NCBI GenBank assembly: GCA_028284745.1
Contig: JANQRC010000015.1
Span: 16,113-40,112 of the forward strand
Direction: 5' to 3'
Origin: Flavobacteriaceae bacterium
GTDB lineage: Bacteria > Bacteroidota > Bacteroidia > Flavobacteriales > Flavobacteriaceae
DNA: 24,000 nt
The position numbers and the translations under genes were made by a program. Below the pieces are notes generated by a model that was not told the DNA's origin, did no database searches, and worked only from the letters and a program-made list of their open reading frames with translations. Positions within the stretch are counted from its first letter, which is position 1. Every line of letters starts with the position of its first letter. Shown piece by piece: positions 1 to 24,000 of this stretch.

Positions 1-459
1 ATGAAAGTATAGTGAGCCAGTTAAAAAGTGCTGCACACTATCGGTAACATAAAAGTTTGACTGGGATGCAGCATTCCCTGCTATGCTGTAGAACATCCCA
101 TAAACGCTGCTATCCACATTCACAAAAGGCTGATCAACAATACCTTCGGCGCGAATGGTATGGTCTATGGCAAGCTTCTGAGCATCTCGAAGTAGTGCGT
201 TGAGGTTGTTCTGCACAGGTTTGTATGATAGGTGTATGGTTGCTCGCATGGCCGGATAATCGAGATCCATCGCACAGTTTCCTTTGTCTTGAACTTTAGA
301 ATACACATTCCTATCAAACAGGTACGGGCAGTTTTCATCAAACGATCGATACTGTGGGCTTGGATAGTCTAGGCTCAAGAAGCCCTTAGGTTTAGGCAGT
401 GTATCTTCTTTACAGCCCAATAGGGTCATCGCTATGAGAAATACTACAAAATAACGCAT
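1..459 (-). CDS. gldD: Gliding motility lipoprotein GldD, N-terminal 153 codons (the 3' end lies beyond the window start)
   Basis: Absent from the ORF track because it runs off the window. The reverse-strand ATG is at 459-457. The translation MRYFVVFLIAMTLLGCKEDTLPKPKGFLSLDYP... has a lipoprotein signal peptide with an LLGC lipobox, and the frame stays open to position 1. It lies directly downstream of gldE, as in Flavobacterium johnsoniae. Its ATG overlaps the gldE TGA (ATGA). Confidence 0.8.
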   Translation of the reverse strand, partial: MRYFVVFLIAMTLLGCKEDTLPKPKGFLSLDYPSPQYRSFDENCPYLFDRNVYSKVQDKGNCAMDLDYPAMRATIHLSYKPVQNNLNALLRDAQKLAIDHTIRAEGIVDQPFVNVDSSVYGMFYSIAGNAASQSNFYVTDSVQHFLTGSLYFH

Positions 460-1766
460 CAATGAATGGTGACCTTTATCTGTTTTAAGCGCTTCTTATC
501 TAAAGCCTCTACTGTAAACGTATAGTTATGGAAATTTATTTTTGCCCCCTTGCGAGGAAAACTTTTGGAAGTCTCCAACACAAAGCCAGCAATGGTCTCA
601 GATTCGCCCTTGTGCTCTTCAAAAAGTGCACCGTCGTCTTCCAATCGCAACACTCGGTAAAAGTCTTTGAGTGTTGTCTTTCCTTCAAATACATAATTGT
701 GCTCGTCTAATTTTGAATAGATCAGGTCTTCGTCATCAAACTCATCACTGATATCGCCTACGATCTCTTCGATGATATCTTCGAGTGTAACGATCCCAGA
801 AGTGCCTCCGTATTCGTCTACCACAATGGCCAAGTGTATTTTCTTTTCTTGGAACTCTTTCAAAAGATCGTCCAATTTTTTGTTCTCTGGCACAAAATAG
901 GGCTCGCGTATCAGCGTTTTCCATTCAAAAACCGTCTTATCGATATGAGGCAGCAAGTCTTTTGCATACAATACTCCTACGATGGCATCTATGCTTTCTT
1001 CATACACGGGTATCCTAGAATACCCATTTTTTATCACCGCTGGAATTACTTCACCAAAAGACATGGTCTTGTCTAGCCCAAACACATCTATGCGAGGCCG
1101 CATCACTTGTTTGGTATCGGTGTTGCCGAAGGAAACAATGCCTTGAAGTATCTTTTGCTCTTCTCTGGTCGTGTCCTTTTCCGAGGCCAGTTCTAAAGCC
1201 TGCGAAAGCTGGTCTACAGAAATGTTGCTGTTGGCTCTGCCCAGTTTTTCTTCGATAAAGGACGAAAAACCGCTTAACTGGCTAGCCGGGAACCAGAACA
1301 ATCGATTTAACAACTGCAGTGGCCGTGCCATGAATGCTGAAAAACTTCGGTTGTTACGGCTGGCGTACACCTTGGGAAGTATTTCACCGAAGAGTAGTAT
1401 CAGAAAGGTTACGACGACGACTTCGGTGATGAATTTGGTGAGGGGATTCCAATCAGAGATCAATTCAGATGTGATCGATGCCGACAATAGCACAATGGCA
1501 ATATTGATAAAGTTGTTGCCTACCAAGATAGTAGCTAGTAACCGCTTGGGATTTTCAAGAAGCCTTGCAACGATGTTCCCTTTTCTCGAGTTGGATTCTT
1601 CTGCCTCAGCAATGTCGGTGCTAGAGAGGGAAAAGAAGGCAACTTCAGCGCCCGAGATCATGGCCGAGCAGCAAAGCAGTATGGCTAGTAAAACAAACTT
1701 GACAACAAGAACACTATCTATGCTGCTTGTCAAAAAGGATGTGAGACTGGCGGGTTCTGGGTCCAA
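459..1766 (-). CDS. gldE: Gliding motility-associated protein GldE (CNNM/DUF21 membrane domain, CBS pair and CorC/HlyC C-terminal domain)
   Basis: This is a 435-aa ORF. It has hydrophobic N-terminal helices, a CBS-pair region (RIPVYEESIDAIVGVLYAKDLL...) and a CorC_HlyC-type tail. Its position between ssb and gldD matches the known flavobacterial synteny. Confidence 0.85.
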   Translation of the reverse strand: MDPEPASLTSFLTSSIDSVLVVKFVLLAILLCCSAMISGAEVAFFSLSSTDIAEAEESNSRKGNIVARLLENPKRLLATILVGNNFINIAIVLLSASITSELISDWNPLTKFITEVVVVTFLILLFGEILPKVYASRNNRSFSAFMARPLQLLNRLFWFPASQLSGFSSFIEEKLGRANSNISVDQLSQALELASEKDTTREEQKILQGIVSFGNTDTKQVMRPRIDVFGLDKTMSFGEVIPAVIKNGYSRIPVYEESIDAIVGVLYAKDLLPHIDKTVFEWKTLIREPYFVPENKKLDDLLKEFQEKKIHLAIVVDEYGGTSGIVTLEDIIEEIVGDISDEFDDEDLIYSKLDEHNYVFEGKTTLKDFYRVLRLEDDGALFEEHKGESETIAGFVLETSKSFPRKGAKINFHNYTFTVEALDKKRLKQIKVTIH

Positions 1767-1788
1767 AGAAATCGAGTTTCGTTAAACT

Positions 1789-2259
1789 TTAGAAAGGAAG
1801 GTCATCATCTTCCTGCTCTGCCGCAAAGACATCTTCTTTCTTTGCCTCGGGTTGTGGCTTAGCTGCTGGTTGGTTGGCCTGTGCGGCCCCTGCCGGTTGG
1901 CCTGATAATTGTGCCGATTCTTTCTTTGTGCTAAGAAAGGTGAAATCTACAACTTGTATCTCAGTAGAATAGCGTGTATTCCCGCTATCGTCCTGCCACT
2001 GTCTATTCTTGATGCGACCTTCTACATAGATGCGGTCGCCTTTGCTCAGGTATTTTTCGCAGATCTCAGCAGCCTTGTTGCGCACCACAATGTTGTGCCA
2101 TTCCGTATTGGTCACCTTCTCGCCTGTGGTACGGTTTGTGTACGTTTCGTTGGTAGCAAGCGGAAATCTTCCTATACAGCCTCCTCCTTCAAAATAATGC
2201 ATCTTCACCTCATCCCCCAGATGCCCGATCAGCATCACCTTGTTCAATGTTCCACTCAT
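1789..2259 (-). CDS. ssb: Single-stranded DNA-binding protein
   Basis: The 156-aa protein has an OB-fold N-terminus (MSGTLNKVMLIGHLG...TEWHNIVV), a Gly/Pro/Gln/Ala-rich linker and the canonical acidic tail DDDLPF. Confidence 0.95.
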   Translation of the reverse strand: MSGTLNKVMLIGHLGDEVKMHYFEGGGCIGRFPLATNETYTNRTTGEKVTNTEWHNIVVRNKAAEICEKYLSKGDRIYVEGRIKNRQWQDDSGNTRYSTEIQVVDFTFLSTKKESAQLSGQPAGAAQANQPAAKPQPEAKKEDVFAAEQEDDDLPF

Positions 2260-2306
2260 GCTCTAAATAATTTAGGTTGTCAATCAAATGTACGAAAAAT
2301 GCCGTG

Positions 2307-3347
2307 CTATTTAAAATCGAAGGCCGCGACAAAATTAGCGATTAAAACAGGAACCGCGAAGTCTTGAACCTTGTGGGTCGCAATGCCCTTTTCAGGCAAT
2401 GCCTTTACCTTTACTATCCAGAATTGCGTATACAAGTGTTGATGCGAAAGTTTATGCACGATAGGTGTCTCATTGTATAGTGAGACCGATGTGCACCCCG
2501 AGAGCATCTCGTGCTGCAGGACCTCATCTTCGGCAGCCAATGCACGGGTCTCTATCAATGGAAACTCGTACAATTTGTGCCATATTCCTTTTTGAGTGCG
2601 TTGTCGAAGAAGTGTCTTCCCATCTTCAGAAACAAACACAATGTAGTTGAAGTAACGCTGCCCCACTTTCTGCTTTTTCAACTTCACAGGAAGCATTGCC
2701 ACCTTGTTCTGTTGAAGTGCCAAACAGCCATCGTTCATTGGACAATGCAAACAATAAGGATTCTGGGGTTTGCATTGCGTGGCACCAAATTCCATGGCTG
2801 CCTGATTAAAGTTGGCAGGTTGCTGCTTGTCAATCAAAATCTCAGCCAGCCTCTTGAATTCTTTGATGCCTTTGGAAGAATTGATGGGGGTCTCAATGCC
2901 AAAAAACCTAGACAAGACTCGATATACATTACCATCGACCACCGGAGTGGGCTCGCCAAAGCAAATGGAAGCGATGGCGCTGGCGGTGTAATCACCAACA
3001 CCTTTCAACTTCTTCAGGTCGCTGTAATTGTCGGGGAAATTTCCGTTTAGCTCGTAGGCAACATATCGGGCCGTATGATGTAGGTTGCGAGCCCTCGAGT
3101 AGTAACCGAGTCCTTGCCATAGCTTCAAGATCTGTTCTTCACTGGCATCGGCCAGGTCTCTAACATCAGGGAATGCCTCGATGAAGCGTAGATAGTAGGG
3201 CAACCCTTGCGCCACTCGTGTCTGTTGCAGCATGATCTCGGACAACCAGATCTTGTATGGGTCCTTCGTCATACGCCATGGCAACTCGCGTTTGTTATCT
3301 AAATACCACGCTATCAACTTCTTAGAGAACTCCTGGTTTTCTTTCAT
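2307..3347 (-). CDS. mutY: A/G-specific adenine DNA glycosylase MutY
   Basis: It has the HhH-GPD glycosylase core (LPWR, WLSEIMLQQTRV, GVGDYTA), a 4Fe-4S cysteine cluster (C-x6-C-x2-C-x5-C: CKPQNPYCLHCPMNDGC) and a NUDIX-like C-terminal domain. I place the start at the ATG giving MKENQEFSKKLIAWY. The ORF-track extension to 3413 begins at a TTG and adds a non-conserved-looking peptide. Confidence 0.9.
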   Translation of the reverse strand: MKENQEFSKKLIAWYLDNKRELPWRMTKDPYKIWLSEIMLQQTRVAQGLPYYLRFIEAFPDVRDLADASEEQILKLWQGLGYYSRARNLHHTARYVAYELNGNFPDNYSDLKKLKGVGDYTASAIASICFGEPTPVVDGNVYRVLSRFFGIETPINSSKGIKEFKRLAEILIDKQQPANFNQAAMEFGATQCKPQNPYCLHCPMNDGCLALQQNKVAMLPVKLKKQKVGQRYFNYIVFVSEDGKTLLRQRTQKGIWHKLYEFPLIETRALAAEDEVLQHEMLSGCTSVSLYNETPIVHKLSHQHLYTQFWIVKVKALPEKGIATHKVQDFAVPVLIANFVAAFDFK

Positions 3348-3422
3348 AGAAACACAAAAATAAGCATCCGATATAATAGATTTTAAAAGTTTAGCGTTCA
3401 GTACTTTAATCAATTTATTTTT

Positions 3423-3430
3423 TATATTTG
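3423..3430 (+). promoter_or_regulatory. Bacteroidota sigma-A -7 box (TATATTTG, consensus TAnnTTTG) upstream of the HU gene
   Basis: There is an exact match to TAnnTTTG in the mutY/HU divergent intergenic region, 47 nt upstream of the HU ATG. Confidence 0.45.
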
Positions 3431-3476
3431 CACGCCCACAAAGAAATTGGAAATTAAATCCTAAACCTAATATATA

Positions 3477-3767
3477 ATGACTAAAGCAGATATCGTAGCT
3501 CGAATTTCAGAGAAGAGCGGCATGGAAAAAGGCGATGTACAAGCCGTAGTAGAATCTTTCATGGATGAGGTAAAATCGTCTCTCGAAAGCGGAGACAACG
3601 TATACCTGAGAGGATTCGGGAGTTTTATCATCAAGACCCGAGCAGAGAAAACAGGTAGAAACATCTCTAAGAACACTACTATCAAGATTCCAGCTCACAA
3701 CATTCCTGCATTCAAGCCTGCAAAAGTCTTTGTAGAAAGTGTAAAGACTAACGTTCAAGTAAAATAA
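3477..3767 (+). CDS. hup: HU family DNA-binding protein
   Basis: The 96-aa protein MTKADIVARISEKSGMEKGDVQAVVESFMDEV...GFGSFIIKTRAEKTGRN...IPAHNIPAFKPAK is a typical HU/IHF fold sequence. Confidence 0.9.
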   Translation: MTKADIVARISEKSGMEKGDVQAVVESFMDEVKSSLESGDNVYLRGFGSFIIKTRAEKTGRNISKNTTIKIPAHNIPAFKPAKVFVESVKTNVQVK

Positions 3768-3777
3768 ATTATCCAAT

Positions 3778-3870
3778 ATGCCGAGCGGTAAAAAAAGAAA
3801 GAGACACAAGGTAGCCACGCACAAGCGTAAAAAAAGAAGAAGAGCTAACCGACACAAGAAGAAGAAGTAG
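3778..3870 (+). CDS. 30-aa ultra-basic peptide (MPSGKKRKRHKVATHKRKKRRRANRHKKKK), possibly a bS22/mS38-like small ribosomal protein
   Basis: It is below the ORF-track size cutoff. An ATG lies 11 nt after the HU stop, and 21 of 30 residues are K/R/H. The ORF is followed immediately by a hairpin and T-run terminator. Its pattern (KR-x5-H-x-K...RR) resembles mycobacterial bS22, [33 protein letters not shown], which I am quoting from memory. Confidence 0.55.
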   Translation: MPSGKKRKRHKVATHKRKKRRRANRHKKKK

Positions 3871-3893
3871 CCTATTCGCTACTTTTTCTTTTT
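3859..3893 (+). terminator. Rho-independent terminator after the HU and small-peptide unit
   Basis: The stem is AAGTAGC (3865-3871) paired with GCTACTT (3878-3884), with a CTATTC loop. It can be extended by pairing the A-rich lysine codons with the following T-run TTTTCTTTTT. Confidence 0.6.
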
Positions 3894-4048
3894 AAAGACA
3901 TTGAAATCGTTCTTTGAAAAGAGAGAAACAAGATCTGCGGTCTTTAAGATGCACATGTTTCTCCAACGGTTGAAAAACTTGTTCAACTATTGTTTAATCC
4001 ATCTCGTTCCAATACATTGTTTGGGATCGGGATACAAATTGAAACGGA

Positions 4049-5599
4049 GTGAATACTGAACTCATTATCAGATCCAGTTCCTCTCAAGTAGATTTTGCCT
4101 TGTTAAAGGATGGAAAATTGATCGAACTGCACAAGGAGCATGAAGATAACAAGTTTACGGTAGGCGATATCTTTTTGGCCAAGATCCGTAAGCCCGTTCC
4201 CGGTCTCAATGCAGCTTTTGTGAATGTGGGTTATGAGAAAGATGCTTTTTTGCACTATCATGACCTGGGCCCAAAGCTGACCTCCCTGTTAAAGTTCATC
4301 AAGCGTGTAAGCGCAGGTAAGTTCAAAGATTACTCTTTGAAGAATTTCCCTTTTGAACCAGAAATAGACAAAGATGGCCGCATTACAGAAGTATTGCACG
4401 CCAATCAGTCTACACTTGTACAGATCGTCAAAGAACCTATCTCTACCAAAGGACCCCGAATCAGCTCGGAGCTCTCTATTGCAGGTAGATACATGGTACT
4501 AGTACCTTTTTCAGACAGAATTTCGGTCTCTCAGAAAATCGCTAGTCGCGAAGAAAAAGACCGACTTAAACGTTTGGTACAAAGCATTAGACCCAAAGGG
4601 TTTGGCGTGATCGTACGTACAGTTGCACAAGGCAAAAAAGTTGCAGAACTGGACAAAGACTTGCAAAATCTGGTATCCCGATGGATATCGATGTGCAAAA
4701 AAATTCCGAGAGCACAGCATCCGTCTAAAGTTCTAAGTGAAATGGGAAGAGCCTCATCTATGGTAAGAGACCTCTTCAACGACCAATTCACAGGGATCCA
4801 TGTAGATGATGAAGCATTGGCTCTAGAGATCAAGGACTATGTACAAGCCATAGCTCCCAAAAAAGAATCTATTGTAACGCATTACAAGTCCAAAGTTCCC
4901 ATCTTTGAAAGGTATGGCATAGAGCGACAGATAAAGACCTCTTTTGGCCGCACCGTAAGCATGAGCAAAGGCGCCTATCTCGTGATAGAGCATACCGAAG
5001 CACTGCATGTCGTTGATGTGAACAGCGGCAACCGATCCAATAAAGCCAAAAATCAAGAGGACACAGCACTGGAAGTAAATTTGATCGCCGCCTCCGAAAT
5101 CGCAAGGCAACTGCGCCTTCGTGATATGGGTGGCATCATCGTGATCGACTTTATAGACATGACCAATGCTGAGAATCGCAGAAAGCTTTTTGACCATCTC
5201 CGCGAGGAAATGAAATCGGATCGTGCTAAGCACAAGATCTTACCGCCTAGTAAGTTTGGGTTGGTGCAGATCACCAGACAACGGGTAAGACCCGAAATGA
5301 ATATACAAACCAGGGAAGAAGACCCTAACAAAGACGGAAAGGTAGAACCACCGATCATTCTAATAGACAAGATCCAAAATGACCTGGAAAAACTATTGAG
5401 CAATGGTTCCGCCAACAAGAAGCTGATGCTAAGCGTGCATCCATTTGTTGGCGCCTACCTGACCAAAGGATTGCATTCCATCCGCTCCAAATGGTTCATG
5501 GAGCATAAAAAATGGGTAAAGATATTGCCCAGAGACGCTTACACCTATCTTGAGTACCATTTCCACGACGGGGAAGGAAATGTGCTCAAAAGTAATTGA
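4049..5599 (+). CDS. rng: Rne/Rng family ribonuclease (RNase G)
   Basis: The 516-aa ORF has a GTG start. It has an S1-like N-terminus and the RNase E/G catalytic core (VVDVNSGN, DMGGIIVIDFIDM, FGLVQITRQR). Confidence 0.9.
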   Translation: MNTELIIRSSSSQVDFALLKDGKLIELHKEHEDNKFTVGDIFLAKIRKPVPGLNAAFVNVGYEKDAFLHYHDLGPKLTSLLKFIKRVSAGKFKDYSLKNFPFEPEIDKDGRITEVLHANQSTLVQIVKEPISTKGPRISSELSIAGRYMVLVPFSDRISVSQKIASREEKDRLKRLVQSIRPKGFGVIVRTVAQGKKVAELDKDLQNLVSRWISMCKKIPRAQHPSKVLSEMGRASSMVRDLFNDQFTGIHVDDEALALEIKDYVQAIAPKKESIVTHYKSKVPIFERYGIERQIKTSFGRTVSMSKGAYLVIEHTEALHVVDVNSGNRSNKAKNQEDTALEVNLIAASEIARQLRLRDMGGIIVIDFIDMTNAENRRKLFDHLREEMKSDRAKHKILPPSKFGLVQITRQRVRPEMNIQTREEDPNKDGKVEPPIILIDKIQNDLEKLLSNGSANKKLMLSVHPFVGAYLTKGLHSIRSKWFMEHKKWVKILPRDAYTYLEYHFHDGEGNVLKSN

Positions 5600-5610
5600 T
5601 AAAGTAAAAG

Positions 5611-5656
5611 CCCACATCAAGTTCCGATAGCTATCGGAATGATGTGGGTTTTTTTA
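5611..5656 (+). terminator. Rho-independent terminator downstream of rng
   Basis: CCCACATCA (5611-5619) pairs with TGATGTGGG (5640-5648). The loop holds an inner perfect palindrome, TTCCGATAGCTATCGGAA, and a T7 run follows. Confidence 0.8.
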
Positions 5657-5683
5657 TGCCCAAAAGTCTACTATATTTACCCA

Positions 5684-6157
5684 ATGCATGCTCGCAAAAC
5701 ATATTCAGTCACAGAAGCCACAAGAAAATTGGAGCAATACTGTGCCTACCAAGACCGTTGCCACAAAGAGGTCGTTGGCAAACTGCAAGCGATGCACATG
5801 ATCCCGCAAGCCATAGACCATATCGTAGCACATCTTATCGAGCATGGTCTCTTGAATGAAGAGCGCTTCGCGCGAAGTTTCGCCAGAGGAAAGTTCAACA
5901 TCAAAAGTTGGGGTAGGAATCGAATTGTTAGAGAGCTGAAACAAAGGAACATTTCCGCTTTCAATATAAAAGCTGCCCTCAAGGAGATTGATGACCAGAC
6001 CTATCATGAAAAGCTAGACCAACTAGCTCGTAAAAAGCTTTCCACGACCAAGGAATCCAACGCATTCAAGAAACGGAAAAAATTGGCGGACTATCTGTTA
6101 TATCGCGGTTGGGAGCCTAACTTGGTCTATGATAAGGTGAAAGAACTAATCCCCTAA
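5684..6157 (+). CDS. recX: Regulatory protein RecX
   Basis: The sequence MHARKTYSVTEATRKLEQYCAYQDRCHKEV... is the typical RecX N-terminus, followed by a three-helix repeat architecture. The start is moved to the ATG at 5684 because the ORF-track start at 5639 lies inside the rng terminator hairpin. Confidence 0.8.
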   Translation: MHARKTYSVTEATRKLEQYCAYQDRCHKEVVGKLQAMHMIPQAIDHIVAHLIEHGLLNEERFARSFARGKFNIKSWGRNRIVRELKQRNISAFNIKAALKEIDDQTYHEKLDQLARKKLSTTKESNAFKKRKKLADYLLYRGWEPNLVYDKVKELIP

Positions 6158-6231
6158 CTCATATAAATCTCAAAGCAACCATTGAAGGATTCGACTGCAC
6201 TCGAAATGACAGTTGAACAGCTTATGATTAA

Positions 6232-7110
6232 TTAGCTTTCCACTTTTGCGGTCATATTCCTGTGGGTCCGGAAAATGGCCTGCTCGTTCTTCCAGTCGAT
6301 CCATTGCTGGCCTTTCACCTTTCGCATTAAATTATCATAATGGCGCATCACGAATACGTTGTACACAGCTTTGCCCAAATTCTTCGGATTTCGTGCGATA
6401 GCACGCAAGCTCATCGAGAATCCAGGTGTGAGATAGCGCATGTAGTGCCAGTAGCCTTCGGGCATGTATAGCACATTGCCATGTTCTAGATCGGCGACAT
6501 AGCCTCGGGCATGTTGAAGCGCTGGCCATTTCTCTAGGTCCGGGTCTGCAAAGTCGATGTCCTCTCGCGTGATCAAAGAATGGGGAACTTTATACAAATG
6601 CTTACTCTGCTCTTGATCGAAGAGGATACACTGCTTTTTTCCTTCAAAATGAAAGTGGAAAATGTTAGCCAGGTCTATATCATAGTGCATGAACGTGTAC
6701 GAATCTGCACCACCAAAAAAGAGCATCGGCAGTCCCTTCATCAATCGCAGGCCAAAATCGGGGTACGAGAAGTCTTTCTGAAGCCCTGGTACTTCCTTCA
6801 ATATATTCCAAAGGAAAATACGATACTTGGTAGGCTCACGCTTCAACAGGTCTATGTACTCGTCCATCTTCATCTTGGCATGCGGCTCGTTGAAGCCTTC
6901 ATCATGCTTAACCGGCCTGTCGTCATATAACGGCACCTCTTTATCGCCTGCCACTTCTTTCATGTACGCCAAACTCCACTTCGAGTATGCAGGCCAATCA
7001 TCAACAAAGTGCTCTATTACCACGGGTTTTTGTGGTTTGAAATAATCTCGGATAAATTCCTGCTTGGTCAAAGTATTGACCCTGGGAATCTCTTTCAAGT
7101 TCAATTTCAA
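6232..7110 (-). CDS. Cupin-like (JmjC/Cupin_8) domain protein, a putative Fe(II)/2-oxoglutarate oxygenase
   Basis: The 292-aa protein has a candidate HxD...H facial triad (FMHYDID ... EGYWHYMRY) in a double-stranded beta-helix context. Only TTG starts are available at the 5' end. Confidence 0.6.
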   Translation of the reverse strand: MKLNLKEIPRVNTLTKQEFIRDYFKPQKPVVIEHFVDDWPAYSKWSLAYMKEVAGDKEVPLYDDRPVKHDEGFNEPHAKMKMDEYIDLLKREPTKYRIFLWNILKEVPGLQKDFSYPDFGLRLMKGLPMLFFGGADSYTFMHYDIDLANIFHFHFEGKKQCILFDQEQSKHLYKVPHSLITREDIDFADPDLEKWPALQHARGYVADLEHGNVLYMPEGYWHYMRYLTPGFSMSLRAIARNPKNLGKAVYNVFVMRHYDNLMRKVKGQQWIDWKNEQAIFRTHRNMTAKVES

Positions 7111-7131
7111 GTATCAACTAATTTAGCCGCG

Positions 7132-7139
7132 CAAAGTTA
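7132..7139 (-). promoter_or_regulatory. -7 box (TAACTTTG on the minus strand) for the cupin gene
   Basis: The plus strand reads CAAAGTTA, which is TAnnTTTG on the coding strand, 22 nt upstream of the TTG start at 7110. Confidence 0.35.
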
Positions 7140-7176
7140 ATAAATGGTTTCCTAAACGTTTCTTAAAGCAAAACGT

Positions 7177-8271
7177 CTATTTTACCATTTTAGCCTTTTG
7201 TTTGGCCAATTCGTTACGTTCGATAGTGTGATCGGGTCTTGACCAGCGTGGTTTTTCGCCTAGCTCTTGGTATCGAGAATCGGCAGCTTCGACTGTCTTA
7301 GGTTGGTCTTTCTTGGTGAAGGGCTTCATAGGATTCAGGCCTAGCATCTTGAACATTTCCATATCCTCATTCACGTCAGGATTGGGCGTGGTCAATAACT
7401 TGTCTCCTGCAAAGATCGAGTTGGCACCTGCGAAGAAACACATAGCTTGCCCCTCGCGGCTCATCTGAGTTCTACCAGCAGAAAGGCGCACTTGAGTTTG
7501 CGGCATGACAATACGCGTTGTAGCCACCATGCGAATCATGTCCCAGATCTCCACAGGCTGCTCATCTTCCATCGGAGTGCCTTCTACGGCAACCAATGCG
7601 TTGATCGGCACAGATTCGGGTTGCGGGTCCAAGGTTGAAAGTGCCACCAACATTCCGGCGCGGTCTTCAGCGGCTTCTCCCATGCCTATGATGCCGCCAC
7701 TACATACGGTTACATTGGTCTTTCGCACATTATCAATGGTTTGTAAGCGATCTTCGAACCCACGTGTTGAAATGACTTCTTTATAATATTCTTCGGAAGT
7801 GTCTAAGTTGTGATTGTAGGCGTACAAACCCGCCTCAGCAAGACGCTTGGCTTGATTTTCGGTAACCATGCCCAATGTACAGCACACCTCCATGTCTAAT
7901 TTGTTGATGGCGCGCACCATCTCCAGCACTTGGTCAAACTCAGGGCCATCTTTCACATTTCGCCAGGCAGCACCCATACAAACCCGACTACTTCCTGAGG
8001 CTTTCGCACGAAGCGCCTGTGCCTTCACTTGCTGGACAGACATGAGGTCGTTGCCTTCGATATCGGTATGATAGCGTGCCGCTTGAGGGCAATACCCACA
8101 ATCTTCAGGACAGCCTCCTGTCTTGATCGAAAGCAATGTGGAGACTTGTACTGTGTTGGGATCGTGGTACCACCGATGGATAGTAGCTGCTTCGTAGAGC
8201 AGTTCCATCATAGGCTTATTGTATATCTCAAGGATCTCTTCTTTGGTCCAGTTGTGTCGGATGTTGGTCAT
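7177..8271 (-). CDS. bioB: Biotin synthase
   Basis: It has the radical-SAM motif CPEDCGYCPQ and BioB-specific 2Fe-2S ligand regions (CCTLG, VCSGGIIGMGE, RLSAGR). Confidence 0.95.
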   Translation of the reverse strand: MTNIRHNWTKEEILEIYNKPMMELLYEAATIHRWYHDPNTVQVSTLLSIKTGGCPEDCGYCPQAARYHTDIEGNDLMSVQQVKAQALRAKASGSSRVCMGAAWRNVKDGPEFDQVLEMVRAINKLDMEVCCTLGMVTENQAKRLAEAGLYAYNHNLDTSEEYYKEVISTRGFEDRLQTIDNVRKTNVTVCSGGIIGMGEAAEDRAGMLVALSTLDPQPESVPINALVAVEGTPMEDEQPVEIWDMIRMVATTRIVMPQTQVRLSAGRTQMSREGQAMCFFAGANSIFAGDKLLTTPNPDVNEDMEMFKMLGLNPMKPFTKKDQPKTVEAADSRYQELGEKPRWSRPDHTIERNELAKQKAKMVK

Positions 8272-8291
8272 TCGGGTATCGTTTGTTTATC

Positions 8292-8313
8292 AAAAATAGG
8301 AAATCCTATTTTT
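8292..8313. promoter_or_regulatory. 22-nt AT-rich palindrome AAAAATAGG-AAAT-CCTATTTTT overlapping the bioB -7 box (plus-strand CAAAAATA at 8291-8298)
   Basis: The inverted repeat is a perfect 9+9 bp and lies 20-40 nt upstream of the bioB ATG. It could be an operator, or a hairpin between the KAS gene and bioB. Confidence 0.4.
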
Positions 8314-8357
8314 AGGATCCCGATAGAAGTATTCTTTTGTGAACGATTTTGTAAACA

Positions 8358-9548
8358 CTATGGTAGCCTAAGCAGCACACTCACCGCATTTCCGCCAAAG
8401 CCTACTGCATTCACCAAGATGCGCTGTATCTTTTTTGGAAGATCTTTATGTTGAATGTAAGGAACTTCGATGAATTCTTGATGCTGTAGCATTAGTATTG
8501 CCATTTCTACGCTCAACATCCCTGAAGCACCGAAGGTATGCCCTACTTTCCATTTGTTAGTGGTCAAAGCCGGCATTACGCCATCAAAGATTCTTTTGAT
8601 GGCATTGTATTCACTCTGATCACCTTTGATAGTGCCTGGAGCATGCATCACGATCACATCTACTTTTTCAGGTGAGATACCGCCTAATGCCATCTTCATT
8701 GAACGTTGGAAGCATTCTGCATCTGTAGAGATCGACGCAGGATGCTGAAGCGGTTCGGTAGCATAGCCAATGCCTTCAACGATCGCTAGTGCGTTTTCGT
8801 TCTCACCTCTACCTAAACATGCTACCGAAGCTCCTTCGCCCAATATCATGGTGTTACCCTGTTTTTCTAGATTCAGTGCTTGGCAAGGATACAAAACATC
8901 CTTCGACTGCGCTCGGGATGACAAAGAAGCATAGATCTTCATCGCGCGCATCTGCGCGATGGTGAAAGGCGTCAACGGCGCCTCGCTGCCACCAACTAAG
9001 AACATGTCTGCCATTCCCGATTGCAACCATGCAATGGCATTCAGCAGCGCATGCAAGGCCGTAGAGCATGTGATCGAGTGTGAAATGGTCGGTCCTTGCG
9101 TTTGCAGATCGTGCGCTACCCACGAGGAGATATTGCCCAACGTGGTTGTAGGAGATGTCAAGGTCTGCACTTTTCTCCGTTGCAAAAATTCCGTGTGATG
9201 GCTCTCGAACAAGGTCGTAGCACCACGAGAGGACCCGATGTTTACACCTAAAACACCTTTTTGCTGCCAATTTGTATTCTTTAAGGCAGCTCGACTAGCA
9301 TGAATGGCCAATAATACCGTGTCGTCTAAAGCTTGATACTTCCGGTCACGCTGTCGGAGTGCTTCAACCTCTTGTCTGGCCTCTTGAGAAAGTGGCGCTA
9401 CGAATGTAGGGCTCCCGTCCAGTTCCTTTTCAATGAAACAATGACTTGGACTCAAATAGTGTTGCCAGATCTCTTCGGAAGAAATCCCTATGGCTGAAAT
9501 AGAACCGATGGATGTAATGGAAATTGGTTGCCTCAAAAGAAGTGTCAT
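8358..9548 (-). CDS. Beta-ketoacyl-ACP synthase I/II-like (FabF/FabB-like) protein encoded in the biotin cluster
   Basis: It has a thiolase-fold KAS with an apparent Cys-His-His triad: ITCSTALHAL, VIVMHAPGT and KVGHTFGASG. The C-terminal GFGGNAVSVLL is also KAS-like. The start is set at ATG 9548; the ORF-track start at 9557 is a TTG. Confidence 0.75.
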   Translation of the reverse strand: MTLLLRQPISITSIGSISAIGISSEEIWQHYLSPSHCFIEKELDGSPTFVAPLSQEARQEVEALRQRDRKYQALDDTVLLAIHASRAALKNTNWQQKGVLGVNIGSSRGATTLFESHHTEFLQRRKVQTLTSPTTTLGNISSWVAHDLQTQGPTISHSITCSTALHALLNAIAWLQSGMADMFLVGGSEAPLTPFTIAQMRAMKIYASLSSRAQSKDVLYPCQALNLEKQGNTMILGEGASVACLGRGENENALAIVEGIGYATEPLQHPASISTDAECFQRSMKMALGGISPEKVDVIVMHAPGTIKGDQSEYNAIKRIFDGVMPALTTNKWKVGHTFGASGMLSVEMAILMLQHQEFIEVPYIQHKDLPKKIQRILVNAVGFGGNAVSVLLRLP

Positions 9549-9579
9549 TTCATGCAAAAATAATTCTTATTTTCATGCC

Positions 9580-10032
9580 ATGATCGAACAAGACCCAGAT
9601 TACAAGGAAGCATTTGACAACGAACTGATCGAGCGCCCTAGTTGGTGGAAACGCAACTGGAAGTGGGTAGTGCCTGTTGGTGGTTGCTTAACGTTGACCA
9701 TCTTGTTCTTTATGATGGTTGGCGGGCTTATTTTTGGGATCACTTCTGCCATGGAAGAATCGCAACCTTACGAATATGCCCTTGAGAAGATCAACCAAGA
9801 CAAGAAGATGATCGAATTGTTAGGTTCGCCGATAGAGAAGGATGGTATGGTACAAGGGAACTTCAACTGGACCAATGGAAAGAAAGGGGCTGATATGCGC
9901 ATTCCAATTGCCGGTCCAAAAGGTGCCGCCATATTATATGTGAAAGCCCGAGGTGAAGGAGATGAATGGGTCTATGATGAGATCCGTGTAGAGATGAATG
10001 AGGGTCAAAGCTCGGATCTCTTGATTGAATAA
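9580..10032 (+). CDS. Small single-pass membrane protein, Coa1-like (cytochrome oxidase assembly factor 1 family)
   Basis: The sequence MIEQDPDYKEAF...RPSWWKRNWKWVVPVGGCLTLTILFFMMVGGLIF has one TM helix followed by a soluble domain. I recall this architecture being annotated as Coa1 family in flavobacteria. The start is moved to the ATG at 9580, because the upstream part of the track ORF is antisense to the KAS gene. Confidence 0.5.
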   Translation: MIEQDPDYKEAFDNELIERPSWWKRNWKWVVPVGGCLTLTILFFMMVGGLIFGITSAMEESQPYEYALEKINQDKKMIELLGSPIEKDGMVQGNFNWTNGKKGADMRIPIAGPKGAAILYVKARGEGDEWVYDEIRVEMNEGQSSDLLIE

Positions 10033-10035
10033 AAG

Positions 10036-10070
10036 CGCCTACCTCTATCCTATCCTCGAGGAGAGGGGAC
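10036..10070. repeat. G-rich/C-rich hairpin repeat (copy 1), a probable bidirectional terminator between the Coa1-like gene and bioA
   Basis: The minus strand reads CCCCTCTCCTCGAGGATAGGATAGAGG. It has the core palindrome TCCTCGAGGA (10053-10062) with an extended stem at 10049-10066. It shares the CCCTCTCCT...GG.T.AGG pattern with the copy at 12037-12078. Confidence 0.5.
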
Positions 10071-10071
10071 T

Positions 10072-11337
10072 TTAAAGTATTTCTAGCGACGCTTCGATCA
10101 CCTCATACACCTGCTGAAGCTGTTGCCCAGTGATCACATAGGGTGGCAAAATATAGATCGTATTCCCCAGCGGACGCAAGAACACGCCGTTTTCCATGTA
10201 AAAGTTGAACAGCTTATCGCGTAAATTGCCGTAGCGTTGCATCTCTACATTCAAATCTATCGCGTAGATCACACCCAACTGCCGTGTCGATGCGACCTTT
10301 GGATGTTGCCTGATATGCTTGTCAAACCGTTGGTGAGAAGCAGTGACTCTATGAATGTTGTGCTTCATCTCTTCAGACTGCAACAGCTCGATCCCTGCCA
10401 AAGCTGCCGCACAAGCTAGTGGGTTTGCTGAATAGGTATGCCCATGGAAGAATCCCTTTGACAATTCATCTGAATAGAATGCATCGAATATCTTTAGCGA
10501 GCAACTAGTGATCGCCATCGGCAGCAATCCTGCTGTCAACGCCTTAGATAAGCACATGATGTCGGGTTTGTGCTCAAGGTGGTCTGAGGCGAAATATTCC
10601 CCAGTCTTACCGAAGCCCGTCATCACTTCGTCGGCCACAGTGACCACATCGTGTTCGTGGCAAAATGCGATCAATTCGTCAAGACCCTCTGCATCGTGCA
10701 TCTTCATCGCCGCTGCGCCTTGAACCAGTGGCTCGTAAACGAAACCTGCCACATTGCCTTTAGCAATCAAATTGTTGAGCTGAGAAAGTACTCCTTCATT
10801 GTTATTGCCATCCGGCGCCGGGATCCGTTCTACCTGAATGAGGAGATCTTCGAACGGACCATTGTATATCGAAAGCCCAGATACCGACATCGCCCCGAAG
10901 GTATCTCCATGGAAACCTTCCTCAAAAGCAATTAACACGTTTCGTTTTTCACCCTTATTGAAATGATACTGCAAGGCCATCTTCACACCTACTTCTACTG
11001 CTGTGGAGCCATTGTCTGAAAAGAATAATTTCTGCTGATTATCAGGTAGGATCTCCATCAATGCTTCTGACATCCTGATGGCAGGTTCGTGTGTAAAGCC
11101 ACTGAAGACCACTTGGTCCAGTTGTTGCATCTGACTGGCGACTCGATCGGTGATGTATGGATTACAGTGCCCATACATGGCTACATACCACGAAGCGATC
11201 CCGTCGATATATTCATTGCCTTGATCATCGAAAAGCAAAGCGCCTATTGCCTTTGCTACGGGCAACATGTCACCATGTGTCTTATGCTGTGTCAGTGGGT
11301 GCCAGAGGTGTTTTTTATCGCGCTCTCGTAGGTTCAT
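10072..11337 (-). CDS. bioA: Adenosylmethionine-8-amino-7-oxononanoate aminotransferase
   Basis: It is a class III PLP aminotransferase with the BioA N-terminus (RDKKHLWHPLTQH), ADEVMTGFGKTG and CLSKALTAG (the PLP lysine). The start is ambiguous among in-frame ATGs at 11376, 11352, 11343 and 11337. I favour 11337 (MNLRERDKKHLWHP). Confidence 0.9.
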   Translation of the reverse strand: MNLRERDKKHLWHPLTQHKTHGDMLPVAKAIGALLFDDQGNEYIDGIASWYVAMYGHCNPYITDRVASQMQQLDQVVFSGFTHEPAIRMSEALMEILPDNQQKLFFSDNGSTAVEVGVKMALQYHFNKGEKRNVLIAFEEGFHGDTFGAMSVSGLSIYNGPFEDLLIQVERIPAPDGNNNEGVLSQLNNLIAKGNVAGFVYEPLVQGAAAMKMHDAEGLDELIAFCHEHDVVTVADEVMTGFGKTGEYFASDHLEHKPDIMCLSKALTAGLLPMAITSCSLKIFDAFYSDELSKGFFHGHTYSANPLACAAALAGIELLQSEEMKHNIHRVTASHQRFDKHIRQHPKVASTRQLGVIYAIDLNVEMQRYGNLRDKLFNFYMENGVFLRPLGNTIYILPPYVITGQQLQQVYEVIEASLEIL

Positions 11338-11390
11338 GATCATTTTTCTCATGCTGAGTTTATCTCGGCATCTCATTAATAATTTTTAAT

Positions 11391-11441
11391 GTTTCAAACC
11401 CTGGGCCCTCATTCCCTGACGCTATAGAAAAAGTTTGAAAC
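11391..11441. repeat. 9-bp inverted repeat GTTTCAAAC / GTTTGAAAC spanning the bioD stop codon and the bioD-bioA spacer
   Basis: The arms are at 11391-11399 and 11433-11441, with a 33-nt loop. The loop contains GTCAGGGAATGAGGG (minus strand), which is related to the GTCAGGGTGAGGG of the 12037-12078 repeat. Confidence 0.35.
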
Positions 11442-12033
11442 GTCCTGCATACTCCTTGATCACATTTTGATCGAAGTAAGGTTCTTCACCGATTCTTCCT
11501 AAAATTGGTATGCCCGCCATTTTCTCAATTATGCTTTCTGTGGAAGGATGTTCATCTCCGCTGAAAATGATGCCTTTGACATTCAGCTTCCGTTGTTTCA
11601 GCGCTTCGACAGTGAGCAATGTATGATTGATGCTTCCTAGATAATGACGCGAGACCACCACTACTTCATAGTCTGGCTTGATCGTCTCCAATACTGTTTC
11701 TGTATCATTAAGTGGAACGAGCAATCCGCCTGCACCTTCGATGACCAGGTGATTTCGGGTCTTAGGTTCTTTGATCCCCTGCAATTGGATCGCGATTCCG
11801 TCGATCTCAGCAGCCCCATGCGGACTCATCGGCGTATGGAGCGCATAGCTATTGGGATGGATGACTGATTTCGAATTGGAAATCAATCTGCTAACCGTAT
11901 GCGAATCTGAATTATCAAGGGCGCCCGCTTGCACGGGCTTCCAGTAGTCGGCCTGCAAGGCTTCCACTAGAATTGCTGCAGCAACCGTCTTTCCTACGTC
12001 GGTCGAAATGCCTGTGACAAAGAGTTTTTTCAT
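11422..12033 (-). CDS. bioD: Dethiobiotin synthase
   Basis: MKKLFVTGISTDVGKTV carries the P-loop, and the protein has a BioD-length body. The start is set at ATG 12033. The track's 14-codon extension (MVPSPWGEGQGEGT) is a translated intergenic repeat. Confidence 0.9.
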   Translation of the reverse strand: MKKLFVTGISTDVGKTVAAAILVEALQADYWKPVQAGALDNSDSHTVSRLISNSKSVIHPNSYALHTPMSPHGAAEIDGIAIQLQGIKEPKTRNHLVIEGAGGLLVPLNDTETVLETIKPDYEVVVVSRHYLGSINHTLLTVEALKQRKLNVKGIIFSGDEHPSTESIIEKMAGIPILGRIGEEPYFDQNVIKEYAGRFKLFL

Positions 12034-12036
12034 AGT

Positions 12037-12078
12037 ACCCTCACCCTGACCCTCACCCCAAGGAGAGGGAACCAAGTG
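12037..12078. repeat. G-rich/C-rich hairpin repeat (copy 2) in the bioF-bioD spacer
   Basis: On the plus strand, CCCTCACCCTGA is followed by a second CCCTCACCC, giving a 12-nt-period direct repeat, and then GGAGAGGG. A hairpin at 12050-12069 has 7 bp with one mismatch and a 4-nt loop. Confidence 0.5.
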
Positions 12079-12086
12079 CTTTTTTG

Positions 12087-13232
12087 TTATTGGTTTACAA
12101 AAGTAGCAAGCAAATGCAAGACCTCCTCGATTTCTTCTTCCGAATTATAACTGTGCAAGCAAAAACGGAGTCGCTCTTGTCCAGCGGGAACAGTAGGTGA
12201 TAGAATAGGCCTAACATCAAACCCCTTTTGTTGTAATTGTTGGGAAACTTCTTTGACCCTATCATTCCCTGAAATAATGGCACATTGAATGGCCGAGCAA
12301 CTTGCTATGAATTGCTTGTGCAAGTCAAGTTCCTTTACCTTTTGAAGAAAGTGCTCAATGTTTTCTCGAAGCTGCTTGGATGTTTCAGAAGCTGTATAGA
12401 TGCTATGTGCCGTTATGATCGTGGCCACCGAATGTGGAGGCAAGCCCGTGGTGTAGATAAAGCTTCGAGCAAAGTTGACCAGATAGCTTTTCAGCGTATT
12501 TGACCCCAAAATGGCCGCTCCATGACAACCGAATGCTTTCCCGAATGTGATGATTCGTGCAAAGATGTTAGATGTCAGCTGCAACCGAGGAATCATGCCA
12601 TTTCCAAAGACACCAACTGCATGTGCCTCATCAACTACAAGATGGAATCTATTTTCATCGCAATATTTCGATAATACGTCGAGGTCAGGAGAATCGCCAT
12701 CCATTGAGAAGACAGATTCAGTGACCAAATACACTTCCGCGCCTCGACTGCGCTCGGCATGACAAGCTTTTACCTTACTTTTTAGGTCATCTAGATCATT
12801 GTGCCTAAACTTATAGCCTTTGGCCAGACTCATCGTGATGCCATCACGAACGGAAGCGTGGATATACTCATCATAAAGGATCACATCGCCACGTTGTGGG
12901 ACCGATGAGAAGAAACCAACGTTCGCATCATAACCACTATTGAAGATCAACGCTGCCTCTGAATCGTAGTCTTCACAAAGTTTAGCCTCTACCTCATCAT
13001 ACAATAAATGATTTCCTGACAGCAAACGTGAGCCGGTAGCTCCATTCATTTCAACTGCGTTATCGACAAGCAACCGATATGTTCTTTCATAGAGTTGCTC
13101 GTCTTTGGCAAATCCCAGATAGTCATTAGAGGAAAAATCCACTAGATCCTTGGGCACTGGCAGTCTCCGTAACGCATTGTTCTTGTTTCGTTCTTCAATC
13201 CTTTTCCGAAGCTTTTCAGGGAATTGCTGCAT
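12087..13232 (-). CDS. bioF: 8-amino-7-oxononanoate synthase
   Basis: It is a class II PLP aminotransferase with SNDYLG, VTESVFSMDGD, VDEAHAVG, TFGKAFG (the PLP lysine) and PTVPAGQERLRFCLH. Confidence 0.9.
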   Translation of the reverse strand: MQQFPEKLRKRIEERNKNNALRRLPVPKDLVDFSSNDYLGFAKDEQLYERTYRLLVDNAVEMNGATGSRLLSGNHLLYDEVEAKLCEDYDSEAALIFNSGYDANVGFFSSVPQRGDVILYDEYIHASVRDGITMSLAKGYKFRHNDLDDLKSKVKACHAERSRGAEVYLVTESVFSMDGDSPDLDVLSKYCDENRFHLVVDEAHAVGVFGNGMIPRLQLTSNIFARIITFGKAFGCHGAAILGSNTLKSYLVNFARSFIYTTGLPPHSVATIITAHSIYTASETSKQLRENIEHFLQKVKELDLHKQFIASCSAIQCAIISGNDRVKEVSQQLQQKGFDVRPILSPTVPAGQERLRFCLHSYNSEEEIEEVLHLLATFVNQ

Positions 13233-13241
13233 CTACCGAAA

Positions 13242-13266
13242 TTAACAAAACCTTTCTTCTTGTTAA
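13242..13266. promoter_or_regulatory. Inverted repeat TTAACAA-N11-TTGTTAA immediately upstream of bioF, a candidate operator
   Basis: The perfect 7-bp arms are at 13242-13248 and 13260-13266, 10-34 nt upstream of the bioF ATG. They lie downstream of a near-consensus -7 box (plus-strand CAAATTAA at 13277-13284). Confidence 0.35.
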
Positions 13267-13436
13267 AGAGCGGCGGCAAATTAAATTTCTGTGATTCTGC
13301 AGCATCTTTGCAACATATGCTTGCCTTGGTCGATCATCGTAATAACTTCTACGCTTCTTTGAGCGCCTAAAAACTTATGCCATTCCATGCGCTAGCAATT
13401 ATATCCATTTCGATTTCAAATGCTTTTTGGAATGGC

Positions 13437-13444
13437 TATATTTG
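13437..13444 (+). promoter_or_regulatory. -7 box TATATTTG for the TerB-like gene
   Basis: This is an exact TAnnTTTG match, 23 nt upstream of the ATG at 13467. It is directly abutted by the right arm of a 9-bp inverted repeat (13379-13387 / 13428-13436). Confidence 0.45.
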
Positions 13445-13466
13445 TGCCACCAAAAAATGAACATAA

Positions 13467-13901
13467 ATGTCATCGATCAAAGAATTATACGATAGCGGTT
13501 TTCAAAAAAGGAACAAAGATCATTTTGCCGCTATTGTCAGAGTAGCCATGAGTGATGGGGTCATCAAAGAAGGAGAGCGATCCTTCCTAAGACGTTTGGC
13601 TCATCGCCTTCACATCTCGGACCATGAATACAACACCATCTTAGACAATTATTCGTCTTACCCGATCAATCCGCCAGTTACATACGAGCGCCGTCTAGAG
13701 CGTCTGTACGACCTCACAAGGATGGTGTTTGCAGATGATGAGATCGGCGAAAGGCAGCAACCGTTGCTTGAGCGTCTAAGTGTCGGGTTGGGCTTCACGC
13801 CAAACAATGTGAAATACGTGGTTGCCAAAGCACTAGAATTGGTAAGCTTTGGTGTCGACTTTGAAGAGTTCGACGAAGAGATCAGAAATATGAATAGGTA
13901 G
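13467..13901 (+). CDS. TerB-like (tellurite resistance TerB / DjlA N-terminal domain family) protein
   Basis: The 144-aa helical protein has two repeats of the pattern VAMSDG.I...E..FL..LA..L.IS and MVFADDEI...Q..LL..L...LGF, which is typical of the TerB fold. Confidence 0.5.
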   Translation: MSSIKELYDSGFQKRNKDHFAAIVRVAMSDGVIKEGERSFLRRLAHRLHISDHEYNTILDNYSSYPINPPVTYERRLERLYDLTRMVFADDEIGERQQPLLERLSVGLGFTPNNVKYVVAKALELVSFGVDFEEFDEEIRNMNR

Positions 13902-13918
13902 CAAAACCTTGACAGTCA

Positions 13919-13951
13919 AAAAAGGCCAAGTCTAGAACTTGGCCTTTTTTT
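13919..13951. terminator. Bidirectional rho-independent terminator between the TerB-like gene and the kinase gene
   Basis: The hairpin is GGCCAAGT-CTAGA-ACTTGGCC (13924-13944). It is flanked by an A-run on the left and a T7 run on the right. Confidence 0.8.
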
Positions 13952-15479
13952 ATGACCTAAGATTGCTGTACACCGCATTTAACAAGGTCTCTTCGTCAAA
14001 TGGCTTGATCAGTGTCTCGGTTATTCCGGCACGTTTGTACCTCGTCAGGTCCTTAGATTTATGATAGGCAGTGACCGCAATTATGGGCACATTTCTAGTA
14101 TTGTTGAATCCTAGCCTTCTGATCTGCTGCGTCAGCTCGTCTCCCTGTATTCCGTTCAATTTGATGTCCATAAGGATCACATCATAGATGTTATGCTTCA
14201 GGTCTTCTAACACTCCTTCTGCGCCCTCGAAGATCTCAACGTAAAAATCTCCGGTACTCACCAATATCTTTAGCATGACCATCTGAGTCATCTCAGAATC
14301 TTCGATCAACAATGCTTTGAACTTCTCTTTCCTCCTTGCAACTGCCGGCCTCTCTGCTCGCTCTTGTTGCTTCTTCTTTTCCTTTTGTACTGAAGGAATC
14401 AATGGGAAGTTGAAATTCATATTGAAGCTGAACTTGCTTCCTTTGCCATGAGTGCTTTCCAACTTAATGTCAGACTCCATCAGATGAAGGATCTGTTTTA
14501 CTATGGATAGCCCAAGCCCAACACCTTTAGGGTCTCCGCTGCTCTGCAGTTGCGAAAAGCTCTCGAATATCTTGGACTGGTCCTCTTCCTTGATCCCCCT
14601 TCCTGTATCAGCAACGCTGAAATGTATGTTTGCTCTGTTGCCTCGGCGATAGTTCTGCTCTACGTGCAAGGTGACCTTTCCTTTTTTGGTGTACTTCAGT
14701 GCGTTGTTCAGCAAGTTTACTATTATCTGTTTCAGCCTAACGGGGTCACCTTCTACTTGCTCAGGGAATTTTTTGTCGACCTCCATGACGAATTTCAACC
14801 CTTTCGCCCTTGCCTTGGCCGAGTATGTGCGCTCGATGTCTTTTAAAACGCCCCTAAGGTCAAAAAGCCTAGGTTCTATCGTAAGTTTTCCTGCCTCGAT
14901 CTTAGAGATGTCCATGATATCTTCTAACATGTTCTTAAGGTCTACGGTAGAAGATTGTATGACGCCCGCATAGTCCAACTGGTCATTGGTCAGCTCGGTA
15001 TGTTGAAGCATTTGCGAGAACGTGAGTATGCTGGTCAACGGATTGCGGATCTCATGGCTGAAGTTTGCTATGAATCTGTTCTTGAACGCTTCCTTTTCTT
15101 TCAAGAATTTATTCTGAAGGTCCAGAAACTGCTTGGCGATCACAGATTCGTTTCGCGTCTGGGTCACTTTTTGCAGTTCGGCATAGTGTTCGGTGAAATT
15201 GGTGATGATGATCAGCAGACCATCAGCCATGCTCTTTATCTCGATATCGCAGATAAACTCGTCTTGCTTGCCTAGATGAACGCAGTTAAGTTGCAACTCT
15301 TCCTTTTCAAGGAAAATTGGGGACAAGCTCTCAAAAAAAGCGTGCTCTTTTTGAATGAAGCTACCATTGCGCAGTTTAAATAGGGCATCATCAGATTCAA
15401 TGATCTTCCCGTTCGTGTCTACTAGCACAAATTGTCTACGAACTTTGTAAAAGTCCGCCTTTATGTCGTCTAATGTCAT
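13950..15479 (-). CDS. Cytoplasmic hybrid sensor histidine kinase/response regulator (small N-terminal PAS-like domain, coiled coil, HisKA, HATPase_c, REC)
   Basis: It has the H-box FSHEIRNPL, N-box LLNNALKYT, G1 DTGRGI and G2 GVGLGLSI. The C-terminal receiver has the acidic pair (IEDSE), the phospho-acceptor (ILMDIKL), T (AVTAY) and K (IKPF). I see no TM segments. Confidence 0.9.
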   Translation of the reverse strand: MTLDDIKADFYKVRRQFVLVDTNGKIIESDDALFKLRNGSFIQKEHAFFESLSPIFLEKEELQLNCVHLGKQDEFICDIEIKSMADGLLIIITNFTEHYAELQKVTQTRNESVIAKQFLDLQNKFLKEKEAFKNRFIANFSHEIRNPLTSILTFSQMLQHTELTNDQLDYAGVIQSSTVDLKNMLEDIMDISKIEAGKLTIEPRLFDLRGVLKDIERTYSAKARAKGLKFVMEVDKKFPEQVEGDPVRLKQIIVNLLNNALKYTKKGKVTLHVEQNYRRGNRANIHFSVADTGRGIKEEDQSKIFESFSQLQSSGDPKGVGLGLSIVKQILHLMESDIKLESTHGKGSKFSFNMNFNFPLIPSVQKEKKKQQERAERPAVARRKEKFKALLIEDSEMTQMVMLKILVSTGDFYVEIFEGAEGVLEDLKHNIYDVILMDIKLNGIQGDELTQQIRRLGFNNTRNVPIIAVTAYHKSKDLTRYKRAGITETLIKPFDEETLLNAVYSNLRS

Positions 15480-15970
15480 TATCCAATAAGTTCTTTGGCC
15501 AGGTCTGTAAAGAGGTCCTTTACGTGGGCTCCTGTCTTGGCACTGGTAAAATAGTTGGGGCGAACTATGAATTCTTCCTTGTTTTCCTTTAAATACGTTT
15601 TGGTCACCAGATCGGCCTTATTGCCAACAATTTTGAACGGGATGTCGTTAAATTTCTCTTGTAGGTATGCTATGGATTTGTCAATTTCTTTGTAGGTATC
15701 TGGTCTGGTGATGTCAAAAACATAGATAAACCCATGGGTTCCTAGCAGGTACGACTCTCGGGTTTTCTTTATATCATCATATCCCTCAAGGTCCCAGATA
15801 ATGAGGTTGACGTCTTTGCCATTCTCTAGCTCGACCTCTCTCTTAAGAATATGCACCCCGATAGTCACCTTGTAGCTATCGGAGAAGGTGTCTTCGACAA
15901 ATCGACGGATCAACGATGTCTTTCCTACGCCAAAGTGTCCTAGCAATACTATTTTCTTAGAGACTCTCAT
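15479..15970 (-). CDS. Ras-superfamily small GTPase, Rab-like
   Basis: G1 is GHFGVGKTS, switch I is YKVTIGV, G3 is WDLEGYD, G4 is GNKADL and G5 is TSAKTG. The protein is 163 aa with no C-terminal cysteine. Its stop overlaps the kinase start (TAATG), and its start overlaps the upstream gene by 14 nt. Confidence 0.85.
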   Translation of the reverse strand: MRVSKKIVLLGHFGVGKTSLIRRFVEDTFSDSYKVTIGVHILKREVELENGKDVNLIIWDLEGYDDIKKTRESYLLGTHGFIYVFDITRPDTYKEIDKSIAYLQEKFNDIPFKIVGNKADLVTKTYLKENKEEFIVRPNYFTSAKTGAHVKDLFTDLAKELIG

Positions 15971-16787
15971 TGTTGAAATAATAGGTTAATTCTCTTGCTA
16001 TTTTTTCTTGGTCAATATCGTTAGAATATTCCATCAATTGGATAAAGTTCTCGTAGAACTCAAAGATAACGTCCTGTAACTTGTCTTTAAAGTGCGTATT
16101 GTAATTCCCAGAAATAACGACCGCAATATAGTGATTAACAAAGTTCTGTATGTGAATGTCAAAAAGCTCGTACTCTATAAGCTCAAGATTTTGTTGTTTC
16201 TGGATGAAGGCATCTTCAACAAAGTTCTTGATGGCGGTCAGCATTCCAGAGACCATGTCCTCATCGATCGTTTCAGAGCGACTGAAGCTGCCGACCAGAA
16301 TACCGGAGTCCTTTTCTATGATCATTACCTGAAGTACTTCTGGCTCTTCGGCAAGTTCACTAATGATCAGGTCTTCTTCGCTCACACCTGTAAACCAGGC
16401 CTTGAATCTTCGTTTCCAACCCCTTGCCGTAAAGCTATCTTCTACTTCTTTACCGATGCGTTCAGACAACAACTTGATTTCCTGTGCCACATATTTTTTG
16501 ATCATCTTGCCTATGATAGGGTACAACGCTTCGACCACTTGGTCTCTAGAGTTCTTGATCTCTTCCTTAAGTGTCTTGGTAATGGTGGGCCCTAAGGTCT
16601 TGGGCATCTCCTTGATGAACTGCTGTAGCTGCTGCTCTACAATGGGGTCCACCTTTTTAGAAAGCTTTGAACGTTCGTTAAGCGTCTCCTCAAGTATGGC
16701 AATACGTTCTTTGACTGCCTCTGCATACTGACGGTCGTCGGTAAGCAAGATGTCCTTGAGGATGGTCAGCTTATCCCTTTCGTTCAT
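15957..16787 (-). CDS. Hypothetical 276-aa protein with an N-terminal helical/coiled-coil half and a C-terminal alpha/beta domain (possibly roadblock/longin-like)
   Basis: This is a long ORF in an operon context. Residues ~150-260 (VLQVMIIEKDSGILVGSFSR...DMVSGMLTAIKNFVEDAF...LELIEYELFDIHIQNF..HYIAVVISGN...) show a beta-beta-alpha-beta-beta-beta-alpha propensity pattern. I cannot assign a family by eye. Confidence 0.6.
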   Translation of the reverse strand: MNERDKLTILKDILLTDDRQYAEAVKERIAILEETLNERSKLSKKVDPIVEQQLQQFIKEMPKTLGPTITKTLKEEIKNSRDQVVEALYPIIGKMIKKYVAQEIKLLSERIGKEVEDSFTARGWKRRFKAWFTGVSEEDLIISELAEEPEVLQVMIIEKDSGILVGSFSRSETIDEDMVSGMLTAIKNFVEDAFIQKQQNLELIEYELFDIHIQNFVNHYIAVVISGNYNTHFKDKLQDVIFEFYENFIQLMEYSNDIDQEKIARELTYYFNNESL

Positions 16788-16806
16788 AAGGGTAGAGGAT
16801 TAAGCG

Positions 16807-17154
16807 CTACTTGCGAATTCTGTTTCCAAGATCTACCAGAAGGTCACCTAGTAGGTCGCGATCCACCTTGGTATGTTGCAACTCATCTGCTTTGTCGTTC
16901 AGTGAGTTTTCCAATTCTGTTATGCGGATATTCAGGTCGGTACTTAGGTTGTCTACATTCTGCATCAATTCTGCTCTTACTTCATCTACAAGCGAAGACA
17001 GTTCTTGTTGCTTCTTGCGGATGTCCTGCTTGATCTTCTCAAACTCAGAATCGTACTCTTGAATGTTTTCGCCAAAGATCAAGTTCTTGATCGCCTCAAT
17101 CTTTGAAGATGGGTCTTCTACTTGGGGCGTGGTTACTTCATTTTTCTTGGCCAT
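16807..17154 (-). CDS. Hypothetical 115-aa coiled-coil protein, first gene of the GTPase/kinase operon
   Basis: The ORF has heptad-like, charged content (EFEKIKQDIRKKQQELSSLVDEVRAELMQNVDNLSTDLNIRITELENSLNDKADELQ). A consensus -7 box lies 23 nt upstream, and there is a 19-nt gap to the next gene. Confidence 0.6.
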   Translation of the reverse strand: MAKKNEVTTPQVEDPSSKIEAIKNLIFGENIQEYDSEFEKIKQDIRKKQQELSSLVDEVRAELMQNVDNLSTDLNIRITELENSLNDKADELQHTKVDRDLLGDLLVDLGNRIRK

Positions 17155-17176
17155 TATTGTGGTTTTCTTAGTTGCA

Positions 17177-17184
17177 CAAATATA
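17177..17184 (-). promoter_or_regulatory. -7 box TATATTTG (minus strand) for the GTPase/kinase operon
   Basis: The plus strand reads CAAATATA, an exact TAnnTTTG on the coding strand, 23 nt upstream of the ATG at 17154. It is flanked by the near-palindrome GGGAAATTACCC (17185-17196). Confidence 0.45.
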
Positions 17185-17208
17185 GGGAAATTACCCGTTT
17201 CGTGCTTT

Positions 17209-18219
17209 TCACAGGCCAAACTCTTGCATGAACGATTCGGCTTTTTCGACCATCTGCCTACTTCCGCAGAAGAACGGTACTCGCTGATGAAGCTCACTAG
17301 GCTGAATGTCTAATATAGGCACAAAGCCGTCACTAGCCTTGCCATCGGCCTGTTCTGCCAAGAAAGCCATGGGGTTGCATTCGTAAAGCAATCTTAGTTT
17401 TCCGGCAGTAGCTTTAGAGCTTTTCGGGTACATATATATGCCTCCTTTGATCATATTCCTATGAAAATCAGATACCAAAGAACCAATATAGCGCGATGTA
17501 TACGGACGATCCCCTTTCTCCTCTTGGCAATACTTTATGTAGTTCTTCACGCCTTGTGGGAAATGCACATAATTTCCTTCATTGATAGAGTAGATCCTGC
17601 CTGTCTCTGGGAACCTCATATTAGGGTGCGACAGGTAGAAGGTGCCGATAGCAGGATTTAGGGTGAAACCATTCACCCCATGACCCGTGGTGTAGACCAA
17701 CATCGTTGAAGTTCCGTAGATAATATAACCAGCTGCTACTTGATTGCGACCTGTTTGAAGAAAATCCTCTAGCGTCACGGGAGTACCCACTGAGGTGATC
17801 CTTCTGTAAACAGAGAAGATCGTTCCTACAGAGACGTTGACATCTATGTTAGACGACCCATCCAAGGGGTCGATCAACACCACATACTTGTTCTGATGAT
17901 TCTCATCTTGGCTGTTGATGCTAATGAAGTCGTCTTCCTCTTCGGAAGCGATGCCACAGATGATCTCACGGTTCTTCAGGGTTTGTATGAACTTCTCATT
18001 GGCCAGCACATCTAGCTTTTGCTGACTTTCTCCCTGCACATTGGTTTCTCCGGCATTGCCCAAGATATCTACCAAGCCTGCCTTGTTGACCTCATGATTC
18101 ACCACCTTTGCGGCCAAACGTATGGCATTGATCAATTTAGAAAGCTCTCCTGTAGAATATCTAAATTCTTTTTGATTTTCAATAATGAATTCACCCAAGG
18201 TCTGGTTTCTGCGCGCCAT
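17209..18219 (-). CDS. fbp: Class 1 fructose-1,6-bisphosphatase
   Basis: The 336-aa protein has FBPase class I motifs ([40 protein letters not shown]). Confidence 0.95.
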
Positions 18220-18332
18220 AGTTAAGGTAGGTTGTGCTATTTGCGCACAAATATCGATATTTTTGTGATACTAAAACGTTTTCGTTATCATTATGTTTTG
18301 AGATTTTCTAACTAAATGTGATTTTTGCAACA

Positions 18333-18812
18333 ATGAGTTATAAAGTACGACATGCACAAAAAGAAGACATGCCACATGTCTTTCGACTGATACAAGAATT
18401 GGCTATTTATGAAAAAGAGCCCGATGCTGTTCTTATCACTATTGAAGACCTGGTTCGCGATGGTTTTGGAGATCGTCCACTTTTTTGTTGCTTTGTGGCC
18501 GAAGTCGATGACCACATTGCAGGTATTGCCTTAGTGTATCCGCGCTACTCCACATGGAAAGGACCGGTGATTCATCTTGAAGACCTTGTTGTTGACAAAG
18601 CCTATCGAGGCAAGGGCATTGGCGCAGCACTTTTAGATGAAGTAGTACGATATGGTAGCCAGCAAGGTGTTAAAAGGATCAGCTGGGAAGTGCTGGACTG
18701 GAATGAGCCAGCCATTGATCTCTATCAAAGCAAGGGTGCCAATATCATGAGAGGCTGGTACATAGTACAGCTAGACGAAAACGGAATTAGGAACTACTTA
18801 GAAAATATTTGA
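18333..18812 (+). CDS. GNAT family N-acetyltransferase (diamine/spermidine acetyltransferase-like)
   Basis: MSYKVRHAQKEDMPHVFRLIQELAIYEKEP... is followed by the acetyl-CoA binding motif RGKGIGAALL. The start is set at the ATG at 18333; the track start at 18318 is a GTG. Confidence 0.8.
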   Translation: MSYKVRHAQKEDMPHVFRLIQELAIYEKEPDAVLITIEDLVRDGFGDRPLFCCFVAEVDDHIAGIALVYPRYSTWKGPVIHLEDLVVDKAYRGKGIGAALLDEVVRYGSQQGVKRISWEVLDWNEPAIDLYQSKGANIMRGWYIVQLDENGIRNYLENI

Positions 18813-18815
18813 TAC

Positions 18816-20066
18816 ATGCGAATCTTTAAATTTGGTGGTGCTTCGGTAAAGGATGCCGATGGAGTGAAAAATCTAGTGGCCGTACTAAAAGAAACGGGGC
18901 ACAAAGACACCTTGCTGGTCGTATCGGCCATGGGAAAGACCACCAACGCCATGGAACTCGTGGTTAAAAACTATTTTCATCACAAAGACGACCTCCAAAC
19001 TGCAGTACACGACCGCATCGAATATCACAATGAGATATTACTAGAATTGTTTGAGAATGACCAGCACCCAGTCTTTGCTCAGGTAAAGACCTTATTTGAT
19101 GAGCTGCAAGGGTTCCTAGCTTGGAACAAATCGCCCAAATATAGTTTTGTGTATGACCAAGTGGTCAGTTACGGAGAACTGATCTCCACGACCATCGTCA
19201 GTGCTTATCTCAACGAAGTAGGCATCAAAAATACATGGATAGATGTTAGAAGTTGCATCAAGACCGATAGCAACTATCGTGATGCCAACGTAGATTGGGA
19301 CAGCACCAAATCGAAGATAGCCCAGCAGGTCAAAAAAGGTACGCTATACATAACGCAAGGTTTCCTTGGTAGCGACGAGAACAACTTCACAACCACATTG
19401 GGCCGTGAAGGATCGGACTACACCGCTGCTATCTTTGCCTTTTGCCTCAGTGCAGATTCTGTAACCATCTGGAAAGACGTTCCAGGTGTGCTCAATGCCG
19501 ACCCAAGGCATTTTGAAAATGCCAGGCTGCTCGAAAAGGTATCGTACCGCGAAGCCATAGAATTGGCTTTTTACGGAGCTTCTGTAATCCACCCGAAAAC
19601 ACTGCAACCACTACAGCGCAAGGAAATCCCATTATATGTAAAGTCCTTTACCGACCCCAAGGGTCAAGGCACCGCGGTAAGCAAAGGCACTGGTATTGCC
19701 CCAGACCTTCCTTGCTTTATCGTGAAGAAGGGCCAGGTATTGATACGCCTCTCTTCCTTAGACTTCTCCTTTATCGTAGAAAACAATATCAGCGAGATCT
19801 TCAAACTGCTGCATGAGTATCGCCTAAAAGTAGACTTGATCCAAAATTCTGCGATCAGCTTTTCTGTGTGTGTCGATAACAAATTCAACCACTTGGAGGA
19901 TCTGTTGACCATACTGAGGTCGAAATTCAGGGTGAATTGTATCGAAGGCGTTTCGCTCTACACGATCAGACACTTTGACGAAGCGGCGATCTCCTCACTT
20001 CAAAATGGAAGAAAAGTACTGCTAGAACAACGCACGCAAGAGACTGTGCAGCTGGTAGTCAGCTAG
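18816..20066 (+). CDS. lysC: Aspartate kinase
   Basis: It has MRIFKFGGASVKDA, VVSAMGKTTN and the amino-acid kinase fold, followed by C-terminal ACT-like repeats. It starts 3 nt after the GNAT stop. Confidence 0.85.
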   Translation: MRIFKFGGASVKDADGVKNLVAVLKETGHKDTLLVVSAMGKTTNAMELVVKNYFHHKDDLQTAVHDRIEYHNEILLELFENDQHPVFAQVKTLFDELQGFLAWNKSPKYSFVYDQVVSYGELISTTIVSAYLNEVGIKNTWIDVRSCIKTDSNYRDANVDWDSTKSKIAQQVKKGTLYITQGFLGSDENNFTTTLGREGSDYTAAIFAFCLSADSVTIWKDVPGVLNADPRHFENARLLEKVSYREAIELAFYGASVIHPKTLQPLQRKEIPLYVKSFTDPKGQGTAVSKGTGIAPDLPCFIVKKGQVLIRLSSLDFSFIVENNISEIFKLLHEYRLKVDLIQNSAISFSVCVDNKFNHLEDLLTILRSKFRVNCIEGVSLYTIRHFDEAAISSLQNGRKVLLEQRTQETVQLVVS

Positions 20067-20101
20067 TTAGCAAACCAGCCACTGAATGCAGCTTTTTTAA
20101 G

Positions 20102-20109
20102 TACATTTG
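20102..20109 (+). promoter_or_regulatory. -7 box TACATTTG upstream of the OlsF-like gene
   Basis: This is an exact TAnnTTTG match, 23 nt upstream of the ATG at 20132. Confidence 0.4.
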
Positions 20110-20131
20110 TTAATTACCGAATCATTTTTTA

Positions 20132-21952
20132 ATGGGGTTAGTATCTGCCAAAGAAGTTGCCAAAGCCATAAATCTAGACAAGTACGGTTTTCTCGGCACG
20201 TTTGTGGGTTGGATTTTGATGAAGGTGCTCAAGGTCTCGGCCATGAACAAGATCTATGATCGCAACAAGCACCTCAGCGATGGCGAATTCTTGGATGGGA
20301 TCTTAAATGAGTTCGAGATCAATTTTGAGATTCCGGAAGAAGACCTGAAACGCCTTCCTAAAGAAGGACCCTACATCACCATCTCTAACCACCCGCTTGG
20401 TGGCATTGATGGCATCCTCTTATTGAAGCTCTTGATCGAGCAGCGACCCGATTACAAGATCATCGCCAACTTCCTCTTACATCGTATAGAGCCTTTGAAA
20501 CCCTACATCATGCCAGTAAATCCTTTTGAAGAGCGCAAGGATGCTAAAAGCAGCATTTCTGGTTTTATGCAAGCCATGCGACACTTAAGAGATGGGCATC
20601 CACTTGGTGTTTTCCCCGCTGGTGAGGTCTCTACCTATAAAGATGGGAAGTTGATCGTTGATCGCCCATGGGAAGAAGCTGCCATGAAGCTTATCAAAAA
20701 GGCCAATGTGCCCGTAGTGCCCATCTACTTCCATGCAAAGAACAGCAGATTTTTCTATAGGCTATCGCGTATTAGCGACACGCTTCGCACGGCCAAGCTA
20801 CCGTCTGAGCTGCTCACCCAAAAGAATCGCGTGATCAAGGTACGCATTGGCAAACCCATTTCAGAAAGTGCGCAAGCAGAGCATGCCTCGTTAGATGATC
20901 TTACAGAGTTCCTGAGAAAGAAGACCTATATGTTGGCCAATCCTTTCGAGAGAAAGCGACTCATTCAAAAAGTACCCACTTCTATAAAGATCCCCAAACA
21001 GCCAAAAGAGATTGCAGGTGCCGTTATTCCGGCGTTGATGGAGAAAGAAGTGAATCGCCTTCGAGATGAGGACCATCGCTTGCTCATTAGCAAGAATTAT
21101 GAAGTGTTCTTGGCTCCTGCCACCAAGATCAAGAGTATCCTTCGCGAAATAGGTCGCTTGCGCGAGATCACCTTTCGTGATATCGGAGAGGGCACCAATC
21201 AGGCCATAGACCTGGACAGCTACGACCAATACTATCATCATCTCTTCTTGTGGGACACCAAAGAGAAGAAATTGGTGGGTGCCTACCGCATGGGGTTGGG
21301 ATCCAAGATCTTTGCCTCGCATGGCATTGACGGATTCTATCTGCAGGACCTTTTTCGATTCGAGCCTGAATTGTATAAGATGATGAGCAAGAGCATCGAG
21401 ATGGGACGTGCATTCATCATCAAAGAGTATCAACAGAAGCCCATGCCACTGTTCTTGCTTTGGAAGGGCATTGTACACACGACGCTTCGTTTCCCCCAGC
21501 ACAAGTATCTTATCGGGGGCGTTAGTATCAGCAATCAATTCTCGAACTTTTCAAAATCATTGATGATCGAGTTCATGAAATCGCACTATTGGGATCCCTA
21601 TGTAGCACAGTATATTCGACCGAAAAAGGAATTCAAGGTAAAGTTGAACGATGCCGACAAGGATTTCATCTTCGATGCCACTGAAGCCGACCTTAACAAG
21701 TTCGACAAGTTGATCGATGAAGTGGAACCCGGCGAACTTCGCTTGCCTGTTCTGATCAAAAAGTACATCAAGCAAAATGCGCGTGTTGTGGCATTCAATG
21801 TAGACCCCTTATTCAACAATGCAGTTGATGGGCTGATGTATATTCGCATTGCCGACCTCCCGGAAAGCACGGTGAAACCCGTGATGGAAGAGTTTCAGGC
21901 CGAACTAGAGCGCAAGTTCATGGAAGGCAACCATGATGATGGCGACAAGTGA
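20132..21952 (+). CDS. olsF: Bifunctional acyltransferase, OlsF-like (N-terminal PlsC-type O-acyltransferase plus C-terminal OlsB-like GNAT N-acyltransferase) for aminoacyl-lipid synthesis
   Basis: The N-terminal domain has the lysophospholipid-acyltransferase motifs ISNHPLGGIDG and VFPAGEVS. The C-terminal domain has the OlsB/hemolysin-like motif REITFRDIGEGTNQAIDLDSYDQYYHHLFLWD. The ~600-aa two-domain architecture matches the OlsF described in Serratia and Flavobacterium. Confidence 0.7.
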   Translation: MGLVSAKEVAKAINLDKYGFLGTFVGWILMKVLKVSAMNKIYDRNKHLSDGEFLDGILNEFEINFEIPEEDLKRLPKEGPYITISNHPLGGIDGILLLKLLIEQRPDYKIIANFLLHRIEPLKPYIMPVNPFEERKDAKSSISGFMQAMRHLRDGHPLGVFPAGEVSTYKDGKLIVDRPWEEAAMKLIKKANVPVVPIYFHAKNSRFFYRLSRISDTLRTAKLPSELLTQKNRVIKVRIGKPISESAQAEHASLDDLTEFLRKKTYMLANPFERKRLIQKVPTSIKIPKQPKEIAGAVIPALMEKEVNRLRDEDHRLLISKNYEVFLAPATKIKSILREIGRLREITFRDIGEGTNQAIDLDSYDQYYHHLFLWDTKEKKLVGAYRMGLGSKIFASHGIDGFYLQDLFRFEPELYKMMSKSIEMGRAFIIKEYQQKPMPLFLLWKGIVHTTLRFPQHKYLIGGVSISNQFSNFSKSLMIEFMKSHYWDPYVAQYIRPKKEFKVKLNDADKDFIFDATEADLNKFDKLIDEVEPGELRLPVLIKKYIKQNARVVAFNVDPLFNNAVDGLMYIRIADLPESTVKPVMEEFQAELERKFMEGNHDDGDK

Positions 21953-22393
21953 TCAACTCACCTCTTCCGTAAGAAGGTGTCCTCGCACAAACACCTTGCA
22001 ATACGCTTTTATCTCTTCTCTAGTAGCCTGAAAAGCCTCATGTATCTCTTGCTCATCTTTTGTCTTTAACTTTGATGGGTCGCTGAAGTTACGATGAAGT
22101 CTTACCGCATTCGGTGCAGGAATGAACGGGCAGTTTTCATTGGCATGGTCGCAGACGGTGATGATAAAATCAAAATCGACCTTACCAAGGTACTCATCCA
22201 CATGGTTTGATGTGTGTCGAGCTATGTCTATCCCATCTTGTATCATGATGGCAACAGCGCGAGGATTGACTCCATGCGTTTCAATCCCGGCACTGTACAC
22301 ATTCGCTTTGTTGGCCGCAAAATGCGCTAAGTATCCATGTGCTATCTGACTTCTGCATGAGTTCCCTGTACAAAGGACCAATATATTCTTCAT
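21953..22393 (-). CDS. arsC: Arsenate reductase, thioredoxin-coupled LMW-PTP type
   Basis: It has the P-loop CTGNSCRSQ (CX5R) and the downstream cysteine pair TVCDHANENCP, equivalent to Cys82/Cys89 of the pI258 ArsC. Confidence 0.9.
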   Translation of the reverse strand: MKNILVLCTGNSCRSQIAHGYLAHFAANKANVYSAGIETHGVNPRAVAIMIQDGIDIARHTSNHVDEYLGKVDFDFIITVCDHANENCPFIPAPNAVRLHRNFSDPSKLKTKDEQEIHEAFQATREEIKAYCKVFVRGHLLTEEVS

Positions 22394-22408
22394 TAGATCT
22401 CTGGTATT

Positions 22409-22894
22409 TTAACAACAGCCACTCCCCGGAGAGCAACTAGCTACTCCTACTTCCTGTGCTTCAGAAGCCCCGCAAGTCTCCTTTGCTTTGCAGTCTGTCT
22501 TTTCAACGGCTAAATTAATGGTCAATTGTTTCCCCTTGATTTCGTAATCGTTAACAAACAGTTGCGCTGTGTGAAAATGATCGTTACCATATTCAAACTT
22601 GAGCTCGGCATGAGGGTCCATGGGGTGCATATGCTCTGCCTTCATTAAAATTGATGTTGCCTTGTAAACGGTCATGAACTCTGTCTTGCCAATCTCTGAA
22701 GGGCTCTCCCACAGTTGTACTATGGTCTCGTTCCAGTTGTGTGTTCTACCGCCGCAATCCACTGAATCTACACGAATGTTCTTCACCTCGGTGATGTGGT
22801 AATTGGCACCCACTAGTTTGTTTGGCTGATATTGGAACAACAAGGACTTATCTTGATGCGCTTTCAATACGTGAATGAATTCGGATGTTCTCAT
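22409..22894 (-). CDS. DUF6428-like protein of ars operons with a cysteine-rich C-terminal tail
   Basis: The 161-aa protein is encoded between arsR and arsC. The sequence (...ANYHITEVKN...CGG...NETIVQLW...) fits my memory of DUF6428. The tail is CKAKETCGASEAQEVGVASCSPGSGCC. Confidence 0.6.
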   Translation of the reverse strand: MRTSEFIHVLKAHQDKSLLFQYQPNKLVGANYHITEVKNIRVDSVDCGGRTHNWNETIVQLWESPSEIGKTEFMTVYKATSILMKAEHMHPMDPHAELKFEYGNDHFHTAQLFVNDYEIKGKQLTINLAVEKTDCKAKETCGASEAQEVGVASCSPGSGCC

Positions 22895-22904
22895 GTTCGA
22901 TATT

Positions 22905-23237
22905 TTATTTACAACAGCTCACCTGAGCCTTTACAAAAAAGTCATTGAGAAGACGGCGACACTGGTTCAAACGATCGACGTCCACACAATAGCAAATGCT
23001 CTTGCCTTCTATTTCGCCCGAGATGATCCCTAATTTCTTGAGCTCGGACAGGTGTTGAGAAACGGTAGCTTGGGCCAAGCCCACTTCTTCTACGATATCA
23101 TTGCAGATGCAACCTTCTTGAGCGCTGATATATTGTAGGATGGCAACTCTGGCAGGATGCCCCAAGGCCTTGAACACCCTGGCCAGTTCATTTTGTTTTT
23201 CATCGAAGATCTGTGTCTTGGTAATTCCCATGGCCAT
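22905..23237 (-). CDS. arsR: ArsR/SmtB family metalloregulator
   Basis: It is a winged HTH protein (ALGHPARVAILQYI...VSQHLSELKKLGII). It has a CxC motif at the alpha3 position (EGCICNDIV) and a C-terminal SCC. Confidence 0.9.
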   Translation of the reverse strand: MAMGITKTQIFDEKQNELARVFKALGHPARVAILQYISAQEGCICNDIVEEVGLAQATVSQHLSELKKLGIISGEIEGKSICYCVDVDRLNQCRRLLNDFFVKAQVSCCK

Positions 23238-23244
23238 TATTTAT

Positions 23245-23256
23245 ATATTGCAATAT
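23245..23256. promoter_or_regulatory. Perfect 12-bp palindrome ATATTGCAATAT upstream of arsR, a candidate ArsR operator overlapping a near-consensus -7 box
   Basis: The palindrome is centred 13-14 nt upstream of the arsR ATG. The minus strand reads TAATATTG, one mismatch from TAnnTTTG. Confidence 0.4.
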
Positions 23257-23274
23257 TACGATAATAAACTGTGA

Positions 23275-23304
23275 TAAAAAAGCCTAACTGTAAAAAAGTT
23301 AGGC
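23275..23304 (-). terminator. Rho-independent terminator of the TM2-domain gene
   Basis: GCCTAACT (23282-23289) pairs with AGTTAGGC (23297-23304). The plus-strand A-run at 23275-23281 gives a T-run after the hairpin on the minus strand. Confidence 0.7.
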
Positions 23305-23314
23305 CTTCAATACT

Positions 23315-23692
23315 TTAGAGCCAAGGTTTCTTACCCACTTGGTAGGTATTATAGAATTCTTCATCCGACTTGGTAAGGTACATGATACCTTCTATCAAGC
23401 CAACTATTGCGACGATCGTAGTCGGGATTCCGCAGAGAAACCATCCCAGCAAACTTATCGCCAGCATGATCACGCCTTCTTTGGTATATCCCAGGATGAA
23501 CTTATGCACACCTGCCCAACCCAATACGATGCCTAATATGCCTGCAAGTAGTTTTTTATTCTCGCCACTGTCAAACGCTTCTTTGGCACTTTCGGCAAAT
23601 TCGTTCACGGTTTCCTTGGCTTCTTCGGCGAAGTCTTTTGCCTTATCTTCAAGATCTTTGTTCTCTTCTGTGTTGTTGTTTTCTTCAGACAT
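23315..23692 (-). CDS. TM2 domain-containing membrane protein with an acidic/lysine-rich N-terminal tail
   Basis: LAGILGIVLGWAGVHKFILGY is the TM2 signature, and a second TM helix follows. The protein is 125 aa. Confidence 0.7.
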   Translation of the reverse strand: MSEENNNTEENKDLEDKAKDFAEEAKETVNEFAESAKEAFDSGENKKLLAGILGIVLGWAGVHKFILGYTKEGVIMLAISLLGWFLCGIPTTIVAIVGLIEGIMYLTKSDEEFYNTYQVGKKPWL

Positions 23693-23740
23693 GGTTGGTT
23701 TTTTTTAATTAGAAGGCCTAAAGTACTAAATATTTCAATT

Positions 23741-24000
23741 TCAAAGAAATGCTGAGTCGACAGGTTCCCATAATTCTAGTTTGTTCCCTTCTGGATCGAG
23801 AATCCACCCGAATTTTCCGTAATCGTACTCTTCGATCTCGCCAACGACCGTAACCCCCTCTTCTTTCAAAGCTGTTAATAACTCAACCAAATTCTCGACT
23901 CTGAAATTCATCATGAACTGCTTCTCGCTTGGCTGAAAGTATTGGGTGTCTTGCTTGAAAGGACTCCATTGCGTACTGCAATCCTTGCCTTCTTTGTCCT
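23741..24000 (-). CDS. VOC (glyoxalase/bleomycin-resistance) family protein, C-terminal part (the 5' end lies beyond the window end)
   Basis: Absent from the ORF track because it is truncated. The reverse-strand translation ends ...EKQFMMNFRVENLVELLTALKEEGVTVVGEIEEYDYGKFGWILDPEGNKLELWEPVDSAFL, with the stop at 23741-23743. The motif G.F..I.DPEGN..EL is the typical VOC C-terminus. Confidence 0.7.
   Translation of the reverse strand, partial: DKEGKDCSTQWSPFKQDTQYFQPSEKQFMMNFRVENLVELLTALKEEGVTVVGEIEEYDYGKFGWILDPEGNKLELWEPVDSAFL

Follow-up and report, generated by a model that had tools for sequence, protein, structure and literature searches.

Which enzyme makes the pimelate arm of biotin in a flavobacterium whose biotin genes are accompanied by none of the known early genes? 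The pimeloyl thioester precursor is made by several non-homologous routes (BioC/BioH, BioW, BioI and BioZ), and synthesis of the pimelate arm, which varies by lineage, has been solved case by case, as BioC/BioH, as BioI/BioW and as BioZ. The first-pass annotation of this locus had listed such routes, but its list was incomplete: it lacked BioE/BioL, a route solved in 2025 (PMC12704756), and the FabF-like protein DVU2563 (PMC10102598).

A condensing enzyme gene in the biotin operon

The window, by which we mean the whole 24,000-nucleotide stretch of DNA analysed here, was described in the first-pass annotation as containing bioB, bioA, bioD and bioF and, immediately upstream of bioB on the same strand, a gene for a 396-residue protein resembling KAS I/II enzymes (hereafter KAS). 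This arrangement is borne out, and each of the four bio genes has an NCBIfam match, that of bioF lying below its cut-off. The features of the locus are as follows.

6232 to 7110, minus strand: Cupin_8/JmjC-like gene (Pfam PF13621, E 5e-31), downstream of bioB
7177 to 8271, minus strand: bioB, biotin synthase (TIGR00433, 402 bits, cut-off 225), 86 bp downstream of KAS
8358 to 9548, minus strand: KAS, biotin-operon KAS I/II-type condensing enzyme (Pfam, triad alignment, AF2/Foldseek)
9490/9580 to 10032, plus strand: Coa1-like single-pass membrane protein gene (Pfam PF08695, E 4e-14)
10072 to 11376, minus strand: bioA, adenosylmethionine-8-amino-7-oxononanoate transaminase (TIGR00508, 539 bits, cut-off 405)
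11422 to 12075, minus strand: bioD, dethiobiotin synthase (TIGR00347, 126 bits, cut-off 83)
12087 to 13232, minus strand: bioF, 8-amino-7-oxononanoate synthase, which uses up the pimeloyl thioester (best NCBIfam match TIGR00858, 318 bits, under the 426-bit cut-off)

The KAS reading frame opens with ATG, with an alternative TTG at 9557; the true start of bioD is probably internal, near MKKLFVTG. While bioF, bioD and bioA all lie upstream of KAS on its own strand, the Coa1-like gene between bioA and KAS is on the opposite strand and holds that position in only 13 of 80 related loci; it is an interruption of the cluster and stands outside the pathway. Promoter and terminator counts between 6000 and 13600 were not above those in shuffled sequence, the consensus used being one that does not cover Bacteroidota promoters.

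Catalytic residues and fold

Both halves of a ketoacyl synthase are recognized in KAS by Pfam (N-terminal domain PF00109, E 6e-21; C-terminal domain PF02801, E 5e-16). The Cys-His-His triad that had been read from the motifs ITCST, MHAPGT and VGHTFG is upheld by HMMER comparison with solved FabF structures and by alignment with E. coli FabF, in which the three motifs pair with Cys163, His303 and His340. Residue by residue, Cys161, His302, His337 and Lys332 of KAS correspond to Cys163, His303, His340 and Lys335 of FabF, and Gly383-Phe384-Gly385 to Gly399-Phe400-Gly401, with the GFGG gating loop (residues 383-386) intact. The codons of these residues, together with that of Arg108, discussed below, are:

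9066-9068, minus strand: Cys161, triad cysteine
8643-8645, minus strand: His302, triad histidine
8538-8540, minus strand: His337, triad histidine
8553-8555, minus strand: Lys332, catalytic lysine
9225-9227, minus strand: Arg108, at the position of FabF Ile108

Clustering of the KAS family at 50% identity gave 139 representatives, and none of them departs from the Cys-His-His-Lys set or the GFGG loop. An AF2 model of the protein has a pLDDT of 95, and its best Foldseek matches are FabF structures, with TM scores of 0.84-0.88. With both domains, the thiolase fold, the triad, the lysine and the gating loop, KAS belongs to the KAS I/II (FabF/FabB) type. It does not classify as FabF proper: its score against the fabF equivalog TIGR03150 is 137 bits, below the cut-off of 493.75, the first-pass annotation having noted a divergent N-terminus. 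An ordinary FabF is encoded elsewhere in the genome, as a single copy on contig C47.

Arg108 and the acyl pocket

In FabF, Ile108 and Phe202 form a 'back gate' at about C7-C8 of the bound acyl chain, and an I108F substitution narrows the chain length accepted (PMC9006962). This hydrophobic gate is not kept in KAS. According to the alignment, arginine stands at the Ile108 position in 139 of 139 representatives, and, numbered as in E. coli FabF, KAS carries the substitutions I108R, L111T, V134S, I138T, A160S, A162T, G201Q, F202M and T305P/S306G; eight conserved positions (107, 108, 111, 134, 138, 160, 162 and 201) carry polar residues. With Arg108 in place of Ile108, and with the further serine, threonine and glutamine substitutions, the acyl pocket would be closed and polar. 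Placing the side chain relative to Cys161 from the sequence alignment and the literature, we infer that Arg108 may be positioned where the carboxyl end of a C5 diacid would reach it, and an arginine at the back gate would fit an omega-carboxylated substrate. There is a parallel in BioZ, which grips the glutaryl carboxyl group via polar side chains (PMC12625853).

Linkage and co-occurrence with biotin genes

The proposal that KAS serves biotin synthesis had been made to depend on its linkage to bio genes in related genomes, and such linkage is found within the family in some 117 genera and beyond it in four distantly related lineages of Bacteroidota. We tabulated KAS against bioB in 201 genera of Flavobacteriaceae:

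KAS present: 117 bioB-positive genera, 1 bioB-negative genus
KAS absent: 7 bioB-positive genera, 76 bioB-negative genera

KAS thus occurs in 117 of 124 bioB-positive genomes versus 1 of 77 bioB-negative ones and is missing from 83 of the 201 genera, the genomes being related, so that the counts are not independent events. Of the seven bioB-positive genomes without KAS, one has BioC adjoining bioFADB, another (G195) has a BioE-like gene adjoining bioF with a divergent gene for a MocR-type (BioL-like) regulator beside it, four have bioB but no BioA above the cut-off, and one is a fragmentary assembly. No genome in the family sample combines KAS with BioC or KAS with BioE.

The gene order is largely kept. 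In 65 of the 117 genera, bioB follows KAS directly downstream without a change of strand, and a further 43 have it on the KAS strand no more than 12 kb away; among 80 named Flavobacteriaceae loci, bioA is directly upstream of KAS in 78, and the order bioF-bioD-bioA-KAS is found on one strand in 76. Clustering of the ORFs in these 80 loci and their 10-kb flanks revealed no conserved neighbours beyond bioF/D/A/B, RecX, Cupin_8 and syntenic housekeeping genes. Four distant homologues, sharing 34-45% identity with KAS and originating from three other families of the same class and one other class of Bacteroidota, all adjoin bioA or bioF. Arg108 is kept in all four and the full signature residue set in three of them; in each of two of the homologues (G300 and G543), one or two other positions differ.

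These distributions bear on the idea that KAS performs condensations in fatty-acid or lipid synthesis and simply shares a transcript with the bio genes, for instance to adjust lipid synthesis when biotin is limiting. Its FabF-like catalytic apparatus is intact, and biotin and fatty acid synthesis are coupled metabolically via acetyl-CoA carboxylase, both of which speak for such a role. Against it, KAS is missing from 76 of the 77 bioB-negative genera, none of which has given up fatty acid synthesis, and from genomes that have BioC or BioE; moreover, the residue at Ile108 has become arginine and seven further conserved positions are polar. We regard a lipid role as extremely improbable.

Other sources of pimelate

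The first-pass annotation found no recognizable pimelate-synthesis gene in the window, and we likewise find none of bioC, bioH, bioG, bioW or bioI there. Its call for a search elsewhere for bioC, bioH and bioG is answered in the negative by the whole genome, which is a 73-contig draft, 97.8% complete, so that absence means 'not found'. The best genome-wide scores were 59.9 bits for BioC (cut-off 185) and 63.5 bits for BioH (cut-off 207), and BioG, BioW (PF03744) and P450/BioI (PF00067) gave no match in the whole genome. For BioE, we used as query the BioE-like protein (L051) recovered from the KAS-negative relative G195, which as positive control recovered its own genome at 2e-138; in the genome studied here it found no match at E <= 1, the best tblastn hit having an E of 4.2. 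A pattern scan of all ORFs for ExxH pairs brought up one ferritin-like gene, on contig C64, which was rejected as BioE: it is MiaE-like (97 bits, cut-off 320).

Three KAS III (FabH-like) paralogues are encoded in the genome, none near the bio genes, and no BioZ-specific NCBIfam model matches any of the three. One of them, at 197 bits, is below the fabH cut-off. These genes enter into a further reading, in which pimelate is made otherwise, by a KAS III paralogue acting as BioZ, by acyl cleavage through Cupin_8 or from scavenged pimelate, and KAS is accessory or unrelated. The three FabH-like genes, with one under the cut-off, lend themselves to it, as does the putative cupin-type oxygenase encoded directly downstream of bioB, oxidative cleavage having precedents in BioI and BioE (PMC12704756). 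However, all the KAS III genes lie away from the bio genes, and there is no BioW to activate pimelate. Cupin_8 is present in only 36 of the 80 KAS loci and keeps its place next to bioB where bioA and KAS are both missing; its distribution therefore does not follow that of de novo synthesis. We rejected it as an oxidative-cleavage candidate on these two grounds, its place beside bioB without bioA or KAS and its absence from over half of the KAS loci; we take the gene as a syntenic neighbour whose involvement in the pathway is unlikely. Such a reading would also leave unexplained the near-perfect co-occurrence of KAS with bioFDA, the exclusivity towards BioC and BioE, and the invariant arginine. 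We consider it highly unlikely, and KAS is the only candidate for the pimelate arm in the source flavobacterium and in most of its biotin-making relatives.

Proposed mechanism

We propose, with a probability of roughly 0.72, that KAS is a dedicated condensing enzyme that converts an omega-carboxy-acyl primer to 3-oxopimeloyl-ACP, an action like that of BioZ on a FabF fold. The proposal draws on the gene with its catalytic residues and fold, on the arginine signature, on the linkage to bioFDA(B) and the shared distribution with them, and on the lack of other routes; from these we infer which substrates are used, what product is formed and what Arg108 does. The suggestion in the first-pass annotation of a condensing enzyme dedicated to the pimelate moiety gains support from the lack of a rival pathway, the linkage, the exclusivity and the arginine in the pocket, and each computational check that it had suggested pointed the same way.

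In the proposed reaction, an omega-carboxy-acyl thioester would load on Cys161, the acyl acceptor, with Arg108 holding the free carboxylate; the primer would most likely be glutaryl, from glutaryl-CoA or glutaryl-ACP. His302, His337 and Lys332 would decarboxylate malonyl-ACP, Phe384 serving as gate, and the decarboxylative Claisen condensation would give 3-oxopimeloyl-ACP. The housekeeping FabG, FabZ and FabI would then reduce this to pimeloyl-ACP, the substrate delivered to BioF. KAS would in this way stand in for BioC and BioH, because the methyl-ester disguise would not be needed, and also for BioZ, BioI/BioW and BioE. BioZ alone complements E. coli bioC, bioH and bioC bioH mutants (PMC7645780); therefore the reductive enzymes of FAS II can process 3-oxopimeloyl-ACP with a free carboxyl group.

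As to the primer, glutaryl-CoA is a native metabolite, since a clear glutaryl-CoA dehydrogenase, with scores of 417-431 bits to solved GCDH structures, is among the proteins encoded in the genome; a dedicated source of glutaryl-ACP is not evident. Enzymes of the FabF type as a rule accept acyl primers bound to ACP rather than to CoA. This preference, and the chance that a KAS III paralogue might act like BioZ, count against the reading proposed here.

The same preference favours a variant in which KAS carries out repeated rounds starting from malonyl-ACP, with no methyl esters, in the manner proposed for the extended bio cluster of Desulfovibrio except that ACP and the reductive enzymes would be the housekeeping ones. 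Undecarboxylated malonyl-ACP would serve as primer for 3-oxoglutaryl-ACP, which would be reduced to glutaryl-ACP and condensed a second time to 3-oxopimeloyl-ACP. One added gene would then complete a de novo route independent of lysine catabolism, which fits KAS as the sole conserved extra gene; the eight polar positions, if they line the pocket, could suit the shorter malonyl primer, and genetics in DvH back a methyl-ester-free route with a FabF-like enzyme (PMC10102598). On the other hand, malonyl on the enzyme decarboxylates readily, an arginine at the C7-C8 gate would be better matched to C5 than to C3 primers, and DvH needs its own ACP, FabG-like and FabZ-like proteins, of which the flavobacterial loci have none. 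We judge iteration from malonyl-ACP to be unlikely, though deserving of some weight. In its fullest form, KAS on its own would provide the way to pimeloyl-ACP, Arg108 holding the free carboxylates of both malonyl- and glutaryl-ACP primers and both rounds being served by ordinary ACP, FabG, FabZ and FabI; this too we hold only tentatively. If it were true, the methyl-ester disguise would be unnecessary, there would be no dependence on lysine catabolism, and KAS would be the main start of biotin synthesis in Flavobacteriia.

Comparison with known systems

BioZ of α-proteobacteria, a KAS III (FabH-like) enzyme, resembles KAS, taken as the condensing enzyme of an omega-carboxy primer, in being a single condensing enzyme of the bio cluster in genomes without BioC/BioH, in the proposed chemistry (omega-carboxy primer plus malonyl-ACP to 3-oxopimeloyl-ACP, finished by FAS II) and in polar residues positioned for a free carboxylate (PMC7645780, PMC8024396, PMC12625853). 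BioZ condenses glutaryl-CoA with malonyl-ACP (PMC7645780, PMC8024396, PMC12625853), whereas the FabF-type scaffold of KAS suggests an ACP-bound primer. That the route would be distinct from BioZ, as the first-pass annotation put it, is seen in the Cys-His-His residues, the lysine, the GFGG gate and the FabF-like fold, which place KAS in another branch of the thiolase superfamily from the Cys-His-Asn enzyme BioZ. The partner of the carboxylate would be an arginine at the back gate in KAS and is two serines in BioZ; KAS belongs to Bacteroidota and is known from sequence, while BioZ is characterized biochemically.

Compared by description, the FabF-like DVU2563 of the extended bio cluster of Desulfovibrio appears to be the nearest earlier case of a KAS I/II-type enzyme taking part in biotin synthesis. 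The evidence for it is from RB-TnSeq (PMC10102598), the cluster itself being attributed to Rodionov 2004 as cited there. Both are KAS I/II-type genes among bio genes without BioC/BioH, and a methyl-ester-free pimeloyl-ACP is proposed for both; the Desulfovibrio authors speculate about less hydrophobic active sites (PMC10102598). In contrast to the flavobacterial operon, which has only KAS, the Desulfovibrio cluster has a dedicated ACP, a FabG-like and two FabZ-like genes, its route needs a nitroreductase-like protein, and the organisms that carry it are anaerobes of other phyla.

Housekeeping FabF, of E. coli or from contig C47, shares with KAS the fold, the Cys163/His303/His340/Lys335 set and the Phe400 loop, but identity is only about 21-27%, KAS falls far short of the fabF cut-off (137 versus 494 bits), and KAS occurs only where bioFDA does. 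BioC/BioH(G,K,J,V), BioI/BioW and BioE/BioL fill the same slot, supply of the pimeloyl thioester to BioF, and are mutually exclusive with KAS in the family sample; they are unrelated proteins that act by methyl-ester disguise, by P450 or diiron oxidative cleavage, or by ligation of pimelate.

Implications

Full-text searches of the literature returned the work on BioZ, BioE and Desulfovibrio, nothing on the Bacteroidota KAS and no experiment on any member; within these searches, no paper describing such a biotin route was found. Flavobacteriia have been counted among the main marine biotin producers from bioFADB alone (PMC9561691), and of the approximately 120 genera in our sample with bioB and a de novo pathway, 117 have KAS without any known early gene. 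If confirmed, KAS would represent a further condensing-enzyme route, built on a FabF scaffold; it would explain the tolerance of its pocket for a free omega-carboxylate, provide a single-gene part for engineering of biotin and pimelate pathways, and allow the KAS proteins to be annotated correctly. The label they carry in RefSeq is 'beta-ketoacyl synthase N-terminal-like domain-containing protein'.

Sequence and structure of the operon's ketoacyl synthase

The biotin operon of the window contains, in addition to its bio genes, a ketoacyl synthase (KAS) that the first-pass annotation had proposed as a dedicated condensing enzyme for the pimelate moiety of biotin.

Features of the biotin operon in the window
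12087-13232, minus strand: bioF, first in order
11422-12075, minus strand: bioD, after bioF
10072-11376, minus strand: bioA, after bioD
9490/9580-10032, plus strand: gene for a Coa1-like single-pass membrane protein, between bioA and KAS
8358-9548, minus strand: KAS, 396 aa, ATG start (alternative TTG at 9557)
7177-8271, minus strand: bioB, downstream of KAS after an 86-bp spacer
6232-7110, minus strand: Cupin_8/JmjC-like gene, directly downstream of bioB

Both ketoacyl-synthase domains were detected in KAS with Pfam, and its top NCBIfam model, fabF, scores only 137 bits where the curated cut-off is 494; we therefore regard the protein as a KAS I/II-type enzyme that is not an ordinary FabF. 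In HMMER alignments with solved structures and in an alignment with E. coli FabF (sequence from NC_000913), Cys161, His302, His337 and Lys332 of KAS align with FabF Cys163, His303, His340 and Lys335, and G383-F384-G385-G386 corresponds to the Phe400 gating loop. Modelling KAS with AlphaFold2 from an input alignment of 45 sequences gave a pLDDT of 95 and a pTM of 0.95; the top Foldseek matches of the model are FabF structures (TM 0.84-0.88, about 21% identity). RefSeq labels members of the family only as 'beta-ketoacyl synthase N-terminal-like domain-containing protein'. The ORF, domain and alignment checks bear out the original description of the gene, its motifs and its bio neighbours in every detail.

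Known pimelate routes in the genome

We searched the whole draft genome (2.82 Mb in 73 contigs, 97.8% complete) for the known routes to pimelate. BioC and BioH, which together with BioG the first-pass annotation had singled out, remained below cut-off genome-wide (best scores 59.9 bits versus 185 and 63.5 bits versus 207, respectively), while BioG, BioW and BioI, or indeed any P450, gave no match there. For BioE, which together with BioL forms a fourth route described only recently (PMC12704756, PMC12915131), the query was a ferritin-like ORF of 211 aa from the relative G195 that carries the expected E/ExxH pattern of ligands; it recovered itself in that genome at 2e-138 and had no match at E <= 1 in the draft genome of the window (best tblastn E-value 4.2). 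A 194-aa ferritin-like protein on the minus strand of contig C64, with the start of its ORF about 29.8 kb from the 3' end of the contig, is not BioE-like and matches MiaE weakly (97 bits versus a cut-off of 320). Besides KAS, the genome encodes just one enzyme of the KAS I/II type, a typical FabF (contig C47), and it has three KAS III paralogues, none of the three close to bio genes.

Distribution of KAS and its linkage to biotin genes

The KAS family is discrete, comprising 435 clusters (50% identity, E <= 1e-30) whose members score 176-880 bits against the KAS query, compared with only 56 bits for the genome's own FabF. Examining its occurrence in 201 genera of the Flavobacteriaceae, each represented by one genome (the genomes are related and the counts are not independent), we observed KAS and bioB together in 117 genera and neither in 76. 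KAS alone was found in one genus, represented by a 610-contig assembly, and bioB alone in seven. In 65 of the 117 genera, bioB lies immediately downstream of KAS on the same strand, and in 43 it is on that strand no more than 12 kb away; in the other nine the two genes are on separate contigs (5) or otherwise arranged (4).

The seven genera with bioB and without KAS are instructive. G005 is the only one of the 201 in which BioC exceeds its cut-off, and does so within a bioFADB cluster; its locus (L048, approximately 5049-10475) has a divergent bioB (29% identity) and a cluster of the bioA-bioF-bioC-bioD type, and resembles a BioC-type set gained by horizontal transfer. G195 is the sole genus of the 201 with a BioE-like gene, a ferritin-type gene that adjoins bioF and is fused into bioF-bioD-bioB-bioA (L051, 12148-12783, minus strand), with a divergent MocR-type (BioL-like) regulator at 12961-14466 on the plus strand. 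Four others, G126 (L049), G182 (L050), G031 (L053) and G120 (L052), have no BioA over cut-off; they fit the description of 'bioB-only' dethiobiotin users in PMC9561691 and are candidates for dethiobiotin salvage; the assembly of the seventh, G102, is fragmentary. From these seven genomes we conclude that the occurrence of KAS follows the de novo pathway (bioFDA) and not bioB alone. Nowhere in the 201-genus sample does KAS occur together with BioC or BioE.

The order bioF-bioD-bioA-KAS is kept on one strand in 76 of 80 named loci, examined with 10-kb flanks, from Flavobacterium, Zobellia, Maribacter, Cellulophaga, Flagellimonas, Seonamhaeicola, Aquimarina and others. Clustering all ORFs of the 80 loci revealed no further conserved biosynthetic neighbour (ACP, FabG or FabZ). 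In a sample of 401 genomes of the phylum, KAS is concentrated in the Flavobacteriaceae (20/28); outside this family, homologues with 34-45% identity come from three further families of the class and from a second class. All four of these distant Bacteroidota homologues adjoin bioA or bioF, extending the linkage profile beyond the family.

Some KAS copies are seemingly decayed: that at G106:C1:2657903-2659243 is matched in two separate pieces, that at G166:C1:2378904-2380055 has an internal TAA, and in G175 a second, partial copy carries a stop (C21:31353-31847). A flavobacterial-type KAS with 62% identity to the query also lies on L105 (CALPIE020000009.1), titled 'MAG: Bifidobacterium breve', probably a mis-binned contig.

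A conserved pocket signature and a proposed reaction

In mature E. coli FabF numbering, an arginine replaces Ile108 invariantly in 139 family representatives, and thirteen other family-specific changes are conserved in at least 90% of them: G107S, L111T, V134S, I138T, N140G, A160S, A162T, S194L, L197F, G201Q, T305P, S306G and A345S. In the query KAS, Phe202 is also changed, to Met. R108 is kept in all four distant bio-linked homologues and the full set in three of the four; G300 and G543 each deviate at one or two further sites. In FabF, Ile108 and Phe202 make up the 'back gate' of the acyl pocket; the I108F substitution confines the enzyme to short chains, and the methyl ester of glutaryl-ACP, an intermediate in the E. 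coli route, has a length of about C7 (PMC9006962). Judging from the positions expected for these residues in a FabF-type structure, an arginine at the gate and polar swaps at seven other conserved positions would make the lipid pocket short, closed and cationic. A pocket of this kind would suit a C5 diacyl group whose carboxylate is free. By comparison, BioZ binds the glutaryl carboxyl through Ser84 and Ser287 (PMC12625853).

We propose that an omega-carboxy-acyl thioester would be loaded onto Cys161 and condensed with malonyl-ACP to 3-oxopimeloyl-ACP, which FAS II would reduce to pimeloyl-ACP for BioF. Since BioZ by itself complements E. coli bioC, bioH and bioC bioH mutants (PMC7645780), the reductive enzymes of FAS II tolerate a free carboxylate, and a single condensing enzyme can be enough. 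A clear glutaryl-CoA dehydrogenase is encoded in the genome, which makes glutaryl-CoA plausible as the native primer. Alternatively, KAS might additionally run the first round, starting from malonyl-ACP, according to a scheme without methyl esters that has been put forward for the Desulfovibrio cluster (PMC10102598).

With either start, KAS would act as the dedicated condensing enzyme. Functionally, BioZ is its closest counterpart; however, BioZ is a KAS III with a Cys-His-Asn triad, and KAS is therefore not a member of that family. Among KAS I/II enzymes, the nearest precedent is DVU2563 of Desulfovibrio, a FabF-like protein required for biotin-free growth in transposon fitness data (PMC10102598), whose cluster has its own ACP, FabG-like and FabZ-like genes, whereas the flavobacterial loci have none. 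Our full-text literature search found no characterisation of this Bacteroidota enzyme. Every computational test that we ran supports the initial reading, and we infer that KAS functions in pimelate synthesis; what would be new is a condensing-enzyme route that uses the scaffold of FabF instead of that of FabH and does without the Desulfovibrio accessory genes.

Other features of the locus

The ATG of the Coa1-like gene lies about 31 nt from that of KAS, antisense to it, so that KAS must either have its promoter inside the Coa1-like gene or be expressed by read-through from bioA; the same insertion is found in 13/80 related loci. The Cupin_8/JmjC-like gene is kept beside bioB in 36 of the 80 and remains there in G126 and G182, which have bioB and neither bioA nor KAS; the gene could encode a factor associated with bioB or be merely a syntenic neighbour. 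The KAS-bioB spacer contains a hairpin with a 9-bp stem followed by a T-rich tail (8300-8321, minus strand), the regional count of such sites being no higher than in shuffled sequence. Divergent from bioF, a 144-aa ORF with a TerB domain lies at 13467-13901 on the plus strand.

Follow-up and report, generated by a model that had tools for sequence, protein, structure and literature searches.

The question raised by this locus is what a small GTPase resembling the Rab proteins does in a bacterial operon that also encodes a hybrid histidine kinase. The window, that is, the whole stretch of DNA analysed, comprises 24,000 nucleotides from a Flavobacteriaceae bacterium. A sequence-only reading had described four minus-strand genes, for proteins of 115, 276, 163 and 509 aa with defined junctions, a -7 box of the form TAnnTTTG at one end and a strong terminator at the other. 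The open reading frames (ORFs) and the sequence agree with this layout, and both bracketing elements are present. The main features are as follows:

16807-17154, minus strand: ORF of the 115-aa protein (DUFY), first gene of the operon
15957-16787, minus strand: ORF of the 276-aa protein (DUFX)
15479-15970, minus strand: Group 1 Rup small GTPase, 163 aa, from the Pfam Ras match and motifs
13950-15479, minus strand: ORF of the 509-aa hybrid kinase
17177..17184, minus strand: putative Bacteroidota-type -7 promoter box, TATATTTG, 22 nt before the first ATG
13918..13951, unstranded: bidirectional intrinsic terminator, common to the operon and a convergent TerB-like gene

The junctions, read in the sequence, are a 19-nt gap, a 14-nt ATG...TAA overlap and a 1-nt TAATG overlap. 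The -7 box is a candidate promoter element by its sequence; the window contains 29 copies of TAnnTTTG where 17.1 +/- 4.3 would be expected, and several of them precede start codons by ~19-25 nt. At the other end, the terminator hairpin (13924-13944), situated between A and T runs, has a computed folding energy of -25.9 kcal/mol (z = -6.2) and is not listed by a generic terminator scan. The fbp gene lies on the same strand, 54 nt upstream of the operon, with no terminator found in between, so that read-through from fbp into the operon may occur. None of the four proteins contains a transmembrane hydrophobic stretch, and the PADLOC defence-system models gave weak generic matches only, of the coiled-coil, P-loop or HATPase type.

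The expectation that the four genes would be conserved together in related genomes was borne out. Gene order and strand are kept in all 77 informative Flavobacteriaceae genome loci, while the upstream fbp is absent from 35 of these; the flanks therefore differ. The operon is genuine and strongly conserved, its four genes travelling together. Translational coupling is suggested as well: the 14-nt DUFX/Rup overlap is retained in most loci, and the Rup/kinase junction usually spans no more than a few nucleotides. In metagenome loci from distant lineages, the orders DUFY-DUFX-GTPase-output (A-B-G-X) or GTPase-DUFY-DUFX-output (G-A-B-X) recur, and in Ulvibacter- and Marinirhabdus-type loci the GTPase and the N-domain seen in the kinase are duplicated as a unit.

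This neighbourhood is not new, contrary to what the sequence-only reading had suggested. It was catalogued in 2014 by computer analysis as the Group 1 Rup system, in which DUFY>DUFX>Rup is accompanied by an output protein (Wuichet & Søgaard-Andersen 2014, Genome Biol Evol 7:57; PMC4316618). Table S2 of that paper includes flavobacterial members (Cellulophaga, Lacinutrix, Croceibacter, Krokinobacter and F. branchiophilum). The locus is a flavobacterial member of this G-protein signalling module, composed of DUFY, DUFX, the Rup GTPase and an output, and shows the same four components in the same order with no essential difference. The GTPase is small and single-domain, carries a DxxG G3 motif without the catalytic glutamine, and belongs to the Rup clade rather than to MglA. 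It is adjoined by a coiled-coil protein (DUFY) and by a DUFX from a family in which fusion to a membrane helix and OmpA is common; as in the other flavobacterial entries, the present DUFX has neither the helix nor the OmpA domain. Pfam finds no Robl_LC7 (MglB-type) match in the four proteins. The fourth gene encodes a signalling output, and residue Q107 of its N-terminal part is probably the "invariant glutamine" described in PMC4316618. The 2014 paper assigned no fold to DUFX or to the output N-region and, for outputs, mentioned no classes other than GGDEF/EAL proteins and kinases. New in comparison are the predicted longin-like DUFX, the predicted PAS-like N-domain, further output classes and the duplicated GTPase and N-domain unit. 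Literature searches found no experimental study of the system.

The best explanation, to which a probability of roughly 60% is given for the Group 1 Rup assignment and the following mechanism jointly, is that the module most likely acts as a cytoplasmic G-protein input to a phosphorelay. DUFX, probably assembled with coiled-coil DUFY, would bind Rup by its longin-like domain and set the nucleotide state of Rup, most likely as a GEF-like platform by analogy with Mon1-Ccz1, Fuzzy-Inturned and MglB. Rup-GTP would dock on the PAS-like domain and linker helix of the kinase and thereby switch autophosphorylation of H142. The phosphoryl group would then pass from H142 to D438 and on to an Hpt protein or response regulator encoded elsewhere; the locus itself encodes neither, which is a point against the explanation.

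The kinase contains the following regions:

15192..15452, minus strand: predicted PAS-like N-terminal domain, aa ~10-96, from the AF2 model, Foldseek and conservation
15090..15191, minus strand: linker helix, aa 97-130, after the NFT (DxT-like) motif at aa 94-96
14889..15083, minus strand: HisKA/DHp domain, aa 133-197 (Pfam), with phospho-acceptor H142 invariant in 73 orthologues
14418..14750, minus strand: HATPase_c catalytic domain, aa 244-354 (Pfam, E 3e-27), with N259 invariant
13971..14312, minus strand: receiver (REC), Pfam Response_reg aa 390-503 (E 8e-20), with D394, D438, T470 and K492

The receiver residue D438 is found in 63 of 73 orthologues and is replaced by K in 9. In the AF2 model of the N-domain (pLDDT 74), two strands, helices and three strands are followed by a helix at residues 96-127. 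The Foldseek matches include YtvA-LOV, YF1, FlrB-PAS and VC2136, with LOV/PAS kinases at the top. Pfam PAS models do not detect the domain in the kinase of the window, and a distant orthologue matches PAS_4. These predictions point to a PAS-like N-terminus with a linker helix, the architecture of PAS sensor kinases. Its conserved residues are H46-P-F-F-E, C66 and D78. The linker helix carries HY..Q103...Q107-x-R-N110-E111, in which Q107 is invariant in 45 sequences. To our knowledge, a protein such as the GTPase has no precedent as a PAS ligand.

By hhalign, this N-domain and those of other outputs are homologues (probability 95%, E 4e-8), and they have the Q..QxRNE motif in common. In other lineages, the same domain heads sigma-54 activators, kinases, GGDEF proteins and a class III cyclase. 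Since the N-domain is constant and the output variable, the signal should run from the GTPase side into the N-domain. The opposite direction, in which the PAS-like domain senses a small molecule or cofactor and the kinase controls Rup through DUFX and DUFY, is judged unlikely. Ligand binding is usual for PAS domains, the conserved H46, C66 and H98 could ligate a cofactor, which also weighs against the best explanation, and the G protein has been proposed as the output of the actinobacterial conservon (PMC4316618). However, one constant domain in front of a kinase, sigma-54 activator, GGDEF protein or cyclase is the signature of one input with different outputs, and the non-kinase outputs could not phosphorylate Rup.

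In the proposed mechanism, DUFX would act on Rup. Two regions can be distinguished in DUFX:

16383..16787, minus strand: DUFX N-terminal helical region, aa 1-135, highly conserved (ALYPIxGKxIKKY)
15978..16352, minus strand: putative DUFX C-terminal longin/roadblock-like domain, aa ~146-270, from the predicted fold and weak sequence matches

The N-terminal helices are a low-confidence prediction, and the AF2 model as a whole is weak (mean pLDDT 58; C-domain about 56-84). It places one alpha/beta domain of topology b-b-a-b-b-b-a-a after the helical half, with the helix SGMLTAIKxFxEDAF as the best-conserved element of this domain. Among the best 50 Foldseek matches in the PDB, longin/roadblock-type proteins predominate overwhelmingly, with E-values of only 3e-4 to 6e-3; MglB and MglC are among them (E about 2e-3 to 5e-3). 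Pfam reports no family above threshold for the 276-aa protein of the window, and across the C-domains of the family the only recurring matches are Fuz_longin_1, Intu_longin_1, Robl_LC7 (4 of 69, weakly) and Clat_adaptor_s, all below threshold. The C-domain is therefore probably longin/roadblock-like, that is, of the fold of eukaryotic Rab regulators, if the model is correct, in line with what the sequence-only reading had guessed. That it is also truly homologous to the first longin domain in eukaryotic tri-longin GEFs, and serves as the exchange factor of Rup, is rather doubtful.

The DUFX family comprises 3746 clusters at 50% identity. In its long members, a single transmembrane helix precedes BON and OmpA domains; in other phyla, DUFX is anchored in the inner membrane with BON and OmpA in the periplasm, and so behaves like a receptor. 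The version at the present locus is, judging from its sequence, wholly cytoplasmic. Short DUFX orthologues, which have no OmpA domain, are mislabelled in databases as "cell envelope biogenesis protein OmpA". The adjoining DUFY is a coiled-coil protein with a conserved N-terminal motif, IExIKxLIFGExIQxYD, for which Pfam gives no family above threshold, only coiled-coil-type noise. Its gene is found in 80 of 80 genome loci, and the DUFY family profile also recovers it from 60 of the 64 metagenome loci having a DUFX ORF match, where in distant loci it adjoins DUFX.

The GTPase itself matches the Pfam Ras family (E 9e-34), is shorter than 240 aa and has a single domain. Its best solved relatives are Rab1, Rab21, Rab35 and Rab6, so the earlier description as Rab-like holds. 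The nucleotide-binding motifs are intact (G1 GHFGVGKTS, G3 WDLEGY, G4 NKAD, G5 SAK), and W-D-x-E-G of G3 is invariant across 76 orthologues. The residue after the G3 glycine is T in 33 orthologues, N in 24, Y in 14 and Q in 1. Because F13, at the position of Ras G12, is invariant and the catalytic Gln is missing, Rup might barely hydrolyse GTP, a point against the best explanation. On a rival reading, Rup is a non-hydrolysing nucleotide sensor or static subunit that reports the GTP/GDP pool to the kinase, with DUFX and DUFY as mere scaffolds; no arginine-finger candidate was identified, which would fit. This reading is nevertheless given a small chance, as the effector helix carries an invariant Gln/Asn pair and the nucleotide state is what longin/roadblock partners target in known systems. 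Moreover, Thr, the commonest residue after the G3 glycine, is also found there in Rap, which is nonetheless switched off by a GAP supplying Asn in trans. Under the proposed mechanism, the invariant Q107 and N110 of the linker helix may supply in trans what the GTPase active site lacks, and the effector would therefore also be the off-timer. Against this, Q103, Q107 and N110 share one side of a helix that is probably a coiled coil, and their conservation could reflect signal transmission along it instead.

The remaining question is whether the module serves gliding. The sequence-only reading had noted gldD and gldE in the same window, and both are indeed located there (truncated gldD at 1-~462, gldE at 459-1766). 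It had proposed, by analogy with MglA/MglB/RomR, that the GTPase, a roadblock-like partner and the REC domain set or reverse gliding direction. The host's gld genes, the longin/roadblock-like DUFX and the presence of gliders among the Bacteroidota, Chloroflexi and filamentous cyanobacteria with the system speak for this proposal. The analogy is not supported, however, by the GTPase, which is of Rup and not MglA type, or by the REC domain, which is the receiver of a hybrid kinase and not RomR-like. The operon lies 12 kb from gldD/gldE, behind ssb, mutY, rng, recX and bio genes, and its flanks differ among loci, as the frequent absence of fbp illustrates. According to PMC4316618 Table S2, Alteromonas, Marinomonas, Mesorhizobium, Sulfurovum and cyanobacteria have the module too, and its outputs elsewhere include transcription activators and nucleotide cyclases. 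This wide taxonomic spread and the varied outputs argue for general signal transduction rather than gliding reversal. No paper tying a small GTPase to flavobacterial gliding was found in the literature search. A gliding-polarity role for the module has no support and is considered very improbable.

The module, read as a G-protein input to signalling, matters for several reasons. No bacterial proteins are closer to the eukaryotic Ras/Rab/Rho GTPases than the Group 1 Rup GTPases, and the system is widespread, with about 3700 clusters at 50% identity for the DUFX family alone. Predicted folds for two components, longin/roadblock-like for the partner and PAS-like for the docking domain with its conserved Gln/Asn helix, lead to testable predictions on binding and catalysis, and reconstitution would be easiest with the flavobacterial version, which consists of four soluble proteins. 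The analysis also corrects the "OmpA" label on short DUFX orthologues. If DUFX were a longin GEF homologue and the exchange factor of Rup, a Rab and longin-GEF pair would have existed in bacteria, the membrane-anchored form would have the layout of a receptor-G protein-effector cascade in which one effector is a cyclase, and the core logic of eukaryotic small-GTPase regulation would have a bacterial precedent.

Other known systems share parts of this design. The actinobacterial conservon (CvnA-D in Streptomyces, Mfp in Mycobacterium) is likewise a four-gene system in which a small Ras-like GTPase is tied to a histidine-kinase-type protein, linked, as predicted here, by a roadblock-class protein and a functionally uncharacterised protein. 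However, CvnD is an MglA-family GTPase, whereas the GTPase of this locus is Rup/Rab-like; the CvnA kinase sits in the membrane, has HAMP and lacks a receiver, whereas the present kinase is a soluble PAS-like hybrid; and CvnB is a sequence-detectable Roadblock/LC7 protein. No DUF742 (CvnC) or HAMP match was found by Pfam among the four proteins. MglA/MglB(/RomR) of Myxococcus also combines a small GTPase with a roadblock/longin-class partner. The G3 of MglA is of TVPGQ type (TVPGQ/GTPGQ), and an intrinsic Arg finger is a feature of MglA in Group 1 (MglA proper) members; an MglA-type GTPase is ruled out here by the WDLEGY G3 and by the YKVTIG G2, in which no Arg stands beside Thr. MglB is a small stand-alone roadblock dimer and RomR a separate response regulator, whereas DUFX has 276 aa with a long helical N-terminal half and the present REC belongs to a hybrid kinase. 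The locus shows no connection with motility machinery.

PAS-linked kinases such as FixL and the YF1/YtvA type likewise have an N-terminal PAS-like fold and a long helix running into the DHp domain; their DxT-type motif is NFT in the kinase of the window and DxT in most orthologues. Finally, the Rabs, as the best solved relatives of Rup, bring in the tri-longin-domain GEFs (Mon1-Ccz1, Fuzzy-Inturned, BLOC-3), whose first longin domain is among the best sequence and fold resemblances of the DUFX C-domain, all below family thresholds. These GEFs have three tandem longin domains and serve membrane traffic, whereas DUFX has a single longin-like domain in its model and the present system couples to bacterial signalling outputs.

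Judged from its genes and their order, the four-gene operon is a Group 1 Rup system, a class already defined computationally in 2014. Wuichet and Søgaard-Andersen defined in that year the Rup family of prokaryotic Ras-superfamily GTPases and, within it, Group 1, whose GTPases do not have the G3 glutamine and are accompanied by three conserved neighbour genes (PMC4316618). The first neighbour encodes a coiled-coil protein; the second encodes a conserved domain without assigned function, to which a membrane helix and an OmpA domain are often appended; the third encodes the output, either a histidine kinase or a GGDEF/EAL protein, with an invariant glutamine in its N-terminal region (PMC4316618). 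Table S2 of that paper records the order DUFY>DUFX>Rup in Cellulophaga algicola, Croceibacter, Lacinutrix, Krokinobacter, Flavobacterium branchiophilum and a Flavobacteriales isolate, and further taxa include Chloroflexi, cyanobacteria, Nitrospira, Mesorhizobium, Sorangium, Sulfurovum, Alteromonas, Glaciecola, Marinomonas and Pseudoalteromonas (PMC4316618). Every defining feature of Group 1 that was examined is present at the window locus. The novelty claimed for the operon in the sequence-only reading is thus lost, since the same neighbourhood, flavobacteria included, was published in 2014 (PMC4316618). Literature searches found no later experimental papers on Group 1 Rup.

The operon itself had been described accurately, and re-reading the ORFs and junctions in the sequence returned the four minus-strand ORFs at the same positions.

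Features of the operon (ORFs read from the sequence)
17177-17184: -7 box TATATTTG, 22 nt before the first ATG of the operon
16807-17154, minus strand: DUFY, 115-aa ORF
15957-16787, minus strand: DUFX, 276-aa ORF
15479-15970, minus strand: Rup GTPase, 163-aa ORF
13950-15479, minus strand: hybrid kinase, 509-aa ORF

Read directly, the junctions are a 19-nt gap between DUFY and DUFX, a 14-nt overlap of DUFX and Rup across ATGAGAGTCTCTAA, and a 1-nt overlap, TAATG, between Rup and the kinase. The motif TAnnTTTG occurs 29 times in the window, more often than expected (17.1 +/- 4.3), and several copies precede start codons by about 19-25 nt, a nearly fixed distance that would imply short leaders. 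Because of this enrichment and spacing, a promoter at TATATTTG ahead of DUFY is plausible. Examples of the motif in the window occur at 13437-13444 (+), 20102-20109 (+), 12098-12105 (-) and 7132-7139 (-). Upstream on the same strand, the end of fbp is just 54 nt away, so transcription could read through from it into the operon. Downstream, a strong terminator hairpin at 13924-13944, bordered by A and T runs (-25.9 kcal/mol, z = -6.2) is common to the operon and a convergent TerB-like gene (144 aa, 13467-13901, plus strand). Elsewhere in the window, a biotin cluster (7177-13232, minus strand) comprises bioB, bioA, bioD and bioF; inside it, a beta-ketoacyl-ACP-synthase-like gene (8358-9557) scores far below the fabF cut-off.

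The four-gene unit is co-conserved in related genomes. A scan of one genome per species with the 276-aa DUFX protein as query returned at least 488 relatives, the best 80 of which all lie in or near Flavobacteriaceae, the closest locus being a Spongiivirga MAG at 84% identity. All four genes stand in the same order and on the same strand in 77 of the 77 loci whose contigs extend far enough, the upstream fbp is absent from 35 of these 77, and the 14-nt overlap is retained in most loci. Of 80 loci, 39 have the TerB-like gene in this place and 43 have fbp upstream, which may be plain synteny among related genera. One locus, CALNXX010000017.1, labelled 'uncultured Gammaproteobacteria bacterium', has the flavobacterial order fbp-DUFY-DUFX-Rup-kinase-TerB and is probably a mis-binned or mislabelled MAG.

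The 163-aa protein belongs to the Ras family (Pfam, E 9e-34). Across orthologues its G1 motif is GHFGVGK[TS]S, its NKxD and SAK motifs are intact, and G3 reads W-D-x-E-G with T, N or Y as the next residue; Gln takes that place in 1 of 76. At the catalytic Gln position the window protein has Tyr; Thr is the commonest residue there in the family, as it is in Rap. An invariant Phe (F13) occupies the position of Ras G12 and may make GTP hydrolysis negligible. Since the closest solved relatives are Rabs (Rab1, Rab21, Rab35, Rab6, Ypt1, Sec4, Rab23 and Rab7), 'Rab-like' is a fair label.

Neither DUFX nor DUFY has a Pfam match above threshold, none of the four operon proteins has a membrane-spanning stretch, and none matches a defence system in PADLOC. 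The AlphaFold2 model of DUFX, built from 38 orthologues and weak overall (pLDDT 58), is helical in its N-terminal half and ends in a C-terminal domain of topology b-b-a-b-b-b-a-a (pLDDT about 56-84). In a Foldseek search of the PDB, its best 50 matches are overwhelmingly longin or roadblock proteins (E 3e-4 to 6e-3), including the N-domains of AP-complex sigma and mu subunits, zeta-COP, Mon1-Ccz1 bound to Ypt7, Fuzzy-Inturned bound to Rab23, Ykt6, Rag C-terminal domains, LAMTOR proteins, dynein LC7, MglB and MglC. As an independent sequence test, 69 diverse C-domains of the family were scanned against Pfam; the recurring families, all matched below threshold, were Fuz_longin_1 (nine members, best E 3e-4), Intu_longin_1 (seven), Robl_LC7 (four) and Clat_adaptor_s (two). 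The remaining families gave one match each, and the C-domain of the window DUFX itself gave none in this longin/roadblock scan. The DUFX family profile searched against PDB sequences returned nothing, or coiled-coil noise alone. The modelled fold and the sequence scan converge on a predicted longin/roadblock class for the C-domain, as the sequence-only reading had guessed. Domains of this class regulate small GTPases in MglB, Ragulator, GATOR1, TRAPP, DENN and the tri-longin Rab GEFs. Within DUFX, conservation is highest in the first helix of the C-domain, SGMLTAIKxFxEDAF.

The DUFX family comprises 3746 clusters at 50% identity, and its long members carry one transmembrane helix directly after the conserved region, followed by BON and OmpA domains. 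Orthologues of about 276 aa (P0002-P0099) are named 'cell envelope biogenesis protein OmpA' in databases and have neither OmpA nor any other Pfam domain; because the long relatives bear an OmpA domain, the name was probably carried over from them. In giant relatives (P0210, 1159 aa; P0222, 1079 aa; P0239; P0259), the family profile matches in 4-10 separate stretches that precede the transmembrane helix, BON and OmpA domains, a pattern suggesting that the helical region is repeated within them. DUFY (IEAIKNLIFGENIQEYD) and DUFX (LTILKDILLTDDRQYAE) resemble each other at their N-termini; kinship between the two proteins was rejected when profile comparison with hhalign gave no significant relationship.

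The 509-aa protein contains HisKA, HATPase_c and Response_reg domains, and its residues 1-125 have no Pfam assignment. A model of this N-terminal region based on an alignment of about 77 paralogous sequences (pLDDT 74) has two strands, short helices, three strands and a long helix (96-127) running into the DHp domain. Its Foldseek matches are PAS/LOV sensor modules (YtvA, the engineered kinase YF1, FlrB and VC2136), and the N-terminus is accordingly modelled as a PAS-like domain with a linker helix. A DxT-type motif closes the core (most orthologues have DxT, the window protein NFT), and after it comes HY..Q...Q-x-R-N-E; of the conserved glutamines, Q107 never varies and Q16 is almost invariant. 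Q103, Q107 and N110 share one face of what is likely a coiled coil, and signal transmission may be the reason for their conservation; H46, C66 and H98 could bind a cofactor. The receiver phospho-acceptor D438 is Lys in 9 of 73 orthologues and Ala in 1 of 73, so some lineages may have a pseudo-receiver.

The kinase N-terminus as a lone query retrieved nothing from a large protein database, and a 45-sequence profile retrieved only paralogues of about 200 aa. Such a protein is encoded where the operon is enlarged to six genes, in loci of Ulvibacter, Marinirhabdus and Aureisphaera type (L072:5986-9900, L073:6801-9975, L077:6262-8466 and L081:4338-8689); the order there is DUFY, DUFX, GTPase-1, 200-aa protein, GTPase-2, kinase. 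The 87 relatives of the 200-aa protein are nearly all of that length. They align with kinase residues 6-185, that is, the PAS-like domain, linker and DHp region (hhalign E 1e-32), though Pfam detects no HisKA in them; they have another residue in place of the phospho-accepting H-box histidine, and they lack the catalytic and receiver domains. A GTPase and an N-domain were thus duplicated together, which supports their being a functional pair. The paralogues could heterodimerise with the kinase or serve as decoys.

The same N-domain also occurs on other outputs. In distant metagenome loci, located with the long OmpA-type DUFX, the recurring orders are DUFY-DUFX-Rup-X and Rup-DUFY-DUFX-X, where position X is taken by a sigma-54 enhancer-binding protein, a GGDEF protein, a PAS-GAF class III cyclase or a histidine kinase, which may or may not include REC. 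Sigma-54 activators and cyclases are not among the outputs that the 2014 description mentions. The gene after Rup encodes a sigma-54 enhancer-binding, GGDEF or PAS-GAF class III cyclase protein at L083:2887-4260, L119:3029-3982, L162:8616-10607 and L114:7886-9058. Each output begins with some 140 aa that can be aligned by eye from one output to the next and that contain the motif D.T...Q..QxRNE. Profile-profile comparison links this region to the flavobacterial N-domain (probability 95%, E 4e-8, 128 columns); the flavobacterial profile by itself had retrieved only one of the distant outputs. That the N-domain stays constant while outputs change argues for the GTPase side as input and the N-domain as putative signal receiver.

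Domain assignments, motif conservation and gene linkage are what the analysis shows; we infer every interaction in the most likely mechanism. DUFX, probably with DUFY, would hold Rup through its longin-like domain and control nucleotide exchange. Rup-GTP would bind the kinase at the PAS-like domain and linker helix, changing autophosphorylation at H142, and the phosphoryl group would pass to D438 and on to a partner encoded elsewhere. Q107 and N110 may supply the missing catalytic residue of Rup in trans, a role suggested for the conserved Gln in 2014 (PMC4316618).

The sequence-only reading had further proposed a gliding-polarity module, and the host does carry gldD (truncated, 1 to about 462) and gldE (459-1766) in the window. 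These genes lie 12 kb from the operon, with ssb, mutY, rng, recX and the biotin cluster between, and neither the distribution of the Rup system nor its outputs elsewhere indicate motility. Neither for a small GTPase in flavobacterial gliding nor for bacterial longin partners did literature searches yield anything relevant. Nothing in these results supports the polarity proposal, which is improbable, though not refuted, for flavobacteria; the novelty claim is lost as well, and the observed operon and the roadblock/longin guess stand. The operon in the window belongs, by its gene content, to a computationally defined kind.
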